Shown piece after piece: positions 1 through 44,740 of a DNA stretch of 44,740 bases. The stretch lies in the sequence record OR896838.1, one strand, 5' to 3'. The notes under the pieces were generated by a model. The model did no database searches. It was not told where the DNA came from and saw only the letters and a list, made by a program, of their open reading frames with translations. Source of the stretch: Escherichia phage McMelon. Made by a program: the position numbers and the translations under genes. How positions within the stretch are numbered: the first letter of the stretch is position 1; each line of letters opens with the position of its first letter.

Positions 1-1386
1 ATGCGTAACTATGCGGCAGAACACCGCGCACTCGAACGCTCGATCGCAAAGCGCAACCGACCGCCACGCCCTACGCGCGTTGCGCAGGCCGTTCGCCTGT
101 ATCAGCCTGATTGCCTACCGCACCAGGTGGAATTACTGCGCGACACGAAGACCAAAATACTCGGCCTTTGTTCCGGCTTCGGTGGCGGCAAGTCATGGGT
201 AGCGGCGCGTAAGGTAATCCAGCTTCTCACACTTAACCCTGGTCATGATGGCATCGTGACAGAACCGACTATTCCACTCCTGGTTAAAATCATGTACCCG
301 GAGCTTGAGAAGGCTTTCGACGAGGCTGGATTCCGGTGGAAGTTCAACAAGCAAGATAAAATTTACAGCGTGCTGGTGAAAGGCAAATGGACGCGCGTTA
401 TTTGTGAGTCAATGGAGAACTACACCCGCCTGATCGGGGTTAACGCCGCGTGGATTGTTGCCGACGAGTTCGACACCACGAAACAAGACGTCGCTATGGC
501 GGCGTACCACAAATTGCTTGGTCGTCTGCGTGCGGGTCTGGTGCGCCAGTTCGTCATCGTGTCCACGCCTGAAGGCTTCCGGGCGATGTACCAGATTTTC
601 GAAGTGGAGAAGGATAGCCAAAAACGTTTAATCAGGGCGAAGACTACCGACAACCACCACTTACCGGCAGACTTTATAGACACGCTGCGAAGCCAGTACC
701 CGGCAAACCTGATTGATGCATACCTTAACGGCCTGTTTGTCAACCTTACGTCTGGCGCGGTCTACAAGATGTTTAATCGCGAGGAGAACGCCAGCACCGA
801 GGAAGTGCAACCGGATGACACGCTGATTATCGGTATGGACTTTAACGTCACGAAAATGGCGGCGGTTGTGTACGTCAGACGGCAGCGCACTACCGAGAGC
901 AAGGAGTTCCGCGACGAGATTCACGCAGTGGATGAATTTGTGGACCTGTTTGACACCCCGGCTATGATTGAGGCGATCGAAGAGCGCTACCCGGAACATT
1001 GTGCTGCCGGTCGGGTAGTCGTTTACCCGGATAGCAGTGGCAAGTCGCGTAAGACTGTTAACGCGTCGTCGTCCGATATCGCGCAACTGGAAGACGCTGG
1101 CTTCGAGGTGGAATATGACAGCGTTAACCCGCCAGTAAAAGATAGATTGATCGCGATGAATACGATGATGTGCAACTCGAAGGGCGTGCGCCAGTATTTT
1201 GTCAACCTGGATAAATGCCCTACACTAGCGAAATGTCTGGAACAGCAGGTTTATGACCTGAAGAAAGGCGAGCCGGATAAAACCGCCGGTGTGGACCACA
1301 TGAACGATGCCGCGGGCTATCCGATTGCGCACCTGTTCCCAGTGATTCGTCCAATCGCCGTTGTTCCAACCGTAGACTTCTACTAA
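1..1386 (+). CDS. terL: terminase large subunit
   Basis: 461 aa ORF; Walker A GFGGGKS, Walker B-like IVADEF, C-terminal nuclease-like acidic motifs (IGMDFN, HMNDA); followed by portal and head genes. ATG at base 1, so N-terminus may be at window edge. Confidence 0.85.
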   Translation: MRNYAAEHRALERSIAKRNRPPRPTRVAQAVRLYQPDCLPHQVELLRDTKTKILGLCSGFGGGKSWVAARKVIQLLTLNPGHDGIVTEPTIPLLVKIMYPELEKAFDEAGFRWKFNKQDKIYSVLVKGKWTRVICESMENYTRLIGVNAAWIVADEFDTTKQDVAMAAYHKLLGRLRAGLVRQFVIVSTPEGFRAMYQIFEVEKDSQKRLIRAKTTDNHHLPADFIDTLRSQYPANLIDAYLNGLFVNLTSGAVYKMFNREENASTEEVQPDDTLIIGMDFNVTKMAAVVYVRRQRTTESKEFRDEIHAVDEFVDLFDTPAMIEAIEERYPEHCAAGRVVVYPDSSGKSRKTVNASSSDIAQLEDAGFEVEYDSVNPPVKDRLIAMNTMMCNSKGVRQYFVNLDKCPTLAKCLEQQVYDLKKGEPDKTAGVDHMNDAAGYPIAHLFPVIRPIAVVPTVDFY

Positions 1387-1396
1387 GGAAACGACC

Positions 1397-2917
1397 ATGA
1401 CCGTTAACGTTGACAACCAGCACCCACTCTATGCGCGCATCGCGCAGGAATGGAAGATGATCCGGGATTGTGTAGCAGGGGAGCGCGCCGTGAAGGCGTG
1501 CGGCCCTTTGTACCTGCCACACCCCGCCAGCGGCGACAATACCGACCCGAAAGCACGGGCGCGATATAAGGCGTATAAGCAACGTGCTGTATTCCTGAAC
1601 GCCACCGCACGTACACTTAACGCGCTGTTAGGCGTGGCCTTCGCTAAGCCGGTAAGTCTCGACCTTTCCGGGGCGATGGCTGACCTGATTGATGACGTTG
1701 ACGGCAGCGGTATGCCACTGCCGCAACTACTGCGCGGTGCTATGTCGGAAGTGCTGCAATCGGGCCGCGCGGGCTTTATGGTGGACTACGACCGCCAGGC
1801 TAACTTTGATGAACTGGGTAACGTAGTGCCGCAGACCGCCGCCGAGATGGCGTCGCACCGCCCGCTTATCCGCCTGTATACGGCAGAACAGATCATCAAC
1901 TGGCGGCAGACCCACGGCGTTGATACGCTAATTGTGCTGAAGGAAACGGACGAAATCAGCACCGAAGACCCGGACGACTTCGCAAACCACGAAGTAACAA
2001 TCTGGACCGAGCTTCGCATGATTAACGGTGCGGCACACGCCCGCCGCTGGTACTACAACGCGGACACGTCCGAGGTGCAAATGGATTTGCCGCGTGGATT
2101 CACCCGCACCGACCTGGTGCCGCTGGTGGATGCCTCCGGTAATGCGCTTACACAACTTCCGTTTTGCTGGTGTGGTGCGGTGGACAACAACGCAACGCCT
2201 GACGCCGCTCCGCTGGCGGATATCGCATCCATCAACATTAAGCACTACAACGCCGAAGCGGATGTCGCCGAGATTGCGCACATCGTGGGTCAGCCTACTC
2301 TGGTGGCAACTGGCTTGACTCAATCATGGGCGGACAAAAACCTGAAGGGCGGCATTGCCCTCGGTGCGACTAAGGGCGTTATCCTGGGCCAGAACATGGA
2401 CGCTAAACTGATCCAGGCGGAGGAGCGCAACTTGTCGGTTGCACTGTGTGAGCGTCGCGAATTGCAAATGGCTAAACTTGGTGCGGCCCTGGTTGAGAAG
2501 GGGACTGCACCTAAGACGGCAACTGAAGCGGCCTACGATGCGCAGACTGATAACAGTATCCTGTCGCTTATTGCCGGTAACGTTGAGAAGGCTTTCAACC
2601 GCGCGTTGCAAATCGTCCAGCTATTCACGGGAGACACCGCCGACCAACGCGTAACGCTGAACAAGTTCTACACCGAAATCACGGTTGATGCGCAGCTTAT
2701 GACCGCGATGATGTCGGGGGTGCAGACTGGCACGGTCCGCCTGGCTGACTTCATCAAGTGGATGATGGCGCAGGGCGTCATCGACGACTCGCAAACCGTC
2801 GAGCAGGTGGAAGACGAATTGCGAAATCAGAATCCATTGCCTCAAATGTCCCCTGATGCGGTAGAATCTACCGAAGAAGACCCGGACAAGGTAGCGGACA
2901 ATGGCGAAGACAATTAA
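1397..2917 (+). CDS. portal protein
   Basis: 506 aa ORF immediately after TerL, RBS AAGGAAA before ATG, acidic C-terminus; assigned by size and synteny. Confidence 0.75.
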   Translation: MTVNVDNQHPLYARIAQEWKMIRDCVAGERAVKACGPLYLPHPASGDNTDPKARARYKAYKQRAVFLNATARTLNALLGVAFAKPVSLDLSGAMADLIDDVDGSGMPLPQLLRGAMSEVLQSGRAGFMVDYDRQANFDELGNVVPQTAAEMASHRPLIRLYTAEQIINWRQTHGVDTLIVLKETDEISTEDPDDFANHEVTIWTELRMINGAAHARRWYYNADTSEVQMDLPRGFTRTDLVPLVDASGNALTQLPFCWCGAVDNNATPDAAPLADIASINIKHYNAEADVAEIAHIVGQPTLVATGLTQSWADKNLKGGIALGATKGVILGQNMDAKLIQAEERNLSVALCERRELQMAKLGAALVEKGTAPKTATEAAYDAQTDNSILSLIAGNVEKAFNRALQIVQLFTGDTADQRVTLNKFYTEITVDAQLMTAMMSGVQTGTVRLADFIKWMMAQGVIDDSQTVEQVEDELRNQNPLPQMSPDAVESTEEDPDKVADNGEDN

Positions 2918-4004
2918 TCAATATATGGCGGATCGAATGATTCGCCGTCACATCTTCACCCAGCGCCTGAGCAATGACCAGGCGCGACGGGTGCTGGCTA
3001 TGTGGGAGAAGTTCCGGCCCACTTTACTTGGTAAGCTGACCGAGTTACTTGATGGCAAAAAGTCCATGAGCAACAAGGCACTTACCACACTGTTAACTCA
3101 AATCGACAAGACCGTCAAAACGGAACTGCGCGCAGAGTTTAAAGTGCTGGCGGAGAGCCTTCAGGAGTTCGCCGACACCGAGGCTGATTATCTCGCGGAC
3201 ACATTAACGGCAGCGATCCAGCCCGCGGTCGCTGTGCCTGCGGTCGAAGTAGTGGGCGTTGTGACCGGCGCGCAGATTGCAGCGACTGCAATGAAAAACC
3301 CGTTCCAGGGGAACACCATGATGCAATGGCCTGATTCACTTTCCGAGTGGACCAGGACGCAGATCGGCAATCAGGTGCGCGCTGGATTCATCCAGGGCAA
3401 GCCGACTATGGAAATTATTGCGGACGTGAGGCGCGCGCTCGGCGGTCGAAGTGCGCAAGCTATCTCAAGCGTTGTTAAGTCCGCGGTCAACCACTATGCG
3501 GCGACCGCCCGCGAACTAATGGTAAAAGCAAATGACGATATTCTCGAAGGTCGCCAATGGTTGGCTACATTGGACACGCATACTTCTCCCATGTGCCAGC
3601 TACGCGATCGCCTGTTTTATCCGGTTGATGTTACTCCCGACACCAAAGGAAAGCGCGGCGGGAAAGTGGTGGCGGGGTCACAATATGGCGCTGGTCCGGG
3701 CAAGCTGCATTATTGCTGCCGTTCGACGGAGACGTGGAAAGTCAAAGGTATGGAAGATTGGCCCAGTGGTAAGCGTCCGGCACTGAAGGCTGACGCGGGC
3801 AGATTGCTGAGCGAGCAGGTCGACGCGCAGACTGATTTCTTCTCATGGGTGCAGCGCCAGCCGCGCCATATTCTGGAAGAATTATACGGAGTGCAACGCG
3901 CCGACCAGATTATGCGCGGAGTGAAAGTGCCGAAGATGTTCACCGATTCCGGCGAACTAATGACTATCGCACAGCTTAAAAACCGGGGGTTATGGCGTGA
4001 TTAA
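2901..4004 (+). CDS. head morphogenesis protein (SPP1 gp7 / Mu F-like)
   Basis: 367 aa; conserved LDTHTSPMCQ...GK-type motif; sits between portal and scaffold; overlaps portal 3' end. Confidence 0.7.
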   Translation: MAKTINQYMADRMIRRHIFTQRLSNDQARRVLAMWEKFRPTLLGKLTELLDGKKSMSNKALTTLLTQIDKTVKTELRAEFKVLAESLQEFADTEADYLADTLTAAIQPAVAVPAVEVVGVVTGAQIAATAMKNPFQGNTMMQWPDSLSEWTRTQIGNQVRAGFIQGKPTMEIIADVRRALGGRSAQAISSVVKSAVNHYAATARELMVKANDDILEGRQWLATLDTHTSPMCQLRDRLFYPVDVTPDTKGKRGGKVVAGSQYGAGPGKLHYCCRSTETWKVKGMEDWPSGKRPALKADAGRLLSEQVDAQTDFFSWVQRQPRHILEELYGVQRADQIMRGVKVPKMFTDSGELMTIAQLKNRGLWRD

Positions 4005-4326
4005 ATATGCAGCGATTGGACTGGTTATCGGTCTGGCGGTAGGATTCTGGCTAGGCGACTCCTATCGTACTGGCGTAGTGGCGGAGGCGGCGCAAGAAGC
4101 GCAAGCCAAAGCCCAACGGCAGCAAACTAAAGTTGTTGAGCGCTCCGTGCAGGCCGAACAGGCCCGCGACGTAGAATACCGGACTATAACGAAAGAGGTT
4201 GTTAAATATGTTACGCGCCCTAACCGCCCTGATTGTAGTTTTGATGCTGAGCGCGTGCGGATCAAGCAACGTGCCGTTGATGCCGCTAACGGAGTCGGCA
4301 CTGCGACCGCCGTGCAAGTTCGATAG
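3997..4326 (+). CDS. Rz: i-spanin (Rz-like)
   Basis: 109 aa; GTG start overlapping upstream stop; N-terminal TM helix (IGLVIGLAVGFWLG) then Q/A/E-rich helical region; Rz1-like ORF overlaps its 3' end in +1 frame. Confidence 0.6.
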   Translation: MIKYAAIGLVIGLAVGFWLGDSYRTGVVAEAAQEAQAKAQRQQTKVVERSVQAEQARDVEYRTITKEVVKYVTRPNRPDCSFDAERVRIKQRAVDAANGVGTATAVQVR

Positions 4327-4438
4327 CCCGTCCGCAGACCCCGACGAAGACTTGCTGGTCGATGTTAAGAATATGGAATGTGGTGCGAAGCTGAGGGCGC
4401 AAGTGCTGGAGTTGCAGAAAATAATTCGGGGGCCGTGA
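4208..4438 (+). CDS. Rz1: o-spanin (Rz1-like outer-membrane lipoprotein)
   Basis: Signal peptide with lipobox LSAC, Pro-rich mature region with second Cys; begins inside the Rz-like ORF in another frame and extends past it; RBS AAGAGG upstream of ATG. Confidence 0.6.
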   Translation: MLRALTALIVVLMLSACGSSNVPLMPLTESALRPPCKFDSPSADPDEDLLVDVKNMECGAKLRAQVLELQKIIRGP

Positions 4439-4452
4439 TGGCCCCCTTTTTG
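4427..4452. terminator. rho-independent terminator (likely bidirectional, between convergent genes)
   Basis: GGGGGCC-gtgat-GGCCCCC hairpin followed by TTTTT; the minus-strand gene stop lies at 4453. Confidence 0.7.
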
Positions 4453-5217
4453 TTAGCGCGGAATACCGCAGATTTCGTTTAACGTCTTAACATCCAGCGC
4501 CACCGCCGTGGATTTAGGCTTGTCCGGGTATGGAATGAACTGTTCCACTTCAGGCCACGCCTTGATCAGCTTCTTATCGGTATTGTGCATATCCAGCACG
4601 CCGGTAACGGTTAGTTTGAACGCGTCATACTTAGCTCGCAACTCGCGTCGGGCCTTGTCATTACGGTCCAGGCGCTTGCAGAAGTCGTGATTCGCCGGGT
4701 AGTCTATACGACCGCGTGGCATATATATCGGCAGCGCTTTTCCGTCATCGTCCAATTCGCACACTGACGCTAACAAAATTTCCTCACACCCAGGCACAAT
4801 ATCGCCGAGATCGGGAGACAGCTTATTCATGTATTTATATTCCCAGTATCCGCGATGTACTCGGAATCGGTGTCCGTCTCCGCTCAATGACACGGTACGG
4901 ACGTTTCCGCCGGCGTTGATTTCGAAAGTGGCGTCATAAACGCGGCCGATACCATACGGGCGGTCAGCGTTATAACTATACGTCGCCTTGTTGGTGTATA
5001 CGCTTACTCCGTACATCTGCGACGGGTCATCGCCGATTGCTTTAATGCGCGCGAGTAGCTCGGCGAAAGTGCGAATGCCTTCCGGCATACAGTCCAGCGT
5101 AATGGCGTACGCAAGGTCGCGAGAGTCCATCATGATGGATTTGGCTTCGGTCGCGATTTCATGGTCGCGCAGGATGTTAGCCAGAATCTGGTTTTTAATG
5201 TCTTTTGTCAGTCTCAT
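4453..5217 (-). CDS. hypothetical protein (orphan reverse-strand gene in structural module)
   Basis: 254 aa from the internal ATG (MRLTKD...) with RBS GAGGA 8 nt upstream; the longer track ORF upstream is an S/A/R-rich antisense shadow of the scaffold gene; no recognisable domain. Confidence 0.55.
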   Translation of the reverse strand: MRLTKDIKNQILANILRDHEIATEAKSIMMDSRDLAYAITLDCMPEGIRTFAELLARIKAIGDDPSQMYGVSVYTNKATYSYNADRPYGIGRVYDATFEINAGGNVRTVSLSGDGHRFRVHRGYWEYKYMNKLSPDLGDIVPGCEEILLASVCELDDDGKALPIYMPRGRIDYPANHDFCKRLDRNDKARRELRAKYDAFKLTVTGVLDMHNTDKKLIKAWPEVEQFIPYPDKPKSTAVALDVKTLNEICGIPR

Positions 5218-5246
5218 TTTTATGTCCTCGTTGTTGGTGTGCAACC

Positions 5247-5275
5247 AATATATGCAACCAATACGCGGATTGCAA
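5247..5275 (-). promoter_or_regulatory. sigma70-like promoter (TTGCAA-17-TATATT) for 4453..5217
   Basis: Minus-strand reading: TTGCAA, 17-nt spacer, TATATT, then GGTTGCACACCAACA and RBS; same -10 and downstream 21-mer as the promoter at 39364..39392. Confidence 0.45.
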
Positions 5276-5282
5276 GCGAATT

Positions 5283-5310
5283 TTGCGATTATTTTTATCA
5301 CTGATAATAT
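5283..5310 (+). promoter_or_regulatory. candidate sigma70 promoter for scaffold/capsid genes
   Basis: TTGCGA-16 nt-TAATAT upstream of the scaffold gene. Confidence 0.3.
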
Positions 5311-5365
5311 TAGAGGCGTGAAGTCGAGCGGGTGGCCCGCTCTGCCACAATCCCAGGGGGATAGC

Positions 5366-6067
5366 ATGAAACTTACTAAAGCAGAATATGACGCGTTGCC
5401 GGAAGGTATGAAGGCGCTTTTTGTTGCCGATGGTGACGGGTATAAATCAACGTTCATGACCGCAGAAGAAGTACAGGCGGAGATCAAGGGTCTGAAAGAC
5501 AACAACGCGAAGCTGGTGAGCGAGAAGAAAGCAGAAGCTGAACGTCGCGCCGAAGCCGAGCGCCTTGCGAAAGAGAAAGAGGAAGCCGCCGCGCGCAAAA
5601 ATGGCGACCTCGAAGCGATCGACAAGTCTTGGAAAGATAAGTTTGCGAAACACGAAGCAGACACATCGGGAAAAATCGAAGCCTATCGCAAGCAGATCCA
5701 CGATCTAACCATCGGCAGCGCGGCCAAAGACCTGGCGTCGAAGCTGTTCGGTAAGAATGCGGGCATCATGCAACGCCACGTAATGGACCGCCTGACGCTG
5801 GAAGACGGCGAAGACGGCAGCTTGAAAGTGCGTGTCTTGCAGGATGGCAAACCGTCCGCGCTGACTATGGAAGAGCTTGAAAAAGAGTTCCGTAATAACG
5901 CCGATTTCGCATCCGTCCTGGCTGGCACGCCAGCAGGAGGCGCTCCTAGCAAACCGACGCAGGTTGTCGAAGATGTGAAGTCTAAAATTACGATGGGCCA
6001 TAGCTTCGGTATCACCGATCTCACCAAACAGGCCGGGGATATCATCGCTAAAATGGGCGACGAGTAA
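5366..6067 (+). CDS. scaffolding protein
   Basis: 233 aa, strongly helical E/K/A-rich composition, directly upstream of major capsid gene; internal ATG of track ORF 4988..6067 with RBS GGGGGA. Confidence 0.65.
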   Translation: MKLTKAEYDALPEGMKALFVADGDGYKSTFMTAEEVQAEIKGLKDNNAKLVSEKKAEAERRAEAERLAKEKEEAAARKNGDLEAIDKSWKDKFAKHEADTSGKIEAYRKQIHDLTIGSAAKDLASKLFGKNAGIMQRHVMDRLTLEDGEDGSLKVRVLQDGKPSALTMEELEKEFRNNADFASVLAGTPAGGAPSKPTQVVEDVKSKITMGHSFGITDLTKQAGDIIAKMGDE

Positions 6068-6069
6068 GC

Positions 6070-6098
6070 GGATTGCCCGCGAAAGCGGGCAATTTTGC
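6070..6098 (+). terminator. putative terminator / attenuator
   Basis: ATTGCCCGC-gaaa-GCGGGCAAT hairpin followed by TTTTG. Confidence 0.45.
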
Positions 6099-6164
6099 GA
6101 GCGCGTAAAACTAAGGTAACATTAATGCCACTGGGCGAATGCTCACAACTCAAAGGATTTCGAT

Positions 6165-7259
6165 ATGTCTTTAACAGTGTTCCAGCGTAAACTCGTTACC
6201 GCGGTTACGCAAATGATCCCCGACAACCTGAACGTTTTCAACGCCGCCGCCAATGGCGCTGTTGTTCTCGGTACTGGTGAAGTGCTGAAGGACGTTATTG
6301 AGAAAATGTCCGTAGGCTTGATCGCCAACCTCGTTACCGACCGTAACGCCTACGCCCCCGTCGGCACTCCGGCGACCGCGAAAGTGCTGGCGCGTATGCT
6401 AACCAACTCGGTTAACCTTTCCGCAAAAGTGGGTCCGGTAGCAATCACTAAGGCTATGATGGCTAAGATCGAAACCAACGTTAACAGCGTCGCGGCTGAG
6501 ATTGCGGCACAGGCTACTCAAGCGATTATGCTGCACTACCTGAAAGCTGGTATCGGCGCAAGTAAAGCGGCGATCGAAAGCAACGCAGCGGCAAAATATA
6601 CCCAACCGGCGCGCGTTGACGGCGTTGGCGGTCGTACCTTCCCGACCCTGGCAGACTTCCCGCTGGCGGCTTCTAAGTTCGGCGATCAGGCGTCTTTGAT
6701 TAAGTCTTGGTTTATGGACGGCGTTACCTGGGCAAACTTCATTGCGTACCAGGCACTCCCTTCCGCTGAACAGGTATTCGCAATTGGCGATCTCCAGGTA
6801 ATGGGTGATGGCCTGGGCCGTCGCTTCATTATCTCCGATGCCGCTGCCGATGCTATGGGCGCGGGTAACATGCTGGGCCTGGTCCCTGGCGCGGTTGCAG
6901 TTACCACCAACGGCCTCGATATGCTGGCGCAGGAAAAAGGCGGTAACGAGAACATCGAACGCTGGTGGCAGGGTGAGTTCGACTTCAACGTGGCTGTTAA
7001 AGGCTACCGTCTGAAGGCGTCCGCTCGTACCCCGATCGAAGGTGTGCGCTCGTTCAAACTGGACGACATCACCACTTCCGCTAACTGGGAACTGGACCAG
7101 GGCCAGGTAGACAACGCACCGGCAACCGTGCAGGATGTTGGCGGCGATAGCGATACTAAAGGACGTCGTAAGACCCAGGCCGCACAGGCAGTGCCTACCC
7201 GTCACATCAAGGAAACCGCTGGCGTACTGGTTACGCTGACTGCGACCACCGCGTCTTAA
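6165..7259 (+). CDS. major capsid protein
   Basis: 364 aa ORF after scaffold, RBS AAAGGA, flanked by terminators; assigned by synteny and size. Confidence 0.75.
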   Translation: MSLTVFQRKLVTAVTQMIPDNLNVFNAAANGAVVLGTGEVLKDVIEKMSVGLIANLVTDRNAYAPVGTPATAKVLARMLTNSVNLSAKVGPVAITKAMMAKIETNVNSVAAEIAAQATQAIMLHYLKAGIGASKAAIESNAAAKYTQPARVDGVGGRTFPTLADFPLAASKFGDQASLIKSWFMDGVTWANFIAYQALPSAEQVFAIGDLQVMGDGLGRRFIISDAAADAMGAGNMLGLVPGAVAVTTNGLDMLAQEKGGNENIERWWQGEFDFNVAVKGYRLKASARTPIEGVRSFKLDDITTSANWELDQGQVDNAPATVQDVGGDSDTKGRRKTQAAQAVPTRHIKETAGVLVTLTATTAS

Positions 7260-7276
7260 TCGACGCACATCCCAAA

Positions 7277-7302
7277 GGGGCGGGCTTATGCCCGCCTTTT
7301 TT
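7277..7302 (+). terminator. rho-independent terminator
   Basis: GGGGCGGGC-ttat-GCCCGCC hairpin followed by TTTTTT. Confidence 0.75.
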
Positions 7303-7317
7303 ATAGGAGTGAATACA

Positions 7318-7818
7318 ATGTATGGCGACCCGCAAACCTTTGTCGATTATGCCACTGCGCGAGGCGTTGAAATTACGCTGGGCGATGCAACGCGACACAT
7401 TACCATCGTTAATGACTTCCTTAACGGCATCAACTGGATCGGCGAACAGGCGGACCAGACAGGAATAGACGCATGGCCCCGCATCAATTACCCATCGGAC
7501 GGGAAGCCGGTGCGCGACACGCAAACCGAAGCCGTGGCGGTAGTGCCTGTCGGGCAAATCGTAGACTTTGCATCAATCCCCGTTGCCGTTGAGCAAGCTG
7601 TTTACCGGCTGGCGCTGTTGGTGGCTGACGAGATCGATATTTCTCCTGTCGGCGATGGTAAAGAGACTATTCGCGAAACGGTCGGCCCGATCACGATGGA
7701 ATATGACCCGGCGTCGATTGGTAGCGGGGTGTCGTTCCCGTGGTGGGATGGCTTGTTAGGCCACTGGGTTGATTCAGGCGGCAACGCCGCAGGCAATTTC
7801 GACGTATACAGGGGGTGA
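7318..7818 (+). CDS. putative head-tail connector / head completion protein
   Basis: 166 aa from ATG with AGGAG RBS (the track ORF's first ATG lies in the terminator loop); position between capsid and neck genes. Confidence 0.5.
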   Translation: MYGDPQTFVDYATARGVEITLGDATRHITIVNDFLNGINWIGEQADQTGIDAWPRINYPSDGKPVRDTQTEAVAVVPVGQIVDFASIPVAVEQAVYRLALLVADEIDISPVGDGKETIRETVGPITMEYDPASIGSGVSFPWWDGLLGHWVDSGGNAAGNFDVYRG

Positions 7819-7925
7819 TATGAATCCTGCATTACTCGCAGCTATTATCGCTGCAAATACTAAACAGCCGACGGAACAAGAACCGGAGCCAGAACCAGTA
7901 CCACCAGCACAGGAGAGTGAAGAAG

Positions 7926-8279
7926 ATGGCGGGCTTTAATTACGCGGGGTTAAAGCGGAAAGTCAATCCGCTGATTAAAAAGTTCGGCATGACGGCTACG
8001 GTGACGCGTCCGGGATCGGTTGACCGCGTAGACGGCGACGAAGTGATAATCCCGCCAACGTCGTTCGACGTCATCGGTCTTCGCGAGGAGTACAAGCCTA
8101 GCGAGATCGACGGAACGCGTATCGTTGCCGGTGATGTGAAGTTTTTATGTCGGGCGGTTGAGCAATTGCGGGTGGGAGACCTGGTTAACCTGGACGGCAC
8201 TGACTACCGGGTCGTCAACCCTAACCCGCTGCAACCGGCTGGCACTACCATGCTGTTTCAACTACAGCTAAGGGGCTAA
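7926..8279 (+). CDS. putative head-tail joining protein
   Basis: 117 aa, ATG with AGGAGA RBS; synteny only. Confidence 0.5.
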   Translation: MAGFNYAGLKRKVNPLIKKFGMTATVTRPGSVDRVDGDEVIIPPTSFDVIGLREEYKPSEIDGTRIVAGDVKFLCRAVEQLRVGDLVNLDGTDYRVVNPNPLQPAGTTMLFQLQLRG

Positions 8280-8280
8280 C

Positions 8281-8874
8281 GTGGCTGAAGTCTACTCATT
8301 CGCCGCCACTATTGCTACGTGGGTGGATAAGACGAAGGAGAACAACGACAAGGCGGTGCGGGCGTACGGTATGCAAATACTCGGACGCCTTATTGAGATC
8401 TCCCCGGTGGGCGACCCCCGCCGGTGGAAAATTAACAAGGCTTACGCGCTTGCACGCGAACACGCGAACAAGGTGAACGCCGCACAGCGCCGCAAGAACG
8501 GCGGTAAACTGAAGCGTGGGCAGAAGAAGCACGCCAGTGTGCTTGTATCATTCAAAACTAAAAACGGCAACGTCACGTTCCGCCAGCGTGGCTGGGCTGC
8601 GAAGAATTACACCGGCGGACGCTTCCGGGGAAACTGGCAGGTTACGTTCGACCGCCCGGCTGTCGGCGCTATTGACCGCGTGGACAAGGCAGGAACGGCA
8701 ACATTAGCCGCAGGGCGTGAAGTGCTGGCGCATTACGATTCAGGTGAATACGGGTCTATCTGGTTTACTAACAATGTGCCGTATGCCCAGCGACTGGAAT
8801 ATGGCTGGAGTAAACAAGCGCCTGCGGGGATTGTTCGCGTCGTAGCGGCAGAAATTAATTCGAAGGTGAAATAA
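8281..8874 (+). CDS. putative neck / tail completion protein (HK97 gp10-like)
   Basis: 197 aa, GTG start; C-terminal YAQRLEYG resembles the conserved motif of HK97 gp10-family proteins. Confidence 0.5.
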   Translation: MAEVYSFAATIATWVDKTKENNDKAVRAYGMQILGRLIEISPVGDPRRWKINKAYALAREHANKVNAAQRRKNGGKLKRGQKKHASVLVSFKTKNGNVTFRQRGWAAKNYTGGRFRGNWQVTFDRPAVGAIDRVDKAGTATLAAGREVLAHYDSGEYGSIWFTNNVPYAQRLEYGWSKQAPAGIVRVVAAEINSKVK

Positions 8875-9296
8875 TGAGCAATACTCTAATCCGCAAGGCG
8901 CTTAACAGCGTAGTAGAAGAATTATCGGTTAGCCTGAGCACTAGCACGCGCCCGATAAAGGTTAACTGGGAGAACGTGAGTGGCGACCACGCAAACGGCA
9001 GCGGTGTCTACCTGGAACCATATCTGCTTCCGGCCCCTACCCAGTTTGTGGGCTTCCAGCAGAAGGGCCGGATCTATGCAGGCGTGTATCAGATTGCCGT
9101 GGTATTTCCTGCGGGCACGGGCACACAGTATGCGAGCGAACTGGCGGACACCATCGCGACGTCTGACAAGTGGCAGGCCGTAAGGCTTACCGGTGCTGCA
9201 TTCCAGCTTCAAGACGCGCCATACACCAGTTCGGTGATTGAGGATGTTGATCGCGCCCGCATCGTGGTTACAGTGCCCTATTCCTGTTGCGCCTGA
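8874..9296 (+). CDS. putative tail terminator protein
   Basis: 140 aa, ATG overlaps upstream stop (TAATG); immediately upstream of major tail protein. Confidence 0.45.
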   Translation: MSNTLIRKALNSVVEELSVSLSTSTRPIKVNWENVSGDHANGSGVYLEPYLLPAPTQFVGFQQKGRIYAGVYQIAVVFPAGTGTQYASELADTIATSDKWQAVRLTGAAFQLQDAPYTSSVIEDVDRARIVVTVPYSCCA

Positions 9297-9356
9297 TTTG
9301 GCGCAATTCTGCGCGTGCTGTATCATTAAACCGTATATCTAAACAGGAGCTTTATT

Positions 9357-10082
9357 ATGGGTTATCAACTTCCCAACGGGTCCAGCGTCCAGATCGGGTC
9401 CGTATTAGGCAGCGGCATCGCGGTTACGGCAGCTACCAACGCCGCCGCGTCGATCTCCGACCTTACGCAAGGTTGCGTAATTACCTGCGCGGCTTCGCAT
9501 GGTCTGGTTGTTGGCGACGTTGTTATGTTCACTAAAACCCCGTGGGCCCGAGCGCTTAAACGCGCGTTCATCGTGGGTAAAGTGGATACTAACGACGTGA
9601 CGCTGGCGCGCTTCGATACTCAAGACGTCACAAAATACCCTACCGGCGCTTTCGGCGTAGGCACGCCGGGCGAAGTGGTGAAGGTGTCGAGCTTTATCGA
9701 CTTCCCGTTTATCACTAACGTTGCCGTGTCTGGTGGCGACCAGCAGACCACCACCTTCCAGCCGTTGCAGGTGAATACCGCGATCAGTCTGAACACCACG
9801 AAAAACCCGGTGGTACAGACTTACACCTTCACCCACGACGAAGAAGACCCGATCCGCCCAATCCTGGAAGACCTGGACGACACACAGAAAACCACTGTGA
9901 TTAAGTTCACTAACCCAGCGGCAGCAAGCGGCAAAGGTGAGATTCGTATTTACCCAGCTAAGGTATCTTTCCAGAAGATTCCGTCCGCTGAAGTAAACAA
10001 CGTGGAAACGGTACAATCCACTCTGACCATGCAGTCTGATATGGTTATCTACCGTAAGGATCTGGTCGAGGCATTGTCTTGA
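9357..10082 (+). CDS. major tail protein
   Basis: 241 aa, RBS AGGAG, followed by strong terminator and the G/GT chaperone pair. Confidence 0.7.
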   Translation: MGYQLPNGSSVQIGSVLGSGIAVTAATNAAASISDLTQGCVITCAASHGLVVGDVVMFTKTPWARALKRAFIVGKVDTNDVTLARFDTQDVTKYPTGAFGVGTPGEVVKVSSFIDFPFITNVAVSGGDQQTTTFQPLQVNTAISLNTTKNPVVQTYTFTHDEEDPIRPILEDLDDTQKTTVIKFTNPAAASGKGEIRIYPAKVSFQKIPSAEVNNVETVQSTLTMQSDMVIYRKDLVEALS

Positions 10083-10111
10083 TTTGGTCGCTTAAATAGC
10101 GAGTGATAATA

Positions 10112-10136
10112 TGGGGCCAGCACGGCCCCTTTTTTA
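10112..10136 (+). terminator. rho-independent terminator
   Basis: GGGGCC-agca-CGGCCCC hairpin followed by a T-run. Confidence 0.7.
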
Positions 10137-10151
10137 TTGGAGAATACTACA

Positions 10152-10514
10152 ATGGCTAAAGCACCACTCTTCACACTTGACCCTAAGCCAACCTTTAAGC
10201 TGCCGATTGAGATCCCGCGCCCTGGTGAGAACGAACCAGGCAAGATGACGTTTACCGTACGCCACCGCCCGATCGACGAGTTTTCGCAGACCATGCAGGA
10301 CACCGAACGCAAGCTGTCGGAATATGACGACAATGACCCGGACGGCTTTAACGTTATGGTCGAGGCCATCATGCACGTCGCAGAAGGCTGGAATCTGCCG
10401 GACGAATTTAACGCGGAGAACGTCCGCCGCCTGGTGGTCAACTATCCACGCGCGTTCGGTGTGTTCCACACGTCGTACTATCTCGAACTGATGGGGTTGC
10501 GTGAAAAAAACTAA
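10152..10514 (+). CDS. tail assembly chaperone (lambda G-like)
   Basis: 120 aa between major tail protein and tape measure; ends with slippery A AAA AAC directly before the stop. Confidence 0.7.
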   Translation: MAKAPLFTLDPKPTFKLPIEIPRPGENEPGKMTFTVRHRPIDEFSQTMQDTERKLSEYDDNDPDGFNVMVEAIMHVAEGWNLPDEFNAENVRRLVVNYPRAFGVFHTSYYLELMGLREKN

Positions 10515-10828
10515 TTGAGGCGGCGCGACGCTTTTATGGCCCGCCGCCACCCTCCGAAGATTTAGCCGCAAGTTTATGGGGCGCGGCCCCCGAAGATGTT
10601 TGTCCACCTGTTGCGCTGTGGCCCGACAACGCGAAGGTAGTCGCAGTCTTCACAGATTGCTCCACGCAATGGCGCACCGGATTTGGTGGCGCATACGGCA
10701 TCGACTACGGCGTGCTGGAGTGGTTATTTAAGATGCACGGTATCGAAAACGAACAGCGCGCGTTTAAAGATATCAAGCTAATGGAACGAATAGCGCTTGA
10801 TGAGATGGCGCAGCAGAACCCCGCATAA
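10505..10828 (+). CDS. tail assembly chaperone frameshift extension (lambda T-like; made as fusion with 10152..10510 by -1 frameshift)
   Basis: Heptamer A AAA AAC at 10505..10511 followed by TAA; the -1 frame stays open about 105 codons to TAA at 10826..10828; canonical G/GT arrangement. Confidence 0.5.
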   Translation, partial: KKLIEAARRFYGPPPPSEDLAASLWGAAPEDVCPPVALWPDNAKVVAVFTDCSTQWRTGFGGAYGIDYGVLEWLFKMHGIENEQRAFKDIKLMERIALDEMAQQNPA

Positions 10829-11140
10829 TGAAGCGGGACGTCCCGCTTTGTCCCGCCCTGTAAAACCGCATATCTAATCACTTTCATTGCATAAACTCAA
10901 AGCGGGACAGGCGGGACGTCCCGTTTTGTCCCACCCATGAAATGTGCATACCTATTCGAATTTCGTGCATAAAACAAGCGGGACAGAAAGCGGGACAGAC
11001 AAGGGGCGGGACAAAGCGGGACAGCACCCCGTCCCCGCCAGTGCTGCCGCGGTTTTCAGCCGATCGGGACAAGCGGGACAAAGCCCAGTCTTTCAGACTA
11101 GACGGGGGTCAACGGCCCCCCTCGTCTGAGACTGAATAAG
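10829..11140. repeat. GCGGGACA iteron / palindrome array ending in GC-rich hairpin (copy A)
   Basis: At least 10 copies of GCGGGAC or its complement, including perfect palindrome GCGGGACGTCCCGC (10833..10846); terminal hairpin GACGGGGGTCAACGGCCCCCCTCGTC; about 150 bp nearly identical to 39030..39210. Confidence 0.7.
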
Positions 11141-11157
11141 GTTTGTTTGAAATTCGC

Positions 11158-11166
11158 TGATACAAT
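11158..11166 (+). promoter_or_regulatory. candidate extended -10 promoter (TGaTACAAT) upstream of tape measure gene
   Basis: TGnTACAAT-type element about 37 nt upstream of the TMP start; no good -35. Confidence 0.3.
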
Positions 11167-11202
11167 GACAGTCGGCAACTGCATAAAAAAGGGGACTGCA
11201 TA

Positions 11203-13845
11203 ATGGCAGATCAAGCAGCAGGCATCACGCTGAAGGCTGATGTTGCACAAATCAGAACGGCAAATACTGTGCTGGACTCCTTCGCACAGAAATCCGAGAA
11301 CACAGAAAACAAGGTTAAGAAATTAAACGACACCCTCGGCAAATCCAAAAAGGTGACGAGTGACGCCGCTGGCGGAATGGAAAAGCTGGCAAACGAATCG
11401 CAGCGCGCCGCCGACGGAATGACGAAACAGGAGCGACTCGCCAACCGGTTAGGCATGTCGACCAAAAACCTGGGCTTTGCCTCGCGTAACGCCGCATTCC
11501 AGTTACAGGATATTGCGGTAACGCTTGAGATGGGTATGCCGGTGCACCGCGTTATGCTTCAGCAGTTACCGCAGCTTACTGGGGCGTTCGGTGGATTTGG
11601 TAACACGCTGCGTTATGTTGCGGGCGTCCTCGGTCCGGTAGGGATCGGCATTGCAGCACTAACGGCAACGTTAGGCGTAGGGGTGGCAATTACGTCCCGC
11701 GCAGAGAACCAGGTCGCAGCGCTTAACAAGACGCTGGCGCTGTCAGGTAACATTTCCGGCCTCACTGCAAACCAGATCCTGGTGCTATCCGAGAACGCCG
11801 AGCGCATGGGCGGATCATTCCGCAAGACGCGAGACACAATCCAGTCGCTGGCGGCGGCGGGTGTGAAAGCGGGTGCGGACTTCGGCACGCTGGCGAAAGT
11901 GGTGAATGACTTTGCGAAGGTGTCCAGCCAGCCGATCGAGGATGTGGTCGCGGCGGTGGCGAAGTTGTCCACTGACCCGGTAGGCGGCTTGCGAGCATTG
12001 GCTGATAAGTATCACGTCGTAAACGAAGCGCAGATCCAGCAGGTGCAGTCGCTTGTGGATATGGGTCGCGAGACCGACGCGGTTGCGTTGGCTAACAAAA
12101 CCGCCGCAGCGTCGTTTACGACTATGACCAACGATATTAAGTCCAACATGGGTACGCTTGAGCGTTCGATGAACGTCGTCACATCGGCAGCTAAATCTAT
12201 GTGGGACGCTATCCTGGATGTGGGCCGCGCGCAGTCCTCCAATGAGTCAGAGATGAAAGCGCGCGAATCACTCCAGCGCATGACAACGGCTTACTATGCC
12301 GAGATGAAAGCGGTAAACGCTGCCGGTGGAGTGATGACCGAAGCGCAGAAAGCACGTATTAACATGCTTTACAGCGAACTGGTCGCACAGGAAAAAGTAG
12401 TGGCATCGCTCACCCTGCGTAACCGCGCAGAGCGAGACAACGCCCGCGCCGCGGACGAATCAGCGAAGGCGAACGAGGAGGCCAACCGCACCGCCCGTGA
12501 CCGCGCCGCGTTCGAGAAGGAATACGCCACCAACGCTAAGAAGCGCGCAGACGAGATCGCCCGCCTCAATTTGCTGAATAAGCGCGGCGTTATTGACGAG
12601 AAAGAGCTTGCTGAGGCGGTTAAGCAGGTAAACGAGCGTTACAAAGACCCGGCCCCGAAGAAGGCTGCGGCTGTTCGCGTGGATGCCGGTATGAAAATGC
12701 TGGAAGTCGCACGGAGCGAACTGGCACAGCTTCGGGAATCAGGCAAGCAGATCGAAGCCAACGCATCGACGCAGACCCGCACGCAACGCGCTCAAGCGGC
12801 CTTAAACAAGCTGATCGCGGATAATGAGCAGTTAATCGCCGCAAGCAAAGAAAGGGCGCTAACGGCAGCGGAAAAGCAGCAGATGGCAGAATTCGGACGC
12901 GTGAAGGAAGTGCGCGAGCAGATCGTCGAAGAAGCCAAATTGCTGGACGCGAAAGAGAAACAGGTCAAGGCGCACGCGCAGATCGACGCCTTCGTTAAGA
13001 ACCAGAACGCCGAGCTAAAAGCCACCGCGGCGGGCTATGCGCTTTCCACTCGCGAAGCGGCTAACCTGCGTGAAGAATTGCAGCTGATTGACCGCCTTAA
13101 GCGGGTGGGTGCTAGCGATACCGATATTGATCTGGCGGTGTCTAAGCTGCGCGAAGTGCAGGAAGCACAGACCGGTGCTAACGCCTCGCTATGGGATGGC
13201 TTCAGCCGCGGGCTTAAGGATAGCGTTGATGAAATGGGTACCGGCTATACGCAGATGACGTCACTCACAAAATTCACGTTCGGCGCCATGCAGGACACGA
13301 TGAACGAGTTTTTTGAGACTGGCAAGCTGAACGCAAAGGATATGGTTAAGTCCATCCTGAGCGAATTAATCAAGCTGGCTACATCGCAGGCGTTCAAGTC
13401 CATCGTTAGCGCTTTCGGCGGCGACGGCGGCAAAAACGGATTGTTCGGCGCTATCTTCTCTGGCCTCACTAAGAATGCGGACGGCGGAGCGTACGCAGGA
13501 GGCAATCTCGCGGCCTATTCGGGGAAAGTGGTAAGCCAGCCAACCTTTTTCAGTTATGGCGTTCAGGCGTTCGCTAAGGGCGCAGGATTGATGGGTGAGG
13601 CCGGACCAGAGGCCATCATGCCACTGAAGCGCGGCCCCGACGGCAAACTTGGAGTCGCCGCTGCCGGTGTAGGCGGGGGGATGATTGTAACGACCAACGT
13701 TAACATGGGGACCGGTAAGACGGATACCAGTGTTAGCGGACCAGACCCGCGCACCGCGCAGGCGTTCGGGAAGCAAATCACCGAGTCGGTCAAGGCCGAG
13801 ATCGTGAAGGCGACGAAACCGGGTGGTGTACTTTACAAACGATGA
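11203..13845 (+). CDS. tail tape measure protein
   Basis: 880 aa, long helical A/K/E-rich regions and Gly-rich C-terminal part; follows the G/GT chaperone. Confidence 0.85.
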   Translation: MADQAAGITLKADVAQIRTANTVLDSFAQKSENTENKVKKLNDTLGKSKKVTSDAAGGMEKLANESQRAADGMTKQERLANRLGMSTKNLGFASRNAAFQLQDIAVTLEMGMPVHRVMLQQLPQLTGAFGGFGNTLRYVAGVLGPVGIGIAALTATLGVGVAITSRAENQVAALNKTLALSGNISGLTANQILVLSENAERMGGSFRKTRDTIQSLAAAGVKAGADFGTLAKVVNDFAKVSSQPIEDVVAAVAKLSTDPVGGLRALADKYHVVNEAQIQQVQSLVDMGRETDAVALANKTAAASFTTMTNDIKSNMGTLERSMNVVTSAAKSMWDAILDVGRAQSSNESEMKARESLQRMTTAYYAEMKAVNAAGGVMTEAQKARINMLYSELVAQEKVVASLTLRNRAERDNARAADESAKANEEANRTARDRAAFEKEYATNAKKRADEIARLNLLNKRGVIDEKELAEAVKQVNERYKDPAPKKAAAVRVDAGMKMLEVARSELAQLRESGKQIEANASTQTRTQRAQAALNKLIADNEQLIAASKERALTAAEKQQMAEFGRVKEVREQIVEEAKLLDAKEKQVKAHAQIDAFVKNQNAELKATAAGYALSTREAANLREELQLIDRLKRVGASDTDIDLAVSKLREVQEAQTGANASLWDGFSRGLKDSVDEMGTGYTQMTSLTKFTFGAMQDTMNEFFETGKLNAKDMVKSILSELIKLATSQAFKSIVSAFGGDGGKNGLFGAIFSGLTKNADGGAYAGGNLAAYSGKVVSQPTFFSYGVQAFAKGAGLMGEAGPEAIMPLKRGPDGKLGVAAAGVGGGMIVTTNVNMGTGKTDTSVSGPDPRTAQAFGKQITESVKAEIVKATKPGGVLYKR

Positions 13846-13880
13846 TAAAATGGCCCTCACTACAACGTGGGGGCTTTTTT

Positions 13881-14480
13881 ATGTCACAAGGTACAATCAC
13901 ACTAACGAAAGGAAGTAAGACCGTCACGGGCGCGGGGACGGCGTTCCTGAGCGAGATTGGGAAGGTCCGCGTATTTGCCCGCATCGACGGCAACGACTAC
14001 ACCGGCAAAATTGCGGCATTCAACTCTGACACTGAAATCACCCTGGTTGATAGCTGGGCTGGCCCGACAAAAGCAGGTGCGGCTTATGAGCTAATCGAAG
14101 CGCACGACCCGCGGTCAAACGAATGGCCCTATTACTGGCACATGCAATTGCAAGGCGGCGGGGACGTGCAGTTAGCTTTCCGGTCCGAGGAATTGCAATT
14201 TGGTAACGGTTACGGTCAGAACATCGCGGACGGCCCGAACGCCGAAACGAAACAGTTCCCCGTGCAATTCATCGGACTTACTACTGACAAGTGGTGTGAC
14301 CCTAAACTGGTTTACAACTTTCTTCGCGGTCACTTCGTCAAACCGTTTGTTGTCACCGCGCCGGATGGCGAAACAGGTTTATTCGTGGTCGAGCGTTCGA
14401 GCTTGTCGTACACTGACAACGGACACTACACGGCAACGGTATCTGCAACCCTTAAGACAGCTATTGGATTCGTAAGATGA
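13881..14480 (+). CDS. minor tail protein (lambda M-like C-terminal half with N-terminal extension)
   Basis: C-terminal QFGNGYGQN...FPVQF resembles the lambda gpM motif; alternative ATG at 13842 overlaps the TMP stop. Confidence 0.55.
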   Translation: MSQGTITLTKGSKTVTGAGTAFLSEIGKVRVFARIDGNDYTGKIAAFNSDTEITLVDSWAGPTKAGAAYELIEAHDPRSNEWPYYWHMQLQGGGDVQLAFRSEELQFGNGYGQNIADGPNAETKQFPVQFIGLTTDKWCDPKLVYNFLRGHFVKPFVVTAPDGETGLFVVERSSLSYTDNGHYTATVSATLKTAIGFVR

Positions 14481-15265
14481 ATAAACTCTATCGTGAGGCG
14501 ACGCGCTTTGACCCATCGGGACGCGTTCGCCTGATTCACATTGATGCGCAGGACGTGGAGCCGGGCGACGGCGCGATCGGCGCAGGCCATCACTATTTTC
14601 ACTACTGCTTTATTCCGCACACTGCCGAGGATATTGCTGCCGCAGGCGGTGACGAGGACAAGCTAAAACCTAAATCCATCTTCTTCGGCGGGCAGGAGTT
14701 CGAATTTTGGCCCTTCGATCTTTCCGGCCTTAACTTCTCCACATCAACGGCAGCAGAACCGCAGCTAACCATCGTTGATATTGGCGGCATAATCACCCGG
14801 CTGTCGCTGAATCACGACCAGCTACTGGGCGCGAAGGTTGAAATAATCGACACGTTCGCGAAGTTCCTGGATAACGGGTCGGATCCAGACCCTACGCAAA
14901 AACGTGTCCAGGAGTATTACATCGACTCACAGGTCGGGCGCAATCCGGGCAAGCAAATCACCTTCGCATTATCCTCACCCGCGGATATGGAGGGGCAAGT
15001 AGTTCCCCGCCGCCAGATCATGAACATGTGCGAATGGGCGCTCAATGGGAAGTACGCCAGCGGGGACGGATGCACGTGGAACCTTGCGAAGCCTGGCATC
15101 AAGTATTACGACGAGCGTGGAAATGAAGTCATCGCGATGAATATGGACCGATGCGGCGGCTGTTTGTCCGACTGTTATCTTCGTTTTGGACAGGGGCTTG
15201 CGGACCCGAAAGCGGCGGTGCTGGACTTCGGCGGTTTTCCTGGGTCCAAATTAATTAAGGGGTAG
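14477..15265 (+). CDS. minor tail protein L-like
   Basis: 262 aa; C-terminal Cys cluster (CGGCLSDC) as in lambda gpL; synteny M-L-K-I-J. Confidence 0.7.
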   Translation: MNKLYREATRFDPSGRVRLIHIDAQDVEPGDGAIGAGHHYFHYCFIPHTAEDIAAAGGDEDKLKPKSIFFGGQEFEFWPFDLSGLNFSTSTAAEPQLTIVDIGGIITRLSLNHDQLLGAKVEIIDTFAKFLDNGSDPDPTQKRVQEYYIDSQVGRNPGKQITFALSSPADMEGQVVPRRQIMNMCEWALNGKYASGDGCTWNLAKPGIKYYDERGNEVIAMNMDRCGGCLSDCYLRFGQGLADPKAAVLDFGGFPGSKLIKG

Positions 15266-15267
15266 CC

Positions 15268-16008
15268 ATGCTAACGAAAAAGGTAAAACGCGATATCGCC
15301 GCACATGTCGCGGCATGTCTGCCGGAAGAAGCCTGCGGGCTGGTCGTCATGGTGGGCCGTAAGCAAGTATTCGTCCCGTGCCTGAACGTCTTCGAAGACC
15401 CGACCGGCGTGCGCTCGCGCAAAGACGCGTTTACAATTAGCGATATGGCCTGGATGGATGCCGAGGATATGGGCGACGTCGTGCGCGTAGTCCACTCGCA
15501 CCCCGGTCAGCGCGATCTAGCCCCGTCATTGGGCGACGTTAACGGATGCAACGGCAGCGGCGTCGTCTGGACCATCACTAACGAATATGGCGACTTTATC
15601 GAGATCGACCCGGAAGACCCGCCGCTGGTAGGTCGCCGATTTGTTCTCGGAATTACGGATTGTTACGGCCTCGTTATGGACTGGCACAAAAAGCAGGGCG
15701 TAAACCTGCCAGACTTCCGTGTACCATACAACTGGTGGGAGACAGGCGAAAACCTGTATATGGACAATTGGTATGGCGCGGGCTTCCGGGAGTGTGAGGA
15801 GAATACGCCAGGGGCTATGGTCATCATGCAGATTAGCGCGCCCGTGCCTAACCATGCCGGAATCTACCTTCCGGGCAACCAATTACTACACCATATCTAC
15901 GGTAGCCTGTCGAGCGTGATCCCCTTCCGGGCGGGATTTTTCCGCGACAATGTGGTTAAATGGGTACGTCATAAAGACCTACCGGGGAATATCACAGAAT
16001 GGCAATGA
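15268..16008 (+). CDS. tail assembly protein K-like (MPN/JAMM + NlpC/P60 domains)
   Basis: HSHPG...SLGD JAMM-like motif and downstream Cys-containing DCYGLV as in lambda gpK. Confidence 0.75.
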   Translation: MLTKKVKRDIAAHVAACLPEEACGLVVMVGRKQVFVPCLNVFEDPTGVRSRKDAFTISDMAWMDAEDMGDVVRVVHSHPGQRDLAPSLGDVNGCNGSGVVWTITNEYGDFIEIDPEDPPLVGRRFVLGITDCYGLVMDWHKKQGVNLPDFRVPYNWWETGENLYMDNWYGAGFRECEENTPGAMVIMQISAPVPNHAGIYLPGNQLLHHIYGSLSSVIPFRAGFFRDNVVKWVRHKDLPGNITEWQ

Positions 16009-16616
16009 CCACCTTTAAACTATACGGCGTCTTAGGACGTCGTTTCGGTAAAGTGCATAAGCTGGACTGCTTCACGCCGGGCGAGGGTATCACCGGCCTG
16101 TGTGTGAAGTTACCAGGCCTACAGGACTTTTTAATGTCGGCCCACCTGGACAACATGATGTTCAAAGTGCGCAAGGGCAATCACACTATGACCGGCTACG
16201 ATGAGTTGGGCGAGTTCCACGGCGACCGCGTAGTGACCATCGCGCCGGTTATGACTGGCGCAAAAAGCGGACTGGGCCAATTGCTGGCGGGGGTAGCAAT
16301 CGTGGTGGCGTCGTTCTATACCGGCGGGCTTGCGACTGCCGCTTTCGGAGCTTCAGCTGCGACCGCTGCCGCTATCGGTACAGCGACGTTTTCGTTTGGG
16401 ATGTCGATGGCGCTGGGTGGCGTTATGCAATTGCTGTCGCCACAACCGAAAGGATTGCAGACCCGGCAGGACGTGGATAACAAGGCGTCGTACGCGTTCG
16501 GCGGACCGGTAAACACTACCGCGCAAGGAACGGCACTTGGGGTATTATGGGGCGAGCGTGAGATCGGCGGCGCTATTATTTCAGCCGGAATCGTAACCGA
16601 GGATTTGAACGAATGA
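15999..16616 (+). CDS. tail assembly protein I-like
   Basis: 205 aa; Gly/Ala-rich hydrophobic C-terminal half; position between K-like and J-like genes. Confidence 0.6.
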   Translation: MAMTTFKLYGVLGRRFGKVHKLDCFTPGEGITGLCVKLPGLQDFLMSAHLDNMMFKVRKGNHTMTGYDELGEFHGDRVVTIAPVMTGAKSGLGQLLAGVAIVVASFYTGGLATAAFGASAATAAAIGTATFSFGMSMALGGVMQLLSPQPKGLQTRQDVDNKASYAFGGPVNTTAQGTALGVLWGEREIGGAIISAGIVTEDLNE

Positions 16617-19600
16617 CGATTATCTACGACGTCACAGGCCATAAAGGCGGCGGCGGCAAACAGCACACCCCGCAGGAAACGCCGGACAGCCTGCATTCGC
16701 TGGCTAAAATCCGCATCTTGCTTGCGCTGGGGGAAGGGGAGTTCGAAAGTATTACCAGCGCCAGCGAATTGCGGCAGCGAGTATATCTGGACGGCACGCC
16801 GATCCAAAACGCCGACCTGTCGGAAAACTTCCCAGGCGCGCGCGTGGAGTTCCGCCCCGGCACACAGCACCAGGACGTGATCCACGGATTTTCAGCGGTG
16901 GAAAGTGAGCAATCCGTCGGCGTAAAACTGGAAAACGGCACGCCGTGGGTGCGCCAGATTAACGACACCAGTCTTGACGCCGTGCGCATTCGTGTTGGTA
17001 TCCCAGCTTTGTACACCAGCGAAGATAATGGCGACCTGGTGGGCGGGCGCATCGACTATAAGATCGTTGTATATACGGATAACGCCGACCCGCGTGAGTT
17101 TACCTTCGCTGCCGTTGGCAAAACAATGTCGCTGTATGAGCGGGACCACCGCATCGAGCTACCGCCGAACGTTAACACCGGCTGGCGCGTGGAAGTTCAC
17201 CGCACAACGGCAGATTCCACATCGGCGAAAGTGGTGAACGATATCCAGGTACAATCAATCACTGAGATTATCGACGCCCGCCTTCGCTACCCGCTAACAG
17301 CGCTGTTGTTCGTTGAGTTCGACGCTAAAGCGTTCCAGAACATCCCGCGCGTATCCATTAAGTGCAAAGGACGAAAAGTTCTAATCCCGAACAACTACGA
17401 CCCGATTAATCATACTTATTCTGGCGACTGGGACGGGACGTTTAAACGCGCATGGACGGATAACCCGGCGTGGCACTGGTATGATATCTGTATTACGGAG
17501 CGCTTCGGCCTCGGTCGCCGGATAAAGCCGCAAATGCTAAACCGTTACGCGCTCTACCAGATTGCGCAGCGCTGCGACCAGATGGTAAGCGACGGAAACG
17601 GCGGACGGGAAATCCGCTTTAAGAATGATATGTACATCCAGTCGCAGACCGACGCATGGACCGTGCTTAAGGATTTAGCAGCCATCTTTGCGGGTATGAC
17701 CTGGTGGGGAAACCAGATGTTGAATATCGTCAGTGACCAGCCGGTCGCAGCGGTATCGCACACTATCACCAACGCCTCGGTAATTGATGGCAGATTCGAC
17801 TACGCGTCAGGGAGCCAGAAAACTCGCTATTCCACGTTCGCGGTAGCATACGGCAACCCGAAAAACCACTACGATGATGCCATCGCAACGGGGCAACGTG
17901 TCGAACTGGTACGCCGCCATAAGATTAACCGTCTCGATATAACGGCGATCGGCTGTACGCGTGAATCAGAAGCGCAACGCCGGGGGCACTGGGCGCTAAT
18001 CTCCAACCAGCTTGACCAGCAAGTTAGCTTTAAAGTCGGCATGGAAGGGCTGTTTTTTATCCCAGGAAGCGTAGTGGCGATCGCGGATACTAACATTTCC
18101 GGCGGCTTCGAGACACGCGGCGGACGCCTGTTGTCAGACCCAGGCACGCGTACTGTGCTGAACACAGACAGCGAAATCACGTTCCGCCCAGGTGATAAAT
18201 TCATGGTACGCACCGATAGCGGTAATGTGGAGACTCGCGAGATCGCCAGCGTCAACGGCAACAAGGTCACGCTAAAAACTGCACTGGACGCCGACCCGAT
18301 TCCCGATCAACCGTTTTGCGTTGACGGCGATGATATCCAGTTGCAAAAGTTCCGCATCACCGACCTGGAATACGACGACGCTACCAGCACTTTTTCAGTG
18401 CGCGGGATTGAGTACAACGATAGCAAATATGATGCCGTTGATAATGGCGCTCGCCTTGACCCAGGCATCTTTACGCAAGTGCCTGACGGCGTAATGAAGG
18501 GGCCGGAGTCAGTGACCATCACCCCGTCGCAGATTTCATCACAAGGCCAGCTAATCACCAACGTGGATATTGTCTTCCCGCCGGTGAAGGATGCCGTTGT
18601 TTATGAAATCCAGTGGCGACGTACCAGCCTGCAGAATATGGCGATCCAGTGGGGTAACGACTGGGTGAACATCCCACGCACGGCATCGAACGGCGCGCAC
18701 ATCCCCAACGTGTTCTCCGGTAACTATCAGGCACGCGTCCGCGCAATCGGTATGGGTGAAATCTCGTCCCCGTGGGTGTCGTCCCCCATCACGCCGATCG
18801 AAGGTCGCCTCGGGGGGCTTAATGCGCCAATCATCACCAACGCTATTTCAGGTTTGCACCAGATCCTATGGAAGTGGAACCACAACAACGCCGCGACGGA
18901 TATATCTTACACAGAGCTTGAAGTGCGCAAGACGGGCGAAACGGAATGGAAATTCCTGTCCAACGTCCCATATCCGGGGGCGGAGTATGCGCAAACGTCG
19001 CTGGAGTTCGGCATTTACCAGCAGTTGCGCGCCCGCGTAGCGGATAAAATCGGAAACCTGTCTGACTGGTCCGCCCCGTTTGAAGGCCAGGTGAGTGACA
19101 AAGTCGACGAATACATGAAGGGGCTTGATAACGAGTTCTTGACTTCCGAAGATGGTAAACACTTCCAGGAAGCAATCGACACCATGCCGCAAGGCATTTA
19201 CGAGGCTATGCTAACCGACGCCCAGCAGCTATTCATCGCCCGCGCCGAATATCAAGGGATCTACGCAGAAATCAAGGTGGCGTATAACGTGGCGGTGGAT
19301 GCTAACGAGGCCGTGGCGCAACTGGAGACGTTGATCGGCACGCGCCTTGACGATGCGGAAGCGTCAATCCACACGTTGCAGACCGCGCAAAGCACACACG
19401 AACAAGCGTTCGCCCAGTACCAGCAGACTGTTGCCGCTAAATTTGGGGAACAGGAAGCTGCCATCCAGCAGGTACAAACGGCAACGGCAGACGTAGCGGG
19501 CGCACTGGCGGAGTACAAGACCCAGGTAGCGGCACAGTTCGACCAACAGTCCGCAGCTATTGAGCAGAAGATGACGTCTTCGTTTAACCATACTGGCGGT

Positions 19601-20032
19601 AGTGCCACATACAGCCTTAAGGCTGGCGTGACGTATAACGGGACTTACTACGATGCCGGTATGCAGCTTTCCGTCGTGGCGGAAGGTGGCGCGGTTAAAT
19701 CCCGCATCGCGTTCAAGGCGGACCAGTTCTACATCATGCACCCATCTAACGGGTCGCTTTCGTCCGCGTTTATTGTAGACGGCGGGGCGGTGTACATTGA
19801 CACGGCACGCATCAAGGACGCGACTATCAACTTCGCGCAGATCACGGACACGCTTCAGTCGAATAACTACGACGGCAGCACGCGCGGATGGCGCTTAGGG
19901 AAAGACGGAACGTTTATCAACCTGGGAACCGGCAACGGCGGCGCGATGAAACAGACGAACACGCAAATCAGCGTCAGGGATGGAAACGGCGTTCTACGCG
20001 TGCAGATTGGTGAAATCACGGGTAGTTGGTAG
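16613..20032 (+). CDS. host specificity protein / central tail fibre (lambda J-like)
   Basis: 1139 aa; N-terminus (GHKGGGGKQHTPQE...) resembles lambda J N-terminus; size and synteny. Confidence 0.8.
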   Translation: MTIIYDVTGHKGGGGKQHTPQETPDSLHSLAKIRILLALGEGEFESITSASELRQRVYLDGTPIQNADLSENFPGARVEFRPGTQHQDVIHGFSAVESEQSVGVKLENGTPWVRQINDTSLDAVRIRVGIPALYTSEDNGDLVGGRIDYKIVVYTDNADPREFTFAAVGKTMSLYERDHRIELPPNVNTGWRVEVHRTTADSTSAKVVNDIQVQSITEIIDARLRYPLTALLFVEFDAKAFQNIPRVSIKCKGRKVLIPNNYDPINHTYSGDWDGTFKRAWTDNPAWHWYDICITERFGLGRRIKPQMLNRYALYQIAQRCDQMVSDGNGGREIRFKNDMYIQSQTDAWTVLKDLAAIFAGMTWWGNQMLNIVSDQPVAAVSHTITNASVIDGRFDYASGSQKTRYSTFAVAYGNPKNHYDDAIATGQRVELVRRHKINRLDITAIGCTRESEAQRRGHWALISNQLDQQVSFKVGMEGLFFIPGSVVAIADTNISGGFETRGGRLLSDPGTRTVLNTDSEITFRPGDKFMVRTDSGNVETREIASVNGNKVTLKTALDADPIPDQPFCVDGDDIQLQKFRITDLEYDDATSTFSVRGIEYNDSKYDAVDNGARLDPGIFTQVPDGVMKGPESVTITPSQISSQGQLITNVDIVFPPVKDAVVYEIQWRRTSLQNMAIQWGNDWVNIPRTASNGAHIPNVFSGNYQARVRAIGMGEISSPWVSSPITPIEGRLGGLNAPIITNAISGLHQILWKWNHNNAATDISYTELEVRKTGETEWKFLSNVPYPGAEYAQTSLEFGIYQQLRARVADKIGNLSDWSAPFEGQVSDKVDEYMKGLDNEFLTSEDGKHFQEAIDTMPQGIYEAMLTDAQQLFIARAEYQGIYAEIKVAYNVAVDANEAVAQLETLIGTRLDDAEASIHTLQTAQSTHEQAFAQYQQTVAAKFGEQEAAIQQVQTATADVAGALAEYKTQVAAQFDQQSAAIEQKMTSSFNHTGGSATYSLKAGVTYNGTYYDAGMQLSVVAEGGAVKSRIAFKADQFYIMHPSNGSLSSAFIVDGGAVYIDTARIKDATINFAQITDTLQSNNYDGSTRGWRLGKDGTFINLGTGNGGAMKQTNTQISVRDGNGVLRVQIGEITGSW

Positions 20033-20034
20033 CA

Positions 20035-20058
20035 TAGGGGCTTCGGCCCCTTTCTTTT
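20035..20058 (+). terminator. rho-independent terminator
   Basis: GGGGCTTCGGCCCC hairpin followed by TTTCTTTT. Confidence 0.7.
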
Positions 20059-20069
20059 GGAGGTAATGC

Positions 20070-20372
20070 ATGGCTTTTGGAGTAGAAACATGGGACGCGC
20101 AAGGGCGTCCGAACAACTACGGGATCAAGCCGGTGTCGGTTGCCGGAATTATCAAACTGGCTCAAGGTCAAACATGGGGGGCGTGGTCGTTCAATATTCC
20201 GTCAGGTATGAAAGTAGGTTTTGCGGTTACTCTGGACGTAGGAGGCACTACGGTCGGTCGGGCGATCCGCGCCAGCGGGAACACGATAACAGTATCTGCG
20301 GCAAACAGCGCCGGTATTGGAAACTACCCAGCGTCAGAATGTGAGGTAGTAGTTTTTGTGGAGAAAGCGTAA
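20070..20372 (+). CDS. hypothetical tail-associated protein
   Basis: 100 aa, RBS GGAGG, between J-like gene and fibre genes. Confidence 0.5.
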   Translation: MAFGVETWDAQGRPNNYGIKPVSVAGIIKLAQGQTWGAWSFNIPSGMKVGFAVTLDVGGTTVGRAIRASGNTITVSAANSAGIGNYPASECEVVVFVEKA

Positions 20373-20374
20373 AA

Positions 20375-21046
20375 ATGGCAAACTTCGGCGCGTTAATCGA
20401 TAACAACAACGGCAACCCATTCGTCACGCCAAACTCAACGCCATTCGTGCTCTATGCTAAGGTGTCGGCAAATTCAGTTGACGCAGGCGCGGCTTATAAG
20501 ACGGCTAGTGGCGCAGTGGATATCCCCGCGAACTATCCGGCGATGGTGTTTATGCGGTCAAACAACCGTTGCGTCTTGGCGGCGTCACGATCAGGTAATC
20601 GGATTATATTTAGCGGAAGCATTCAGGGTAAGAATAACCCACATTTTACCGTCACGGCGTACGTATTCGCGAGATTTCCGCAACCGCTGCCGAAATGGGG
20701 CTTTGCTATTTGGGACGCTAGCGGTACTTGCATACTAACCAACGAAAGCAAGGTTCTCACCGATCTAGTCACTGTCGGCAGCTTCGGTAGTAACGGGGGG
20801 ATCAACATAGACCAGACGCTGCCGGGTAAGTACGCGGTATCGCCTATGTTAATGGGCGCTACTCTGATCCAGATCTTTGTACAAGGGCAGCCGCAGATTA
20901 TCCAGATCTCGGCAGGGGCTGGGGCTTACGACAACGGAAGCGGCACTCGCATTAACGCCGTCGCTACGCGGGCGGGGTCTGGTAGCATCGCCGGGTATCA
21001 AAACACCGGCGTTGCGCTGACAGCAATTAACGTTGATGGGATATGA
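20375..21046 (+). CDS. hypothetical tail-associated protein
   Basis: 223 aa, Gly/Ser/Asn-rich; synteny only. Confidence 0.5.
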   Translation: MANFGALIDNNNGNPFVTPNSTPFVLYAKVSANSVDAGAAYKTASGAVDIPANYPAMVFMRSNNRCVLAASRSGNRIIFSGSIQGKNNPHFTVTAYVFARFPQPLPKWGFAIWDASGTCILTNESKVLTDLVTVGSFGSNGGINIDQTLPGKYAVSPMLMGATLIQIFVQGQPQIIQISAGAGAYDNGSGTRINAVATRAGSGSIAGYQNTGVALTAINVDGI

Positions 21047-21072
21047 ATAAGCCCCTTTCGGGGCTTATTTGC
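21047..21072. terminator. putative bidirectional terminator
   Basis: AAGCCCC-tttc-GGGGCTT hairpin between convergent genes; T-rich flank. Confidence 0.55.
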
Positions 21073-21283
21073 AGGTTGTGCTTTTGAAGTGGTCAACTGA
21101 CACATACTGGAAGTTAAACGGGTAGCCAGCCCTAAGCATTTTGTGACCGCTAAAATCTGCTACCCCAAACACGGGGACTGAGTAGTCCAAGCCGCTATTC
21201 TGGTATGTCGCGTCGCAGACTTTAGCTGGCATGTTGGCACAACCGGACAAAAGAACCGCACAAATCATAATTAAAGTTTTCAT
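21065..21283 (-). CDS. small outer-membrane lipoprotein (candidate Cor/Llp-like superinfection exclusion protein)
   Basis: 72 aa from ATG with AGGAGA RBS; signal peptide MKTLIMICAVLLSGC with lipobox; antisense to and embedded among tail fibre genes. Confidence 0.6.
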   Translation of the reverse strand: MKTLIMICAVLLSGCANMPAKVCDATYQNSGLDYSVPVFGVADFSGHKMLRAGYPFNFQYVSVDHFKSTTCK

Positions 21284-21363
21284 GGTATCATCTCCTATAT
21301 TTGGTTGAGTTTTAGTATTACACCTCTCGACCAGGATTGCAACCAATTTATGAGGATTCAGCT

Positions 21364-23187
21364 ATGGCAGCGGGTACACTATCCGTAACGAATAACAGCA
21401 AGGCGGTTGTTGGGGTCGGCACAACGTTTACCTCGTTTAACGCTGGCGACTTCTTAACGCTGGTGGTAGGACAAATCCCCTACACCGTAGCAATCGCGTC
21501 CATTGAAAGCGACACCGCTCTTACGCTGGTGCTGCCGTTCGACGGCCCATCGGCAACCGGCCTTGCGTGGGATGGCGTTACGCGCGATACCATGTCGCTG
21601 GCAACGATGGGCGTAACCGTACAGGCACAGAAAGCATTGCGCTTGATGATTGCAGATGAAAACAACTGGCGTGCAATCTTCGGCGACGCTGAAGAAGTCA
21701 CAGTAACGTTACCTAACGGGCAGGTAATGCAGGGTATGTCATGGGGCTATCTGTCGCAGTTGATGAAACAGATCGACCTAGTGGAGATGCGCAACCTGCA
21801 ACAACAAGCTGCCGCATCGGAAGCAGCCGCGCAGGGCTTCCGCGATCAGGCCGAAGGCTTCAAGACCGAGACGGCGGGCATTCGCGACGCCACCAATCAG
21901 ATTAAGGCGGATACGCAGGCGATCCACGACGCCACTAATACCATCAAGACGCAGACTGACCAGATTAAGACTGATACTCAGGCCATCAAGGACCAGACGA
22001 ACCAGATCAAGACTGACACCGGCGTTATTCGTGACGAAGCCAATATGGCGAAGGCGGACGCGCAAGCCGCCAGCACTGCCGCGGAGGGATTTCGCGACCA
22101 GGCCGAGGAATGGGCGCAAAGCGTTAACGCGGATAACCTGCTAACCAAATCCGGCAACCTCGCGGGGCTTGCGGACAAAGGTGCGTCGTGGGCTAACCTC
22201 ATGCCGTCCGGCCCGCTTCGAGTAGGCGCTGATCCCGTCGACAATCTGGACGCTGCGACTAGAGGATGGGTGTGTCGCGGTCTTGATGACGTGGGGGTGT
22301 GGGCCTTACGCAATAACTATGCTTCGGAACCCGCTGGCGGCGCAGAAGTATACGGCGGTCGCTTCGACTCATCTGCGAACGTCGCAGGGGTCGAAAAATA
22401 CAGAATGTCGCTGCAACTTCAGGGATTTAATAACGTAGACGCCTGGACACGTTTGGTTACCGCGAACGCCCCCGGCATGGTGAACGCGGCGTCGTGGGAC
22501 TTTAAGTACGATGGTAAGTTGCTTTTCAACAAAGGATTGGTTCCATCATCCACCTCGGCGTCGCCCGGTAACACCTATGTCACCCTTGCGAATACATGGA
22601 GTGACAGCCAATACTCGAACCACGTAGGTTTTGTCGGAGGGGGAACTGGGGTGTCTAATGGTGGGTGGCGTAACTTTATTTCGTTCGGGGCGCTGATCCA
22701 CCCACCAACCGGTAACTCACACCCCCACGCTATGATTGCGCAGGTCTTTGACTATGATTTGGCGTCGGGGGTACAGCCCAACGGCGATAGCATTCGAAAC
22801 ACAACATTCAACCCCGAAGCATATGATATTACCTTCGGCAACAACTCAGGGACTGTTAACTATATTTTCGCAAAGTCACCAGTATCCGATAGGGCGCTGA
22901 AGCATGATATCGCCAGGATCGATACTCAAGTTGCGTACGATAACGTTATGGCGATGGAATACTCTTCCTTTGTTTATAACTACGACAAAAAGGAGACGGT
23001 CAGACGTGGTTTTATCGCGCAGCAGTTGGAAGAGATCGACCCGCAGTATGTTCGTAAGTACGCCGACGCAACGGGTAAAGAGTTTCTGGCATTAGATGAA
23101 AACGTCCTGTTACTTGACCTTGTCGCGACTGTTCAGCATTTGGCGGCGAAGGTTGAGGCGTTAGAAAGTAAGTTAGCGGAGAAATGA
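21364..23187 (+). CDS. side tail fibre protein with C-terminal intramolecular chaperone (peptidase S74-like) domain
   Basis: RBS GAGGA; internal 11-aa repeats; C-terminal region (ALKHDIARID...AQQLEEIDPQYV...) resembles auto-cleaving chaperone domains of T5 L-shaped fibre and K1F endosialidase. Confidence 0.75.
   Translation: MAAGTLSVTNNSKAVVGVGTTFTSFNAGDFLTLVVGQIPYTVAIASIESDTALTLVLPFDGPSATGLAWDGVTRDTMSLATMGVTVQAQKALRLMIADENNWRAIFGDAEEVTVTLPNGQVMQGMSWGYLSQLMKQIDLVEMRNLQQQAAASEAAAQGFRDQAEGFKTETAGIRDATNQIKADTQAIHDATNTIKTQTDQIKTDTQAIKDQTNQIKTDTGVIRDEANMAKADAQAASTAAEGFRDQAEEWAQSVNADNLLTKSGNLAGLADKGASWANLMPSGPLRVGADPVDNLDAATRGWVCRGLDDVGVWALRNNYASEPAGGAEVYGGRFDSSANVAGVEKYRMSLQLQGFNNVDAWTRLVTANAPGMVNAASWDFKYDGKLLFNKGLVPSSTSASPGNTYVTLANTWSDSQYSNHVGFVGGGTGVSNGGWRNFISFGALIHPPTGNSHPHAMIAQVFDYDLASGVQPNGDSIRNTTFNPEAYDITFGNNSGTVNYIFAKSPVSDRALKHDIARIDTQVAYDNVMAMEYSSFVYNYDKKETVRRGFIAQQLEEIDPQYVRKYADATGKEFLALDENVLLLDLVATVQHLAAKVEALESKLAEK
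21877..22041 (+). repeat. tandem 33-bp (11-codon) repeats inside tail fibre gene
   Basis: Five consecutive units of pattern xIKxDTxxIxDxT, flanked by duplicated GFRDQAE-coding segments. Confidence 0.55.
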
Positions 23188-23191
23188 GAAT

Positions 23192-23216
23192 AAGGGGCCA
23201 TACGGCCCCTTTTTTA
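23192..23216. terminator. rho-independent terminator (bidirectional)
   Basis: AGGGGCC-atac-GGCCCCT hairpin with T-runs on both sides between convergent genes. Confidence 0.7.
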
Positions 23217-23789
23217 GTTTGAGTTTTCCCAGTCCATTTTGCGCCGCACCAGCGGGCTTTCGTAATACTCCTTTCCTTCCACTTCCACCAAAGGCCAGTC
23301 GTTCACAATCACGTACGGCTCCGCGATATCCTCAATCACGCCGTGCGCGCTTTGTGGCCCTAACGACACACCCACCAGGATAACACCGGCAACGCGACGT
23401 GACAGATACTCGCGAGCGCAACGCGCCTCCACCAGTCCGCGACGGATGCCGCTGGTGGCTTTAACCTCGTAAGTCCAAACGGCATCGATCACATGCTCGC
23501 GGAAGTCGGGGCCGGATTTAACCTTGCGCTTACCGACCATAATAATATCGCCGCGGTCAATGGTGTTGGCGCTAAACAGGCCGGTACGCATTAGCAAACC
23601 TTGCGGGATACAGCTACGCCCGCCCGCCTGCCCTTCGAGGTACATGCCTGCAAACATTTCGCCCAGCACACCGACGAGTCTGCTTTGCTTGCACGCGTCG
23701 GACTTATAACGCCACTGGTCAAACTCTATGCTTGCGATCATTGCCGCCAGGTGGAATTGTTTACCTGTTATTTCATATTCGCCGTACAT
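23214..23789 (-). CDS. hypothetical protein (possible PD-(D/E)XK-like fold)
   Basis: 191 aa, last gene of leftward operon; GDIIMVGK ... YEVK spacing resembles a restriction-endonuclease-like motif (weak). Confidence 0.5.
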   Translation of the reverse strand: MYGEYEITGKQFHLAAMIASIEFDQWRYKSDACKQSRLVGVLGEMFAGMYLEGQAGGRSCIPQGLLMRTGLFSANTIDRGDIIMVGKRKVKSGPDFREHVIDAVWTYEVKATSGIRRGLVEARCAREYLSRRVAGVILVGVSLGPQSAHGVIEDIAEPYVIVNDWPLVEVEGKEYYESPLVRRKMDWENSN

Positions 23790-23831
23790 TGTGTGGCCCT
23801 CATTGATGCGGGCCGAAGCCCGCGATTAGAA

Positions 23832-24386
23832 TTATTTAAGTGCGCCAGTCACCAGTGTTTTTTCCATGTTACGGAAATCTTCCTGCGTCATGCAGATTTT
23901 CGATCCGTCTTCGCCGGCGAGCACGACCATAGGCTGGACGTCTTGCGCTACAACCCCAAAATCGTGGGCCTTCACCGTCTTGCCGAACGAGGCCACCGTA
24001 TCTTCTGCAACGCGAATTGCGTCGTTATACGCATTAATCTCACCGTCAAGACGTACGGACAGCCCTTTGAGGCTGCCGTATTGCGCTGCCGTTGTATCGA
24101 TCTGAATCTCGTCATGCCCGGTAATGTAAGACTCACCCAGCAGTGCGGCATATGCTACCAGGTCCACGATGTTATCTTCCTGGTGCTTACGGTGCTGGCG
24201 CACCAGCTTCAGGCAGATCAGGAAGGTCCAGGCTTCTTGCTCGGTAAGGTTGCGCCCGGTAAGCGCGTTAAACACGGCGGCGACCTGTTTAGCGCTGCGT
24301 TCGTCTTTCGCGTTGTCATAGCCGTTTTCTTTCCCGCGCTGTTCCATAGTGGTGGCGGCGTTTTTGCAGTATTCGTATGCTTTCAT
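23832..24386 (-). CDS. hypothetical protein
   Basis: 184 aa, strong RBS AAAGGAGA; no confident domain assignment. Confidence 0.55.
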   Translation of the reverse strand: MKAYEYCKNAATTMEQRGKENGYDNAKDERSAKQVAAVFNALTGRNLTEQEAWTFLICLKLVRQHRKHQEDNIVDLVAYAALLGESYITGHDEIQIDTTAAQYGSLKGLSVRLDGEINAYNDAIRVAEDTVASFGKTVKAHDFGVVAQDVQPMVVLAGEDGSKICMTQEDFRNMEKTLVTGALK

Positions 24387-24402
24387 GGTTTGTCTCCTTT
24401 TA

Positions 24403-24423
24403 GGGGAGGCAGTATTGCCTCCC
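24403..24423 (-). promoter_or_regulatory. conserved intergenic stem-loop element (copy 2)
   Basis: GGGAGGCAGTATTGCCTCCC with flanking CGATGTGGTT; near-identical copy at 24729..24748; lies immediately upstream of RBS of 23832..24386. Confidence 0.45.
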
Positions 24424-24437
24424 GATGTGGTTGTGTG

Positions 24438-24707
24438 TTATTTCTTGGCCCACTCCAGAGTTTTACACTCGTAGTCTTCTTCGGCCTGGCTGAGCACACA
24501 CGTCATCATGTGCTCCGCATTGTCAAATCCGCTGGATTTAGCGTATTTATCTGCTCCTCCAACCTCTGCAATCTCGGCGTTTAGCGCCTCTACAGAATGC
24601 AGTTCGATATTATTAAGATAAGGGCTTGAAACGCCTTCTTTGTCTTCAATCATTGACCAGAATGCGTTGATTTTGTTGTCCAGGTCCGCACTAATGAATT
24701 GTTTCAT
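24438..24707 (-). CDS. hypothetical protein
   Basis: 89 aa from internal ATG with RBS AGGTGA; acidic. Confidence 0.45.
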   Translation of the reverse strand: MKQFISADLDNKINAFWSMIEDKEGVSSPYLNNIELHSVEALNAEIAEVGGADKYAKSSGFDNAEHMMTCVLSQAEEDYECKTLEWAKK

Positions 24708-24728
24708 AATATTCACCTTTTTGTTGCG

Positions 24729-24748
24729 GGAGGCGGTATTGCCTCCCG
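24729..24748 (-). promoter_or_regulatory. conserved intergenic stem-loop element (copy 1)
   Basis: GGGAGGCGGTATTGCCTCCC; directly downstream of the predicted start site of the 24757..24785 promoter. Confidence 0.45.
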
Positions 24749-24756
24749 ATGTGGTT

Positions 24757-24785
24757 AATATAGTTGGTTGCATTATTGGTTGCAA
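24757..24785 (-). promoter_or_regulatory. sigma70-like promoter (TTGCAA-17-TATATT)
   Basis: Minus-strand TTGCAA, 17-nt spacer containing AATGCAACCAA, then TATATT; same family as 5247, 26426 and 39364. Confidence 0.45.
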
Positions 24786-25243
24786 GTGAATTTTGCAAGA
24801 TTCACAGAATAAATATGCGGGACCAGTTCTTCACACGCCCGTTTGATGGCGGCGATGTTCTTCGCGCAGTCGTCAATGATGACCAGTTCGTTAACTTCTG
24901 CATAGCACACCAGGCCAAATACGGAACGGGCCTTGTACTCTGGAGGCGGCGTGTCATCAAGCATATGGCGTAAGAACAGACGACCTTTCGGGAATCTATC
25001 CAATTGCTCTTTCGTTGACTCCCAGCAATCTGACTGGCGGTTTGACAGGTACGCAATGTCGAAGCCCTGTTTAGCGTACATGCGCAATAACGGCAGCATG
25101 TCATAATTAATGTCTTCGCGGACGTGGGCCTTATGCCACTTCGCCCAAAACGTTGATTTAGTCTTGATCCCCGGAACTAGGTCGTCGCGCACACTGCTTG
25201 ACCCGTTGATAACGCCATCTAAATCGCAAATCAGTAGTTTCAT
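24773..25243 (-). CDS. HAD-superfamily phosphatase (nucleotidase / PNK 3'-phosphatase-like)
   Basis: 156 aa; N-terminal ICDLDGV matches HAD motif I (DxDG[TV]); later IIDD acidic motif. Confidence 0.6.
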   Translation of the reverse strand: MKLLICDLDGVINGSSSVRDDLVPGIKTKSTFWAKWHKAHVREDINYDMLPLLRMYAKQGFDIAYLSNRQSDCWESTKEQLDRFPKGRLFLRHMLDDTPPPEYKARSVFGLVCYAEVNELVIIDDCAKNIAAIKRACEELVPHIYSVNLAKFTCNQ

Positions 25244-25461
25244 TTTAATTCCGCCATTAAATTTTCACGTACAATACGGGCCGAGAATGCGTCGCACACA
25301 AGATGGCAACGCGCCGTCATGACAAGCCAGCCAGTTAGGTCAAGGCCCAGCAATTGATGAGGTTGGCTTGCGCGCCTTACTTTATTTCCAGGGAAAACCT
25401 GGTAGCGTTTAATTATTTCATCCACGACGCGAGGACTTCGGTCGACGACTAAGATATTCAT
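25240..25461 (-). CDS. hypothetical protein
   Basis: 73 aa; stop overlaps downstream start; overlaps 3' end of methyltransferase gene so start uncertain. Confidence 0.3.
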   Translation of the reverse strand: MNILVVDRSPRVVDEIIKRYQVFPGNKVRRASQPHQLLGLDLTGWLVMTARCHLVCDAFSARIVRENLMAELK

Positions 25462-25954
25462 TTAATTCACCTTCGCTCATTATTTCGATTTGTGCGCTGC
25501 CGTTTGGCGGCACTTCGTCAAAGATTATCAACTGCTGGCACTTGTTATTGCTCGGCCCGACTTCACCGGTTACAGCGTGTATAAATCGGATACGCCAGTC
25601 CAGAAGAATTATCAGGTTTGCAGTCTTCCGGGCCAACCGCGCCCACTTCGTCGACGTGTCCTGATTCAGCAGCATGACAGTCCGGCGTCCGTGCGCTGCA
25701 CACTCGACCCACGGCAGCGGATCGGAATACGGCGGGTTGCACCACTTCCACCCTTTCAACTCTGACCAGTCCACATCGAGCGCGCTGTGCTCTGCCGTGA
25801 AGTAACGCGGTAGCAGGTGGTTGGCGTCGCTTGCCGCCATATCGTAACGGAATCGGTATTTCCGTCGAAGCGGTTTAAATAAAGCTGGCGGCGTGCGCCA
25901 GCTATCTTTTTGCTCACTCTCCGTCATTCTGCGGGTCCAGTGCGTATAGGGCAA
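25418..25954 (-). CDS. DNA N6-adenine methyltransferase (phage Dam-like)
   Basis: 178 aa; WRTPP near N-terminus, DMAAS and catalytic NPPY motifs; alternative start at 25927. Confidence 0.75.
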   Translation of the reverse strand: MPYTHWTRRMTESEQKDSWRTPPALFKPLRRKYRFRYDMAASDANHLLPRYFTAEHSALDVDWSELKGWKWCNPPYSDPLPWVECAAHGRRTVMLLNQDTSTKWARLARKTANLIILLDWRIRFIHAVTGEVGPSNNKCQQLIIFDEVPPNGSAQIEIMSEGELNEYLSRRPKSSRRG

Positions 25955-26378
25955 TTTTCTCTTTACTGTTTAGCACACGCCGGACTCGGGCCGTATCCGC
26001 CGGACCAAGAGGTCGGCAATCGGAATAGTAGCTGCCGTTTGTGGGATTGCGCCACGCCACAAGCACCAGGTCTTTACGGTCGATCTTAGACTGGCGGCCC
26101 TTCGGACGCACGTACTCCTCGGCGCGTTTACAATGTTCACGCAGACCTTCGGCAGTGATGCGGTTTAGTGCCACGCTGGTGGTGTATCCGGTGCGCTGCA
26201 TAATACCCATCAACTCGAAAAGCAGTTCGAAGCGTTCCTCTAACTCCTGGCGCACTTTCTTCTCTCCTTCATATAGCGCCTTGTTGGTGTCCGCCACCGC
26301 GTTCGCCCGTTCGGCCTGTTCACGGGCTTCTAGGCATTGCGCGGCCCAGTATGCCTTTTCTTCTTGTAAAATTCTCAT
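25914..26378 (-). CDS. hypothetical protein
   Basis: 154 aa, RBS GGAGA, helical N-terminal half. Confidence 0.5.
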   Translation of the reverse strand: MRILQEEKAYWAAQCLEAREQAERANAVADTNKALYEGEKKVRQELEERFELLFELMGIMQRTGYTTSVALNRITAEGLREHCKRAEEYVRPKGRQSKIDRKDLVLVAWRNPTNGSYYSDCRPLGPADTARVRRVLNSKEKIALYALDPQNDGE

Positions 26379-26402
26379 CGTGTTGTCTCCAAGTATTAAA
26401 AA

Positions 26403-26423
26403 GGGTGTCCAAACCGGACACCC
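26403..26423 (-). terminator. hairpin with downstream U-run (terminator/attenuator overlapping promoter start site)
   Basis: GGGTGTCC-ggtttg-GACACCC followed on the minus strand by TTTTAATA; sits at the predicted +1 of the 26426..26454 promoter. Confidence 0.4.
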
Positions 26424-26425
26424 TC

Positions 26426-26454
26426 AATATAATGCAACCAATATGATTATGCAA
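26426..26454 (-). promoter_or_regulatory. sigma70-like promoter (TTGCAT-17-TATATT)
   Basis: Minus-strand TTGCAT, 17-nt spacer containing ATTGGTTGCAT, TATATT. Confidence 0.45.
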
Positions 26455-26459
26455 CCAAT

Positions 26460-26783
26460 TTACGAATAAAAATTTGGGTCGCGTGCAACGTCTACTAGAT
26501 ACAGGTTACTCATGCGATTGCCGTAGTGCCCCGGTGTGCGCTGGCGGCACACAACGGCGAAGCCTGGCGGAATTGTATTGCCCGTCTCGATAATCCACGC
26601 CACGCGTGCGCCAGACAGCGTCTTGCCGTTGTATTCGATGCGCGTGCCACCATCGGCAGTGTTAAGGTTGCCAATCTTACAGCCTGTGGACTTCAGGCGA
26701 ATGACACCGGTCTTGCTGTCGTAGGAAAAAAGCTGATTGGTCATTGCCACTGAAAAGTCGATTGCGTCGAATGCAGTATTCAT
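26460..26783 (-). CDS. hypothetical protein, HNH_3/NUMOD-like (possibly degenerate homing-endonuclease-like)
   Basis: 107 aa; pattern GxxxEYNGK...ARVAWIIETGNTIPPGFAV...NLYLV resembles HNH_3-type proteins, but no His-Asn-His catalytic triad was recognised by eye. Confidence 0.4.
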   Translation of the reverse strand: MNTAFDAIDFSVAMTNQLFSYDSKTGVIRLKSTGCKIGNLNTADGGTRIEYNGKTLSGARVAWIIETGNTIPPGFAVVCRQRTPGHYGNRMSNLYLVDVARDPNFYS

Positions 26784-27490
26784 TTTAAATTTTCCTCGTT
26801 AACCGCTATCGCGAAGCCGCGCGGGGTGAGTGAGCGGATTAATTTTGTACGAGCGGATTTACCACCGAGGCGACTATACTGCTTCGAGTACCCTTTTTCA
26901 ACGAAAACAGGTTTCTTCTCGGGCATACGGAAGCCGTTTCCAGTCCATAAGCAGGTCAGCTTCGGATATGAATCGCGGGCGTTGATGTATTCAGGGAAGA
27001 GCGGGTGTACGTCATCCTCTGGCAGATATCCGCCATACTCCCACGGGTCAAACGAGTGGTCCGGCTTACGCCACTGGGTGGAAAGCACGCTGCGCGGATT
27101 CTCAATCATATATGGCACTTCGAAGAAATCACCCAGGTAAGCTGCGATCTTCGCGGTGCGCACCGCCTTAAGCTGGAAGGCAGGGTCGCGGGCGCGTTTG
27201 CGCGGGAAAGCTGGCGCACCGCTAACCGCCAGATCCGTACACGGCGGGAATGCGTAAATGATATCCGGCGTGCCGAAATCGCCATTCATCGCGCGATCCA
27301 CGAAGTCCAGGTCGATAAACTCATTACGATAGCGAATGCCGCGACCATAAATCCGGTAGTCAAGGTAAGACCCGTGATCGGCTTCGGAGTAGTTGAAGCA
27401 ATAACACTTATGCCCCATCTCGGCGGCACGCTCAATCATCAAGCCGCTGCCGTCAAACAATGACCAGATTGTCATTTTAGCAATAGTCAT
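26780..27490 (-). CDS. C5-cytosine DNA methyltransferase-like protein (compact, apparently lacking target-recognition domain)
   Basis: 236 aa; motif I-like LFDGSG, motif IV-like FPPC (catalytic Pro-Cys), motif VI-like IENP; far shorter than typical C5-MTases. Confidence 0.55.
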   Translation of the reverse strand: MTIAKMTIWSLFDGSGLMIERAAEMGHKCYCFNYSEADHGSYLDYRIYGRGIRYRNEFIDLDFVDRAMNGDFGTPDIIYAFPPCTDLAVSGAPAFPRKRARDPAFQLKAVRTAKIAAYLGDFFEVPYMIENPRSVLSTQWRKPDHSFDPWEYGGYLPEDDVHPLFPEYINARDSYPKLTCLWTGNGFRMPEKKPVFVEKGYSKQYSRLGGKSARTKLIRSLTPRGFAIAVNEENLK

Positions 27491-28911
27491 TTGCGCGCCT
27501 TTTTAGCTTTCATATATTCCATCAAGTCGTCCTGTATATCTCGCTTACTGTCGCGACGCTCGGCGACCAATTCGTCCAGTGTCCCGCGAGCCTGGATAAT
27601 GTAGACGAATACCGGTCGAGGGTGTCCGGCCTGCATCTGGCGAACCGGCCCGATACGTTCAACGATCTGCGAAAAGTGCTCAAAGTTCCAGGTATCGGAG
27701 AATATTGCCAGGTGATGTCCGCCGTCCTGCAAGTTAAGGCCGTGGCCCGCCGATGCCGGGTGTGCAAACATGATGGGGATCTCGCCCCTGTTCCACGCTT
27801 CCATATCCTTATTGCCCTGCTTACCTTTACCCAACGCAACGCCGTGCGGAAATTTCTTCTTAAGACGTGCCAGGTCATGCTTATACTGATACGCAACGAG
27901 CAACGGCGCGCCGTTCAACTCCTCCACGATACTTTCCAGCGCGTCCAGTTTGGCGTCGTGAATCTTCACCCACTCGTCGGTCCTTTCGCCGTCTTCGTCC
28001 ACCTTATACACAGCGCCGGAAGCAAGCTGAAGGCACTTAATTGTCTTCGATGCCGCGTTCGCCGCTTCCACAGTCCCGCTTTCCAGTTCGGCGAATAGCT
28101 CGCTTTCAAACTGGTCGTAAATCTTGCGGGCTTTCTTCGGCAGGTCCACAACAACAGGCGTATAGATTGGCTTGTCGCACCCGAAATATTCAGCCGCGTC
28201 AACGGTGAGGGATACATCTGACAGGCGTTGTTGTATTTCTTTCTCGGAGTTCTTTAGCGGGGCGTGCTGCATCGTGAAGCTGCCTGGCTTAACAGGCTTG
28301 CCAATAAACCAGCGATCGGTAAATGCCTTATAGCTACTGCCGAGGCGTTCGCCGCCGTCGACAAACCACGTCTGCCCCCATAAGTCTTTCAAGCCATTTG
28401 GCGCGGGTGTGCCGGTAAGGTTAATCCAGCGCTTGACGTGTTTATGTGCAATCGCTGCCAGTGCGCGGGCGCGCTTACTCCCCTGCTTACTCCTGTAGCC
28501 TTTCAGCTTAGTGGATTCATCGGCAACAACGACCGTAAAAGGCCACTCGTCGCCGCAATACTCGACAAGCCACTCAACCACATCATAGTTGACGCAAACC
28601 ACGTTAGCGTTGCTCTCAAGCGCTGCAATGCGGTCCTTCTCTGGTCCGGTGCCGTCTACTACCAGCAGGGCGGGGAATCTCCATTTTTCTTGTTCCGGGG
28701 GCCACGTACCAGACGCAACGCGAAGCGGGGCCAGCACCAGTACGCGGTCCTCCTGGTTGGACAGGATGCCAGTCTGGAACATTTTGTTGAGCGCCCACAT
28801 AGTCGCGCCGGTTTTGCCGGATCCCATTGTCGCCCAAATATTGCAACGCTCATGCTTAAGAATAAACGCGGTTATCAACTTCTGATATTCGCGACGTCGG
28901 AATCGTGCCAT
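27487..28911 (-). CDS. SNF2-family (DEAD/DEAH-like) helicase
   Basis: 474 aa; Walker A MGSGKT, DEST(K) box, C-terminal helicase motifs. Confidence 0.8.
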   Translation of the reverse strand: MARFRRREYQKLITAFILKHERCNIWATMGSGKTGATMWALNKMFQTGILSNQEDRVLVLAPLRVASGTWPPEQEKWRFPALLVVDGTGPEKDRIAALESNANVVCVNYDVVEWLVEYCGDEWPFTVVVADESTKLKGYRSKQGSKRARALAAIAHKHVKRWINLTGTPAPNGLKDLWGQTWFVDGGERLGSSYKAFTDRWFIGKPVKPGSFTMQHAPLKNSEKEIQQRLSDVSLTVDAAEYFGCDKPIYTPVVVDLPKKARKIYDQFESELFAELESGTVEAANAASKTIKCLQLASGAVYKVDEDGERTDEWVKIHDAKLDALESIVEELNGAPLLVAYQYKHDLARLKKKFPHGVALGKGKQGNKDMEAWNRGEIPIMFAHPASAGHGLNLQDGGHHLAIFSDTWNFEHFSQIVERIGPVRQMQAGHPRPVFVYIIQARGTLDELVAERRDSKRDIQDDLMEYMKAKKARK

Positions 28912-28915
28912 ATCT

Positions 28916-29140
28916 TTATTCCGCCTTTTTCCAGACTTCAGTCTTACTGTTCCAATTCCTCTTTGTGGCGTCGTAGTTGGTGTCGTGCCCGATATGCACG
29001 CCGGTCGAGCGGAAGCTCTTAAACTTCTGCCAGCACACCGTCAACGGCAGCGGGTCATTCATGCCTGCGATAAACCATACGCGATCACCTGGTTTGCATT
29101 CGCCCAGCTTGGTTAGTCGGTAATGTTCTTTCATCGTCAT
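28916..29140 (-). CDS. hypothetical protein
   Basis: 74 aa ORF between helicase and Zn-ribbon genes. Confidence 0.4.
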   Translation of the reverse strand: MTMKEHYRLTKLGECKPGDRVWFIAGMNDPLPLTVCWQKFKSFRSTGVHIGHDTNYDATKRNWNSKTEVWKKAE

Positions 29141-29176
29141 GTCTCCGAAAAGGGCGGGACAAGCCCGCCGTATTGA

Positions 29177-29350
29177 TTATTCTTGTTCTGCGCGGTAGCG
29201 GCGCTGCCGTTCGCGCTCTTTCTTATTGCGGCACGATTTGCACTCGGCCCGATGACCGTCTGGACTGCGCGCGGTCTTGCCGGTGTATTTGTGGAACTGG
29301 GATAGCGGCTTGATGCATCCGCAATTACTACAACGTTTTTCTTCAATCAT
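29177..29350 (-). CDS. small Cys4 zinc-ribbon protein
   Basis: 57 aa from ATG with GAGGA RBS; CSNCGC...(about 20 aa)...CKSC followed by basic tail KKERERQRRYR. Confidence 0.4.
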   Translation of the reverse strand: MIEEKRCSNCGCIKPLSQFHKYTGKTARSPDGHRAECKSCRNKKERERQRRYRAEQE

Positions 29351-29390
29351 TTCTAAAATCCTCGACAGGGCTAACCGGCACACTATACCG

Positions 29391-29669
29391 CTACGCGACC
29401 AATTCAGCAACCAATAAATCGCAATCGGCTATGTTGTCAATAACGCGAACGTCAGCCCCGCGGCGGGCCATTCGCTCATGTTCTCGCACCTGGTGCGGCT
29501 TCGGTTTTCCACCGGGGCGCTTCACTTCGACGAATACTACGATGCCGTTGATGATAATAATCAGGTCGGGCGCACCTGCGCGCCCCTCCCATGCCAGTTT
29601 GCGGCAGAATCCGCCAACCTCTTTCACCCGTCGCATCAGGTGACTTTGTATCTTGCCTTCTGGAGTCAT
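29391..29669 (-). CDS. VRR-NUC domain nuclease
   Basis: 92 aa; PD-(D/E)XK-like core GAPDLIIII...VEVK typical of VRR-NUC. Confidence 0.65.
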   Translation of the reverse strand: MTPEGKIQSHLMRRVKEVGGFCRKLAWEGRAGAPDLIIIINGIVVFVEVKRPGGKPKPHQVREHERMARRGADVRVIDNIADCDLLVAELVA

Positions 29670-29857
29670 TTGGTTTGCAACTCCACGTTACGCAGACGGA
29701 GGTCTACCGGTATGTCAGATCGACCGGTTAGCGCCAGCGCCAGGTTTTCAGGCGTGACAAGTGCCGTAATGGTCTTGCCACGTTCCAGTCTAAGGACGAT
29801 GCGAATCTCGTCATCGTCCGTCGCGCCAGCGCGCATTATGCTTAATTCTGCTTTCAT
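29666..29857 (-). CDS. hypothetical protein
   Basis: 63 aa from internal ATG with AGGAAG RBS; coupled to flanking genes. Confidence 0.35.
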   Translation of the reverse strand: MKAELSIMRAGATDDDEIRIVLRLERGKTITALVTPENLALALTGRSDIPVDLRLRNVELQTK

Positions 29858-29861
29858 AATC

Positions 29862-32153
29862 TTACTTCCTGTACCGGTACATGATGTCGCCTTCGGCGGC
29901 AAGTGGGAAACCTTTCGCCCATATAGGCAGGTCGCACATCAGCGCGCAAAGCTCATCGGTCGTGTAGTCGTCGGTGTCTGGCACTTCGGTGATCAATTCA
30001 TCGTGCACTGACAGGACGATTTCATAGCCCGCAGCCTCAACGCCAGGCATGGACCATGCGAGAATATCGCGGCACAACGCCTGTACGATGTTCTCCGTAA
30101 GTTTGCCGCCGTAGGTGTACTGGAATCCCCACTGGCGCGTCGTCTGATTCTCGCCCTGGTATTTGATGCGGGTGCTGGTGCGCTTCTTGCCGGTGTCTTC
30201 GTCGATCTCGGTAGTGACAGACAGCGCGATGCCGGGGTAGCTCATGATGCGCCCTGACGGCAACTCAACCTTCAGCCACCGGCCCGCCGCGTTCGGGTCG
30301 TCGCGCTCATCGTCGAATGTCGGGTCGTGCTTCGCCTTCGTGCGAACAATTTTGAGCGCTTTCTTGCCATCAGGGCGAACGTTCGCGCCAGCCCAGTATG
30401 CCTTACCCGGATTACGGATCGCACATAACACCGCTTCCTCAAGCTCGGCCCAAAAGGCTACGGTCTTCGGGTGAGACTCACGCCACATACGTTTGATCGC
30501 GTCGCATGTCAACCACACGTTTTTAGGCAGTATGTAGGTTGGGCGCTCGTCTTTCTTGCCAGGCTTCGGCGGGCGCTTCGCTTCGTTGATGCGGGCAAAC
30601 TCATAACCGCGTTTAGCCGCCGCCCAAATGTGATCCGGGAATGTCCCCTTCATGACGTCCGCCATTGCGTACAGGTCGAGGCCCAGGTTTTTAGCGAACT
30701 GCAAGAACGCCGCGACGCCGCCACCATAGCCCAGCCCCAATTCGCACGCCTTACCGATCTGGCGCAAGTCTTTGCGGTTGGCTTTAATGTAGTCCGGGTC
30801 AAGGCCAAACATCTTACCGGCAGTCTCACAATAGATATCGCGACCGGCCTTAAACACCATTAGCGCGGTTTTCTCGCCTGCGATCCAGGCAAGTCCACGC
30901 CCTTCCACGTTGGAGTAGTCCGCTACGACAAACTTCTTGCCCTTAGCCGGGATAATGCACCCGCGAACGGTCGAGGCTGTTAGCTTAGATATGTCATACG
31001 CCCAGTGCGCGGTCCCGCGTAACAGGGAATTGATGCCGTTGGTGAGCATGTGCGACCGGACCCAAAAAGCAACGTCGCTCTCGCCTTCGCGGCGCTTAAT
31101 CTTCCCTTCGTGATCGTCGCTATACTCGCCGCGTGCCAGGTTTTGAGGCTGGAAGCCTTTACCCGCCCAGCGCAGCGTGCGCTTTGCGCCACCATACTGA
31201 AGACACCCACGGCGGCGACCGTCAGCAGACAGGCCATTAACGAGCGGATTGTACTTAGTCGATGCCGTTGATGACGCACCGAGGCGCATTTCGATAAGCG
31301 CTTTGCCTTCGTCGGGGAAGTCCGGGTCTTCAAGCAGGTCGTTAAGTGTGGATTTCTGCGCGTTGTGGATCGTGAACGCCGGGGCGATATCACGCAGGAT
31401 TGGCAGGAAGTCATTGCCGGTCAGCTTACCGCCAAATCGCTCCCAGGCTTCCTCCTTCAATTCTTCCTTATGCGCCTGCACCGCTTTGATCGCGGCGTTC
31501 GCCAGGTCAACGTCCACATAGAAGCCGCGGTCGTTGATCAACTGGTCAATAAGCAGTATCTCGTCTTCCTTCGGAGTATTACCCCAGTCCGGTATGCGCC
31601 AGTAGACCTCACGCATCGCGATAATATCCAGCGCTGCATATCGCAGAAATTTGGCCCATTCTTCAGGGTGAGTCTCGCGCGTGTAGCGGCGTATTTTGTA
31701 GGTCTTAGGGGTAGGCTTACAGAATCGTTTGATCAGCGCCTTGCCTGCCTTATCCTTCGCGTGCTCTGCGTCAACGCCCAACACCTGACACTGCATATCG
31801 AGGCTACCCGGCAGCGCGTGGCGAAAGGCCATAATCATTGTGTCTTCGATCTGGCTTACCGGCAGGTCAATACCCCACTTCTCGCGGATAACCAGGCGGT
31901 CAAACAGGAGGCCGTTAGCCATCACTATTTTTGCTTTCTTGCGGGAAACATGGCGGAGCGCCTTGCGCAGTTCACGCGGCATTGTGGGGGATTCAGTGCA
32001 ATCCCATGTCTGCACGCGGCCCTCGTCGATGGCGTATGTGCAAATCATAATCTCGGTGGTTGGGTGCTCTGCGTAGGCGTACGCCCCAACCTTCTTTAGG
32101 TCCACCCCGCTAAATGTCTCGGTGTCGAGAAACAGACGTTCGAAGTCTTTCAT
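29862..32153 (-). CDS. DNA polymerase I (family A) with N-terminal 3'-5' exonuclease domain
   Basis: 763 aa; N-terminal exo motif LFLDTETF; polymerase motif C VHDELITEV. Confidence 0.9.
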   Translation of the reverse strand: MKDFERLFLDTETFSGVDLKKVGAYAYAEHPTTEIMICTYAIDEGRVQTWDCTESPTMPRELRKALRHVSRKKAKIVMANGLLFDRLVIREKWGIDLPVSQIEDTMIMAFRHALPGSLDMQCQVLGVDAEHAKDKAGKALIKRFCKPTPKTYKIRRYTRETHPEEWAKFLRYAALDIIAMREVYWRIPDWGNTPKEDEILLIDQLINDRGFYVDVDLANAAIKAVQAHKEELKEEAWERFGGKLTGNDFLPILRDIAPAFTIHNAQKSTLNDLLEDPDFPDEGKALIEMRLGASSTASTKYNPLVNGLSADGRRRGCLQYGGAKRTLRWAGKGFQPQNLARGEYSDDHEGKIKRREGESDVAFWVRSHMLTNGINSLLRGTAHWAYDISKLTASTVRGCIIPAKGKKFVVADYSNVEGRGLAWIAGEKTALMVFKAGRDIYCETAGKMFGLDPDYIKANRKDLRQIGKACELGLGYGGGVAAFLQFAKNLGLDLYAMADVMKGTFPDHIWAAAKRGYEFARINEAKRPPKPGKKDERPTYILPKNVWLTCDAIKRMWRESHPKTVAFWAELEEAVLCAIRNPGKAYWAGANVRPDGKKALKIVRTKAKHDPTFDDERDDPNAAGRWLKVELPSGRIMSYPGIALSVTTEIDEDTGKKRTSTRIKYQGENQTTRQWGFQYTYGGKLTENIVQALCRDILAWSMPGVEAAGYEIVLSVHDELITEVPDTDDYTTDELCALMCDLPIWAKGFPLAAEGDIMYRYRK

Positions 32154-32320
32154 TGCTTTATCCTCACTACGGCGTCAGCGCTGCCGATCATGGAGAAGAT
32201 GCCGTCTGACAGGGCAATCTCTTCGCCGTTGTTGCGAATCTCGGCAACTGTGAAATATTCCCCCAGTAGCTTAGACCATACCCGCATTCCGACTTTTACT
32301 TCGCTGGCTTTAATACGCAT
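32150..32320 (-). CDS. small hypothetical protein
   Basis: 56 aa ORF not in the track (below 60 aa); its TGA overlaps the polymerase ATG (ATGA), suggesting translational coupling. Confidence 0.35.
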   Translation of the reverse strand: MRIKASEVKVGMRVWSKLLGEYFTVAEIRNNGEEIALSDGIFSMIGSADAVVRIKQ

Positions 32321-32329
32321 TTTTCATTG

Positions 32330-32362
32330 TCCTATTAAAAAGCCCGCATTAAGCGGGCTTGA
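32330..32362 (-). terminator. putative terminator after SSB-like gene
   Basis: AAGCCCGC-ttaat-GCGGGCTT hairpin followed on the minus strand by TTTAATAGG. Confidence 0.5.
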
Positions 32363-32378
32363 ATAGTGGGCTTTGCCC

Positions 32379-33158
32379 TTAACGGCGGCGACGTTTACGT
32401 GGCGCTTCGTCTTCGTCGTCGTCCTCATCTTCGTCATCGCGTGGCTTACGACGTTTGCGAGGTTTTTCATCTTCCTCATCGTCGTCGTCATCGCGGCGCT
32501 TGGATTTCTTGGACTTGCGCGGCTTGTCATCTTCATCATCGTCATCACGACGTTTTGACTTTTTGGACTTGCGCGGTGCTTCGTCTTCGTCGTTGTCCAG
32601 GTCTTCATCGGAGCAAGACGACCCGCCACCTCCGAAAGCTTCGCCGTCTTCACGGAATCGCAGACCCAGCAAGCCAGCCCCGAGACCCTTGCCGTTGGTA
32701 TTGTTCCACGCCCAAATATCCAGGGACACATTGCAATAACAACCGGAGTAGATCTCCTGGCCTTCGATCTCGTCGCCTTCTACGGTCAGACCTTGTTCCG
32801 TCTGCTTCTCTCCGAGTGACGTTTGAATGATCGGCTGTTTGAACGATTTGGCGTTGATGTACAACATGCCTTCGAATTCTTCGGTTACTTCGTCGCGCTC
32901 GTCACCGTCGCGAACTGCGCATTCCTTAGAATCCTGGGCGTAGTGGCGGTCCATCCACTTATCGGCATTCTTCTCGGATTTCAGCTTATCGGTGAGCACT
33001 GCGCGCGCTGCCGCTTCCACTTTGTCCACCTGCGGATCTTCTTTATCCAGAAGAATAACGGCACGGTATGCCGGTTTTTGACCATCCTGTTTAGGGGTAT
33101 CACGTTCCCAAATTTTAAGGAAGCATACGCGCACATTTTTCAGGTTGACTTTAGCCAT
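32379..33158 (-). CDS. single-stranded DNA-binding protein (T7 gp2.5 / DUF2815-like) with C-terminal acidic/basic repeat tail
   Basis: N-terminus MAKVNLKNVRVCF typical of gp2.5-like SSBs; C-terminus has about 3 tandem repeats of KPRKSKKSKRRDDDD(E/D) encoded by about 60-bp DNA repeats. Confidence 0.55.
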   Translation of the reverse strand: MAKVNLKNVRVCFLKIWERDTPKQDGQKPAYRAVILLDKEDPQVDKVEAAARAVLTDKLKSEKNADKWMDRHYAQDSKECAVRDGDERDEVTEEFEGMLYINAKSFKQPIIQTSLGEKQTEQGLTVEGDEIEGQEIYSGCYCNVSLDIWAWNNTNGKGLGAGLLGLRFREDGEAFGGGGSSCSDEDLDNDEDEAPRKSKKSKRRDDDDEDDKPRKSKKSKRRDDDDDEEDEKPRKRRKPRDDEDEDDDEDEAPRKRRRR

Positions 33159-33248
33159 TTTCCAATTCCTCATTTTCACATGTATCGGGGTTATTGGAGG
33201 CCACCCCGTTCGGCTTGGTTGCCAATTTACTTGGTTGCGCTTAAGCGG

Positions 33249-33491
33249 TCAAGCATTTTCATTAAAAAGATTTCTGGTCACGTAGTTGGTAGCGTTCTCG
33301 ATCCAGCTTAACGGCGGGCGGTCGATGTTCTTCTCCACCCAATCGACGGCAACTTCGCTATAGCCGTCATCCAGCCAGCGGGTCGGATGGCGAATCATCC
33401 ACGCCACCATTAACACGCCTTGCACGCAATGCAGGATAAAGCCCAGCGCTCCGAGCAAAAACATCAATAAGATTGCGAATACTTTATTCAT
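33249..33491 (-). CDS. small membrane protein
   Basis: 80 aa with two hydrophobic helices (ILLMFLLGALGFIL; LMVAWMI). Confidence 0.4.
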   Translation of the reverse strand: MNKVFAILLMFLLGALGFILHCVQGVLMVAWMIRHPTRWLDDGYSEVAVDWVEKNIDRPPLSWIENATNYVTRNLFNENA

Positions 33492-34881
33492 TGCTTAAGT
33501 CCTCGTCAGTAGCTTCCGACCACGCAGGGCGCGGGTCGTCGATTGGTGCTAACACCGGTTTGGCAGGTGCGCGCGTGATTTTATCACACAGCTTCGCCCA
33601 CACTTTCGGTTTTTCGTCCTTCAGTACCTTCTCGGCATCCGTAGGGCTGAGCAATGTTTCTTTGTACATCACATCGCGCTTGATCCGGGCCTTCGTGAAG
33701 ATTTCAATCACTTCGCTTTCGTCTGCCCACTTGCGAATCCCTTTCTTACCGGCAACCATCTTGAGGCCCAGCGATTCGCCATCGCCCGCCATAACCGCTT
33801 TGAATACCGCGGACTCGATAGCCTTGATGTGCTGGCGCATTGCGTCCAGACCCTCATATGCCTTGCGCAGTTCCGCCGCGCTCATAGCGCCTGGTGCCGC
33901 TTTTCTGGCTTCGCGGGCCATATTGCGGTCGTGATTGGCGCATTCTTCCTCTGTCGCAATACTCACGTCGTCTCCCAGGTCTTCGTCTGTTGCCGTTGGT
34001 GGGGTCATCGTGTCGATTGCGGCCTTAGCGCGGGCGCTACACTGATCCGCAAATCTGCACCACTGACACGCATCAACGCTCGGTCGGAAGTCGGCACGGG
34101 TGAGTCCCTTCTTGCCGCGGGCGTACGCTTCCAGGGCGGCGATAGCACGCTTGGACGCAAACTTCGCGAATATCTCCAGCGCTTCCACTGTAATATCCCA
34201 CTCCGACGCCCCGCCGCAATACGGCTGGAAGATAACCAGGCGCACGGTCGTGATGTCGTACATGGATTGCAGCTTGCGCAGCAGGCCGAGCGCGTACAAC
34301 ATAAGCTGTTTGTTTTCTTTCGCCTCGACCTTATGCCGCCCGGTCTTCAGGTCGCCAACAATCAGCATGTACGTGCCGTCGGTCTTTTTCATGACCATGA
34401 CCATATCGGCAGTACCGAACGTTTTAATCCGGTTGCCGTCGATCTCGAAGCCAGAGTGTAGGACGCGGGTGAGATCGGCGCGCATCTCAAGCTGAACAAA
34501 CTCCGCCACTTCGAGGAGCGGTCGCCAGTGGTCTATGTACGCGTCGCACTGTTTCACCATGTCGTCGTTGACCAGTACGCCGCCTTTCGGTGCTTTCGGG
34601 TGCGCCTTTACCGGCCCCTTACCTTCGTTCTCGACGTAGCACCCTTTGTACGTTTTCGCGGTTATAAGCTTCTCACCGGCGATAATGCGGTTGAGCACGA
34701 CTTCCGATACTGTGTGCATACTCGTACCGTTAATAGCCGCTTGCCCGGATTCGTTCGGGATACCCTGTTCTACCACCAGGGCCGCGGGACACCCCATCCA
34801 TTTTTTAGCACCGGATGGCCCGAGTAATGAATGTTCCGTATTACTACCAGATTGTGTTTTGCGCTTCGGTTTAATCGCCAT
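33484..34881 (-). CDS. PD-(D/E)XK nuclease, DUF2800-like (Cas4-like exonuclease)
   Basis: 465 aa; nuclease core GDLKTG; C-terminal Cys cluster CQWCRFADQC; classic partner of DUF2815 SSB and Pol A. Confidence 0.7.
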   Translation of the reverse strand: MAIKPKRKTQSGSNTEHSLLGPSGAKKWMGCPAALVVEQGIPNESGQAAINGTSMHTVSEVVLNRIIAGEKLITAKTYKGCYVENEGKGPVKAHPKAPKGGVLVNDDMVKQCDAYIDHWRPLLEVAEFVQLEMRADLTRVLHSGFEIDGNRIKTFGTADMVMVMKKTDGTYMLIVGDLKTGRHKVEAKENKQLMLYALGLLRKLQSMYDITTVRLVIFQPYCGGASEWDITVEALEIFAKFASKRAIAALEAYARGKKGLTRADFRPSVDACQWCRFADQCSARAKAAIDTMTPPTATDEDLGDDVSIATEEECANHDRNMAREARKAAPGAMSAAELRKAYEGLDAMRQHIKAIESAVFKAVMAGDGESLGLKMVAGKKGIRKWADESEVIEIFTKARIKRDVMYKETLLSPTDAEKVLKDEKPKVWAKLCDKITRAPAKPVLAPIDDPRPAWSEATDEDLSNE

Positions 34882-35069
34882 TATTCCACCCTTGAAAATT
34901 GAGCAATGTAATAATCGTGTTCAACATTGGCCCGCTTCGCGGCATTGTTCATGGTAGCCGCCAGTCCTCGAGCTTGCATCCAGCAGCAATTCCAGTTTTG
35001 ATTCATAACGATTTCTGGTTGCTCGTCGCCGGTAATACGGCAACGAAATAAAACAAAGAATATAGCCAT
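34881..35069 (-). CDS. small hypothetical protein
   Basis: 62 aa; start abuts upstream stop (TAAATG) and its stop overlaps the downstream start (TAATG). Confidence 0.35.
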   Translation of the reverse strand: MAIFFVLFRCRITGDEQPEIVMNQNWNCCWMQARGLAATMNNAAKRANVEHDYYIAQFSRVE

Positions 35070-35321
35070 TTATTTTGTCTCCCAGCGGTCAATTGTTTTT
35101 GCTTCGGATGCAACTGCGAAGCGAACATATTCAAGATTGGAATCAGCCCAAATATAAAAGTCTGGATTAATAAAGGTGGTGCGCTTAATTTGCGCGGGAG
35201 TATTGCGGCGTTTATCTATTACGGCAACGCGTGACTGAAAGTTGCCGATGCGTTCGAATAGCCAATAATAAGGGCGTTGGTCGCGTGAATCCACCGCCTC
35301 GATTAGCGTGAAGCGTGCCAT
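35070..35321 (-). CDS. hypothetical protein
   Basis: 83 aa, RBS GAGGA. Confidence 0.45.
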   Translation of the reverse strand: MARFTLIEAVDSRDQRPYYWLFERIGNFQSRVAVIDKRRNTPAQIKRTTFINPDFYIWADSNLEYVRFAVASEAKTIDRWETK

Positions 35322-35330
35322 TGTCTCGTC

Positions 35331-35361
35331 CTCTAAAAAGAGGCCCGCAGATCAGCGGGCC
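35331..35361 (-). terminator. rho-independent terminator
   Basis: GGCCCGC-agatca-GCGGGCC hairpin followed on the minus strand by CTTTTTAGAG. Confidence 0.6.
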
Positions 35362-35369
35362 GGAATATA

Positions 35370-35879
35370 TTAATCTTCCAGTTCGAAATAGGTTTCGACG
35401 ATTTCTTTTAAATCTTTGTGGAAGTCTTCGACGTCGTCGTCTTCCAGCTTGGCGATTGATTTGATCTCGAACGCTTCCAGCAGGTCGTCAAATTCGTCGT
35501 TAGCATCGTCGTCATCGCCACCGGCGATAATCGCGGCGTACTGCTTGATCTCGTCGCGCATCTCTGCCAGCGGATCGGCATCTTTCTTCCCTTTGCCTTT
35601 CGCCGGAGCTTTTTTACCCTTCGCCGGTTTTTCGTCTTCGGCTTCTTCATCGTCGTCATCTTCTACGACTTCTTTTTTGGCCTTACCTTTAGCCGGGGAT
35701 TTTTTAGATTTAGCCGGTTTTTCGTCATCGTCGTCATCTTCGACAACTTCTTTTTTGGCCTTAGACGGCTTCTTATCTTCCTGTTTACCAACGGCAGCGC
35801 CAACGGTTTCATAATGCTTTGCAATGGTTTCCAGTGCTACTACGCCGCGAGTGATCAGGTTTACGATTTGCTCAAACAT
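35370..35879 (-). CDS. highly charged repeat protein (alternating poly-Lys and poly-Asp/Glu blocks)
   Basis: 170 aa from ATG with GGAGA RBS; internal tandem repeats KKEVVEDDDDxEKPAKxKKxPAKGK; the track ORF extends to 36059 but that region looks like a 5' leader. Confidence 0.5.
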   Translation of the reverse strand: MFEQIVNLITRGVVALETIAKHYETVGAAVGKQEDKKPSKAKKEVVEDDDDDEKPAKSKKSPAKGKAKKEVVEDDDDEEAEDEKPAKGKKAPAKGKGKKDADPLAEMRDEIKQYAAIIAGGDDDDANDEFDDLLEAFEIKSIAKLEDDDVEDFHKDLKEIVETYFELED

Positions 35880-36075
35880 GGTATATCTCCGATTGGTTAA
35901 GTTTAGGTGTCGGCAGTTAACTTCGTCGGTGGCCTTAACATATTGCCAGGTTACGCGTTCTCCCGTTCGGGTAGTGGACCTGGTTATATACTCACGGTTG
36001 GGAATCCTGACACTTCGATCCGGCCCCTGCGTTGCCCCTCTCCAGTTTGCGTCCTGCATCCTGTCGACGGAGTGA

Positions 36076-36105
36076 ATGATAGATTGGTTGCAGGATGGGT
36101 GTCAA
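36076..36105 (-). promoter_or_regulatory. strong sigma70-like leftward promoter (TTGACA-18-TATCAT)
   Basis: Minus-strand perfect -35 TTGACA, 18-nt spacer containing CTGCAACCAATC, -10 TATCAT; heads the leftward operon. Confidence 0.55.
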
Positions 36106-36114
36106 CAACTAATT

Positions 36115-36150
36115 TCAAAAAAAAAGCGCCGAGGCAAAATGCGACGGCGC
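36115..36150 (-). terminator. terminator-like hairpin between divergent promoters
   Basis: Minus strand AGCGCCG-tcgcattttgcct-CGGCGCT followed by T9. Confidence 0.45.
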
Positions 36151-36221
36151 TAACCAATAAGAGACAATGAGACGAGAATTATTATTACACGCGTGCGCGC
36201 CCGTTTCAATATCCAAAGGAT

Positions 36222-36250
36222 TTGACACCGTGCAGTTTTGGGTGTAGTTT
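36222..36250 (+). promoter_or_regulatory. sigma70-like rightward promoter (TTGACA-17-TAGTTT)
   Basis: Perfect -35 TTGACA at 36222..36227, 17-nt spacer, TAGTTT; 32 nt upstream of the HTH gene. Confidence 0.5.
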
Positions 36251-36281
36251 TGTTGGTCATTAACCAACTGAGGGCAGAGCA

Positions 36282-36611
36282 ATGAATGTAAACGACGCAA
36301 TCGAAATGTTAACGAAGACTGTTTGCAGTGAGACAAGCCGGTCGTGGGCATACACCGATGCCGTGGGGGCTGTGTTATTTGAAATCGAACGACTGCGGCT
36401 TACCGAAAAAGAATTGCGCGCCAGGCTGGAACTACTCAACGGTACAGCAGCAAGCAAGCTGCAAAAACACAATGAAGAAATGGAAGAATACAAAAAGCAG
36501 GTTATCCGTTTGCGCGCCGAGGGTAAATCATGGGCGATGATTGCCGAGTTGACCGGGATTAATCAGAGCACAGTGCGCTCCTGGGTACGCAATAATAAAA
36601 CTTCTAAGTAA
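36282..36611 (+). CDS. HTH DNA-binding protein (putative transcriptional regulator)
   Basis: 109 aa; helical N-terminus; C-terminal helix-turn-helix SWAMIAELTGINQSTVRSWV; first gene of rightward operon. Confidence 0.6.
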   Translation: MNVNDAIEMLTKTVCSETSRSWAYTDAVGAVLFEIERLRLTEKELRARLELLNGTAASKLQKHNEEMEEYKKQVIRLRAEGKSWAMIAELTGINQSTVRSWVRNNKTSK

Positions 36612-36621
36612 GGCCACGGCA

Positions 36622-38886
36622 ATGAGCTTGATTAAATTCGCTGTAACAAAACCCGCTAAAAAAGGCGAAAAAGCCAGGGCGGAAAACTTCCAGATGACGA
36701 CCGATGAGTTTTTCGAATTTATCAAAGATGCGAAAGAAATCTCCTCGGTGCATATCAACAAGACGGAAGATAGAGCCGAGTATGCGCGCCGCAAGCGTAA
36801 GGCCGATGGCATCGTGGCGTATACCAGTGACGGATTGCGTCGTAAGACCAGTGCGGTGGACCGCTCGATCCTGTTCTTTGATATTGACCGCACCGACACC
36901 CGCACCCTGCGCCGCTGCCGTAAGGCGTTCATCGACGCGGGACTGGAACATGTATTTCACACCACAACCGGCGACCGCCACCCGCTGAAAGGTGGCACGC
37001 GTTGCGCTCGTTTCCTGGTGCTCACCGACAAGCCTGTACCGGCGGAAGACCTGGGCCGCGTACAGTATGCACTGTTACACCAACTGGGCCTGTCAGATGT
37101 GGACTTCGATGATTGTACGAAAGACACAAACCGCCTTATGTACCTGCCACACCAGCAGTCCGTTGTTAAGTGTCACTACGGCAAACGTGCCCGCGTCCGT
37201 CGTCTGCTTCGCCTGGCGGATAAGCTGGGAGTGGAAAAAGAGGAAGTACGACGCGAACTGACCCAGGGCGATGACGGCGTTGCGGACGGTATTCTGGATT
37301 GGTGCTTCCAGGCAGGATTCGAACCGCTGTCGTCCGGTCGTGGCTATGAAGTGCCATGCCCGAACGAACATCTGCACAGTGGTGAAGGGTCCACCGCTAT
37401 CATGGTTAAGGATGGCGAGATCCGTTTCAAGTGTATGCACACCGGCAACGAGTGCTGTTCCGAACTGAACAGACACCAGCACCTGGCGCTACGTCTTATC
37501 GGGATCCCGGACCACTTGAACGTCGAACCGCACAACATGTCACGTAAGCAAATCGCCGCCATCCTTCCGGGACTGGACGATGAGGAAGTGGAATCGTGCT
37601 ATGAACATATCGTTGATGCGGTCGGAGACGGCGACGAGTACGGCGGATGTACAGATGCAGACCTGGACAACGAGCCGGTTGCGCTGTTCAGTAAGCACGA
37701 CCCGATCATCGAGGGGCTGATTAACTTCAAATCGACCTGGTATCTTGCTGGCGGGTCGAACATCGGTAAATCGTTCTACGTGCTGGGCCAGATGGCGTCA
37801 GTATCTGCCGGTATTCCGTTCGGCGGCGCGAAGGTCGTCCAGTGCCACAACTTCTATTTCGACGCGGAAGGTGGTGAAGCCTCCAACCAGCGTAAGGAAG
37901 CATTGCAGATCAAATATGAGCACGACCTGGACAAGCTGCACATTATCGATCTGCAGTCACGCGGCTGGGATATCACCAGCAAATCCGGCTTGCGTGAAGT
38001 TATCAGCTTTATCAACCGCACCGCTAACGGCGAGCCGGTTGGCCTGGTGGCGTTCGACTCACTCAACCAGACTGTCGCGTTGCGGTCAGCCGATGCTAAA
38101 CCGTTCGACGAGAACAACGCCAGCGATATGGGCGAAGTGGTCAAAGCGCTGAAGGCTATTGCGGAAAACACAGGCGGCAGTGCGGGAGTCATCCACCACC
38201 CGGCGAAAGGTGCAAACGGCAGCAGATCTCCCCGCGGGTCCGGCGCGCTGCATGGTGCTGTCGATTCCGCGTTCTTCCTGGAGCAACCGGACGACAATCA
38301 GCCGGGCCAATTGAACCTGTACCATGAGAAGGCACGTAACGGCATCAAGCAAGCGCCGCGCGGCTTCGTTCTGCTTAAGTGCAAGGTTAAGGTGGATCTC
38401 CGCAAGTCAGAGGCGTTCGAATCGCACCAGTCCACCAGCACCGGGCCTGATTTCGGTGATGTGGTTGCAGGATGGGACGTCAAGCCGATCGCATCAACGC
38501 CACGCGACGAGACTCTTTACCTCGTACCTGTCGCCCTGGCACCGTTCGCTATTGAGCAGGCGAAGGCCGCGGGTAAGGCAGCAGTTAAGGAAGAGAACCC
38601 CGCAGGACCTCGCAACGAAAAAGAGAAAGTGCTTTATGCGGCGCTGGAAAAACTGATGGAAGATAACCCGGACCATACCGGATTCAGTAAATCGGCAATC
38701 GTCCGCCAGGCTGGACTTGCGAAAGGTGGCACATCGACGAAGGCAATAGACGATATGGTCGAGCGCGGCGTGCTCGGTTTCTATACAGATCCGCACACCG
38801 GGGCCATCTATGGGTCATCGAATATCGTCATCAAAACGAATATACCCATCACGCTTTCGGCGACCGACGATGATTTAAAAGATTAA
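36622..38886 (+). CDS. DNA primase-polymerase (AEP-type) fused to P-loop ATPase/helicase domain
   Basis: 754 aa; N-terminal acidic motif ILFFDIDR (DxD) typical of prim-pol; central Walker A GGSNIGKS. Confidence 0.8.
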   Translation: MSLIKFAVTKPAKKGEKARAENFQMTTDEFFEFIKDAKEISSVHINKTEDRAEYARRKRKADGIVAYTSDGLRRKTSAVDRSILFFDIDRTDTRTLRRCRKAFIDAGLEHVFHTTTGDRHPLKGGTRCARFLVLTDKPVPAEDLGRVQYALLHQLGLSDVDFDDCTKDTNRLMYLPHQQSVVKCHYGKRARVRRLLRLADKLGVEKEEVRRELTQGDDGVADGILDWCFQAGFEPLSSGRGYEVPCPNEHLHSGEGSTAIMVKDGEIRFKCMHTGNECCSELNRHQHLALRLIGIPDHLNVEPHNMSRKQIAAILPGLDDEEVESCYEHIVDAVGDGDEYGGCTDADLDNEPVALFSKHDPIIEGLINFKSTWYLAGGSNIGKSFYVLGQMASVSAGIPFGGAKVVQCHNFYFDAEGGEASNQRKEALQIKYEHDLDKLHIIDLQSRGWDITSKSGLREVISFINRTANGEPVGLVAFDSLNQTVALRSADAKPFDENNASDMGEVVKALKAIAENTGGSAGVIHHPAKGANGSRSPRGSGALHGAVDSAFFLEQPDDNQPGQLNLYHEKARNGIKQAPRGFVLLKCKVKVDLRKSEAFESHQSTSTGPDFGDVVAGWDVKPIASTPRDETLYLVPVALAPFAIEQAKAAGKAAVKEENPAGPRNEKEKVLYAALEKLMEDNPDHTGFSKSAIVRQAGLAKGGTSTKAIDDMVERGVLGFYTDPHTGAIYGSSNIVIKTNIPITLSATDDDLKD

Positions 38887-38961
38887 ATTCTGCGCGCATT
38901 GGTTGCCGATATGGGAATTCCCATATCGTTAGAAGATTAAATTTTGCGCGCATTGGTTGCC
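38876..38961. repeat. direct repeat - 22-bp perfect palindrome - direct repeat structure (candidate origin/operator)
   Basis: 31-bp direct repeats A(A/G)AAGATTAAATT(C/T)TGCGCGCATTGGTTGCC at 38876..38907 and 38930..38961 flanking CGATATGGGAATTCCCATATCG (38907..38928); third ATTGGTTGCC at 38986..38996. Confidence 0.6.
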
Positions 38962-39029
38962 ATTTTGAGTGTTTTTATCTGGTCGTATTGGTTGCCGTGT
39001 AGTGTAAATATAGTGAATAGTTATGCAGT

Positions 39030-39210
39030 TTTATTGCATAAAGCAAGCGGGACAAAAAGCGGGACAAACAAGGGGCGGGACAAAGCGGGACAGCACCCCT
39101 GTCCCGCCCCGGATGACGCGGCTTCCAGAGGAGCGGGACAGGCGGGACAACTCCCAGTCTTTCAGACTAGACGGGGGTCAATGGCCCCCCTCGTCTGAGA
39201 CTGAATAAAA
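39030..39210. repeat. GCGGGACA iteron / palindrome array ending in GC-rich hairpin (copy B)
   Basis: Near-identical to 10970..11140: same order of GCGGGACA units, GGCGGGAC...GTCCCGCC inverted repeat and terminal hairpin (loop differs by one base). Confidence 0.7.
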
Positions 39211-39363
39211 TCCGGGTATTGCAAAATACACGGCAGCATGATGCGAATTGCGGTCGTCGATGAACTAGGCAACCAATGCGGGTTGTATTATGCTGAGTGA
39301 AAAATGCGGTTTGCAGTCACAGCAGATAGCGATCAGCTTTTTCATGCGCGTGATTAATATTGG

Positions 39364-39392
39364 TTGCACCCACCCTGGCACCCTGCTATATT
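39364..39392 (+). promoter_or_regulatory. sigma70-like promoter (TTGCAC-17-TATATT) for rightward early ORFs
   Basis: TTGCAC, 17-nt spacer, TATATT, then GGTTGCACACCAACA and RBS GAGGAC; -10 plus downstream 21-mer identical to the 5247..5275 promoter. Confidence 0.5.
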
Positions 39393-39420
39393 GGTTGCAC
39401 ACCAACATGAGGACCGAACA

Positions 39421-39732
39421 ATGCGAGCATTAATCTGGAATTACACAATGGCGGTGGCGAAGCTGAACGAAGCGAAGGCACTAAACGGCAACGTAGACGA
39501 CGCGCGCCAGTTAGCCGCGCTGGCACACCAAGCTATAATGTGCGCCTTCGACGAAATGGACGCCTGTCTGGAAGGGCCAGAGTCCGGGCCGCTGCGCAAG
39601 GCAGTCCACGAATATGCGCTTGCGTTCTCCGATGAGCGCCTGGCGTATCGCTTCGGGATCGGCGAGACGGCAGTGACAAACGTCGCCCGGATTAAAGCCC
39701 AGCGCGAACTATTTGCCCAGCTTGCGAAATAA
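39421..39732 (+). CDS. hypothetical early protein
   Basis: 104 aa from ATG with GAGGA RBS; no domain recognised. Confidence 0.5.
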   Translation: MRALIWNYTMAVAKLNEAKALNGNVDDARQLAALAHQAIMCAFDEMDACLEGPESGPLRKAVHEYALAFSDERLAYRFGIGETAVTNVARIKAQRELFAQLAK

Positions 39733-39741
39733 GGGGTCAAA

Positions 39742-40011
39742 ATGGGCCGTAGACGAGCTAAACAGCTTTCGTGGCATATTCCCCTACATTGCATACGAAT
39801 ATGGGCTGAGAATGCGAATGAGGGGGATTCTGTATTCTGGTGCTATCGCGATGATGTGAAGCCGTTAACGCAGACTCGCTACTTGCACCAGTTCGCAGCA
39901 CAACACGATTTCAGGGTGCGGACTTCCTTGCAACCAATGGGAATACGTATTACATTACGCCGGAAGCCCGCCATTGAGCGGGTAGGCAAACACTGGAGAC
40001 TGAGCAAATGA
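39742..40011 (+). CDS. hypothetical protein
   Basis: 89 aa, basic, RBS AGGGG. Confidence 0.45.
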   Translation: MGRRRAKQLSWHIPLHCIRIWAENANEGDSVFWCYRDDVKPLTQTRYLHQFAAQHDFRVRTSLQPMGIRITLRRKPAIERVGKHWRLSK

Positions 40012-40181
40012 ACAAACAAACCGAGTTATTCGAGAAGTGGCAAAGCAAGACCACGCGAATAATTTATTTTTTGACCCAGGAAACAAACGGCAACGTCACG
40101 ATATTACACCCTAAGAGTGGTCTGAGTCGCACTATTTCGCGTAGCACACTGATTTGTAACTACAGGAAACTGGAAAAATGA
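40008..40181 (+). CDS. small hypothetical protein
   Basis: 57 aa ORF below track threshold; ATG overlaps upstream stop and its stop overlaps the downstream ATG. Confidence 0.35.
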   Translation: MNKQTELFEKWQSKTTRIIYFLTQETNGNVTILHPKSGLSRTISRSTLICNYRKLEK

Positions 40182-40717
40182 AACTGATATTCCGCAATAA
40201 GCATAACGGGCGATTCCTTACCCCGATCGAAGTGCTGCCGAACTATGTGCGCATGTACCATGAGCCGAGCGACCGCGTATTCTGGTACAAGAAATACGGC
40301 CTACATGAACATTTGCAGGTTGTGCATCACGACGTGCGGGTCGGGGATGTGCTGCGTGATGCGCGTGACGGGTCGCTGTTAGCGGTGCTCCGCGTTAGCA
40401 CGGACGGCGTTATGCTGCGCAGTGGTAAAACACAACGCGGCGTTCTGCTCACGGGCCTGGTGAATTACGCCCGCGTAGGCCGTAACTATAAACTTAAGCG
40501 CCCTGGTGTAGTGGCGAAAGAGATCACCCGTACGGAACACCCATATACCAAATACAACGAGCGCAAGGTGCGCGAGCATATCGACAACGCCAGGGCGCAA
40601 GCTGCCGCTATGATTCAGGCCGGTGATGACGCAAAGCGCTTTGGCATTGGCGTGCTTCTGGTATACCCTGACGGCAGCATGAAGTCTACCGATCCGCGCG
40701 GGGTCGTTCTGAGATGA
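40178..40717 (+). CDS. hypothetical protein
   Basis: 179 aa; no recognisable motif. Confidence 0.5.
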   Translation: MKLIFRNKHNGRFLTPIEVLPNYVRMYHEPSDRVFWYKKYGLHEHLQVVHHDVRVGDVLRDARDGSLLAVLRVSTDGVMLRSGKTQRGVLLTGLVNYARVGRNYKLKRPGVVAKEITRTEHPYTKYNERKVREHIDNARAQAAAMIQAGDDAKRFGIGVLLVYPDGSMKSTDPRGVVLR

Positions 40718-40860
40718 GTGCGACGATCCGTGATATGCTGATGCACAACCGCTTTGAGATAGGCGGTCGGGTGTTTCGCAATTACTTCGTGGCGCGAGCA
40801 TGGGCGCGCCATATTGGCAAACCGGAAGGGGCAATTCGATGCTATACGTCTTCGCGGTAG
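40714..40860 (+). CDS. small hypothetical protein
   Basis: 48 aa ORF, ATG overlapping upstream stop (ATGA); weak. Confidence 0.25.
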   Translation: MSATIRDMLMHNRFEIGGRVFRNYFVARAWARHIGKPEGAIRCYTSSR

Positions 40861-40894
40861 TATGTGGCGGTAGTATGTGGCGGTAGTCTGGCGG
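40854..40894. repeat. tandem direct repeat (13-bp unit GCGGTAGTATGTG, about 3 copies)
   Basis: GCGGTAGTATGTG GCGGTAGTATGTG GCGGTAGTCTG GCGG read directly from sequence. Confidence 0.6.
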
Positions 40895-40949
40895 CCCTGG
40901 TGTTGTTGGCGGCTGTTATTAGTCTGGTTAAATACCTATGGAGCAGATT

Positions 40950-41237
40950 ATGATTCATGATGTGATTTATTGGTTTGGTATGGCCAGCATGTTATGCCTG
41001 GTTACGGGAGTGCTGGGCGCAATATGGGTATTCCTGGTATGGCCCGCCGTGGAAGCTGCCAGCATTACCCGGATGACGTTCCAGATATACAAGCGCCGCG
41101 GGATCACGGAGCACCCGACCAGGTTGCGCATGTGGTGGCTGTGGTATCGCGATATGATAGGGGGCAGGATGTTCGAGGCCGTCCGATCGGAAGGGTGGGA
41201 GTGGAAAGGCGTCGGCAAGTGGTCCATTTTCGATTAA
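40950..41237 (+). CDS. small membrane protein
   Basis: 95 aa from second ATG (GGAG 5 nt upstream); one strong TM helix; Trp/Arg-rich C-terminus. Confidence 0.4.
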   Translation: MIHDVIYWFGMASMLCLVTGVLGAIWVFLVWPAVEAASITRMTFQIYKRRGITEHPTRLRMWWLWYRDMIGGRMFEAVRSEGWEWKGVGKWSIFD

Positions 41238-41254
41238 TTATGCAAGCGTGATAT

Positions 41255-41289
41255 AGTCCCAGTGAGCTAAAACTTACTGGGACTTTTTT
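41255..41289 (+). terminator. rho-independent terminator
   Basis: AGTCCCAGT-loop-ACTGGGACT hairpin followed by TTTTTT. Confidence 0.6.
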
Positions 41290-41580
41290 ATGGATAAGCT
41301 AAACGAGTGGTTATTCGCCCTCGCATGTCTGGCTGGCGGCTTCGTAGGCGCACGCATTCATGGCGAGGCTACGAAGGGGTCGCTAAACTTCGTTTTGTAT
41401 GTTGTAGTTGGCTTCCTGTGTGCCATATTTGGCGCACCGGCTATTGCCGAGTGGGCTGGTTTGTCGGGGGAGCGCACTGTCGCCGGTTTGGGCTTCGTAA
41501 CCGCAATCTTCTGGATGCCAATCGCCGACCGGATCAGGGAGACTATTGCGTCGTTCCGACTTCCGGGGGGTGCAAAATGA
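41290..41580 (+). CDS. holin-like membrane protein (3 predicted TM helices)
   Basis: 96 aa; three hydrophobic segments, charged C-terminus; precedes second membrane protein and lysozyme; ATG abuts terminator T-run with no SD. Confidence 0.4.
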   Translation: MDKLNEWLFALACLAGGFVGARIHGEATKGSLNFVLYVVVGFLCAIFGAPAIAEWAGLSGERTVAGLGFVTAIFWMPIADRIRETIASFRLPGGAK

Positions 41581-41822
41581 TTATCTCCGTCCTGTTGTTT
41601 GTTATCATCGGGGCTTCGTCCCTGTTTAACGTGTATGCGCCGTCCGTCCGGGATGGCATTTTCGGTCGGGTGCTGTATCTGTTAACGGCAATGGTCTGTA
41701 TTATCGGATTGTTGCAAACAGGAGACGTATCAGATGCCACCTGGACCGCGTTAATCTGGCTGTTTGCATTGCGCACCCTGCGTAATGCTGTTTTGAATGG
41801 GGTAAAACATGCGATTCAGTGA
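41577..41822 (+). CDS. holin/antiholin-like membrane protein
   Basis: 81 aa, 2-3 hydrophobic helices; ATG overlaps upstream stop; overlaps lysozyme start. Confidence 0.45.
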   Translation: MIISVLLFVIIGASSLFNVYAPSVRDGIFGRVLYLLTAMVCIIGLLQTGDVSDATWTALIWLFALRTLRNAVLNGVKHAIQ

Positions 41823-42300
41823 CAACGGTCTAAGATTCACGGCAGCATGGGAGGCTTTCAGCCCGGTGCCGTATTTCGCGACCAAGAAAGAGCAGGCCCG
41901 CGGCCTGTACACCTGGGGTTATGGTCATACCGGCACTAATCCGCCTCGAAGCATTACCCGCGAGGAAGCGCTGGCACTGCTCAAGCGCGATGTGGCGTAT
42001 GCTGAGGACTGGGTGAACAAATACGCACATCCGAGCATTAACCAGGCGCAATTCGACGCGCTGGTGGACCTGGTAATCAACGCCGGTCCGGGTCCGATCG
42101 TACCGGATGACGTCGCGAATGATTTCGATGATGCGGTCCGCCTGGGCGACTGGGCGAAGGTACGTGCTACTCTGCCGCAGTTCCGCAAGCAAGGTGGCGA
42201 AGTGCTTAAGGGTCTGGTGCGCCGTGCAATCGGCAGACAGGCGTTGTTTGATGGTAAGCAGTGGGACGTTGCCGAACGAATCGGTCGTAACGCTGCATAA
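41809..42300 (+). CDS. endolysin (phage lysozyme, GH24-like)
   Basis: 163 aa; N-terminal catalytic-region pattern typical of phage lysozymes (WEAF...GLYTWGYGHT), conserved ALVDLVINAG. Confidence 0.8.
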   Translation: MRFSDNGLRFTAAWEAFSPVPYFATKKEQARGLYTWGYGHTGTNPPRSITREEALALLKRDVAYAEDWVNKYAHPSINQAQFDALVDLVINAGPGPIVPDDVANDFDDAVRLGDWAKVRATLPQFRKQGGEVLKGLVRRAIGRQALFDGKQWDVAERIGRNAA

Positions 42301-42316
42301 TACGAGGTGACACGAT

Positions 42317-42484
42317 ATGTTAAAAAGTATTCTTGATCATAATGCGGACGCGCTTGCCGCACTGGCTAAAACCGAAGACCCAGGCGCACGCGCTATCATC
42401 GCGGACTCTATCAACCACGCCGGGGTCTTCGATGCGAAGCTGCCAAGCCCACCACCGCAGGAGGAATCTGACCCCGCAGCGTAA
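42317..42484 (+). CDS. small hypothetical protein
   Basis: 55 aa ORF below track threshold with RBS GAGGTG; acidic, Pro-rich C-terminus. Confidence 0.35.
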   Translation: MLKSILDHNADALAALAKTEDPGARAIIADSINHAGVFDAKLPSPPPQEESDPAA

Positions 42485-42489
42485 ACAAT

Positions 42490-42517
42490 TAAGCCCGGAA
42501 TTAACCGGGCTTTTTAT
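42490..42517 (+). terminator. rho-independent terminator
   Basis: AAGCCCGG-aattaa-CCGGGCTT hairpin followed by TTTTATT. Confidence 0.7.
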
Positions 42518-42520
42518 TGC

Positions 42521-42550
42521 TTGACTCGCAACCAACATAGGGGCCATACT
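42521..42550 (+). promoter_or_regulatory. candidate promoter (TTGACT-18-CATACT)
   Basis: Directly after terminator; followed by GCAACCAATCAAC motif and strong RBS. Confidence 0.35.
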
Positions 42551-42579
42551 GCAACCAATCAACGAGAGGAGTAATCAAG

Positions 42580-42660
42580 ATGGCACGTAAAGATATTTGG
42601 GTATTAGCGATCTGGACCACCGCGGCTTTTATCGGCATGGTTATTTGCGAATTGATATAG
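42580..42660 (+). CDS. very small hydrophobic peptide (26 aa)
   Basis: Strong SD AGAGGAG 8 nt before ATG; MARKDIWVLAIWTTAAFIGMVICELI looks like a single TM helix. Confidence 0.25.
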   Translation: MARKDIWVLAIWTTAAFIGMVICELI

Positions 42661-42721
42661 CCCGCCGCCATATGGACCGTGGTATATTGTCCTCGGACCA
42701 ATAACCAGGAAGTTAATTAAC

Positions 42722-43864
42722 ATGCACCCGCAAACTAAAATCACCGACGAGCAATTGATCGCTGAAGTGCAATCAGGCACTACCCCGAAAGATATTGCGA
42801 AGAAGTACGGTCTTTCCCTCCGAAATGTCTACATGCGAAAAGCCCGCCTGTCGAAGAAAGGGATTGGTCACGGCAACGATGCCGTAATCCGTAAGCGCGT
42901 TGCCGATGGCTTCGGTGTTAAGCGCGTATCCGCCCTGGTGCGCGGCAATGGCGAAGAGGTCATGTCGTGGGTTATCACTGAGCAGGACAAGGAGCGCCAG
43001 CTTGAAGCAATGCGCGCCGTTGTCGAGGGTATGAACAGCGAAATCACACCGGCAGCGCCCGTAAACGCCCCGCCAGTACCGGTCCATGCACTGGACCTAC
43101 TCAACCTGTACACCGTGTCCGACTTCCACCTGGGCATGTTGGCCTGGGGCGAGGAGACTGGCGAAGACTGGGATATGGCGATTGCAGAAGACCTGTTTTA
43201 CCGCTGGTTTGTCGAAGCCTTCGCACGCGCACCGGACGCAGGCACTGCCGTAATTAATATCCTCGGTGATATGGCGCATTTTGATAGCCTTGATGCGGTC
43301 ACCCCAGCCAGCGGGCACGTACTGGACGCGGATACCCGCTACCAGAAACTGGTCCGCTACATGATTCGCATGGTGCGCAACGTGGTAGACCTGGCACTGC
43401 AAAAACACCACAAAGTCAAACTTCTAATCGTCCAGGGGAATCATGACGAATCGGGCATGATTTGGCTGGCTGAAATGTTCAACACCCTGTACGAGAACGA
43501 GCCGCGCGTCGATGTGGATACGTCCCCGGACGTATACAAAATGGTGCAACACGGCAAGACCACGCTGTTCTTCCACCACGGGCACAAAGCGCGCTTCGAT
43601 GCTATTGAAACCGTAATGATTTCCAAATTCAGACAGGCGTTCGGGTCCAGCGAGTACAGCTACGCGCATGTAGGCCACTTGCACCACCAGAAGATTGTAG
43701 AATCCCGCAACATGATTGTTGAACAACACCGGACCCTCGCCGCGAAAGACGCATATGCCAGCCGCGGCGGTTGGATGTCCGGTCGTAGCGCCAACGTAAT
43801 AACCTACAGCGCCAACTACGGCGAAGTAGCGCGCTTAACCATTAGCCCGGAAATGTTGAAATGA
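42722..43864 (+). CDS. HTH domain fused to calcineurin-like metallophosphoesterase
   Basis: 380 aa; N-terminal HTH (TPKDIAKKYGLSLRNVYMRKA); phosphoesterase motifs DFHLG, GDMAHFD, GNHDE, HHGH, GHLHH. Confidence 0.6.
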   Translation: MHPQTKITDEQLIAEVQSGTTPKDIAKKYGLSLRNVYMRKARLSKKGIGHGNDAVIRKRVADGFGVKRVSALVRGNGEEVMSWVITEQDKERQLEAMRAVVEGMNSEITPAAPVNAPPVPVHALDLLNLYTVSDFHLGMLAWGEETGEDWDMAIAEDLFYRWFVEAFARAPDAGTAVINILGDMAHFDSLDAVTPASGHVLDADTRYQKLVRYMIRMVRNVVDLALQKHHKVKLLIVQGNHDESGMIWLAEMFNTLYENEPRVDVDTSPDVYKMVQHGKTTLFFHHGHKARFDAIETVMISKFRQAFGSSEYSYAHVGHLHHQKIVESRNMIVEQHRTLAAKDAYASRGGWMSGRSANVITYSANYGEVARLTISPEMLK

Positions 43865-44073
43865 TTAGACAAGTATTCATGAGCACGCAGGCTGACCGCC
43901 TGAAGGAATTACGCAAACAACTCGAAGGCTTGCGCCGATTCGAACGAACGGCAGCGGCTATAGGCATGTCTATCAGCGAGCGGATCGAGATACTATCGCA
44001 AATACGCTACACAGAAGGCGCTATAAGCGAAGTAGAAAGCATGTTAACCCGATACTACGGTCGCCACGTTTAA
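43861..44073 (+). CDS. hypothetical protein
   Basis: 70 aa, start overlaps upstream stop (ATGA); helical. Confidence 0.4.
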   Translation: MIRQVFMSTQADRLKELRKQLEGLRRFERTAAAIGMSISERIEILSQIRYTEGAISEVESMLTRYYGRHV

Positions 44074-44079
44074 CCCTCC

Positions 44080-44107
44080 TAGCCCGCCGATTTGGTGGGC
44101 TTTTTTG
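44080..44107 (+). terminator. rho-independent terminator
   Basis: AGCCCGCC-gatttg-GTGGGCT hairpin (one G-T wobble) followed by TTTTTT. Confidence 0.65.
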
Positions 44108-44111
44108 TGCC

Positions 44112-44120
44112 TGTTATAAT
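44112..44120 (+). promoter_or_regulatory. candidate extended -10 promoter (TGtTATAAT) upstream of TerS
   Basis: Perfect TATAAT preceded by TGn; 70 nt upstream of the TerS ATG. Confidence 0.35.
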
Positions 44121-44189
44121 CCCCTTAGATGGCAGGGCCGTCTCTTATGTTGCCGATGGTCGGCGCATATGCACAAAAGGGCTTATATC

Positions 44190-44740
44190 ATGGCAGAAAT
44201 TAAAGTTAAGGGCCGACGCGCCAAACTGGACGGACGAGTAGCAGTAACCCCGCGCCGTAAACCAGGCGAGCAAACCGAGCATACCAATCTCGGACCTGAA
44301 ATCGAGTACGGAAAGCGCCGTAAAGGCGGCAAATGTGGACGCCCTACTGACTACCGATCCGTTTACTGCGACCAGCTTCGCCGCTATTTTGCCGACGCCG
44401 ACGCCTGGCGGGTCAACTACTCCGATAAAGGCGCTGCGCAAGTAATCCCCCGGAACAAAATGCCAACCTTCGGCCGATTTGCCGCTGAAATCGGCGTGGG
44501 CGTAGCTTGCTTGTATCGCTGGGCGCGTGCGCATGAGGAGTTTGCCGAGGCGATGGCGGACGCTATGGAGTTGCAGAAAACTTTCCTGATGGAAGCCGGT
44601 GGCGTGACCATCGCGGCAGGCTTCGCTACGTTCCTGCTTAAAGCAAACCACGGCGTCCGCGACGATGTGCCGCTGGATGACGACGAAGATGATAACGGCG
44701 ACGTCGTAGTGGAACCTACCGGCAAAGGCCAGGGTGAATA
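44190..44740 (+). CDS. terS: terminase small subunit (3' end at window edge)
   Basis: ORF open to the last base (183 codons plus TA); HTH-like FGRFAAEIGVGVACLYRWARAHEEF; acidic C-terminus; base 1 of the window would complete the stop. Confidence 0.6.
   Translation, partial: MAEIKVKGRRAKLDGRVAVTPRRKPGEQTEHTNLGPEIEYGKRRKGGKCGRPTDYRSVYCDQLRRYFADADAWRVNYSDKGAAQVIPRNKMPTFGRFAAEIGVGVACLYRWARAHEEFAEAMADAMELQKTFLMEAGGVTIAAGFATFLLKANHGVRDDVPLDDDEDDNGDVVVEPTGKGQGE

Follow-up and report, generated by a model that had tools for sequence, protein, structure and literature searches.

The window analysed here comprises the 44,740 nt of sequence record OR896838.1 from Escherichia phage McMelon. The last gene of its rightward structural operon is an intact open reading frame on the + strand (Table 1), the product of which is 100% identical to the NCBI entry 'tail fiber protein' of Escherichia phage McMelon (Dhillonvirus). 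Upstream lie the gene for a J-like tail tip protein, two small ORFs and a lipoprotein gene, and a hairpin downstream separates the fibre gene from the convergent, leftward genes of the - strand. A Pfam search with four small neighbouring ORFs yielded no match. Two antisense ORFs on the - strand (21778-22119 and 21978-22313) were rejected as genes because they lie across a conserved structural gene that is already annotated and because nothing speaks in their favour.

The first in-frame start codon after the upstream stop is TTG at 21337. The ATG at 21364 was favoured over it because a Shine-Dalgarno-like sequence is placed at a spacing of 7 nt and because this start agrees with the 607-aa protein at NCBI. 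All residue numbers given here follow this 607-aa numbering. The original prediction had placed a real ORF at the correct coordinates (21364-23187), while its residue numbers, which ran up to 616, had been counted from the TTG and are higher by 9.

In a profile search, the protein matched PHROG 1980 'tail fiber protein' at E 1.6e-122. Megablast recovered 148 phage records, nearly all of them Escherichia Dhillonvirus phages, with AV129 as the best match (95.2%); the AV129 fibre is 94% identical to that of McMelon over the full length. The gene is syntenic with bas16_0028 of GeorgBuechner, which is annotated as 'lateral tail fiber protein' and encodes a fibre with only 53% overall identity to the McMelon protein. 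Its position is also the same in RuthEpting/Bas85 (Gp29), JLBYU60 and AV129, and the gene order is shared with Pubbukkers. Full-length homology and the location after the J/RBP/exclusion-lipoprotein module place the protein among the Dhillonvirus lateral tail fibres of PHROG 1980, in line with its earlier description as a side tail fibre. The gene was thus already annotated, and the coiled-coil/tip/intramolecular chaperone (IMC) architecture of Dhillonvirus lateral fibres has been published (Humolli et al.); the McMelon fibre has the same order of coiled-coil stalk, tip and IMC (PMC11990801; PMC12309495).

Table 1. Features of the lateral tail fibre gene of phage McMelon and its surroundings. 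Positions refer to the window, residues to the 607-aa protein.
Feature	Position	Strand	Remarks
J-like tail tip protein	16613-20032		Pfam GpJ and tail-tip domains
Two small ORFs	20070-20372 and 20375-21046		between J-like gene and lipoprotein
72-aa lipoprotein	21065-21283	-	directly before fibre gene
Shine-Dalgarno-like GAGGA	21352..21356	+	7 nt 5' of ATG; read from sequence
Lateral tail fibre gene	21364..23187	+	607 aa plus stop; ORF list, PHROG 1980, synteny
Putative N-terminal virion-attachment (anchor) domain, residues 1-138	21364..21777	+	beta-rich, highly conserved across genus
Alpha-helical coiled-coil stalk, residues 139-253, ~17 nm	21778..22122	+	autocorrelation, shuffles, hydrophobicity, AF2
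Direct repeat copy 1, encodes AAQGFRDQA	21826..21854	+	proximal edge of heptad array
14 clean in-phase heptads, residues 156-253	21829-22122	+	heptad layout
Direct repeat copy 2, encodes AAEGFRDQA	22078..22106	+	12 heptads downstream of copy 1
Conserved neck/collar, residues 254-285 (NLLTKSGNLAGLADK...)	22123..22218	+	boundary of switch to other distal modules
Variable distal beta-rich region, putatively receptor-binding, residues 286-507	22219..22884	+	identity profile, modules, AF2
Peptidase_S74 / intramolecular chaperone (IMC/ICA) domain, residues 508-607	22885..23184	+	long terminal helix 579-606
Predicted autoproteolysis site and dyad, Ser508 (22885-22887) and Lys513 (22900-22902)	22885..22902	+	PV-SDRALK
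Bidirectional intrinsic-terminator-like hairpin	23192..23211		8-bp stem, 6 GC pairs, T-run on both strands

At the C-terminus, residues 508-563 match Pfam family PF13884 with 43.8 bits (gathering score 22, E 3.1e-11), covering positions 1-57 of the 58 profile positions. A Ser-Lys dyad with S-x4-K spacing (S508-DRAL-K513) marks the start of the domain, and neither residue varies among 51 aligned full-length homologues. A search of 1.84 billion representatives returned 439 matches, out of which we took 29 diverse C-terminal regions to build a profile for comparison with the PDB. This profile matched the fibre protein LtfA of phage DT57C (8hqz_d) at E 3.2e-50, a putative tail fibre (8jov) at E 1.9e-15, the ICA domain of MyRF (7dc3) at E 2.2e-10, 6f45, deposited as 'long tail fiber distal subunit' (S16 gp37), at E 1e-8 and 3gud, deposited as 'neck appendage protein' (GA-1 gp12), at E 0.0026. 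DT57C LtfA was reached at E 2.7e-15 with the single sequence as well, and the resemblance claimed before is borne out by these matches for T5-type L-shaped fibres. T5 pb1 (4uw8) and endoNF were not reached by the single-sequence phmmer search against the PDB. In the comparison with MyRF, the profile motif 'SDerlK' falls on 'ADLRAK' in the crystallised S587A construct. In endoNF, the counterparts of MyRF S587/K592 are S911/K916, the catalytic dyad, without which cleavage fails (PMC8326128). The McMelon domain has the IMC fold with a C-terminal trimerising helix and resembles pre-cleavage IMC structures. Its membership in the S74/IMC family, proposed from the letters alone and to be checked against S74 profiles, is confirmed by sequence, dyad and fold.

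By analogy with these relatives, the domain is probably self-cleaving. Cleavage would occur N-terminal to Ser508 through the Ser508/Lys513 dyad, after IMC-driven trimerisation and folding of the tip, and would yield a mature fibre of 507 aa (53.8 kDa) and a released fragment of 11.4 kDa. Alternatively, the mature fibre might keep the uncleaved domain, which would then act as a structural or trimerisation cap. Lysate proteomics of the Dhillonvirus EE09 would accommodate this, as it detected the fibre without telling cleaved from uncleaved protein (PMC10673088). A permanent cap seems unlikely to us, however, given that the catalytic Ser and Lys do not vary among the 51 homologues, that they align with positions at which mutations block the cleavage of MyRF and endoNF, and that the fold is that of IMC structures before cleavage.

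At the opposite end, residues 1-138 have a mean identity of 0.80-0.94 to 120 homologues. Within this part, residues 1-72 showed similarity to the N-terminal end of 'distal tail protein gp20' (PDB 23gd_B) at E 3e-4; the AlphaFold2 (AF2) model is poor over residues 1-138. DT57C LtfA is the closest solved relative of the fibre, and its N-terminus is anchored in the tail tip, followed by a three-helix coiled coil (PMC10713586). By this analogy, residues 1-138 of the McMelon protein may attach the fibre to the virion.

The segment between anchor and neck is a stalk with a period of seven residues. Self-comparison of residues 155-254 gave identities of 27/93, 32/86, 25/79, 17/72 and 21/65 for lags of 7, 14, 21, 28 and 35 residues, respectively, and none of 20,000 shuffled sequences reached the value of lag 7 or of lag 14. 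If the protein is laid out in sevens, the pattern [T/A]-x-x-[I/F]-[K/R]-x-[D/E/Q] runs through 14 consecutive units, with A in two units and W in one as the exceptions at position 4. This corresponds to the a/d core and the e/g salt-bridge pattern of a coiled coil, with Thr/Ala in register a, Ile/Phe in d, Lys/Arg in e and Asp/Glu/Gln in g. Thr at position a is atypical of classic coiled coils, and the packing detail is predicted here. The hydrophobicity power of residues 139-253 is 97.7 at a period of 3.5 and 11.3 at 3.6. AF2 predicts one unbroken helix for residues 139-253 (pLDDT 60-92), from which, at 0.148 nm per residue, we calculated the length of the stalk. On the basis of the lag identities, the 3.5-residue hydrophobic period and the AF2 helix, the stalk is a canonical coiled coil of about 14 very regular heptads (about 16 in phase), without phase breaks. 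Since the IMC family is trimeric and the stalk of LtfA consists of three helices (PMC10713586), the McMelon stalk would form a parallel trimer.

On the DNA level, the array matches itself at 41% of positions for a lag of 21 nt and at 49% for one of 42 nt, with a background of 27-34%. Spacings within the direct-repeat families of the array are 42, 63 and 252 bp, each divisible by 21. The slightly stronger signal at lags 14 (protein) and 42 (DNA) suggests that the array may have grown by duplication of two-heptad units. Tandem Repeats Finder reported nothing between 21000 and 23500, even with a minimum score of 30; the repeat is therefore conserved at the protein level and degenerate at the DNA level, to the extent that its periodicity had to be derived from autocorrelation.

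The duplicated GFRDQAE segments described earlier are present at residues 158-164 (21835-21855) and 242-248 (22087-22107). They are encoded within a pair of direct repeats of 29 nt that are 86% identical and 252 bp apart. Because 252 bp equal exactly 84 residues or 12 heptads, the two GFRDQAE copies are in register. The fibre of Pubbukkers has 523 aa (607 minus 84), and a DNA alignment with this single record revealed a clean deletion of 252 bp, the junction of which lies inside the 29-nt repeat pair. The 29-nt repeats have therefore served as a recombination substrate at least once.

For a wider view on length variation, 120 homologue clusters were compared, five of which have an unrelated N-terminal part, leaving 115 with a homologous stalk. 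In 99 of these (86%), the stretch that corresponds to residues 130-275 is as long as in McMelon. The remaining 16 differ by -7 (eight clusters), -14 (two), -21 (three), -84 (one) or +28 residues (two diverged proteins), hence by -1, -2, -3, -12 or +4 heptads and in every case by whole heptads.

The distal part behaves differently. The mean identity of the 120 homologues to the McMelon protein lies at 0.66-0.94 as far as residue 280 and at 0.31-0.50 thereafter; in Dhillonvirus lateral fibres the N-terminal 280 residues, heptad stalk included, are 80-94% identical to McMelon. The drop in the identity profile falls at residues ~270-285, at the neck with its motif NLLTKSGNLAGLADK (residues ~258-272), and most megablast matches of the relatives stop at query nt 816-898. 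This neck segment is also common to DT57C LtfA, residues 480-581. Among the 69 homologues in which the neck motif could be anchored, at least 11 distal modules were found that are unrelated or less than 50% identical; this number is a lower bound since the neck-motif expression missed 51 of the 120 homologues. A few of the distal modules have no S74 domain. The McMelon distal half (residues ~286-507) is thus one allele among at least 11 in Dhillonvirus. Given the identity drop, the ends of the megablast matches and the number of modules beyond a conserved stalk, the main variation, as read from these alignments, lies in the replacement, at the neck, of the complete distal module that follows residue ~280, and not in repeat number.

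Residues 286-507 themselves have a mean identity of 0.31-0.43 to the homologues, and the AF2 model shows antiparallel beta strands with pLDDT values of 43-90. In the profile search, residues ~286-507 were homologous to residues 770-957 of DT57C LtfA, a segment that is unresolved in the 8hqz cryo-EM map (PMC10713586). With a mean pLDDT of 57.6, the AF2 model of the full-length monomer is of low quality, and Foldseek with this model matched the IMC only. Since structure searches with a monomer model returned no significant solved structure for the distal region outside the IMC, a ligand can be proposed by analogy with the literature, which points to the O-antigen glycan as the probable one. Dhillonvirus phages need the lateral fibre to get across the O-antigen layer and the central fibre to bind a porin; on rough strains they can do without the lateral one (PMC11990801). 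The O-antigen as a facultative primary receptor is known from genetics for Bas83-85 (PMC11990801).

Other readings of the stalk have to be weighed against the heptad coiled coil. The original prediction saw five tandem 11-residue repeats, encoded by 33-bp DNA repeats, at 21877-22041. This location does fall inside the array (21829-22122), but the unit is a heptad (21 bp) with a 14-residue super-period. Hendecads are conveyed by visual impression, as IK-D-T recurs and cuts into 11-mers look superficially alike. The layout in elevens is patternless, however, and self-identity of residues 155-254 at lag 11 is 6/89 (7%), the background level, compared to 29-37% at lags 7 and 14; the lag-11 value was reached by 17,128 of the 20,000 shuffles. 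Compared with the 97.7 at a period of 3.5, the hydrophobicity power is 0.5 at the hendecad value of 3.67 and 6.0 at 11. DNA self-identity at lag 33 is 35%, and a 33-bp spacing is absent from every direct-repeat family of the array. The stalk indels of the relatives, which are always multiples of 7 and never of 11 residues, exclude an 11-residue unit once more. With autocorrelation and indel quantisation both refuting it, the hendecad retains practically no probability.

Repeat number had also been supposed to be a likely site of variation in fibre length and host range. In a strong form, the array would be a contingency locus in which slipped-strand or recombinational changes in repeat number provide the main route to changes in both. 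Whole-heptad length variants do exist in the 16 clusters mentioned, and the loss of 12 heptads in Pubbukkers, with a junction inside the flanking 29-nt repeat pair, is a case of recombinational change, so that stalk length does vary to this extent. Against a contingency locus stand the failure of Tandem Repeats Finder to detect a DNA tandem repeat and the identity of only ~41% between adjacent 21-bp units, which are too degenerate for slippage. Moreover, 99 of the 115 clusters keep the stalk length even with a wholly different distal half, and a link between stalk length and host range is a matter of inference. We therefore regard such a locus as quite improbable. A narrower version, in which the 29-nt repeats are maintained as a recombination substrate and a switch between a long and a short stalk (-12.4 nm) tunes the reach of the tip into O-antigen or capsule, appears very doubtful. 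If it held true, stalk length would be a second, heptad-quantised host-range variable that is independent of tip exchange, and occasional single-heptad steps would add to the tuning for layers of different thickness.

Returning to the heptad stalk with distal exchange, the gene very probably encodes a homotrimeric, modular lateral tail fibre composed of an anchor, a heptad stalk, an exchangeable tip and a putatively self-cleaving IMC. Residues 1-138 would anchor the fibre to the tail tip, and residues 139-253 would form a parallel, three-stranded alpha-helical coiled coil that serves as a rigid spacer of ~17 nm. The conserved neck (254-285) would link this stalk to the variable beta-rich region 286-507, which, as in characterised relatives, may bind a surface glycan (O-antigen) reversibly. 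With such binding, the phage could first pass through the O-antigen layer and then engage its porin receptor by means of the central fibre. The C-terminal 100 residues would drive trimerisation and folding of the tip before they are released. Host range would evolve mainly by recombination that replaces all parts beyond the neck, while the stalk changes occasionally and by whole heptads only, the 12-heptad deletion between the 29-nt GFRDQAE-encoding repeats being an example.

Compared with DT57C LtfA (PDB 8hqz chain d, 1076 aa), the McMelon fibre is much shorter (607 aa). It belongs to the lambda-like tail of a small siphovirus, in contrast to the L-shaped fibres of the T5 family on a T5 tail, and its N-terminal anchor is unrelated by sequence to the one of the T5-family fibres. 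An LtfB-like branch or an LtfC-like collar gene was not identified for McMelon. With endoNF (3gw6), GA-1 gp12 (3gud) and the MyRF ICA (7dc3), the C-terminal domain shares the S-x4-K dyad, the fold and the terminal trimerising helix; the passenger upstream of the IMC is a fibre tip, as opposed to the sialidase beta-propeller or triple beta-helix in S74 systems. In endoNF, a basic residue upstream, Arg897, assists the cleavage.

Beyond a correct annotation, the significance of these results is limited. A small new observation is that the stalk changes its length by whole heptads only and that a natural deletion of 12 heptads maps to the 29-nt repeats. For modelling and engineering, residues 1-507 should be taken as the mature fibre, while the IMC should remain in cis so that the protein can fold. 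If host range is to be engineered, the natural exchange boundary is the neck at residues ~270-285. Stalk length should be altered in whole heptads, for which nature tolerates a range from -12 to +4.

In the lateral tail fibre (607 aa, 21364-23187), the N-terminal residues 1–72 (21364-21579) resemble the N-terminal 72 residues of chain B of PDB entry 23gd (E 3e-4), deposited under the name 'Distal tail protein gp20'. This similarity points to a putative attachment module that the McMelon fibre has in common with another phage's protein bearing the name Dit. At the other end, the homologue clusters P0020-P0024 possess a neck, tip and intramolecular chaperone domain (Peptidase_S74) like those of the McMelon fibre, with 76–86% identity across the aligned C-terminal 60–69% of this query, joined to an unrelated N-terminal part. 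These clusters include a 53.7 kb contig of E. coli O70:H38, and at least one copy originates from a bacterial genome record. Therefore, the distal module circulates on other backbones as well, which are possibly prophages.

Some Dhillonvirus-type fibres among the homologues combine the conserved anchor and the heptad stalk with a terminal module that lacks the S74 domain (clusters P0080, P0083, P0087, P0106, P0111, P0112, P0114 and P0117 as well as P0038, P0041 and P0090). These terminal modules belong to Pfam family PF25670 or carry no domain. Such fibres presumably require another folding route or a separate chaperone.

Features surrounding or overlapping the fibre gene are compiled in the following table.

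Features in the vicinity of the McMelon lateral tail fibre gene
Feature	Coordinates	Strand	Remark
Small ORF, 100 aa	20070-20372	+	Immediately 3' of the J-like tip protein gene
Small ORF, 223 aa	20375-21046	+	Follows the 100-aa ORF, 3' of the J-like tip protein gene
Lipoprotein gene, 72 aa	21065-21283	-	Mechanical ORF reaches 21346
Antisense ORF, 113 aa	21778-22119	-	Runs through the repeat region
Antisense ORF, 111 aa	21978-22313	-	Runs through the repeat region
Hairpin, perfect 8-bp stem	23192-23211		GC-rich, T-runs on both strands; starts 5 nt past the fibre stop codon

Neither of the two small ORFs matched in Pfam; in the Dhillonvirus literature their locus is described as the bona fide receptor-binding module. 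With its counterpart in phage GeorgBuechner, the 223-aa protein shares only 52% identity, and therefore this locus constitutes a second variable locus. The terminal (porin) receptor may differ. Proteomics of an EE09 lysate detected a 224-aa hypothetical protein whose position in that phage corresponds to that of the 223-aa ORF (PMC10673088).

Between this module and the fibre gene, on the opposite strand, the 72-aa lipoprotein gene encodes the lipobox LLSGC. Its product had no match in Pfam and is 94% identical to Pubbukkers gp27, annotated as a 'putative superinfection exclusion protein'. The two antisense ORFs are most likely not genes but a side effect of the stalk's codon content, which is biased and repetitive. 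The hairpin is likely a bidirectional terminator that separates the leftward genes, which are convergent, from the late structural operon.

Follow-up and report, generated by a model that had tools for sequence, protein, structure and literature searches.

The window analysed here, the 44,740 nt of Escherichia phage McMelon (record OR896838.1), is a complete, circularly permuted genome of a Dhillonvirus (HK578-like) coliphage. Matches to the region of interest come from 155 phage records, almost exclusively Escherichia or Shigella siphoviruses of ~44-45 kb; the region lies in the minus-strand replication/modification operon. The order of this operon is an HNH-like ORF, a 154-aa ORF, Dam, a 73-aa ORF, a HAD phosphatase/PNK-like gene, orf89, a DUF6378 gene and a 191-aa ORF. 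The features that matter for what follows are these, in window coordinates.

23192-23211: bidirectional terminator that ends the operon
23832-24386, minus strand: DUF6378 gene, 184 aa (phrog_9871), ATG at 24386
24394-24399, minus strand: Shine-Dalgarno sequence AAGGAG of the DUF6378 gene, 4 nt past copy B
24404-24432, minus strand: copy B of the repeat, leader AACCACATC followed by GGGAGGC(A)-AUAC-(U)GCCTCCC
24404-24727: indel block of 324 bp (orf89, its RBS and one repeat copy), its register being arbitrary within the 29-nt repeat
24438-24707, minus strand: orf89, 89 aa, stop codon included (phrog_7287, no Pfam domain), ATG at 24707
24714-24719, minus strand: Shine-Dalgarno sequence AAGGTG of orf89, 8 nt past copy A
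24728-24756, minus strand: copy A of the repeat, leader AACCACATC at 24756-24748 followed by GGGAGGC-AATACC-GCCTCCC at 24747-24728
24757-24785, minus strand: sigma70-type promoter match, -35 TTGCAA at 24785-24780, 17-nt spacer, -10 TATATT at 24762-24757
24784-24776 and 24772-24764, minus strand: two TGCAACCAA motifs inside the promoter
24773-25243, minus strand: HAD-type phosphatase/polynucleotide-kinase-like gene, 156 aa (phrog_415)

The 3' end of the phosphatase gene overlaps the -35 hexamer of the promoter, and the pair of TGCAACCAA motifs within the promoter is probably an operator. Copy A lies 0-9 nt 3' of the -10 hexamer of the TTGCAA-17-TATATT match; the initial annotation, which had placed one hairpin at about the +1 of a predicted promoter and the other directly before the next RBS, had this anatomy right. 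No promoter match was found upstream of copy B, because the stop codon of orf89 is only 6 nt away. About 4-11 nt separate the hairpin from the Shine-Dalgarno sequence.

Promoters and hairpins are combined elsewhere in the window as well. At the neighbouring promoter, 26402-26424, a hairpin that truly resembles a terminator begins 1 nt 3' of the -10, and the other promoter-plus-hairpin units have stems unrelated to the one considered here. Junctions in which a stop codon, a hairpin and an RBS follow one another occur at 29153, 32340 and 35342.

The repeated element is a 29-nt unit, AACCACATC followed by GGGAGGC-AATAC(C/T)-GCCTCCC (also written AACCACATCGGGAGGCAATAC(C/T)GCCTCCC), present in two copies on the minus strand. 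A near-identical stem-loop had been noticed twice on that strand at the outset, and both copies are indeed there; the positions first given (24398-24428 and 24726-24758) were off by a few bases, the true ones being 24404-24432 and 24728-24756, and the A/G alternative first written into the element does not exist, both copies having A. The T/C alternative is real: it is loop position 6, C in copy A and T in copy B, and it is the sole difference between two copies that a repeat search gave as 97% identical at a spacing of 324 nt. The genome-wide search for more copies that had been suggested, a scan of the whole window with the pattern AACCACATCGGGAGGCRATACYGCCTCCC, found none besides these two at up to three mismatches, and the pattern matched nothing in 100 dinucleotide-preserving shuffles.

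Direct reading and folding of both copies give a stem of 7-8 bp and a 4-6-nt loop, AAUACN. In copy A an additional C-G pair makes the stem 8 bp long (24727-24748), and in copy B the T that replaces C at the loop position allows one more A-U pair. Segments of 66-76 nt fold with minimum free energies of -16 to -18.5 kcal/mol into an 8-bp GC hairpin at both copies, with z-scores against shuffles, for the minus-strand RNA, of -3.6 and -4.2, and the minimum-free-energy fold keeps the Shine-Dalgarno sequence unpaired. The pair of stem-loops is a genuine, non-random feature.

In nearly all relatives there is one such element, not two. About 120 relatives in GenBank and 25 metagenomic relatives carry a single copy, which always follows the -10 of a conserved sigma70-type promoter by 7-9 nt and lies just 5' of the DUF6378 RBS. 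The loci examined were 13 from IMG/VR and 11 metagenomic dhillonvirus loci, plus slur05, slur06, Bas84 and JLBYU60; all of them have the phosphatase gene upstream of the DUF6378 gene and one intergenic hairpin. The promoter is kept in 25 relatives as TTGCAA-17-TATAGT, TATATT or TATCTT, with the -35 TTGCAA in the invariant block TTGCAAAATTYACTTGCAACCAATA and a second TGCAACCAA/TTGGTTGCA motif in the 17-nt spacer; it is followed by a 7-9-nt leader ending in purine-T-C, the hairpin, an A-run, the Shine-Dalgarno sequence and the start codon. The GGGGGC-type allele occurs in 74 GenBank records, one copy each, and the only GenBank records with the GGGAGGC-type allele in two places are TH11, TH13 and Pandora71. 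Two relatives (L018 and L033) are without phosphatase gene, promoter and hairpin, the deletion ending 2-3 nt from the expected end of the hairpin. The ancestral arrangement is promoter, R-T-C plus GC hairpin, RBS and DUF6378 gene, and by its placement the single-copy promoter and hairpin would serve the DUF6378 gene in all relatives. The conservation check proposed with the initial annotation thus came out in favour of the element, which is kept in position and structure in every relative with this promoter; the notion of two independent regulatory sites fared less well, since the relatives have one and the second came with the 324-bp block.

What is conserved in these relatives is the hairpin more than its sequence. 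All 22 distinct alleles keep a GC hairpin, with leader-segment minimum free energies of -8.5 to -18.5 kcal/mol and stems of 5-8 bp that vary by whole base pairs (GGGAGGC/GCCTCCC, (C)GGGGGC/GCCCCC(G), GGGGC/GCCCC). These variants were taken from per-allele folds, because MAFFT puts the arms out of register across the compensatory A/T indel; L024 and L030, for example, have nearly the same flanks and differ exactly by the A and T of one pair. An outer helix is added in many alleles, and its covariation by way of a G.U intermediate (GUG/CAC, GUG/CGC, GCG/CGC) speaks for RNA and against a site in duplex DNA. One uncompensated change, giving an A.C mismatch, is seen in L005/L016. The loop is conserved as R-W-T-A-Y-N although the stem sequence changes, and the flanking leader and trailer vary far more than the hairpin. 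In 21 of 21 promoter-linked alleles the stem starts 7-9 nt past the -10, after the conserved R-T-C, and the outer helix in many alleles starts just 4 nt past it. From this pattern of variation the hairpin structure appears to be under selection, the variants perhaps stemming from few events.

Two copies are present only in genomes that carry orf89: the window, TH11, TH13, Pandora71 and the contigs L034-36. In the window, TH11, Pandora71 and three Logan/ENA contigs orf89 is bracketed by them with the same junctions and the same 324-nt spacing. The counterpart of this filled site is found in near-isogenic phages. Slur05 and slur06 match the window at 500 of 500 nt to the left of copy A and 200 of 200 nt to the right of copy B, and yet have one copy, no orf89 and no 324-bp block; the left flank of their single copy is that of copy A and its right flank that of copy B. 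For JLBYU60, which likewise has one copy and is without the block, the figures are 499/500 nt (left) and 196/200 nt (right). In BLAST comparisons of whole genomes, slur06 and JLBYU60 each align in two blocks that share 29 nt, and such an overlap is the signature of a repeat-bounded indel. The alignments with near-isogenic phages define the 324-bp block as a precise indel, and the second copy exists only because the block, orf89 with one repeat copy, was inserted. We conclude that the duplicated promoter-leader hairpin very probably marks an accessory-gene cassette.

The loop polymorphism provides a marker within the repeat itself. The empty site has C, as in copy A, in slur05 and slur06, and T, as in copy B, in JLBYU60; crossovers to the left and to the right of the polymorphic position would give these two chimeras. 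The pattern also fits a circle with one allele integrating into a genome with the other, and the T of JLBYU60 could also be an independent C>T change.

Where did orf89 come from? It belongs to phrog_7287 (E = 1.8e-30), to which that database assigns no function, and it is restricted to seven dhillonvirus genomes or contigs. A tblastn search found it in three dhillonviruses at identities of at least 98.9%, and otherwise in about 200 records at less than 60% identity (the best ~50-60% at the amino acid level), mostly rV5-like Vequintavirinae and a few Krischvirus (RB49-like) phages. In rV5 and LTH01 the homolog is preceded by a sigma70 promoter, and 14 nt past its stop codon comes a U-less hairpin, GGGCC-RAAA-GGCCC. 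That hairpin differs from the one described here, which argues that copy B was not imported with orf89 and derives from the dhillonvirus's own element. The RB49 homolog sits behind a classical PeSL, with a terminator hairpin followed by TTGACT-17-CATAAT; PeSLs are the promoter-early stem-loop cassettes of T4-type phages (Arbiol et al. 2010, PMC2839356; Comeau et al. 2014, PMC4122927). No donor of orf89 was found: an index of 5.8 billion proteins gave one cluster (99% identical), all of it from contigs with the same two-hairpin junctions. A single-sequence AlphaFold2 model of the protein is all-helical with a pLDDT of 62, too poor for a fold search. Judged from this distribution, orf89 is a foreign, travelling accessory gene common to three unrelated coliphage groups.

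The neighbourhood of the element carries the marks of other exchanges. The phosphatase gene exists as two alleles; in most relatives it shows 72-79% identity to that of the window, against 92-97% over the first 190 nt of the DUF6378 gene. Pandora71 combines the divergent allele of the phosphatase gene with a promoter, two hairpins and an orf89 identical to those of the window, and the crossover falls inside the invariant 26-nt -35/operator block TTGCAAAATTYACTTGCAACCAATA. Moreover, the -10 region before the identical 29-nt unit varies (TATATT or TATCTT), as do the trailers behind it, of which there are three; in L024, for instance, the flanks of the unit are different. As read from these junctions, the conserved promoter and hairpin sequences are where alleles and cassettes get joined.

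The scheme proposed here is that the 324-bp block would enter and leave by homologous recombination within the 29-nt repeat. The exchange would presumably be driven by the phage's own recombination functions, and in JLBYU60 the depositor annotated Gam-like, PD-(D/E)XK nuclease and resolvase genes; a circular intermediate of ORF plus hairpin, as proposed for the T4-type PeSLs, is conceivable. T4 recombination has been cited as needing less than 50 bp of homology, and PeSL crossovers have been located to the interval from the -10 to the ATG or to the loop (PMC2839356). The duplication in the window lineage is one event, and the first making of the TAACACAC|AACCACATC junction must have been illegitimate. 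Perhaps, then, the repeat is nothing but the by-product of a staggered illegitimate insertion, in which two microhomology joints 29 nt apart duplicated the sequence between them; the hairpin would have had no part in recombination, and both copies would be kept because each gene benefits. That junction has no long homology, the element is single-copy in all other genomes, so there was no second copy to recombine with before insertion, and other indels of these phages have 3-4 nt of microhomology only. On the other hand, near-isogenic genomes have empty sites with loop C and with loop T, as expected if the repeat is used; the identical 29-nt unit lies between three different left and right flanks; and crossovers map to the adjacent conserved promoter block. 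A staggered insertion covers the first event only and is compatible with later repeat-mediated excision. We regard the by-product reading, the main rival on the history of the locus, as possible but doubtful.

A whole-genome survey against slur06 and JLBYU60 found no other indel bounded by a long repeat; since other indels are bounded by 3-4-nt microhomology, repeat-mediated exchange need not be general in these phages. In the L034 Logan contig, 1.65 kb is missing with a junction at ATG microhomology. A 122-aa ORF found additionally in JLBYU60 closely follows another TGCAACCAA-type promoter (near window position 5230) and has only GAG at its boundaries; this cassette ends in ACCAATC-GGGGGC-GAAA-GCCCC-TAAAA, which is built like the element described here. 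This suggests that an ORF with a 3' U-less hairpin directly before the next RBS is a recurrent unit in these operons. Taking the evidence together, we lean towards an explanation in which a conserved leader hairpin was duplicated around orf89, recombination takes place in the repeat, and the hairpin has a role at the RNA level.

What might that role be? Of the three functions offered in the initial annotation, an RNase processing site, a translational operator and an mRNA-stabilising 5' hairpin, the last fits best. Because the stem begins 7-9 nt past the -10 and follows purine-T-C, the transcript would start 2-3 nt before the stem; from promoter geometry only, the +1 is likely at the conserved purine ~7 nt past the -10. 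Secondary structure at the 5' end is established as a stabiliser against RppH and RNase E (PMC3997798 and its references 92-95), and the stem of copy A, 2-3 nt from the predicted 5' end, would hinder RppH and 5'-end-dependent RNase E, the protection from RppH perhaps being partial with 2-3 unpaired 5' nucleotides. Copy B would be intercistronic in a bicistronic RNA, where it would keep the structure in front of the DUF6378 RBS; it may shield the orf89 segment from 3' exonucleases, guard the RNA downstream should processing occur, and insulate the DUF6378 RBS from the new upstream sequence. A search of the literature found no transcript maps for dhillonviruses or HK578. We offer mRNA stabilisation from sequence and position, as a tentative assignment whose chances fall a little short of even.

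The geometry of the outer helix pulls in another direction. Starting 4 nt past the -10, it would be complete only in read-through transcripts, and a helix of this kind suits an attenuator or a 3'-end role better than a 5' stabiliser. The hairpin might then be mainly a transcriptional attenuator or insulator that damps read-through from the phosphatase operon, and at copy B from orf89, leaving downstream expression to be set by the local promoter. The RB49 PeSL stem-loops are likewise built of a G-run and a C-run with no U-tract and were reported to attenuate transcription, one of them cutting lacZ expression about as much as rrnB T1 (PMC2839356); many dhillonvirus alleles have the outer helix, and the 26402-26424 promoter mentioned above has its terminator-like hairpin 1 nt past the -10. 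Against this, none of the 22 alleles has a U-tract, an A-run following the stem instead; the hairpin lies downstream of the likely +1 of its own promoter, so that its own transcripts would be attenuated too; and copy B would lower expression of the conserved DUF6378 gene, now without an adjacent promoter. A mainly attenuating role, the chief functional rival, we consider unlikely. Canonical intrinsic termination was rejected: a hairpin is present, with just 0-1 U within 8 nt 3' of it in either copy and in all 22 alleles, and a terminator scan was silent. The early statement that these hairpins are not terminators for want of a U-run therefore stands for the canonical type, while some attenuation is possible, given that it was reported for the U-less RB49 structures (PMC2839356).

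It is quite improbable that the hairpin is a protein-binding site, whether an RNA operator for translation or timing or a palindrome in double-stranded DNA, with the loop R-A-U-A-Y as the part recognised. The loop keeps the form (A/G)(A/T)TA(C/T)N as the stem sequence changes, the hairpin is 4-11 nt from the Shine-Dalgarno sequence, and its 3' arm, CCUCCC, resembles an anti-Shine-Dalgarno sequence. But the Shine-Dalgarno sequence is unpaired in the minimum-free-energy fold, and the GGAGG of the 5' arm that looks like one is missing from the GGGGGC alleles. A 5-8-bp stem with compensatory indels and G.U pairs argues for a structural constraint and not for sequence-specific recognition of duplex DNA; Rfam gave no match, and no candidate for a binding protein came to light. 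For a translational operator in particular, nothing was found in support. The likelihood that the hairpins are T7-type RNase III sites, cutting a polycistronic early RNA between genes, is close to negligible: they are leader and intercistronic hairpins without U-tracts in an early operon, but RNase III substrates need roughly two helical turns, the stem is just 8 bp (5-8 bp across alleles), and no Rfam family matches.

Several other identities were tried and rejected. Searching positions 23000-26500 against Rfam 15 with E values up to 10 found nothing that overlaps the element, the three weak matches to sRNAs elsewhere being irrelevant. A nut site of the lambda type consists of boxA followed by boxB, a 5-bp hairpin closing a GNRA-like pentaloop; no boxA (CGCTCTTA-like) occurs in the 60 nt around each copy, where the stem is 7-8 bp and the loop AAUACN. 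The loop of copy B reads AATACT and could be taken for a -10 hexamer, but its sixth position varies across alleles and there is no -35. An exact-pattern scan of IMG/VR for the hairpin matched slur05 and L039; in L039, an unrelated 9-kb contig, GGGAGGCAATACAGCCTCCC is followed by TTTTT and is an ordinary terminator, a match judged to be due to chance.

The known system that most resembles the dhillonvirus locus is the PeSL. In RB49, ORFan192 is flanked by two PeSLs, and phi1 has a single PeSL instead; PeSL stem-loops are of the form GGGG...CCCC, and in one subclass they lie downstream of the -10 (PMC2839356). Here, too, an intergenic sigma70-type promoter and a U-less G-run/C-run stem-loop precede the Shine-Dalgarno sequence and ATG of a small ORF, an ORFan lies between two copies where a close relative has, at its empty site, one chimeric copy, and the RB49 homolog of orf89 is itself PeSL-associated. 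The differences are nonetheless substantial. The host is a ~45-kb siphovirus (Dhillonvirus) and not a T4-like myovirus; PeSLs are a dispersed family of ~50 per genome, concentrated in hyperplastic regions, whereas the dhillonvirus element is single-copy nearly everywhere; only 29 nt of leader and hairpin are duplicated, so that copy B has no promoter where PeSL copies are complete; and the dhillonvirus stem-loop is probably transcribed from its own promoter. By analogy, we would call the element PeSL-like at one locus and not a member of the PeSL family.

Other comparisons are looser. The leaders of ompA, papA and T7 gene 10, with their 5'-terminal stabilisers, share a stable hairpin near the predicted 5' end, A-rich single strand and a Shine-Dalgarno sequence, but here the 5' end is predicted only and copy B is internal to the transcript. 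Morons and linkers are similar in that one accessory gene stands between two genes of a conserved operon, with exchange joints at gene boundaries and short conserved regulatory sequences. A classical moron has its own promoter and terminator and no flanking direct repeat, whereas the orf89 insert relies on the promoter already in place and is enclosed by two copies of a duplicated 29-nt stretch of resident sequence. Integron cassettes are also promoterless ORFs with an imperfect hairpin, placed just past a resident promoter, and excision as a circle is conceivable here; however, neither an integrase nor attC core sites turned up, the hairpin measures no more than 20 nt, and general homologous recombination suffices. 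That the 29-nt hairpin, together with similar ATC-Gn-loop-Cn-TAAAA hairpins at the ends of small ORFs, forms a dedicated cassette-capture site is highly improbable. If true, it would mean that the hairpin, as DNA or RNA, is recognised by a phage nuclease or recombinase, and that strictly lytic siphoviruses have a system like integron attC sites that moves single ORFs downstream of resident promoters.

For the most part, this locus is a fairly ordinary example of phage gene swapping at short conserved regulatory sequences, and current understanding stands. What it adds is a clean near-isogenic pair of filled and empty sites, with both chimeric alleles of the empty site. The 29-nt repeat predicts spontaneous loss of the insert, and the site downstream of the hairpin is a naturally tolerated insertion point for dhillonvirus engineering. 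By its distribution, orf89 becomes a candidate for a function in host takeover or anti-defence. For the genus, a group of siphoviruses common in phage collections, short conserved promoter-leader sequences emerge as joints of gene exchange, which extends the PeSL idea beyond the T4-like phages.

Combinations of an ORF with a 3' hairpin that lacks a U-run are also found in relatives of the McMelon phage. The near-isogenic dhillonvirus JLBYU60, which lacks orf89, carries an additional 122-aa ORF (5856-6218 of its sequence, corresponding to window position ~5230), inserted after a TGCAACCAA-type promoter and before the downstream RBS. The 3' end of this insert is a U-less hairpin, ACCAATC-GGGGGC-GAAA-GCCCC-TAAAA, similar in build to the focal element; the insert boundaries, however, consist only of a 3-nt microhomology (GAG), unlike the 29-nt repeat of the focal element. 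A further instance of an ORF with a 3' hairpin, this one adjoining the DUF6378 gene, is a metagenomic fragment (L032, OQVO01019162.1, ~300-380), in which another gene lies upstream of the DUF6378 gene and a U-less hairpin differing from the focal one, GGCCCC-GAAA-GGGGCC, directly precedes the DUF6378 RBS.

A short motif, (T/G)GCAACCAA, is present in the window in 12 exact copies and, when up to one mismatch is allowed, in 26 copies versus ~12 expected. Its sites are listed here, with both strands represented across the set.

5240-5261, 24764-24784, 26433-26458, 33215-33239: (T/G)GCAACCAA sites
36084-36092, 38899-38996, 39360-39399, 42527-42558: (T/G)GCAACCAA sites, continued

Because the motif is mostly paired within or beside sigma70-like promoters, on both strands, and usually abuts the -10, it has the look of an operator for a regulator encoded by the phage. 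The focal promoter carries the direct repeat TGCAACCAA-TAA-TGCAACCAA in the window lineage; in most relatives the repeat there is inverted, TGCAACCAA-N4-TTGGTTGCA.

One of these sites falls within a composite element.

26402-26458, minus strand: composite promoter/terminator, TTGCAT-17-TATATT followed by a hairpin and TTTTT

The hairpin, AGGGTGTCC-GGTTT-GGACACCCT, begins 1 nt past the -10 and is followed by TTTTT. As judged from this arrangement, RNA arriving from upstream would terminate here, and RNA initiated at the promoter would have its 5' start within the hairpin stem. In a dhillonvirus variant (L034, a 26.9-kb Logan contig from ERR13989581; 2880-3100), about 1.65 kb is missing, removing the 154-aa ORF, Dam, the 73-aa ORF and the phosphatase. 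The junction lies at an ATG microhomology: on one side is the leader belonging to the 26402-type promoter, on the other the focal promoter's second TGCAACCAA. This variant keeps orf89 and both hairpins.

Similar stem-loops occur in phage RB49.

2240-2308 and 3215-3315 of RB49: PeSL208/207 stem-loop and PeSL leaders

The stem-loop, GGGAGGGG-TAATAC-TCTCCC, resembles the focal GGGAGGC-AATACC-GCCTCCC, and the leaders, TATACT-ACACACATC, resemble the focal TATATT-AACCACATC; these likenesses could reflect chance or common constraints on early leaders. An unrelated viral contig (L039, IMGVR_UViG_3300032038_001877, 7637-7656) has GGGAGGCAATACAGCCTCCC, identical in stem and loop but otherwise without similarity to the window; lying behind a stop codon and followed by TTTTTG, it was rejected as an ordinary intrinsic terminator.

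Longer repeats also occur in the window.

32395-32614 and 35485-35772, minus strand: GTC/GTCATC-rich direct-repeat families D1, D2, D4, D6 and D7, inside minus-strand ORFs
10944-11139 and 39013-39208: 196-nt direct repeat, 85% identity, copies 28 kb apart
10831-10973 and 39085-39150: further repeat coordinates at the same two loci

The first group are coding repeats: in two proteins of the replication module they specify stretches that are acidic (Asp/Glu-rich) or rich in Lys. In this area slur06, another near-isogenic phage without orf89, differs from the window by a length change of ~130 nt. Of the two copies of the 196-nt repeat, one is flanked by tail genes and the second lies downstream of the primase/helicase gene. 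The repeat contains many GCGGGAC/TGTCCCGC iterons and a hairpin with a 9-bp stem, and may be an origin or a packaging-related sequence.

Follow-up and report, generated by a model that had tools for sequence, protein, structure and literature searches.

The acidic C-terminal tail, usually with a hydrophobic last residue, is regarded as a defining trait of SSBs from bacteria and phages. It serves them as a handle for the auto-regulation of DNA binding and for partner recruitment, and the acidic tails of T7 gp2.5 and T4 gp32 are thought to shield the DNA-binding cleft. Enc34 ORF6, the type member of Pfam family PF10991, binds ssDNA preferentially. Removal of its tail leads to dsDNA binding (PMC5686142); the tail enforces selectivity for ssDNA over dsDNA. 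In T4 gp32, the basic LAST motif touches the acidic region of the adjacent protomer and gives cooperativity (PMC12893549). The SSB of E. coli phase-separates (10.1101/797431).

Retron-Eco8, Hachiman, and other immune systems sense phage SSBs. The SSB of phages SECphi4 and SECphi18 has been shown to trigger Retron-Eco8, and its OB fold was modelled on gp2.5 (10.1101/2022.08.27.505566). The published SECphi4 model covers residues 1-186 only, and the tail is not discussed. The escape mutation T56P, found in both orthologues, lies in the OB core. A SECphi4 intergenic mutation upstream of the SSB gene also escapes, and the authors refer to such changes as promoter mutations (10.1101/2022.08.27.505566, Table S2). 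T7 gp2.5 triggers Retron-Eco8 as well, and its C-terminal tail is dispensable for activation. A later paper, citing earlier work, states that the SECphi4 SSB binds Retron-Eco8 msdDNA.

The gene described here lies in a 44,740-nucleotide sequence of Escherichia phage McMelon (OR896838.1), referred to as the window. A literature search on DUF2815 tails and polyampholyte SSBs found nothing on the tail of this protein.

The SSB gene and its core

The window belongs to Dhillonvirus and is 99.6% identical to phage JLBYU60. The features of the SSB gene are listed in Table 1.

Table 1. Features of the McMelon SSB gene, with positions in the window.
Feature	Position	Strand	Remarks
SSB gene	32379..33158	minus	259 aa plus stop; TAA at 32379..32381
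Candidate sigma-70-like promoter, TTGACC-17 nt-TAAATT	33252..33224	minus	consensus scan and direct read
Putative Shine-Dalgarno sequence, GAGGA	33171..33167	minus	8 nt 5' of the SSB ATG; sequence read directly
GC-rich hairpin, then T run	32338..32362	minus	directly 3' of the SSB stop; direct read
Predicted OB-fold ssDNA-binding core	32634..33158	minus	aa 1-175
GGGG hinge	32622..32633	minus	aa 176-179; G-rich in homologues
Proximal acidic patch, SSCSDEDLDNDEDE	32580..32621	minus	aa 180-193
Module 1, APRKSKKSKRR + DDDDEDD	32526..32579	minus	aa 194-211, 54 nt
Module 2, KPRKSKKSKRR + DDDDDEEDE	32466..32525	minus	aa 212-231, 60 nt
Module 3, KPRKRRKPR + DDEDEDDDEDE	32406..32465	minus	aa 232-251, 60 nt
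Terminal basic block, APRKRRRR (Arg-rich C-terminal tip)	32382..32405	minus	aa 252-259

A mechanical ORF listing places the SSB ORF at 32379..33179 on the minus strand, with a GTG start at 33179. The true start is assigned here to the ATG at 33158 and not to this GTG, so the protein is 259 amino acids in length. The ATG agrees with the annotated SECphi4 CDS and four other CDSs, which start with MAKVNL. Three related records have the start annotated five codons upstream.

The gene has its own promoter-like, Shine-Dalgarno, and terminator-like signals. The hairpin 3' of the stop reads AAGCCCGC-TTAAT-GCGGGCTT followed by TTT on the minus strand, and is probably an intrinsic terminator. A terminator pattern scan did not list it. 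Record LR999870.1 carries a 'terminator' feature under its 1001-nt match.

The SSB gene is located between the gene of a Cas4-like PD-(D/E)XK exonuclease (DUF2800/PD-(D/E)XK, 33484..34881) and that of a family-A DNA polymerase (DNA_pol_A, 29862..32153). The order of exonuclease, SSB, and polymerase genes is common to Jersey, K1G, phiEap-2, Smarc3, and Xfas53.

The protein matches Pfam PF10991 (Enc34_ssDNA-bd, formerly DUF2815) with 108.9 bits against a cut-off of 26 (E=3e-31), and the match spans residues 10-198 of the 266-aa ORF. It also matches phrog_112 (E=7e-57); an NCBIfam search with the protein gave no match. Residues 1-170 of the AF2 model have a pLDDT of 93-98. Foldseek with this model found Enc34 ORF6 bound to ssDNA (5odl_A, E=1.4e-12, TM 0.77), together with 4klk and 4jg2, and T7 gp2.5 (1je5) at an E value of about 1e-6. 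A sequence search finds the same PDB entries at an E value of about 1e-11. In the HMMER alignment, Trp150 of Enc34 ORF6 corresponds to the first W of DIWAW in the McMelon protein, where a second Trp follows two residues on.

These matches identify the product as an OB-fold replication/recombination SSB of the T7 gp2.5 / Enc34 ORF6 type, with predicted ssDNA binding. The sequence-only reading had proposed a gp2.5/DUF2815-type SSB, and the N-terminal domain does model as an OB fold. The identity and anatomy of the protein and its tail, as described here, are held with very high confidence.

Anatomy of the tail and its DNA repeats

The tail (aa 180-259, window 32382..32621) follows the core and the GGGG hinge, a region in which the family consensus reads ...DGEAFGGG.... 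From left to right it is composed of SSCSDEDLDNDEDE, APRKSKKSKRRDDDDEDD, KPRKSKKSKRRDDDDDEEDE, KPRKRRKPRDDEDEDDDEDE, and APRKRRRR. The acidic patch lies where classic acidic tails begin (family consensus ..DDFDD..). The tail is modular: an acidic patch, up to three modules consisting of a Pro-Arg/Lys-Ser basic segment and an Asp/Glu segment, and a final Arg-rich block.

The 80 residues include 28 K/R, 35 D/E, 7 S, and 5 P, for a charged fraction of 0.79 and a net charge of -7. They form four basic and about five acidic blocks, each 6-11 residues in length. The charge-segregation parameter kappa is 0.54, compared with 0.105 +/- 0.043 and a maximum of 0.28 in 200 shuffles. Sequence charge decoration, which describes long-range patterning, showed no difference between the tail and its shuffles (z=-0.84). 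It is kappa, a local measure, that captures the blockiness of the tail. The charge density per 30 aa reaches 0.93 in the SSB, the highest value of any ORF in the window, and the second-highest ORF reaches 0.67.

The AF2 model gives the tail a pLDDT of 50-70, and the last 80 residues are predicted to be disordered. DSSP on this model assigns a single 4-residue helix (184-187) and otherwise no secondary structure, with no helix in 188-259. A single alpha-helix (E/K-rich SAH) domain was considered and rejected: the acidic residues are mostly Asp, Pro opens each basic block, and 188-259 is helix-free.

Most of what had been read from the letters alone holds for the tail. A mixed-charge, repetitive tail with about three repeats ending in PRKRRRR corresponds to modules 1-3 plus APRKRRRR. 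The proposed length of about 70 residues fits the 66 residues counted from the first APRK, and the whole tail has 80. The proposed tandem DNA repeats of about 60 bp are correct in period (54-60 nt), but only units 1 and 2 are alike, with 74% nucleotide identity. Tandem Repeats Finder (TRF) reports a single array at 32471..32588, formed by modules 1 and 2, with a period of 54, 2.2 copies, 73% matches, and a score of 131. Units 1 and 2 have the same amino acid at 14 of 18 codons, and 8 of these 14 differ synonymously. Units 3 and 4 reach only 52-57% and 33% nucleotide identity, respectively, with the others. At the DNA level the repeat is weak, and it stands out far better in the protein.

The charge pattern raises the possibility of a condensate scaffold, in which the alternating blocks would self-associate and the SSB and ssDNA would form a liquid-like replication/recombination compartment. 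The models for this are the charge-block CTD of Caulobacter RNase E and the linker-driven condensation of E. coli SSB. The high kappa, the charged fraction, the predicted disorder, and the phase separation of E. coli SSB are consistent with such a role. A second protein of the same replication module points the same way: the phrog_3127 protein (35370..35879) contains K-rich and D-rich modules like those of the SSB tail. Searched with tblastn, this protein was found in Dhillonvirus only, and its wider distribution is taken from synteny and five translated homologues. The number of blocks in the two proteins does not co-vary within Dhillonvirus (SSB and phrog_3127 blocks are 1 and 3 in welsh, and 4 and 2 in L009), and an apparent cross-genus trend comes from only 5 phages. 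Against a scaffold stand the small size and number of the SSB blocks (1-4 per allele) and the viability of one-block alleles. Its support consists of sequence features only. We consider a condensate scaffold unlikely.

Tail types, natural alleles, and selection

Tail-type frequencies were obtained from a HMMER search with the OB domain only. A word-seeded homologue search was left out of the frequencies because it is biased towards similar low-complexity tails. Classic acidic tails are present in 133 of 148 family representatives (90%), with a median length of 23 aa, 0 K/R, and a mostly hydrophobic last residue. The McMelon SSB has neither this short acidic tail nor the acidic/hydrophobic end typical of the family. 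Every one of its nearest relatives also carries a tail of mixed charge, which makes the tail the mark of a clade and no isolated case. Between 1 and 9 basic blocks are present in at least 117 protein clusters, with identities as low as about 25%. The one-block version occurs in the Jerseyvirus and Kagunavirus representatives read, and other lineages have up to 9 blocks. The tail had been called atypical. This is correct in relation to Enc34 ORF6, T7 gp2.5, and the 133 classic representatives, but the tail is a conserved hallmark of its clade and not specific to this phage.

Within mixed tails, the numbers of basic and acidic residues are correlated (r=0.95, slope 0.73). Their median net charge is -9, compared with -8 for the 133 classic tails, and they are three times longer. 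The net charge of the tail, about -7 to -9, matches that of classic acidic SSB tails. The OB core of mixed-tail proteins has a median net charge of -4 versus +2 for classic proteins (p=5e-31, uncorrected). Under rough phylogenetic control this difference was not robust (7 of 12 sister contrasts, Wilcoxon p=0.07), and a more acidic core in mixed-tail proteins is suggestive only.

The trait that most sets the tail apart is its Arg-rich end, which has taken the place of the canonical acidic/hydrophobic tip; the repeat expansion ranks second. A basic tip is present in 68 of 127 mixed tails and in 0 of 133 classic tails. In the SSBs of Jersey and K1G the tail consists of just an acidic patch and an Arg tip, and it ends APRRERRRR. 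In distant relatives, many modules are followed by an acidic/hydrophobic tip of the canonical kind, even DDEIPF, so tip and modules are separable.

All three observations favour a charge-reversed docking tip, in which the Arg-rich end, perhaps with the acidic patch, would stand in for the acidic/aromatic tip of canonical SSBs. Its target would be a postulated acidic surface on the polymerase, the helicase-primase, the Cas4-like exonuclease, the phrog_3127 protein, or a host factor, and the internal modules would be only a length-variable spacer. In keeping with this, no tail part other than the tip and the acidic patch is found in every allele, as described below, and the internal modules come and go. 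An inert spacer would not be expected to be under purifying selection, as the internal modules are (pN/pS 0.11), or to expand elsewhere to 9 modules with tightly balanced charge. Docking of this kind is a possible reading, and we regard it as doubtful.

Twenty-four intact Dhillonvirus alleles were read from a genus with 154 matching records. All 24 have the mixed-charge tail, in the same frame. PRKRRRR is identical in 24 of 24, and the residue before it is A in 23 and K in SECphi4. No intact allele lacks the acidic patch SSCSDEDLDNDEDE, and the substitutions in it are minor. The number of basic blocks is one in welsh, two in EP23, P0003, and P0004, and three in HK578, SECphi4, EK99P-1, and others; four-block alleles exist too, and all are in frame. 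Three-block alleles such as HK578 and EK99P-1 are missing module 2, and SECphi4, BF9, and LM40P1 are missing module 3. In sampled rows of the 154 matching records, length differs by whole units, for example 54 nt. The locus had been expected to vary in length, and it does so by whole modules, from 1 to 4 basic blocks among related phages. The homologues do not carry the tail as a conserved non-repetitive domain.

The pN/pS of the tail is 0.112 at a pS of 0.36, and that of the core is 0.061. These values indicate that the tail is under purifying selection. They bear on a largely neutral origin, in which slippage or unequal recombination in a GA-rich acidic tail would have produced repeats that are merely tolerated. 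The whole-unit length changes, the differing copy number among otherwise near-identical phages, and the existence of a one-block allele agree with such an expansion. The low pN/pS at high pS does not, and neither does the retention of the unit peptides despite synonymous divergence. The alternating architecture and the balance of charges persist in proteins with as little as about 25% core identity, and every intact allele is in frame with both tail ends kept. Neutral expansion is accordingly judged quite improbable.

An artefact was also weighed, in the form of a wrong frame, misassembled repeats, or an alternative-frame or frameshifted product. An alternative frame is open over the whole tail (ORF 32324..32731), the entries of P0005 (= vB_EcoS-22664B1) and P0008 read this frame, and module 1 contains an in-frame AAA-AAG site. 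On the other side, 154 phage records match the gene, the intact alleles share one frame, and selection acts codon-wise in the SSB frame. An artefact is extremely improbable.

Two specific products were rejected. A programmed -1 frameshift at the AAA-AAG site of module 1 was dismissed because 6 of the 24 intact-frame alleles do not have it (L001, L006, L009, SECphi4, Psq-1, and welsh). A real product of the alternative frame was dismissed on the different break sites in P0005 and P0008 and on the selection in the SSB frame. For the same two reasons, the frameshifts in these entries are probably sequencing or annotation errors. Some database entries of this gene are frameshifted.

Proposed role and comparison with known systems

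The reading we tentatively prefer, by analogy with described SSBs, is that the tail is an electrostatic autoinhibition switch and a cooperativity module. In the free protein, the acidic blocks would pair with the basic blocks of the tail and shield the DNA-binding cleft. Binding of ssDNA would displace the tail. The displaced basic blocks and Arg tip could then contact DNA and the acidic blocks, or the acidic core, of neighbouring molecules, much like the Lys-Arg-Lys-Ser-Thr LAST motif of T4 gp32. The basic blocks PRKSKKSKRR are LAST-like ((K/R)3(S/T)2) in a comparison of composition only. The protein would then coat DNA cooperatively, anneal strands more easily, and recruit replisome partners in a multivalent manner. 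These effects would be stronger or weaker depending on the number of modules, which would change by recombination between the repeated units.

Several observations run against this mechanism. At least one isolate (welsh, one block) forms plaques without the internal modules, which Jersey and K1G lack as well, so any cooperativity role of the repeats would be modulatory and not essential. The difference in core charge fails the rough phylogenetic control, and sequence charge decoration does not set the tail apart from its shuffles. The Retron-Eco8 escapes lie in the OB core and the upstream intergenic region, and none is in the tail.

The immune systems suggest one further role, namely that the tail mimics DNA or decoys host nucleases, or masks the SSB from SSB-sensing immunity. 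In its favour, runs of acidic residues are able to mimic DNA, several systems sense phage SSBs, and the SECphi4 orthologue is itself a trigger. That orthologue is still sensed by Retron-Eco8, however, with escapes at T56P and in the upstream intergenic region; the T7 tail is irrelevant to activation, and the basic blocks speak against simple DNA mimicry. An anti-defence function is very unlikely. The one known phenotype of the orthologue is uninformative on the tail, because the T7 C-terminal tail is dispensable for Retron-Eco8 activation.

A whole gp2.5-type clade replaces the acidic handle with an Arg-rich end and balanced basic and acidic modules. It includes SECphi4, SECphi18, and the BASEL Dhillonviruses, which are model phages of defence research, and, judged by the representatives read, Jersey-like Salmonella phages, with several hundred matching records. 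In a wider and improbable scenario, enterobacterial siphophages (Dhillonvirus, Jerseyvirus, Kagunavirus, and relatives), which are a large group and often isolated, swapped the acidic/hydrophobic tip for an Arg-tipped, block-polyampholyte tail that, with the phrog_3127 protein, would build a liquid-like replication/recombination compartment on ssDNA, held together by electrostatics and tuned by module number. Natural alleles with 1, 2, 3, and 4 blocks exist, so existing isolates allow a direct measurement of how module number affects DNA binding, cooperativity, annealing, condensation, and fitness. The clade also bears on how SSB-sensing immune systems see such proteins.

Several described proteins share features with the McMelon SSB. 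T4 gp32 pairs a basic K/R/S/T segment (cooperativity) with an acidic segment (autoinhibition and partner binding). Its fold is unrelated and contains zinc, and its charged elements are at opposite ends and not interleaved. E. coli SSB shares the arrangement of OB core, disordered linker, and terminal interaction peptide, and its linker tunes cooperativity and condensation. That linker is G/Q/P-rich and nearly uncharged, and the tip is acidic (DDDIPF), whereas the McMelon tip is basic; some distant homologues of the McMelon SSB even end in DDEIPF. The Caulobacter RNase E CTD and Ddx4-type regions also place disordered blocks of opposite charge on a nucleic-acid-binding protein. Their blocks are 10-30 residues in length within regions of several hundred residues, compared with 6-11 within 80 aa in McMelon.

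T7 gp2.5 (1JE5) has the same OB topology, is an SSB/annealing protein of the same type, and adjoins an exonuclease and a family-A polymerase, at about 12-14% identity. Its acidic tail ends in an essential Phe, which docks on the polymerase and helicase, and the McMelon SSB has no acidic/aromatic tip. Enc34 ORF6 (5ODJ, 5ODK, 5ODL) agrees with the McMelon SSB in family and fold, in the alignment of its ssDNA-stacking Trp with a Trp, in a disordered C-terminal segment with an acidic start, and in its place in a phage replication module. Its second stacking residue, Tyr156, aligns with an Asn in McMelon. In Enc34 ORF6 the short tail carries acidic charge only (16 of the last 29 residues are D/E) and ends ...DEDEV, while that of McMelon has 80 aa and ends in RRRR. 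Closest of all is the 'predicted SSB (Gp2.5 family)' of SECphi4 and SECphi18 (QJI52528.1), a same-genus orthologue with a near-identical core. SECphi18 has four tail blocks, as in McMelon, and SECphi4 has three.

The SSB gene and its OB-fold core

Over the 1 kb around the SSB gene, the window is 99.6% identical to Escherichia phage JLBYU60 and matches 154 phage records, nearly all of them E. coli Dhillonvirus siphophages. The mechanical ORF opens at a GTG (position 33179, MKMRNWK...) that would add seven codons (33159..33179, minus strand) to the 259-aa protein read from the ATG. Because the Shine-Dalgarno sequence falls within these codons, the 266-aa form is an ORF-calling artefact. The MAKVNL start is also annotated for the SECphi4 CDS and four others, and three related records place the start five codons upstream of it. 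Directly 3' of the stop codon, a GC-rich hairpin is present, with a T run after it. One related record has a 'terminator' feature somewhere under the match. The helicase-primase lies further upstream and is divergently transcribed.

Features of the SSB gene and its neighbourhood
Feature	Position	Strand	Remarks
Mechanical SSB ORF	32379..33179	-	GTG start
SSB start codon ATG	33158	-	GAGGA Shine-Dalgarno 8 nt upstream
Promoter-like site TTGACC-17-TAAATT	33252..33224	-	upstream of SSB ATG
SSB tail	aa 180-259	-	after GGGG hinge; SSCSDEDLDNDEDE / APRKSKKSKRRDDDDEDD / KPRKSKKSKRRDDDDDEEDE / KPRKRRKPRDDEDEDDDEDE / APRKRRRR
56-aa gene (phrog_10102)	32150..32320	-	just downstream of SSB, before DNA polymerase
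Family-A DNA polymerase	29862..32153		other flank of SSB gene, beyond 56-aa gene
DUF2800/PD-(D/E)XK exonuclease	33484..34881		flanks SSB gene
phrog_3127 protein, function unknown	35370..35879	-	169 aa from internal ATG; same replication module as SSB

The sequence-only reading of a gp2.5/DUF2815-like SSB was borne out. The protein matches Pfam PF10991 (Enc34_ssDNA-bd, formerly DUF2815) with 108.9 bits against a cut-off of 26, and PHROG 112 ('Gp2.5-like ssDNA binding and annealing protein') with E=7e-57. The solved structures 4KLK, 4JG2, and Enc34 ORF6 (5ODJ, 5ODK) were recovered from its sequence alone (E about 1e-11 to 1e-7). In an AlphaFold2 model built with 104 homologues, residues 1-170 have pLDDT values of 93-98. 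Foldseek matched this model to ssDNA-bound Enc34 ORF6 (5odl_A, E=1.4e-12, TM 0.77) and to T7 gp2.5 (1je5, E about 1e-6), so the N-terminal domain does model as an OB-fold SSB. In alignment, the DNA-stacking Trp of Enc34 ORF6 is kept, whereas Asn stands at the Tyr156 position. Sequence, fold, and gene context all place the protein in the PF10991/gp2.5 type.

The phrog_3127 protein is a second block polyampholyte and gave no Pfam match. It is composed of an N-terminal helix, three histone-H1-like K/P/A basic blocks (KKPSKAKK, KPAKSKKSPAKGKAKK, and KPAKGKKAPAKGKGKK) alternating with EVVEDDDD acidic blocks, and, at the C-terminus, a helical acidic domain that is conserved. In Jersey, K1G, phiEap-2, and Smarc3, the homologues have one or two blocks of the 'EEKPKRKPRK' type, similar to SSB module 3 (EKPRKRRKPR). 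Dhillonvirus members differ in module number (142-179 aa in the loci read, 426-627 nt in tblastn spans), without strict co-variation with SSB block number. Allowing up to 1 mismatch, there are 14 occurrences of a 10-nt motif, AAGCGGGACA, where 3.0 +/- 1.7 would be expected. The majority are grouped in two arrays (10831..11080 and 39045..39149), one of them inside a 78-bp tandem repeat of two copies. The motif copies are candidates for an iterated protein-binding site that would serve regulation or an origin.

Composition, repeats, and constraint of the tail

The tail contains 24 D, 11 E, 15 R, 13 K, 7 S, and 5 P, for a charged fraction of 0.79 and a net charge of -7. Its charges are strongly segregated, with a kappa of 0.54 versus 0.105 +/- 0.043 in shuffles (maximum 0.28). 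The AlphaFold2 model gives it pLDDT values of 50-70 and a single secondary structure, a 4-residue helix at DEDL. The tail does not resemble a single-alpha-helix domain, because it is Asp-rich and Pro opens every basic block.

Tandem DNA repeats had been proposed to encode the tail. Tandem Repeats Finder identified one array (32471..32588) with a period of 54, 2.2 copies, 73% matches, and a score of 131. The array is present, but the repeat shows up more clearly in protein than in DNA. Units 1 and 2 have 74% DNA identity and share 14 of 18 residues, eight of the 14 through different synonymous codons; the remaining pairs have 33-57% DNA identity. Because residues are shared despite synonymous divergence, the repeat is old, and it is the protein sequence that has been maintained.

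Selection was estimated by the Nei-Gojobori method from 24 intact Dhillonvirus alleles drawn from IMG/VR loci and GenBank records. The pN/pS is 0.061 in the core and 0.112 in the tail (pS about 0.29 and 0.36, respectively). The tail is therefore translated in the SSB frame and its residues are constrained. The tail value speaks against neutral expansion, which is unlikely. An artefact as the source of the tail was excluded.

The alleles contain one basic block (phage welsh, 202 aa, ending ...DEDLDNDDEDEAPRKRRRR), two (EP23 and database protein clusters P0003 and P0004), three (HK578, EK99P-1, SECphi4, BF9, and others), or four (the window and most records). Indels take out whole modules, and the anticipated variation in repeat number among related phages was thus found. 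An intact second repetitive gene in welsh suggests that its assembly is sound. Every intact allele has the proximal acidic patch with minor substitutions only, and PRKRRRR is invariant among them. Most gene spans in a spread sample of the 154 records fall close to 798-816 nt; a minority measure 732-756 nt, one is 696 nt, and another is about 610 nt.

Across the tail, an alternative frame stays open for 135 codons (32324..32731, minus strand) and extends beyond both the SSB stop codon and the hairpin. The database proteins P0005 (QZI78420.1, vB_EcoS-22664B1, 269 aa) and P0008 shift into it, each at its own point, and end ...KGKAHYSSPL(N/I)AGFL(I/L)GQ (locus L023, MZ234008.1, 396..1205). These switches are most likely sequencing or annotation frameshifts, and real products are disfavoured.

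Tail types among homologues

A first homologue search was seeded by shared words, which favours similar low-complexity tails. It gave about 117 clusters, the most distant at about 25% identity, whose tails span 28-166 aa and contain 1-9 basic blocks. An unbiased search used the OB domain alone against 1.84 billion representatives. Among the 148 matches with a complete domain end, 133 have a classic tail and 15 a mixed-charge tail, in agreement with the sequence-only reading of the tail as atypical. Classic tails (n=133) have a median of 23 aa, 0 K/R, and 9 D/E, and their last residue is mostly hydrophobic. All six of the nearest representatives with an intact C-terminus have mixed tails. Tail type clusters strongly on an OB-domain neighbour-joining tree (17 parsimony changes versus about 88 permuted).

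The OB domain is present in 676 GenBank phage records, chiefly Dhillonvirus and Guernseyvirinae. Jersey and K1G have a one-block tail ending ...DDLEDDEEDEAPRRERRRR, phiEap-2 has two blocks, Smarc3 has three, and the Xfas53 tail is classic acidic. Dhillonvirus SSB genes also occur in 'Campylobacter phage A144' (MG065648.1, 94.7% DNA identity) and 'Acinetobacter phage NJ01' (OQ221563.1, 99.4% identical over the OB-domain protein). These records, search hits H64 and H103, may reflect wrong host labels or contamination.

Basic and acidic residue numbers are correlated across mixed tails (r=0.95). Median net charge is -9 in mixed and -8 in classic tails, the mixed tails being three times longer. 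A basic tip ends 68 of 127 mixed tails and 0 of 133 classic tails. A further 32 mixed tails retain an acidic/hydrophobic tip behind many modules, and modules and tip are therefore separable. The distant polyampholyte-tailed homologues P0105 and P0112 end DDEIPF or DDDDIPF, essentially the E. coli SSB C-terminal tip; the charge modules in these lineages may act as a linker before a host-like partner-binding peptide. The canonical tip is gone from the lineage of the window SSB, which lacks a commonly stated PF10991/gp2.5 family feature, a short acidic tail whose end is acidic/hydrophobic. The main rival explanation makes the invariant Arg tip a docking peptide of reversed charge, with the modules as a spacer; we consider it rather unlikely.

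Proposed function of the tail

Expression of the SECphi4, SECphi6, and SECphi18 orthologue, a 'predicted SSB (Gp2.5 family)', triggers Retron-Eco8 (10.1101/2022.08.27.505566). T56P, a change in the OB core, is found in the listed escapers of SECphi4 and SECphi18, and one SECphi4 escaper has an intergenic mutation upstream of the gene, termed a promoter mutation by the authors (10.1101/2022.08.27.505566). The same work modelled residues 1-186 and stated that the flexible residues of the C-terminus are not displayed (10.1101/2022.08.27.505566). An anti-defence role for the tail is without support and very improbable. The phrog_10102 gene is listed as mutated in defence-escaping SECphi4, SECphi6, and SECphi18, by a frameshift at E21 and by intergenic changes upstream, with selection at 37 C (Table S2; 10.1101/2022.08.27.505566). 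Papers using the orthologue pass over its tail, and our literature search found none describing or testing a mixed-charge, Arg-tipped SSB tail.

Enc34 ORF6 without its acidic tail binds dsDNA (PMC5686142). The cooperativity of T4 gp32 comes from a basic Lys-Arg-Lys-Ser-Thr motif that touches an acidic region on the adjacent protomer (PMC12893549). By analogy, our best reading, held tentatively, is that the tail may be an electrostatic switch. In the free protein, the acidic blocks would pair with the basic ones and cover the DNA-binding cleft. The tail would open on ssDNA, and the basic blocks would then connect with DNA and with acidic portions of adjacent protomers, helping cooperative coating, annealing, and partner recruitment. 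Module copy number would be the tuning knob. Median OB-core net charge is -4 with mixed and +2 with classic tails (p=5e-31, uncorrected). Sister-clade contrasts weaken this difference (7 of 12, p=0.07), so the more acidic cores are only a hint. A condensate scaffold formed through the tail is improbable; precedents for it exist in the charge-block CTD of Caulobacter RNase E (10.1101/272286) and in E. coli SSB condensates (10.1101/797431).

The account of the mixed-charge tail is descriptive so far, but the tail is widespread and constrained, and is easily testable because natural one- to four-module alleles exist. The window tail is like classic SSB tails in being net negative and in having the proximal acidic patch, and differs from them by added K/R/S/P blocks and an Arg end.

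Follow-up and report, generated by a model that had tools for sequence, protein, structure and literature searches.

The window (the whole stretch of DNA that was analysed, 44,740 nt from Escherichia phage McMelon, sequence record OR896838.1) belongs to a Dhillonvirus, an HK578/SO-1-like coliphage. Within it, one locus on the minus strand carries an early promoter, a structured leader RNA, the gene of a highly charged protein and an intrinsic terminator (Table 1). The leftward promoter proposed in the first-pass annotation was borne out, since it matches the σ70 consensus at 11 of 12 positions and both hexamers are kept in relatives; among 19 of these the -35 hexamer never varies and the -10 box reads TATCAT, TATTAT or TAATAT. 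From the promoter spacing, transcription is expected to start at approximately 36069–36068. The ribosome binding site and the ATG chosen for the gene hold as well, with GGAG situated 7 nt ahead of the ATG at 35879; the open reading frame from this codon encodes 169 aa, ends at 35370 and begins at the same start as annotated in relatives. Just past the gene lies a strong terminator hairpin, which the first-pass annotation did not mention, with its arms at 35361..35342 followed by a T-run. Across the loci having this hairpin the stem is invariant and the loop variable, and it is found in relatives both with and without the RNA element described below, while at three loci (L003, L006 and L011) a small extra gene stands in its place.

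Table 1. Features of the McMelon locus in order of transcription, followed by the parts of the encoded protein and the terminator. Positions are those of the window; paired strands of a helix are joined by "with".
Feature	Position	Strand	Remarks
σ70-type early promoter	36076..36105	minus	TTGACA 36105..36100, 18-nt spacer, TATCAT 36081..36076
Structured leader RNA, conserved, ~165 nt	35906..36072	minus	covariance model and covariation
P1, closing helix	36068..36061 with 35916..35909	minus	
Upstream in-frame ATG (spurious 229-aa reading)	36057..36059	minus	inside the RNA element
P2, hairpin with GGA loop	36058..36048	minus	
P1b	36047..36045 with 35921..35919	minus	
P3	36038..36034 with 35933..35928	minus	
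P4	36032..35994	minus	
P5	35983..35946	minus	
P6, hairpin	35974..35960	minus	
Near-invariant junction segments of the leader RNA			GGAGAGG, AGAACGC, CGACGAAG
Unstructured A/C-rich linker and Shine-Dalgarno sequence	35880..35905	minus	ACCTAAACTTAACCAATC; GGAG at 35890..35887
CDS, 169-aa protein, phrog_3127 member	35370..35879	minus	true start 35879
N-terminal amphipathic helix, residues 2–27	35799..35876	minus	FEQIVNLITRGVVALETIAKHYETVG; AlphaFold and conservation
Disordered charge-block linker, residues 31–99	35583..35789	minus	pLDDT <50
Acidic C-terminal domain, three-helix bundle, residues 100–169	35373..35582	minus	motif GGDDDDAxDxFxDLL
Intrinsic terminator just past the gene	35335..35361	minus	GGCCCGC-loop-GCGGGCC, then TCTTTTT

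The 180 nt ahead of 35879 are, as had been noted earlier, open in frame up to an ATG at 36059 (giving 229 aa) and lack a Shine-Dalgarno sequence, and two explanations had been left standing, a leaderless N-terminal extension of the protein or a long structured 5' leader. When comparing 23 distinct relatives, the upstream stretch was found to be absent in four and to contain frame-breaking indels in four, while the MFEQ start and its Shine-Dalgarno sequence are always kept, even where the upstream stretch is absent or frame-shifted. The phrog_3127 profile likewise begins at residue 1 of the short (169-aa) form. The N-terminal extension is refuted by these observations; judged from the comparison of sequences, the protein starts at 35879 and the upstream 180 nt are non-coding.

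The second explanation, a long structured leader, is strongly supported. Sequence comparison shows the upstream 180 nt to form a conserved RNA family, a multi-helix fold with covariation that behaves as a portable module and is common to several phage lineages. The predicted fold consists of eight helical segments (P1, P1b and P2–P6, with P4 in two parts), and a covariance model (R1) run on the window identified one copy with 179 bits (E 2e-42). Across the seven helices of the model, pairing holds in 97.5% of cells, compared with 27–46% in slid controls, and 12 pairs are altered on both sides; P1, which was assessed apart from these seven, is present in 28 of 28 distinct sequences and is made up of 13 different duplexes. 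The compensatory changes are visible already in a plain MAFFT alignment. Several positions form G-U pairs (G-U in 28/28, U-G in 20/28 and U-G in 27/28) that would turn into C-A mismatches if the opposite strand were read, and since they are valid on the transcribed strand only, the fold is specific to that strand. Folding of 35880..36068, the check suggested in the first-pass annotation, would have missed the structure, the single-sequence minimum free energy being no better than that of shuffled sequences (z = +1.26); the fold is revealed only by comparison between genomes.

A search of Rfam 15 with the minus strand within 35906..36072 gave no match at E ≤ 10, five other versions of the element gave none at E ≤ 1, and ARAGORN found no tRNA or tmRNA. 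The search for extra covarying helices and pseudoknots in J4/5 and J5/3 returned clade-level correlations only. Neither a conserved expression platform nor a helix sequestering the Shine-Dalgarno sequence was found when the leader was searched for these, and thermodynamic prediction alone, which is weak evidence, suggests that the Shine-Dalgarno region is 0.5–0.8 unpaired in 13 representatives.

A product of 229 aa starting from 36059, leaderless or with a poor Shine-Dalgarno sequence, is hardly credible. The frame is open in 15 of the 23 relatives and the long form is annotated in a few database entries, but the stretch is missing or frame-broken in the other 8/23 while the start at 35879 is kept, substitutions within it obey base-pairing and not codon logic, and lineages differ by 1 nt in its length. 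That the upstream frame is still open is due solely to the near-invariance of the RNA sequence, and the ATG itself consists of the 2-nt P1/P2 joint and the first base of P2. The annotation is corrected accordingly: several database entries, like the 229-aa reading, translate non-coding RNA.

The element was identified in 171 phage records, at one BLAST place in nearly every record, and the phages carrying it belong to several families of virulent enterobacterial siphophages. It is missing in about a quarter of the Dhillonviruses, and relatives lacking it retain a short hairpin at the 5' terminus in which GUCGAC is used again. Neither PLSDB plasmids nor the 5,426 E. coli genomes searched contained a copy, and scans of metagenomes and GTDB added only a handful of phage-like contigs with the element. 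Short-pattern scans of IMG/VR pointed to about 20 extra loci (L043–L065); apart from L058 these are chance matches, for which the covariance model gave no confirmation.

In every context examined the element is co-directional with its flanking genes, a σ70-type promoter is located directly before it so that P1 starts 6–9 nt past the -10 hexamer, and a Shine-Dalgarno sequence follows 20–45 nt past the element, the linkers being A/C-rich. Some phages show the unit order terminator, promoter, RNA, variable small gene(s) and terminator, and the L042-type cassette closes with a bidirectional terminator, opposite which a gene of 1207 aa runs convergently. Ten downstream genes were scanned, nine of which fall into nine different PHROGs and one of which has no match; the McMelon gene (phrog_3127) represents one more PHROG beside those nine, and all of these PHROGs are of unknown function.

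The 169-aa protein matches the phrog_3127 profile with an E-value of 4e-52 (residues 1–169 on positions 1–178 of 178). The search revealed 105 homologues of 115–179 aa, nearly all starting with MFEQ, and 269 phage records contain a homologue; in phages of the Dhillon-, Jersey- and Kagunavirus types the replication module opens with this gene. P0111, a distant homologue, is likewise encoded by the first gene of its operon, which also holds a DUF2800 nuclease, an Enc34-type SSB and PolA and runs divergently to an HTH gene and a primase-helicase. The same three-part architecture and the same leading place in the replication module are found for the phrog_3127 and hypothetical proteins of Dhillonvirus, Jerseyvirus, Kagunavirus, eiAU and St162, the only named relative being the "13.88 kDa late protein" of MB78; compared with these relatives the McMelon protein has an expanded linker with two repeats. 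The label "prohead core protein", used in phage UDS3lw, received no support from any search run.

Of the three parts, the N-terminal helix shows hardly any variation within the family and can still be recognised in the distant homologues P0111 and P0113; when AlphaFold was run on the shortest natural homologue this helix was not confidently docked on the bundle (pLDDT ~55). The C-terminal domain, with predicted helices at residues 103–120, 124–136 and 150–165 (AlphaFold, pLDDT 87–95), contains 27 D+E in 70 residues, giving a net charge of -21, and is 50–60% identical in distant homologues. Purifying selection on these two terminal parts is strong, and the net charge of the whole protein is also -21.

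The linker between them is composed of Lys-rich PAKxKKAPAKGK blocks alternating with EVVEDDDDE blocks and is charge-neutral (22 K+R versus 21 D+E). Its DNA holds two copies of a 78–90-nt unit (35576–35662 and 35666–35752), with 74% identity over 87 nt and 93% over 43 nt. In relatives this linker can be as short as ~15 aa or as long as ~80 aa, and P0097, P0083 and P0090 have almost none of it. The protein had been described in the first-pass annotation as mostly alternating lysine-rich and acidic repeats; the repeats are real at the DNA level but make up ~40% of the protein (residues ~31–99) rather than most of it, and the emphasis put on them was misplaced because the linker is the least conserved part and naturally dispensable. 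A parallel drawn with the SSB tail is unsupported, as the acidic part is predicted to be a folded three-helix bundle (pLDDT >90) rather than a disordered tail, and the predicted structure is helical throughout, with no OB fold.

Pfam gave only compositional sub-threshold matches (BUD22 and DUF6669) and no SSB domain, PADLOC no match to a defence protein (best E 0.27), the PDB sequence-profile search nothing below E 0.09 and BFVD family members only; the searches produced no homology or fold match to a characterised DNA mimic or chaperone. In the literature on Dhillonvirus, Drexlerviridae and HK578-type genomes, of which the coverage was incomplete, the function of the protein is undescribed, and the same literature together with that on structured RNA, equally incomplete in coverage, holds no description of the RNA.

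The reading that we favour, with a probability of roughly 55%, is that this minus-strand locus forms an early expression cassette complete in itself, made up of a cis-acting leader RNA and an acidic decoy protein. The cassette would be ordered as a strong σ70 promoter, the RNA of ~165 nt, the A/C-rich linker with its Shine-Dalgarno sequence, the 169-aa protein and the terminator, which is presumably leaky and would let transcription continue into the replication genes.

For the RNA, a cis-acting expression leader is our best guess. The structured RNA would begin at, or within 1–2 nt of, the 5' end of the transcript and act in cis on this transcript, its 5'-terminal closing helix possibly keeping RNase E and RppH away from that end. 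A role at the 5' end is suggested because natural variants without the element keep a mini-hairpin formed from the same 5' strand. Protection of the 5' end alone fails to explain the near-invariant junctions, since a simple hairpin would suffice for it; the partner bound by the invariant junction nucleotides is probably a small ligand or a conserved component of the host, and its binding may set the stability or translation of the downstream gene.

With the ompA-type 5' stabilisers the leader would share a helix at, or a few nt from, the expected 5' end of the transcript. Such stabilisers are simple hairpins of free sequence, in contrast to the ~165-nt fold of eight segments with invariant junctions common to phage families. 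The cassettes also resemble phage morons in being accessory units of promoter, gene and terminator found in several phages. The term moron, though, applies to temperate phages, and morons lack a common leader RNA, whereas here the RNA is constant, the cargo variable and the phages virulent. A wider interpretation, which we put forward tentatively, is that the element represents a new class of phage regulatory RNA, a portable promoter-plus-RNA module placed before accessory or early genes in virulent coliphages, by which the phage would either make the expression of diverse cargo depend on the state of its host cell or titrate a host factor. Its invariant core would then bind a small-molecule signal of host state (e.g. 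a nucleotide messenger) or else a conserved host protein such as RNA polymerase, the ribosome/S1, CsrA or RNase E.

The RNA might instead be a stand-alone trans-acting ncRNA, for instance one that counters host defence or that soaks up a host protein as a sponge or decoy, and it would then be cleaved off in the A/C-rich linker; the downstream gene would in that case merely share the promoter of the RNA. The single copy, the own promoter and the unrelated neighbours across genera fit such an RNA equally well, the near-invariant junctions across phage families of different Enterobacteriaceae suggest a conserved host target, and the GGA in the loop of P2 presumably resembles CsrA sites. We nevertheless regard it as unlikely, as the element never occurs with a terminator of its own, always has a Shine-Dalgarno sequence 20–45 nt further on and is dispensable in about a quarter of the Dhillonviruses.

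The likeness to riboswitch aptamers, namely a multi-helix junction closed by P1, conserved unpaired nucleotides, covarying variable stems and a location in the 5' UTR, could point to a riboswitch-like sensor of a global signal (second messenger, nucleotide pool or ion) tuning accessory or early genes according to the state of the host. This appears quite improbable, since the downstream genes have no common function and are not functionally coherent, no expression platform was recognised, neither a terminator/antiterminator nor an alternative sequestering the Shine-Dalgarno sequence being detected, and none of the Rfam riboswitch families, nor any other Rfam family, matched.

A processive antiterminator, by which RNA polymerase would read through 35361..35335 into the replication operon, would agree with the promoter-proximal position of the RNA and with the strong terminator between the first gene and about 12 kb of essential replication genes, an arrangement of structured RNA and terminator-interrupted operon reminiscent of HK022 put and Bacillus EAR. 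It is highly improbable: the same terminator is retained in relatives without the element, size and fold differ from those of put and EAR, and the put architecture (two stem-loops, ~70 nt) is not present in the leader RNA. Some cassettes must, unlike put and EAR, terminate ahead of convergent genes, and in L042-type phages read-through past the bidirectional terminator into the convergent 1207-aa gene would be harmful.

For the protein, an acidic decoy is our best guess, based on its charge, timing and synteny. The functional parts would be the N-terminal helix, through which the protein would associate with itself or bind a partner, and the three-helix bundle with its extreme acidity, and the protein would most likely act as a decoy for a basic DNA-binding protein of host or phage when replication starts. 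The Lys/acid repeat stretch may be a flexible spacer with a length that drifts by repeat slippage. A nucleic-acid mimic or chaperone-like early protein, as had been proposed earlier, is possible. Like the acidic DNA-mimic and decoy proteins T7 Ocr, Gp5.9, ArdA, T4 Arn and Ugi, the McMelon protein is small, early and extremely acidic (39% D+E, C-terminal domain), and it is probably oligomeric through the helix. In contrast, it has no similarity in sequence or fold to these proteins, and its neutral Lys/acid linker has no known counterpart in them.

The protein could also be an accessory of the replisome or of recombination and not a host decoy, for example by loading, chaperoning or bridging the primase-helicase, the SSB or the DUF2800 nuclease. 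Its first place in the replication module is conserved across distant phages and its two terminal parts are strongly selected, in keeping with such a role; this alternative is possible but doubtful, as no similarity to known loaders or replisome factors was seen and the gene is insulated by its own terminator. Considerably less probable is a histone-H1-like DNA-binding protein or a condensate-forming nucleoid protein acting through the Lys-rich repeats. The PAKxKKAPAKGK blocks resemble H1/AlgP-type tails, and blocky polyampholytes are able to coacervate, but the repeat region is nearly absent in the natural full-length relatives P0097, P0083 and P0090, it is short and non-repetitive in distant homologues, and the net charge of the whole protein is strongly negative (-21).

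The leader described here is a well-supported structured RNA outside Rfam, present in more than 170 sequenced coliphages. Carriers include phages of model collections (BASEL isolates, SECphi18 and HK578), which makes the RNA genetically testable at once, and this one locus is found in nature both with the element and without it. The protein is among the most widely conserved unknowns heading the replication module of Dhillon-, Jersey- and Kagunaviruses, and mutagenesis should be directed at the helix and the acidic bundle as the functional core and not at the eye-catching repeats. If the RNA does travel with its promoter and drive unrelated cargo, it would add a new level of gene regulation to virulent phages dependent on the host RNA polymerase, and the promoter-plus-RNA module would be a ready-made expression part.

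The window is a Dhillonvirus genome of the HK578/SO-1/SSL-2009a-like virulent E. coli siphophages, and the ~2 kb around the minus-strand gene of phrog_3127 show 94–97.5% identity to many Dhillonvirus genomes. Downstream on the minus strand come two small ORFs and a DUF2800 PD-(D/E)XK nuclease, with DNA polymerase I at a greater distance; the divergent plus-strand genes encode an HTH protein and a primase-helicase. The strong leftward promoter, the ribosome binding site with its ATG and the in-frame ORF running back to an ATG at 36059, all proposed in the first-pass annotation, could be confirmed, and the promoter is kept in relatives. An intrinsic terminator after the gene was absent from that annotation; its stem is invariant among relatives and occurs with three loop sequences. 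In three relatives (loci L003, L006 and L011) an extra gene of ~37 aa (welsh_32 type) directly after the stop codon replaces it.

Features of the leader region, the first gene of the leftward operon and the neighbouring sequence
Feature	Position	Strand	Remarks
Main leftward promoter	36105..36076	-	TTGACA-18-TATCAT, 11 of 12 consensus positions
Structured leader RNA	36072..35906	-	~165 nt
Shine-Dalgarno sequence	35890..35887	-	GGAG
phrog_3127 gene	35879..35370	-	169 aa
DNA repeat units	within phrog_3127 gene	-	two units of 78–90 nt, 93% identity over best 43 nt
N-terminal helix	residues 2–27		AlphaFold
Disordered stretch	residues ~28–100		AlphaFold
Three-helix bundle	residues 103–165		AlphaFold, pLDDT 87–95
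Intrinsic terminator	35361..35342 and T-run (35335..35361)	-	strong hairpin
Small-RNA-like unit	36118..36209	-	just upstream of main promoter
Promoter of small-RNA-like unit	36209..36181	-	TTGAAA-17-AATAAT, extended TG
Rest of small-RNA-like unit	~36174..36118	-	23-nt unstructured stretch, then GC hairpin and U9
Likely rightward promoter (HTH/primase-helicase operon)	36222..36250	+	TTGACA-17-TAGTTT, spotted by eye
HTH gene	36282..36611	+	109 aa

The 180 nt in front of the ATG had been read either as a structured 5' leader or as an N-terminal extension giving a 229-aa protein. When 23 distinct upstream sequences from an alignment of relatives were scored, the 60-codon extension was intact in 15, broken by a 1- or 2-nt indel in an otherwise unchanged sequence in four (L005, L009, L012, L077) and lost with ~150 nt altogether in the remaining four (L004, L008, L010, L016), while the Shine-Dalgarno sequence and the start MFEQ were retained in all of them. 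The profile alignment of phrog_3127 begins at residue 1 of the short form and MFEQ opens nearly all of 105 database homologues. The frame is open in most genomes only because the stretch is almost invariant; the extension must be dismissed, and the sequence comparisons show that the 180 nt are not coding.

The structured leader proved to be the right alternative. Compensatory changes are already visible in a plain MAFFT alignment (CCAGG/CCTGG, CATGA/TCATG, CATAAC/GTTATG and also CCCGAACGGG, CTCGAAAGAG and GCCGCAAGGC), and the few positions that vary among Dhillonvirus sequences also show covariation (CCAGG/CCTGG, CCCGG/CCGGG, CCTGG/CCAGG). The covariance model R1, built from RNAalifold and a hand-checked structure, found exactly one copy in the window (179 bits) and 31 copies, 28 of them distinct, in the fetched loci, chance pattern matches being rejected. 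The pairing statistics come from the alignment fitted to R1, and the same changes are seen in the model-free alignment; standard pairs fill 97.5% of the cells compared with 27–46% when the partners are slid by 1–3 columns, and 12 of 33 pairs changed on both sides, with helices P5 and P6 fully covarying. The closing helix P1 lies outside the model and is present in 28/28 distinct sequences, as 13 different duplexes. Invariant G-U and U-G pairs occur on the transcribed strand only, showing that the element is an RNA of that strand.

In the fold, P1 is followed by the small hairpin P2, whose loop is GGA, and by P1b and P3, the latter enclosing the long irregular hairpin P4 and P5, with P6 (loop often GNRA) inside P5, and the single-stranded runs GGAGAGG, AACCGUGA, CACU, AGAACGC and CGACGAAG between the helices are invariant. 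Folding of the leader, suggested as a check in the first-pass annotation, did not reveal this structure; the single-sequence MFE is unremarkable (z = +1.26) and the fold is therefore invisible from the window alone. No tRNA or tmRNA was found in the element, and six versions of it gave no match in Rfam 15 at permissive thresholds.

A sensitive BLAST search using the leader as query revealed the element also outside Dhillonvirus: in Drexlerviridae Tempevirinae (Warwickvirus tunus and swan01, Changchunvirus PHB17, Motto, KMI8), in Murrayvirus (Lumpael) and in 38–44-kb phages of Enterobacter, Klebsiella, Serratia, Salmonella and E. coli (Arya, IME279, KA2-1, MQ-4, sortkaff, Alux-21, HeidiAbel_Bas97, PT1, BUCT618). 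Altogether 171 records carry it, nearly every one at a single BLAST place; about a quarter of the Dhillonvirus records are without it, and no copy was found in E. coli genomes or plasmids. Sequence near-identical to Dhillonvirus or Drexlerviridae also appears in three hits (H30, H78, H143) recorded as Acinetobacter phage NJ01, Pseudomonas phage Motto and Campylobacter phage A144; probably these hosts were misassigned, or else the isolates are contaminants.

In every lineage examined the element is co-directional with its flanking genes and occupies a gap of 200–260 nt, beginning 6–9 nt past the -10 hexamer of a σ70-like promoter, i.e. at about +1 as judged from the spacing, and followed by an A/C-rich linker of 20–45 nt, a good Shine-Dalgarno sequence and a start codon. 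The genes downstream are unrelated: nine of ten scanned belong to nine separate PHROGs of unknown function and one has no match, phrog_3127 of the window being separate from these. One is lipoprotein-like and another, outside the scan, resembles a membrane protein. The constant part is thus promoter and RNA, and the cargo is variable. A terminator before the promoter and a second after the cargo is a frequent layout, and in L042 the unit is closed by a bidirectional terminator facing a convergent 1207-aa gene. In this locus (2439..3289), as in L037 and L066 (all Arya/IME279-like), the element heads the gene of a 104–106-aa protein whose signal sequence, MKRITAIAITLAAVLGCSY, is of the lipoprotein type; it may be a lipoprotein of superinfection exclusion.

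The element is a conserved fold at the transcript start, portable and in nature dispensable. In relatives lacking it the 5' strand of P1 (GUCGAC) is kept and has acquired a different short partner, the resulting mini-hairpin occupying the same 5' position, so that a 5'-terminal helix seems to be the minimal requirement. Structure at the 5' terminus protects mRNA from RppH- and RNase E-dependent decay, and a requirement for such a helix would fit this protection. The large conserved core would have a further, specific effect in cis, on either stability or translation, mediated by a conserved host factor or ligand. The main alternative is a stand-alone RNA acting in trans, with which the single copy, the own promoter and the unrelated neighbours all agree. 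A classical riboswitch is a weaker proposal since no expression platform was found and the cargo is not coherent, and so is put-like antitermination, as the terminator (35361..35335) is retained in relatives without the element and some cassettes must terminate.

Just upstream of the main promoter lies a small-RNA-like unit (fold z = -4.0), invariant in sequence in 18 relatives and with two compensatory stem changes in L016, which may encode an Hfq-type sRNA of ~57 nt or may serve the main promoter as an insulating terminator or UP element. The likely rightward promoter was missed by the promoter scan because of its weak -10 hexamer. Relatives label the 109-aa gene 'Gam nuclease inhibitor', 'transposase' or 'resolvase'; it matches only small HTH domains (HTH_23, HTH_28, sigma-70 region 4), and these names look like annotation carry-over.

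The phrog_3127 protein had been described as mostly alternating Lys-rich and Asp/Glu-rich repeats. The repeats are genuine at the DNA level but confined to residues ~31–99, where the block is charge-neutral. An AlphaFold run on a 40-sequence alignment predicted a helix, a disordered linker and a bundle; even in the shortest homologue the packing of the helix on the bundle is not confident. Of the 70 residues in the bundle 27 are acidic (net -21), and the net charge of the full-length protein is likewise -21, with a pI of 4.5. Among the 105 homologues both ends are almost invariant and the linker ranges from ~15 to ~80 residues through gain and loss of Lys-rich and acidic blocks, natural proteins of 115–124 aa (P0097, P0083, P0090) being virtually without repeats. 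In P0098, P0104, P0105 and phage welsh (L003, 3371..4010) the protein is frame-shifted or split within or after the repeats, which appear prone to slippage or to assembly or sequencing errors. A profile of the C-terminal domain reached more distant homologues (50–60% identity, 123 aa) that share the helix and the acidic domain, including its motif G-D-x-D-x-x-A-D-x-F-D-D-L-L, and have a short linker without repeats in between. One of these, P0111, is encoded first in an operon that also specifies a Tad2-like protein, a DUF2800 nuclease, an Enc34-type SSB and PolA and is divergent from an HTH gene and a primase-helicase. In L087, a distant syntenic locus, the gene directly after the homologue (5421..5717) matches Pfam Tad2-like (anti-Thoeris), which suggests that anti-defence genes can occur among the small genes with which this operon opens.

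It is the helix and the acidic bundle that are conserved and under selection, with the repeats as a drifting spacer, and the window protein is a long-linker variant in an already catalogued family of unknown function, found by tblastn in 269 phage records (including Jerseyvirus, Kagunavirus, St162, phiEap-2 and eiAU) and always annotated as hypothetical. Domain, defence, PDB-sequence and fold searches gave no functional lead. The nucleic-acid mimic or chaperone-like role proposed in the first-pass annotation is a candidate reading. As a strongly acidic, early and probably abundant module encoded where the replication operon begins, the protein would fit a decoy whose target is a basic protein that binds DNA; host nucleases, components of restriction or defence systems and nucleoid proteins are examples. 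The N-terminal helix would then serve to oligomerise or anchor the decoy. Almost as probable is that the protein is an accessory of the phage's own replisome. The Lys-rich blocks are unlikely to act like a histone, since the linker can be dispensed with.

The most valuable result of the analysis is the RNA. No described family matched it in Rfam or the searchable literature, and an earlier account elsewhere is possible. It is of a known kind, a structured 5'-leader RNA; unusual is its behaviour in virulent phages, where it forms a module with the promoter and the cargo is exchangeable.

Follow-up and report, generated by a model that had tools for sequence, protein, structure and literature searches.

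Our combined findings suggest that the intergenic region from which the two gene blocks of Escherichia phage McMelon diverge is probably the central early-promoter hub of a virulent Dhillonvirus, with three sigma-70-type promoters and no switch of the lambda type. Direct support for this model comes from the sequence features of the region, their conservation and base-pair covariation. Transcripts from its leftward early promoter, PL, are predicted to begin with a folded leader of about 160 nt. As judged from covariation and distribution, this leader is a real, accessory and horizontally shared structured RNA, and sequence comparison indicates that it constitutes an RNA family with no counterpart in Rfam 15 or in the literature searched.

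The window analyzed here, which is the whole 44.7-kb stretch of McMelon DNA, is by its sequence that of an HK578-like Dhillonvirus, with the 2 kb around the promoters sharing 94–99% identity with many Dhillonvirus genomes (HK578, SSL-2009a, JL1, welsh, Gluttony and others). The Dhillonviruses are small siphoviruses and kin of the T1-like Drexlerviridae (BASEL paper, PMC8594841). Genes in the window were mapped by combining a greedy ORF map with the annotation of a 96%-identical relative (NC_073087, Gluttony_ev152). They fall into two large blocks of opposite orientation (Table 1), and the 402-bp gap between them (35880–36281) is the sole point at which the blocks diverge. The minimum of the cumulative GC skew, at ~36 kb, falls inside this gap. 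The leftward block encodes a DUF2800/PD-(D/E)XK nuclease, an Enc34-type ssDNA-binding protein, DNA polymerase I, a helicase and a methylase. It opens with a gene whose product had no match in a Pfam search. This gene is followed directly by a strong predicted intrinsic terminator, which is also annotated in PTXU06 and WF5505, and the next ORF lies only ~20 nt beyond. A tRNA/tmRNA scan returned no genes.

Table 1 Predicted features at the divergence point of the McMelon genome and beside it (positions in the window; −, leftward; +, rightward)
Feature	Position	Strand	Description
Leftward DNA-metabolism block	~36059 down to ~23200	−	~13 kb; from the ORF map and the relative's annotation
Intrinsic terminator directly 3' of first leftward gene	35342..35361	−	Strong; 7 GC pairs, then T-run
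First leftward gene	35370..35879	−	ORF of 169 aa; acidic runs alternating with lysine-rich stretches; PHROG 3127 (unknown function)
Translation start region of first leftward gene	35877..35900	−	TTAACCAATC, then GGAGA (35890..35886) and ATG (35879..35877)
Structured leader RNA	35909..36069	−	161 nt; 5' end of PL transcripts; nine helices around two multi-helix junctions; from covariance model
PL, leftward early promoter	36076..36105	−	TTGACA (36105..36100), 18-nt spacer, TATCAT (36081..36076); 11/12 consensus matches
TGCAACCAAT copy in PL spacer, candidate operator	36083..36092	−	Invariant in nine Dhillonviruses
Leftward intrinsic terminator (GC hairpin)	36117..36151	−	AGCGCCG..CGGCGCU followed by U9; 7-bp GC stem
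Candidate small RNA	36117..36174	−	~58 nt, from PS and terminator; 25-nt single-stranded 5' part CGUCUCAUUGUCUCUUAUUGGUUA, then hairpin
PS, third promoter	36181..36209	−	TTGAAA, 17-nt spacer, AATAAT, upstream TG; 10/12 consensus matches plus TG
PR, rightward promoter	36222..36250	+	TTGACA (36222–36227), 17-nt spacer, TAGTTT (36245–36250)
Palindrome GTTGGTcattaACCAAC, candidate operator	36252–36268		Over predicted PR start
First rightward gene	36282..36611	+	109 aa; one long helix, C-terminal HTH
Rightward block	from 36282	+	Small HTH protein, 754-aa primase-helicase, small genes, lysis genes, structural genes

The original prediction held that two strong promoters with perfect −35 hexamers face away from each other 115 bp apart, with a GC hairpin and an A/T run between them. 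Both TTGACA hexamers are indeed present and are unchanged in all nine Dhillonviruses aligned, and the distance between them was measured at 116 bp. Between them lie the arms of the hairpin (AGCGCCG at 36125–36131 and CGGCGCT at 36145–36151) and a run of nine A residues on the plus strand (36117–36125). The pattern TTGACA-N16-18-TANNNT was found twice in the 44.7 kb, against 0.6 expected, and the two matches are PL and PR, both in the gap where gene orientation flips. The promoter pair is far from a chance occurrence, and the earlier observation is confirmed. PL agrees with consensus at 11 of 12 positions. For PR, with a predicted start near 36257, the label “strong” is not established: the perfect −35 is accompanied by a −10 that agrees with consensus at three of six positions (T1, A2 and T6) and falls under the scan threshold.

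Across the nine Dhillonviruses the −10 of PL (predicted start near 36069) takes the forms TATCAT, TATTAT or TAATAT and no others, and the spacer of PR drifts with its −10 retained (TAGTAT in HK578). Such conservation, with hexamers kept and the spacer drifting, is in sequence terms the pattern of working promoters. By sigma-70 hexamer matches there is a third predicted promoter, PS, which sits back to back with PR, the predicted PS start (~36174) lying ~83 bp from that of PR. Divergent promoters alone are not new. They are ordinary in phages, and the GenBank record of HK578 carries three “promoter” features here, two leftward and one rightward, at the positions of PL, PS and PR.

The GC hairpin between the promoters folds with −16.7 kcal/mol (z=−2.5) when read leftward. 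A U tract lies beside it on the minus strand only; the plus strand has A9 before the hairpin and no T-run after it. In phage LM40P1 the stem is preserved by two double, compensatory changes (GCGCCG/CGGCGC to TCCCCG/CGGGGA), and the WF5505 record has a terminator annotated at the same position. These features identify the hairpin, at the level of sequence, as a canonical leftward intrinsic terminator that would serve the conserved PS promoter, and not as a neutral spacer. The PS hexamers, the TG and the 25 nt from the predicted start to the hairpin are unchanged in nine of nine Dhillonviruses, and the bases right after the −10 vary among them. PS is the only leftward promoter-like site in the 130 bp that separate the hairpin from the first rightward gene; one further leftward match lies within that gene. 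PS and the terminator would therefore delimit an RNA unit of ~58 nt between PL and PR. This unit would end in a long U tail and is laid out like small RNAs that act by base pairing; we consider it a candidate small RNA.

The 5' part of this candidate is complementary to the ribosome-binding region of the first leftward gene (UAACCAAUCGGAGAUA, 35899..35884). Counted by hand, the 16-position duplex consists of 13 Watson-Crick pairs, two G-U pairs and one mismatch, and a repeat finder recovered its core as a 14-nt inverted repeat with 86% complementarity. RNAduplex gave −18.8 kcal/mol for the seed against this ribosome site, a value that 7 of 2000 shuffled seeds reached. Scores of about −20 kcal/mol were also obtained for the small RNA with several further start regions of early genes, because CAUUGUCUC complements GAGACAAUG, and a scan of the whole genome found no target above the shuffled-seed background apart from the RNA's own locus. 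We hypothesize from this complementarity that the small RNA targets the first leftward ribosome site. The pairing includes the AACCAAT motif, however, and could thus reflect two DNA sites instead of RNA pairing.

Lambda oop, P22 sar and P1/P7 c4 are, like the candidate, short RNAs (~60–80 nt) with their own promoter and an intrinsic terminator in a regulatory region. The candidate shares with c4 a location on the same strand as its proposed target, upstream of it, and complementarity to that target's ribosome-binding site. In contrast to oop and sar, which are antisense to a gene, the McMelon candidate is antisense to none. It had no significant match in Rfam, C4 included.

We also found a repeated, operator-like motif. 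The sequence TGCAACCAAT, which corresponds to the ATTGGTTGCA motif of the original prediction, occurs at 19 sites in the window with at most one mismatch, compared with 3.2 expected. The sites are often arranged as tandem pairs in intergenic DNA and stand in both orientations relative to transcription. Phage Envy has 15 such sites (3.05 expected), again with tandem pairs and with one copy in the same intergenic gap. Four of the 27 genomic sites of the core AACCAAY fall in the 402-bp gap, versus ~0.24 expected if they were evenly spread. A fifth, inverted ACCAAC completes the palindrome GTTGGTcattaACCAAC, the ACCAAY core being common to the palindrome and the genome-wide motif. The palindrome is kept in eight of the nine Dhillonviruses and is absent from HK578. 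It straddles the predicted PR start, so that part of it would not be transcribed, a position that favors a DNA operator over an RNA hairpin.

The first rightward gene was predicted to encode a small HTH protein that may act as a Cro-like or autoregulatory factor. An HTH protein is what we found: Pfam matches were to HTH_23 (2e-7), Sigma70_r4_2 (2e-6) and HTH_28, with HTH_3 at only 0.0035, below its cutoff. In the AlphaFold2 model (mean pLDDT 84) a helix spans residues 26–79 and the HTH residues 84–107. Among homologues, residues 47–106 are almost invariant and residues 1–45 hypervariable. The HK578 protein has a different N-terminal part and keeps the HTH domain, and this is the phage in which the palindrome is missing. 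A Foldseek search of solved structures matched 35 residues of the HTH to proteins of LuxR/GerE, resolvase and transposase types, all with E>0.3, and no Cro or cI protein was among the matches. Membership of the Cro/cI family was rejected on this basis, together with the Pfam preference for HTH_23, HTH_28 and Sigma70_r4_2. Autoregulation is plausible, given the palindrome over the PR start. The HTH protein is a reasonable candidate for the reader of the motif and palindrome sites, and may be an autoregulator, a link drawn solely from position and joint conservation.

Alignment of the leftward strand defined a conserved element of ~190 nt between the PL start and the first leftward gene, and the leader's helices begin within a few bases of the predicted start. 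We derived the helices by hand from a cross-genus alignment and built a covariance model on them. They comprise a closing helix (P1), a hairpin with a GGA loop (P2), a long-range helix (GGAGC/GCUaCC) and, inside the latter, two arms. The model detects one copy in the window (36069..35909, 152 bits, E=1.6e-40).

Standard pairs are formed by 93.8% of cells in the model-fitted alignment, versus 30–41% when the partners are slid by 1–3 columns. In a plain MAFFT alignment, which is not fitted to the model, the corresponding values are 85.6% versus 30–46%. Changes on both sides of a pair were seen for 18 of 40 pairs in the model-fitted alignment (3–7 when slid) and for 17 of 41 in the MAFFT alignment, and the covariation scores were 0.365 (slid, ≤0.066) and 0.243 (slid, ≤0.097), respectively. 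Single-sequence folding of the window's leader was no better than that of shuffles (z=+0.3). The junction sequences GGAGAGG, ACGCAGGGG, GGAUUCCCAACCGUGA, AGAACGC and CGACGAAG hardly vary among phages that infect Escherichia, Salmonella and Klebsiella, with invariant unpaired nucleotides in GGAGAGG, AACCGUGA, AGAACGC and CGACGAAG. Such invariance across host genera hints that the leader binds a conserved host component.

A coding explanation for the leader was rejected, as all three sense frames are interrupted by stops in several members and no single frame stays open across the whole set. Searches of Rfam 15 with the leader (35909–36069) and two divergent members gave no match at E≤10, and the whole window had none at the gathering score. 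With the promoter region, only weak, chance-level matches to terminator-like small RNAs appeared at E≤10.

A sensitive BLAST search with the intergenic region matched unannotated DNA in phages that have no other DNA similarity detectable with that query. The leader element was found in Hanrivervirus slyngel, Warwickvirus JLBYU07, Murrayvirus Lumpael, Sortsnevirus IME279, Jilinvirus PT1, Changchunvirus PHB17, “Motto” (Tempevirinae), the Drexlerviridae phage KMI8 and the unclassified BUCT618. Among the siphophages of enterobacteria it thus spans about ten genus-level groups. Further copies came from pattern scans of viral and metagenome contigs, and looser patterns in viral contigs recovered only the same phage groups and chance matches. 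The covariance model scored 35 copies among the first loci and 13 in later viral contigs, counts that include some duplicate loci, all at 136–187 bits. Every copy lies on the coding strand with a sigma-70-type −10 a few bases before the first helix, and in every case an ORF with its own ribosome site begins 20–40 nt after the last helix. These ORFs are mutually unrelated across the phage groups.

A host origin for the leader was considered and rejected. The segment 35905–36070 has no copy in 5,426 E. coli genomes, and the single match among 185,579 species genomes lies on a 42.7-kb, phage-sized MAG contig. All copies found come from phage records or contigs of phage size. Three Dhillonviruses (Envy, WF5505 and LM40P1) are cleanly without it, with a short hairpin in its place. 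The covariance model found no copy in the full Envy genome either, which indicates that the leader is dispensable.

How the region as a whole should be read depends on several alternatives. The original prediction likened it to the early switch of lambda, and there are real points of resemblance. As in the lambda immunity region, divergent early promoters are present, a leftward promoter stands back to back with PR, and the first gene from PR encodes a small HTH protein; the ~83 bp between the predicted PS and PR starts are also near the spacing of the lambda PRM and PR starts. Yet a lysis/lysogeny switch with an unrecognized repressor gene is exceedingly improbable here. Dhillonvirus, a genus of small E. 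coli siphophages, is understood to have a strictly lytic life cycle. The annotation of the 96%-identical relative contains no integrase, excisionase or repressor. The original prediction had itself recognized no cI-like repressor or integrase, in agreement with the annotations of both this relative and Envy. Between 36105 and 36222 there is no ORF with a plausible start, only the predicted 58-nt RNA unit; the leftward partner of PR would make this terminated RNA in McMelon and makes cI in lambda. Multiple dyad operators over both promoters were not found: where lambda has tripartite 17-bp operators, PR has a single palindrome and the PL spacer a single, asymmetric TGCAACCAAT site. The region is also without an N/nut system. 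A sign of a prophage is also missing, the leader segment being unmatched in the E. coli genomes. The central control region of phi29, in which early promoters A2b/A2c are set against late promoter A3 with the protein p4, offers another comparison. Both phages are virulent, with close divergent promoters in one short intergenic region, apparently under the control of a small, phage-encoded DNA-binding protein that acts at repeated sites. However, there is no sequence or protein homology between them, and in McMelon early/replication genes lie in both directions, which is not evidently an early/late switch. Alternatively, the region could primarily be a replication origin, in which case transcription starting at PS, PL or both would activate or prime replication, with the A-run as unwinding element and the G-rich leader in an R-loop. 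The cumulative GC-skew minimum, the replication genes on both sides and the presence of a short terminated transcript with an A9–11 tract would fit such an origin, as would the position of the leader directly after the primase gene in PT1 and ~700 nt upstream of the helicase gene in PHB17. We regard it as very unlikely all the same: the skew switch equally tracks the switch in transcription direction, the replication genes are the same in the three Dhillonviruses without the leader, a more convincing iteron-like array is found at 38875–39151, after the primase gene, and covariation on the transcribed strand points to RNA structure. A more modest alternative concerns only PS and the hairpin, the latter being a mere insulator against stray leftward read-through into PL and the former a non-functional consensus match, with no small RNA made. 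The consensus promoter scan does find close to the number of sites expected from shuffled sequence (4 versus 3.1), and the genome-wide search gave no convincing small-RNA target. This explanation nonetheless seems unlikely, as PS hexamers, TG and 25-nt RNA body are invariant in nine phages whose flanking coding DNA has diverged, the variable bases at the predicted start are the pattern expected of a real transcription unit, and PS aside, the 130 bp from hairpin to gene hold no leftward promoter-like site.

What the leader does is a separate question. The most far-reaching interpretation, whose odds we judge to be about even, is that it represents an undescribed class of functional phage RNA that travels with its promoter, as a cassette, between genus-level groups of virulent siphophages infecting Escherichia, Salmonella and Klebsiella. 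Such an RNA would appear within seconds of phage entry and would target a host component that is conserved, be it RNA polymerase, the ribosome, an RNA-binding protein or an immune system. One more specific alternative is a role like that of the put RNAs of HK022, whose nascent RNA binds RNA polymerase and confers resistance to terminators, here those downstream in the leftward operon. HK022 put RNA is ~70 nt with two stem-loops, and putL comes right after an early promoter (PMC9378689). Both put and the leader are structured, lie just downstream of an early promoter in an enterobacterial phage and precede a terminator-bearing operon; the strong terminator after the first gene, ~20 nt before the next ORF, and the extreme conservation of the junction sequences across hosts, suggesting a conserved host partner, would also suit an antiterminator. 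A put-like role is highly doubtful even so. At 160 nt and nine helices the leader is twice the size of put, and the covariance model had no match in the HK022 genome at E≤10. Terminators do not co-vary with the presence of the leader: WF5505 lacks the leader and keeps the terminator after the first gene, and scans of the transcription unit that follows the leader gave no terminator-like site inside it in BUCT618 and only weak ones in KMI8. A riboswitch or self-cleaving ribozyme of a new class is quite unlikely as well. Multi-helix junctions, invariant unpaired nucleotides and covarying stems are the signature of ligand-binding and catalytic RNAs, but no known Rfam class matches, and an expression platform is lacking: after P1 there is no terminator and no conserved pairing that would occlude the ribosome site 20–40 nt downstream. 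The downstream genes, being mutually unrelated, give no metabolite logic, and the absence of a terminator, of ribosome-site pairing and of a consistent gene partner argues against a classical riboswitch. Finally, the leader may be an accessory RNA acting in trans, as an anti-defense decoy or as a sponge that sequesters CsrA or another RNA-binding protein of the host, and be fused only incidentally to the first mRNA. Its clean presence or absence within one genus, its spread, as a cassette of promoter plus RNA, among phage groups whose downstream genes are unrelated and its restriction to phage records and phage-sized contigs all fit this tentative explanation. So does the hairpin loop CA(A)GGAU(U)G, which we take to resemble a CsrA site, along with further invariant GGA motifs. 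We hold it to be somewhat unlikely, given that no 3' terminator or processing signal separates the leader from the ORF.

Returning to the early-promoter hub, the features described above would operate as follows. On phage entry, host RNA polymerase would use PL, PS and PR, with PL firing leftward through the leader and first gene, PR rightward into the HTH gene and PS leftward into the terminator hairpin. The 5' part of the small RNA may then pair with the first leftward ribosome-binding region and damp its translation, and may do the same, through weaker pairing, at other early start regions. A phage DNA-binding protein, for which the HTH protein made first from PR is the best candidate, would bind in the PL spacer, at its AACCAAY/TGCAACCAAT sites, and at the PR palindrome, and thereby turn early transcription down. 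The folded leader would be an optional, promoter-proximal module that probably binds a conserved host component and alters the stability, translation or elongation of early transcripts, or acts in trans.

Our literature searches found nothing on promoters or RNA of the early region in Dhillonvirus or Drexlerviridae, on the motif or on leader strings, and early regulation in the T1-like group thus appears unstudied. The model presented here offers a compact scheme of early control for a virulent T1-like phage, built from three promoters, a small RNA and a repeated operator-like motif. The leader adds what would be a new structured RNA family with strong covariation, and the variants with and without it inside one genus are ready-made controls for studying its function. 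If the most far-reaching interpretation of the leader is true, then the leader together with the 58-nt RNA, sited where lambda keeps cI, would make this control region largely RNA-run. Should the leader act on RNA polymerase, the ribosome or a defense system, it would provide a new tool and represent a new kind of host takeover.

The motif TGCAACCAAT was strongly over-represented, with 19 sites found in the whole window when up to one mismatch was allowed, compared with 3.2 expected. Similar enrichment was found in phage Envy (15 sites versus 3.05 expected). In intergenic DNA, these sites were frequently paired in tandem, in either orientation, at a spacing of 12-31 bp. The sites look like the regulon of a single phage DNA-binding protein. 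The HTH protein encoded by the first rightward gene is a mosaic: residues 47-106 are almost unchanged between it and its homologues (P0002-P0024), and the N-terminal 45 residues are swapped for unrelated sequences among phages, a pattern expected under diversifying selection or exchange of a domain.

Coordinates of the features discussed in this section
Feature	Position	Strand	Remarks
TGCAACCAAT sites	5240-5262, 21338, 24763-24784, 26433-26459, 38898-38996, 39268-39399, 39929, 42530-42559	both orientations	
Enc34-type ssDNA-binding protein gene	32379-33179	-	
Strong intrinsic terminator	35342-35361	-	7 GC pairs; directly 3' of first leftward gene
First leftward gene	35370-35879	-	
HTH protein gene	36282-36611	+	
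Iteron-like array	38875-39151		in gap 3' of primase-helicase gene

The iteron-like array is made up of a 33-nt repeat present three times, each copy with ATTGGTTGCC at its end, together with five copies of AAGCGGGACAAA and one inverted pair of GGGACAGG. This array is a better candidate for the replication origin than the promoter region.

The Enc34-type ssDNA-binding protein and the product of the first leftward gene each have long tails in which acidic repeats alternate with lysine/arginine-rich ones (e.g., DDDDEDDKPRKSKKSKRR), and the equivalent gene in phages welsh and bob carries an annotated repeat_region. The terminator that follows the first leftward gene lies just ~20 nt from the next ORF. 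Expression of the replication genes downstream, which span ~12 kb, must rely on read-through or unrecognised internal promoters.

The leader RNA at the 5' end of the leftward transcripts is itself preceded in several phages by a conserved promoter, ATAGCAC-N4-TTGYTAAA ... CATAAT, found at five loci from T1-like and related phages (L004, L005, L006, L044 and L045). Because of this conservation, the mobile unit seems to consist of promoter plus RNA, the two moving together. At the 5' end of the leader (36068-36040, and its equivalents in L004 and L045), the 3' part of the 5' strand of the closing helix P1 has an alternative pairing partner in the base of hairpin P2. A single event in phage Motto, a C-to-U change in this segment that sequence comparison finds compensated in both of the possible partners, hints at two mutually exclusive conformations.

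In the Dhillonviruses Envy, WF5505 and LM40P1, when aligned with 35905-36060, the 160-nt leader is cleanly deleted or replaced by an ~18-nt hairpin. Despite this loss, all three phages retain the promoters, the ribosome site and the unit for the small RNA. They are natural, ready-to-use isogenic-like controls.

Follow-up and report, generated by a model that had tools for sequence, protein, structure and literature searches.

DnaA boxes are 9-bp asymmetric sites (TTATCCACA) that are clustered at oriC and scattered in DnaA-regulated promoters. The C1 operators of phage P1 are asymmetric 17-bp sites distributed over numerous operons of that phage, among them the lytic replicon. For the primase-helicase alpha of P4 and the initiator G38P of SPP1, a DNA-binding domain recognises short repeats present in two distant clusters and, in the case of SPP1 oriL/oriR, one of the repeat clusters falls within the late region. 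Few E. coli phages are isolated as often as Dhillonviruses, which figure in the BASEL collection, in therapy-candidate studies, and in work on defence systems. Our literature search on Dhillonvirus promoters, regulators or origin, on the motif strings, and on the eiAU repeats found nothing. The homologous loci of Sodalis phage SO-1 are already annotated as repeat_region "region A" and "region B" (direct, inverted, and palindromic repeats, region B being noted as similar to region A), and in none of the GenBank records examined is the dispersed box described below, or its association with promoters, annotated.

The window analyzed here, i.e., the whole 44,740-nt stretch of OR896838.1 (Escherichia phage McMelon), is a complete HK578/SO-1-like Dhillonvirus genome. 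It carries a short asymmetric box, ATTGGTTGC, and two arrays of another repeat, GCGGGACA, one of which (region B) follows the primase-helicase gene. Like DnaA boxes, the McMelon box occurs in both orientations, clusters near moderately A+T-rich DNA at a probable origin, and is dispersed in promoter regions, where its occupancy would repress transcription. Unlike DnaA boxes, its sequence is unrelated, region B holds no DnaA-box consensus, and the primary initiator site is more likely to be a second repeat family, which is lineage-specific. The many asymmetric sites, single or paired, in either orientation, overlapping promoters and with one beside a replication function, also recall the P1 C1 operators; however, P1 is a temperate phage with a known repressor, whereas Dhillonviruses are virulent, the McMelon box is half as long, and four of its copies lie outside any promoter. 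The candidate parallel to P4 ori/crr and SPP1 oriL/oriR would be the GCGGGACA regions A and B rather than the ATTGGTTGCC boxes, although no sequence similarity of the McMelon primase to P4 alpha was detected. The analysis provides a set of nine predicted box-bearing promoters, a candidate two-site origin, and a conserved 9-bp box that links both. This could be of use for phage engineering (choice of insertion sites, avoiding or exploiting the regulator), for the interpretation of transcriptomes, and for finding a new regulator; it has little bearing on general principles, operators, iterons, and dual-use boxes being familiar already.

Anatomy and history of the repeats 3' of the primase-helicase gene

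The features of the locus are the following.

36622..38886, plus strand: replicative primase-helicase gene, 754 aa
~38599-38856, plus strand: winged-helix domain at the primase-helicase C-terminus (residues ~660-745)
38875..38907, plus strand: direct repeat 1 (DR1), 33 nt, including the last three primase codons (LKD) and the stop
38898-38907, plus strand: box copy 1, ATTGGTTGCC, at the 3' end of DR1
38907..38928: perfect 22-bp palindrome CGATATGGGAATTCCCATATCG, 11-nt arms without spacer, EcoRI site at the center
38929..38961, plus strand: direct repeat 2 (DR2), 33 nt, opening with decayed primase C-terminal codons, TTAGAAGATTAA
38952-38961, plus strand: box copy 2, ATTGGTTGCC, at the 3' end of DR2
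38962..39044: moderately A+T-rich spacer
38984..38996, plus strand: box copy 3, CGTATTGGTTGCC, 35 nt past the DR2 copy
39013-39027: GTGAATAGTTATGCA, inside the A+T-rich spacer
39013..39208, plus strand: region B core
39023-39041: small hairpin TATGCA-n7-TGCATA, inside the A+T-rich spacer

The original prediction described two direct repeats flanking a perfect 22-bp palindrome immediately after the primase gene, with a third half-site and an AT-rich stretch downstream. This anatomy is confirmed, the two 33-nt repeats being identical at 31/33 positions with a start-to-start distance of 54 nt, and the half-site and the AT-rich stretch mapping to 38984-38996 and 38962-39044, respectively. The placement after the gene needs one correction, in that DR1 begins inside the coding sequence, which ends at 38886. 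Chance falls far short of explaining a 33-nt repeat at 94% identity within 54 nt, and CGATATGGGAATTCCCATATCG exceeds every other perfect palindrome of the window in length, arms of at least 11 nt arising in only 3 of 200 windows simulated with a first-order Markov model. The spacer contains 57 to 73% A+T in 30-nt windows versus ~46% for the genome, and no 13-mer-type repeats were seen within 38962-39044. GTGAATAGTTATG is also present 3' of the primase gene in Salmonella phage SaI_NFG_5577. A terminator scan of 38400-40200 found no intrinsic terminator of the primase operon, and the palindrome is directly followed by GTTAGAAG, which has no T-run.

Other annotations of the region were considered. 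An ORF resembling gp51 of JLBYU60 across 39260-39421 was rejected, since in the window a stop at codon 3 breaks it, and this interval was thus handled as noncoding. The GC skew minimum, at ~35.5-36 kb, was dropped as an origin marker because the skew tracks the direction of transcription and so mirrors gene orientation. No Rfam family reached its gathering score in the whole window (the sole weak match in 38800-39500 is a chance microRNA, E = 0.44), and searches for tRNA and tmRNA genes found none.

Comparison with relatives indicates that the repeat-palindrome-repeat arose by a recent duplication of 54 bp, through which the 9-bp box gained its third copy, and is not a conserved unit. DR1 and the palindrome together form the 54-bp segment, which is present in 81 of ~158 records of relatives and missing from HK578 and SO-1, the latter thus differing from McMelon in having neither DR1 nor the palindrome. 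DR2 is the ancestral copy, found in nearly all relatives. Ioannina has a different 32-nt version of the segment and only a 7-nt remnant of the palindrome. The palindrome is absent from HK578, SO-1, and six other loci (L005, L006, L009, L010, L016, and L018) and imperfect in five (L002, L007, L012, L013, and L017); in 5 of the 8 loci that carry it, the symmetry is broken by single uncompensated changes. Dyad symmetry, as expected of a palindromic operator or a cruciform, is hence not kept in relatives. Because it is missing from about half of the 158 relatives and its symmetry is often broken without compensation, the repeat-palindrome unit is dispensable, which argues against the functional unit first proposed.

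The number of boxes after the primase gene is itself polymorphic (3, 2, or 1), with about half of the relatives having two and one Dhillonvirus (L011/L154) having a single box. Copy 3 is the sole copy found in every Dhillonvirus examined, with an invariant 60 nt between it and the first CGGGAC repeat downstream. A lineage at 68% identity (L160) carries two boxes at the same place in inverted orientation, GGCAACCAAT. Across these alignments, the position of the box is conserved, its orientation not.

A dispersed box and its predicted promoters

The asymmetric core ATTGGTTGC(C), 9 to 10 bp long, has 17 exact copies genome-wide versus ~0.3 expected. When one mismatch is allowed, the count rises to 27, a value not reached in any of 100 shuffles (13 +/- 3.9 copies). 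Core copies not mentioned in the original prediction lie at 39268-39280 (inverted), at 39359 and 39390 (direct), and at 39930 (inverted, genic), with about ten others elsewhere in the genome. JLBYU60, HK578, and Ioannina retain the same box sites despite intergenic flanks that have diverged to ~77% identity.

At nine dispersed intergenic loci, a box or a pair of boxes lies within -40 to +10 of a high-scoring predicted sigma-70 -35/-10 pair on the gene-sense strand, placed over the -35, in the spacer, or over -10/+1, and in either orientation. All these promoters are consensus predictions. The main box sites, together with the inverted copy at 39268, which overlaps no good promoter, are the following.

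5241..5262, minus strand: box pair in the spacer and over -10/+1 of the predicted Nmad5 gene promoter, TTGCAA-17-TATATT
21339, 24763/24775, 29395/29407, 33214/33230, 42528/42551: similar promoter-core boxes
26434..26459, minus strand: box pair over the -35 and in the spacer of a predicted promoter, TTGCAT-17-TATATT
36083..36091, plus strand: box in the spacer of a strong leftward early promoter, TTGACA-18-TATCAT (-35 at 36105-36100, minus strand)
39268..39280, minus strand: inverted box GGCAACCAATGCG, with CGC...C flanks as in copies 1 and 2, at a fixed distance after the array
39359..39398, plus strand: predicted promoter of the next operon, -35 TTGCAC (39364-39369), 17-nt spacer, -10 TATATT (39387-39392), with boxes over the -35 (39359-39367) and over -10/+1 (39390-39398)

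The HK578 record annotates a predicted promoter over the homolog of the 36083 box, and the arrangement of the next-operon promoter and its boxes is kept in JLBYU60, Ioannina, and HK578. A stricter promoter scan found no promoter within 38400-40200. The box thus recurs at predicted promoter cores while the flanks drift, as expected of an operator, and a protein bound to a promoter-core box would exclude RNA polymerase, so the box would behave as an operator at the nine dispersed loci and at 39359/39390. Copies 1 to 3 and the 39268-39280 copy, on the other hand, overlap no good promoter on either strand (best scores of 5.9 to 7.6 versus 9.4 to 14.5), and these four copies have distinctive CGY...C flanks in common.

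Two other readings were rejected. A sigma-54 promoter (TGGCAC/TTGCA near 39375) has the wrong spacing, and its TGGCAC is not conserved in relatives. The box is not a -35 element either, given that second copies lie in spacers and over -10/+1 and that reversed copies lie inside promoters having their own TTGAC -35.

Because the same box is found in nine predicted promoters and beside the probable origin, it is the box that matters at this locus, and not the large repeats or the palindrome. The noncoding DNA 3' of the primase-helicase gene has the look of an origin or control region, and its repeats are very probably protein-binding sites. Part of the origin reading is thereby retained, with support from the repeat array found at this place in every homologous phage and from the box that keeps its spot despite orientation flips. 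Origin specificity of the core box, in contrast, does not stand, most of its 17 copies being in promoter cores.

Lineage-specific arrays and the primase winged helix

Downstream of the boxes, region B is an element of ~200 bp whose core is more than 90% identical to a second one in the window.

10944..11139, plus strand: region A core, the second GCGGGACA element, flanked by the tail chaperone and tape-measure genes
39047, 39059, 39075, 39085, 39133, 39142 (direct) and 39100 (inverted): seven GCGGGACA repeats of region B
about 39154-39205: long G/C hairpin of region B, which has another hairpin with 11-nt arms

The boxes bracket the region B core, copies 1 to 3 lying before it and the inverted copy ~280 nt downstream. 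No ATTGGTTGC box lies near region A; since that array stands without boxes, they are not obligatory partners of the array.

Comparison of 42 related loci showed an array of 8-mer repeats 3' of the primase gene in every lineage, of a sequence particular to that lineage. Across about ten lineages, the array type (GCGGGACA, TTGCGAGT, TGTCGGAA, and others) follows the primase C-terminal domain and is independent of the upstream XRE protein, identical XRE proteins being associated with three different arrays, twice over. The box behaves otherwise, as TTGGTTGC is unchanged in lineages whose primase winged helix is only 21 to 35% identical to that of the window, and its comparison with each primase domain revealed no co-variation. 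Scans of region B for the DnaA-box and IHF consensus sequences were negative.

Because the arrays co-vary with the primase winged helix, they are better candidates for origin iterons than the boxes, and the region B core is the best candidate. We infer that recognition of the GCGGGACA iterons falls to the C-terminal winged helix of the primase-helicase. The N-terminal domain of the primase, which the original prediction proposed to test for binding, would then be the wrong target and ATTGGTTGCC probably the wrong repeat, since it is the arrays, not the box, that co-vary with the C-terminal domain. This domain was modeled with an alignment, the AlphaFold single-sequence model being unusable (pLDDT 37). 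A homology search with the C-terminal domain alone returned 2 fragments, and a sequence search of the primase against solved structures gave nothing useful and no P4 alpha match.

The TTGGTTGC box accompanies post-primase arrays in three lineages. In VLCpiS11a, boxes are found at the primase stop, after the array, and within the second array cluster. In Edwardsiella phage eiAU, 7 boxes lie 3' of the primase gene, within 300 bp and beside A+T-rich DNA, and 5 others lie before the tape-measure gene, both clusters adjoining this phage's own CGCCCCG repeats. Both phages carry the same box in the same promoter architectures. Altogether, conserved copies of the box are found in phages of Escherichia, Shigella, Sodalis, Klebsiella, and Edwardsiella and are absent from E. 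coli phage K1ind1 and the Salmonella relatives. A scan of viral contigs for tandem boxes recovered mostly unrelated 27-nt coding repeats in low-GC phages, which were discarded. A similar scan of bacterial genomes found tandem boxes at about the chance rate and none in Enterobacterales, and no host regulon built on tandem boxes emerged.

Competing explanations of the post-primase boxes

We tentatively propose a model in which copies 1 to 3 would be accessory boxes for a putative regulator, DnaA-box-like, beside the probable origin, an explanation that we consider possible and prefer to the others. The functional elements would be the three copies of the recognition box, and one sequence-specific factor, acting on the dispersed boxes, would shut down the early and middle promoters. 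The same factor would also occupy the promoter-less cluster at the origin border, where it may assist or gate initiation or, alternatively, insulate the origin and the adjacent promoter from transcription of the primase operon. Region B core would be the origin proper, its GCGGGACA iterons being bound by the winged helix of the primase-helicase, and the 33-nt repeats and the palindrome would be by-products of the 54-bp duplication with no function of their own. The eiAU boxes, numerous enough to be iterons themselves, count against this model, as do the box-free array of region A, the lack of co-variation between the box and any primase domain, and the negative results of the stricter promoter scan and of the searches for a box reader and for a host regulon. 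The eiAU boxes favor, instead, a direct reading of the ATTGGTTGCC repeats and palindrome as origin iterons bound by an initiator or by the primase-helicase, as does the situation of the McMelon boxes directly 3' of the primase-helicase gene and beside a moderately A+T-rich stretch, with three direct copies within 100 nt, from the primase stop onward (fewer in about half of the relatives) and a copy number as variable as in iteron arrays. We nevertheless consider this reading rather unlikely: the box is not limited to origins as iterons would be, nine other loci being in promoter cores; it stays constant across divergent winged helices while the arrays change with the domain; one Dhillonvirus manages with a single box; the palindrome is not conserved; and region A has no box. 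The primase as binder of ATTGGTTGCC is thus disfavored, the box co-varying with no primase domain and the neighboring GCGGGACA-type arrays doing so. A regulator encoded by the phage could also account for the boxes without any replication role, the post-primase cluster being an extra operator or roadblock in a Cro-like shut-off. The candidate is a 109-aa HTH protein (HTH_23/sigma-70 region 4-like; 36282..36611, plus strand), whose gene opens the rightward early operon, where Cro is classically encoded. Within the genus, its C-terminal HTH hardly varies, the N-terminus being variable, and the promoter of its own operon, TTGACA-17-TAGTTT (36222), is box-free, whereas the leftward promoter and eight others carry boxes. 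However, this protein is restricted to Dhillonvirus-like lineages, and no homologue was detected in VLCpiS11a or eiAU, which have the same box and encode an unrelated XRE protein before the primase gene; the XRE proteins do not track the box either. The HTH operator of the original prediction is weakened accordingly, and this protein is a candidate box reader but not the favored one, the whole reading being unlikely.

Reading of the boxes at promoters and origin by a host factor, either an Enterobacterales DNA-binding protein or RNA polymerase, would explain their presence in phages of five host genera without any co-occurring phage regulator. We know of no E. coli regulator whose consensus matches the box, and neither the DnaA and IHF scans of region B nor the chance-level occurrence of tandem boxes in bacteria, outside Enterobacterales, supports this explanation; moreover, K1ind1 and the Salmonella relatives do without the box, and boxes over -10/+1 would hand control of phage promoters to the host. 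We judge it improbable. Even less credit is given to a neutral duplication, by slippage or repair, of a promoter-type box in recombination-prone DNA, or to a pac or recombination site. The polymorphism of the 54-bp segment, with its different version in Ioannina, and the decaying copy of coding sequence held by DR2 speak for neutrality, but every Dhillonvirus retains one box or more at a constant spacing from the array, L160 retains it inverted, and boxes turn up again next to the arrays of two other lineages. As for packaging, terS (44169) lies 5.2 kb downstream of the locus, and a motif dispersed over more than 10 loci is not unique as a pac or cos site would be, which makes this role unlikely. 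A close relative packages by a headful mechanism, with no mapped pac site (PMC9022532). The record ends of WFI and PTXU06, which fall inside region B, were rejected as physical termini: they are contiguous without terminal repeat, the records are simply linearised there, and the source paper reports no terminus mapping.

A broader version of the preferred model is also improbable, in which TTGGTTGC would be the box of a master factor common to Dhillonvirus, the VLCpiS11a group, and Eiauvirus. This phage-borne counterpart of DnaA would have a double action, licensing an origin in two parts (the conserved boxes and the lineage-specific primase iterons, at two sites of the genome) and turning off about nine early and middle promoters; the box reader could be a protein without recognisable DNA-binding domain, or the switch could operate via methylation by a Dam-type methyltransferase. 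A comparison of proteomes by presence or absence yielded no DNA-binding candidate for the box reader; the sole gene co-occurring with the box encodes a small Dam-type methyltransferase, found in 3/3 box-positive and 0/2 box-negative lineages.

Anatomy and spread of the repeat-palindrome-repeat structure

The McMelon sequence is a complete 44.7-kb Dhillonvirus genome, linearised at terL, of an HK578/SO-1-like virulent siphophage of E. coli, and its segment 36600-40200 shares 89-96% identity with >130 Dhillonvirus records. All genes of its relative JLBYU60 could be placed on the window: rightward structural genes at 1-23 kb, leftward replication and modification genes at 23-36 kb and, from 36.3 kb, rightward genes again (a 109-aa HTH protein, a 754-aa primase-helicase, small genes, lysis genes, and terS). 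For the 109-aa protein (36282-36608), Pfam gives just a C-terminal HTH (HTH_23, sigma-70 region 4-like), so its names in public records ("Gam nuclease inhibitor," "transposase," "resolvase") look like annotation drift; it exists as two alleles ~77% identical, which differ solely in the N-terminal half.

Elements at the end of the primase gene
38875-38907, DR1, 33-nt direct repeat, 31/33 identical to DR2
38907-38928, perfect 22-bp palindrome, between DR1 and DR2
38929-38961, DR2, 33-nt direct repeat, 31/33 identical to DR1
38984-38996, third core copy CGTATTGGTTGCC, past DR2

The original prediction of two direct repeats around a perfect palindrome, followed by a third core copy and an A+T-rich stretch (here moderately so), was confirmed, with repeats of 33 nt. 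Its location downstream of the primase gene also held for most of the structure, except for the start of DR1, which lies in the final three codons and stop of that gene. All other palindromes in the genome are shorter, and just 3 of 200 Markov simulations produced arms this long.

We compared the sequence directly 3' of the primase stop in 18 relatives. DR1, palindrome, and DR2 occur together in 8 of the 18 loci, including the window; a single repeat without palindrome occurs in 9, including the type species HK578 and SO-1, and an EP23-like locus lacks even the single repeat and retains the third core copy alone. A 50-nt probe over the palindrome junction matched 81 of the ~158 Dhillonvirus records matching the region. 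Moreover, the palindrome carries uncompensated single changes in 5 of the 8 loci that have it, phage Ioannina has a different 32-nt version with a palindrome remnant of just 7 nt, and at its 5' end DR2 repeats the C-terminal codons of the primase in decaying form (TTA GAA GAT TAA). This patchy presence, broken symmetry, variant version, and codon decay mark the structure as a recent duplication of 54 bp that took in the gene end and one box, with 21 to 22 nt of palindromic filler. The large repeats and palindrome are thus not the functional unit. The proposal of an origin or operator is partly supported, as to the neighborhood, the more likely functional unit being, on this sequence comparison, a short dispersed box instead of the duplicated structure.

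The dispersed box and predicted promoters

The core of the repeats, a 9- to 10-bp box (ATTGGTTGC), has 17 exact copies in the window versus ~0.3 expected and ranks second among the 9-mers of the genome; with one mismatch there are 27 copies versus 13 ± 3.9 in shuffles, none of which reached 27. Nearly all copies are intergenic, and many form tandem pairs at 12- to 31-nt spacing. JLBYU60, HK578, and Ioannina carry 13 to 17 copies at the same loci, despite divergence to ~77% identity in the neighboring region B. Two copies lie within genes: an exact box at 39930-39938 (-), in gene 39742-40008, is kept in all four complete Dhillonvirus genomes compared, and the one at 15875 is absent from the other three. 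We rejected as unrelated the 27-nt tandem arrays containing ATTGGTTGC in low-GC phage contigs (L040, L068, and similar IMG/VR loci), since each unit encodes a 9-residue repeat belonging to a large protein. The commonest 9-mer of the window, AACGGCAGC (18 sites, counting both strands, e.g., 3206, 12861, and 29043), falls in coding regions at the sites placed on the gene map and is also among the top 9-mers of Klebsiella phage VLCpiS11a and E. coli Kagunavirus K1ind1; we take its abundance to be codon or amino acid bias and not a signal.

A relaxed, position-weighted scan of the gene-sense strand found, in every box-bearing intergenic region scanned, a strong predicted -35/-10 pair with its box or boxes at about -40 to +10.

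Predicted promoters with boxes (position of the -35 element, strand, elements, boxes)
5275 (-), TTGCAA-17-TATATT, boxes in spacer and at -10/+1
21342 (-), TTGCAA-17-AATACT, box at -35
24785 (-), TTGCAA-17-TATATT, reversed boxes at -35 and in spacer
26454 (-), TTGCAT-17-TATATT, boxes at -35 and in spacer
29410 (-), TTGCTG-17-TATAGT, boxes at -35 and in spacer
33252 (-), TTGACC-17-TAAATT, reversed boxes flanking -10
36105 (-), TTGACA-18-TATCAT, reversed box in spacer
39364 (+), TTGCAC-17-TATATT, boxes at -35 and -10/+1
42521 (+), TTGACT-18-CATACT, reversed boxes after -35 and after -10

At the site homologous to 36105, the HK578 record itself annotates a predicted promoter. A stricter scan of 38400-40200 returned no promoter, because TTGCAC fits the -35 consensus at 3 of 6 positions. 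Two strong predicted consensus promoters of the divergent early region, 36222 (+), which would drive the HTH and primase genes, and 36209 (-), have no box. Since box position and orientation vary within the polymerase footprint, the dispersed boxes have the appearance of operators, not of promoter elements or upstream activator sites.

Some promoters showed further features. In phage PTXU06 (L022, 1-110), the downstream-operon promoter reads ATTGGTCGCACACCGAC where the window has ATTGGTTGCACACCAAC (39390-39406): a T-to-C change in the box is paired with an A-to-G change 8 nt away, preserving a GTYG...CRAC dyad, a single case that could be chance. At 26379-26462 (-), a terminator-like hairpin (GGGTGTCC-ggttt-GGACACCC-TTTTT) directly follows the predicted 26454 promoter, whose predicted start would lie in the 5' arm, a compact terminator/promoter overlap. 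ORF 39260-39421, a hypothetical protein in JLBYU60 (gp51) and SO-1 (gp49), overlaps a predicted promoter and an inverted box; in the window it is cut short by TAG at its third codon, and it probably does not represent a gene.

The post-primase arrays and their boxes

The region B segment 39013-39208 contains four direct GCGGGACA repeats at 12-, 16-, and 10-nt spacing, an inverted copy forming an 11-nt-arm hairpin, two further copies, and a long G/C hairpin, and it folds well below shuffled sequences (z = -4.1). It is >90% identical to 10944-11139 in region A, between the tail chaperone and tape-measure genes, and the SO-1 GenBank record already labels both loci as repeats under these names. 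An Rfam search gave no match for the element, and region B has no DnaA-box or IHF consensus.

Full-length primase-helicase homologues defined about ten lineages, and in each the gap after the primase gene (loci L147-L188) carries a pile of its own 8-mer: GCGGGACA in Dhillonvirus, TTGCGAGT in the VLCpiS11a group, GGGGGAGA in the Salmonella SaI_NFG_5577 group, and TGTCGGAA, CGGACGGA/CGGACAAA, GGCGGACA, AGGGATAA, or GGGATGAA in others. In VLCpiS11a (L025, 5035-5279 and 35818-35913), the array also has a second site, in the structural module. The primase is most variable in its last ~95 residues (21-35% identity versus 62-69% in the helicase core), a winged-helix domain that clusters by array type. 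Candidate readers can be told apart by a natural swap: the same XRE protein precedes primases bearing three array types in L172, L186, and L187, and another XRE protein, likewise identical throughout, does so in L182, L183, and L188; in each case the arrays track the primase C terminus and not the XRE protein.

In the relaxed scan, the boxes at 38898, 38952, and 38987 and the inverted box at 39268-39280 overlapped no credible promoter on either strand; these four share flanks (CGY 5' and C 3') absent at promoters. In relatives, box 3 lies a constant 60 nt ahead of the first CGGGAC repeat and the inverted box is always 3' of the array, the boxes thus bracketing a segment of ~280 nt. At L160, the Dhillonvirus-like locus that diverges most (primase 68% identical), two GGCAACCAAT boxes stand at the same place in opposite orientation; a kept place with free orientation points to a protein-binding site.

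Candidate readers of the box

The box form TTGGTTGC is frequent (0.4 to 0.7 per kb) in three groups only, namely, Dhillonvirus-like phages (primase 68-99% identical), the VLCpiS11a group (49%), and Edwardsiella phage eiAU (45%), and at chance level in the other 42-45% lineages, SaI_NFG_5577, and K1ind1. VLCpiS11a and eiAU have window-like promoter architectures (e.g., TTGCAT-17-TATAGT, where the second box lies within the spacer or covers -10/+1). VLCpiS11a has boxes at the primase stop, after the array, and within the second array cluster; eiAU has seven 3' of the primase gene and five ahead of the tape-measure gene, both clusters adjoining the CGCCCCG repeats peculiar to eiAU, and the two sites share a 52-nt stretch at 88% identity.

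We tentatively favor the three boxes at the primase end as accessory binding sites bordering a composite origin/control region, regions A and B together being a candidate two-site origin. One factor would read both these border boxes and those where the nine predicted promoters can be occluded, the same logic as that of DnaA boxes and of the dispersed P1 C1 operators, and the primase's own iterons would be the adjacent GCGGGACA repeats. That the boxes are themselves the primary iterons is unlikely: the primase, originally proposed as their binding protein, is probably not their reader, since the box co-varies with none of its domains, whereas the adjacent arrays follow its C terminus. A pure operator of the Dhillonvirus HTH protein seems rather doubtful; the regulator encoded before the primase gene is of the HTH_23 type in Dhillonvirus and an unrelated XRE protein in the other lineages, and the box tracks neither. 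A host-factor site is quite improbable; tandem boxes, searched in one genome per bacterial species, gave scattered chance-level matches, none in Enterobacterales. Least probable is a neutral by-product or a pac site. The packaging role raised originally is unlikely given a multicopy motif, a locus 5 kb from terS, and headful packaging in a close relative (PMC9022532). The element would be of a known kind, an operator or accessory origin box. Our literature search found nothing on promoters, repeats, or origins in these genera. For a phage genus in wide use and mechanistically unstudied, these data offer a map of regulation and replication that is concrete and testable.

In a proteome comparison of three box-positive and two box-negative genomes, the sole nonstructural protein in 3/3 and 0/2, respectively, was a small Dam-type adenine methyltransferase (window 25421-25927, L025 18506-18997, and L310 13298-13843), a co-occurrence in too few lineages to mean much.

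The ~195-bp element with seven GCGGGACA repeats and hairpins occurs at 39013-39208 and within 10826-11202, and region A has an 18-bp perfect palindrome (10831-10848) made of two inverted repeats (AAGCGGGACGTCCCGCTT). GTGAATAGT(TATG) forms the left margin of the region B core (39013-39027) and might represent another conserved box, possibly an operator of XRE/Cro type or an origin-border element; it occurs twice just 3' of the primase gene in SaI_NFG_5577 (L026, 16272-16305) and, in K1ind1 (L189, 31878 and 31923), in the spacer of a TTGACA-17-TATATT promoter after the primase gene.
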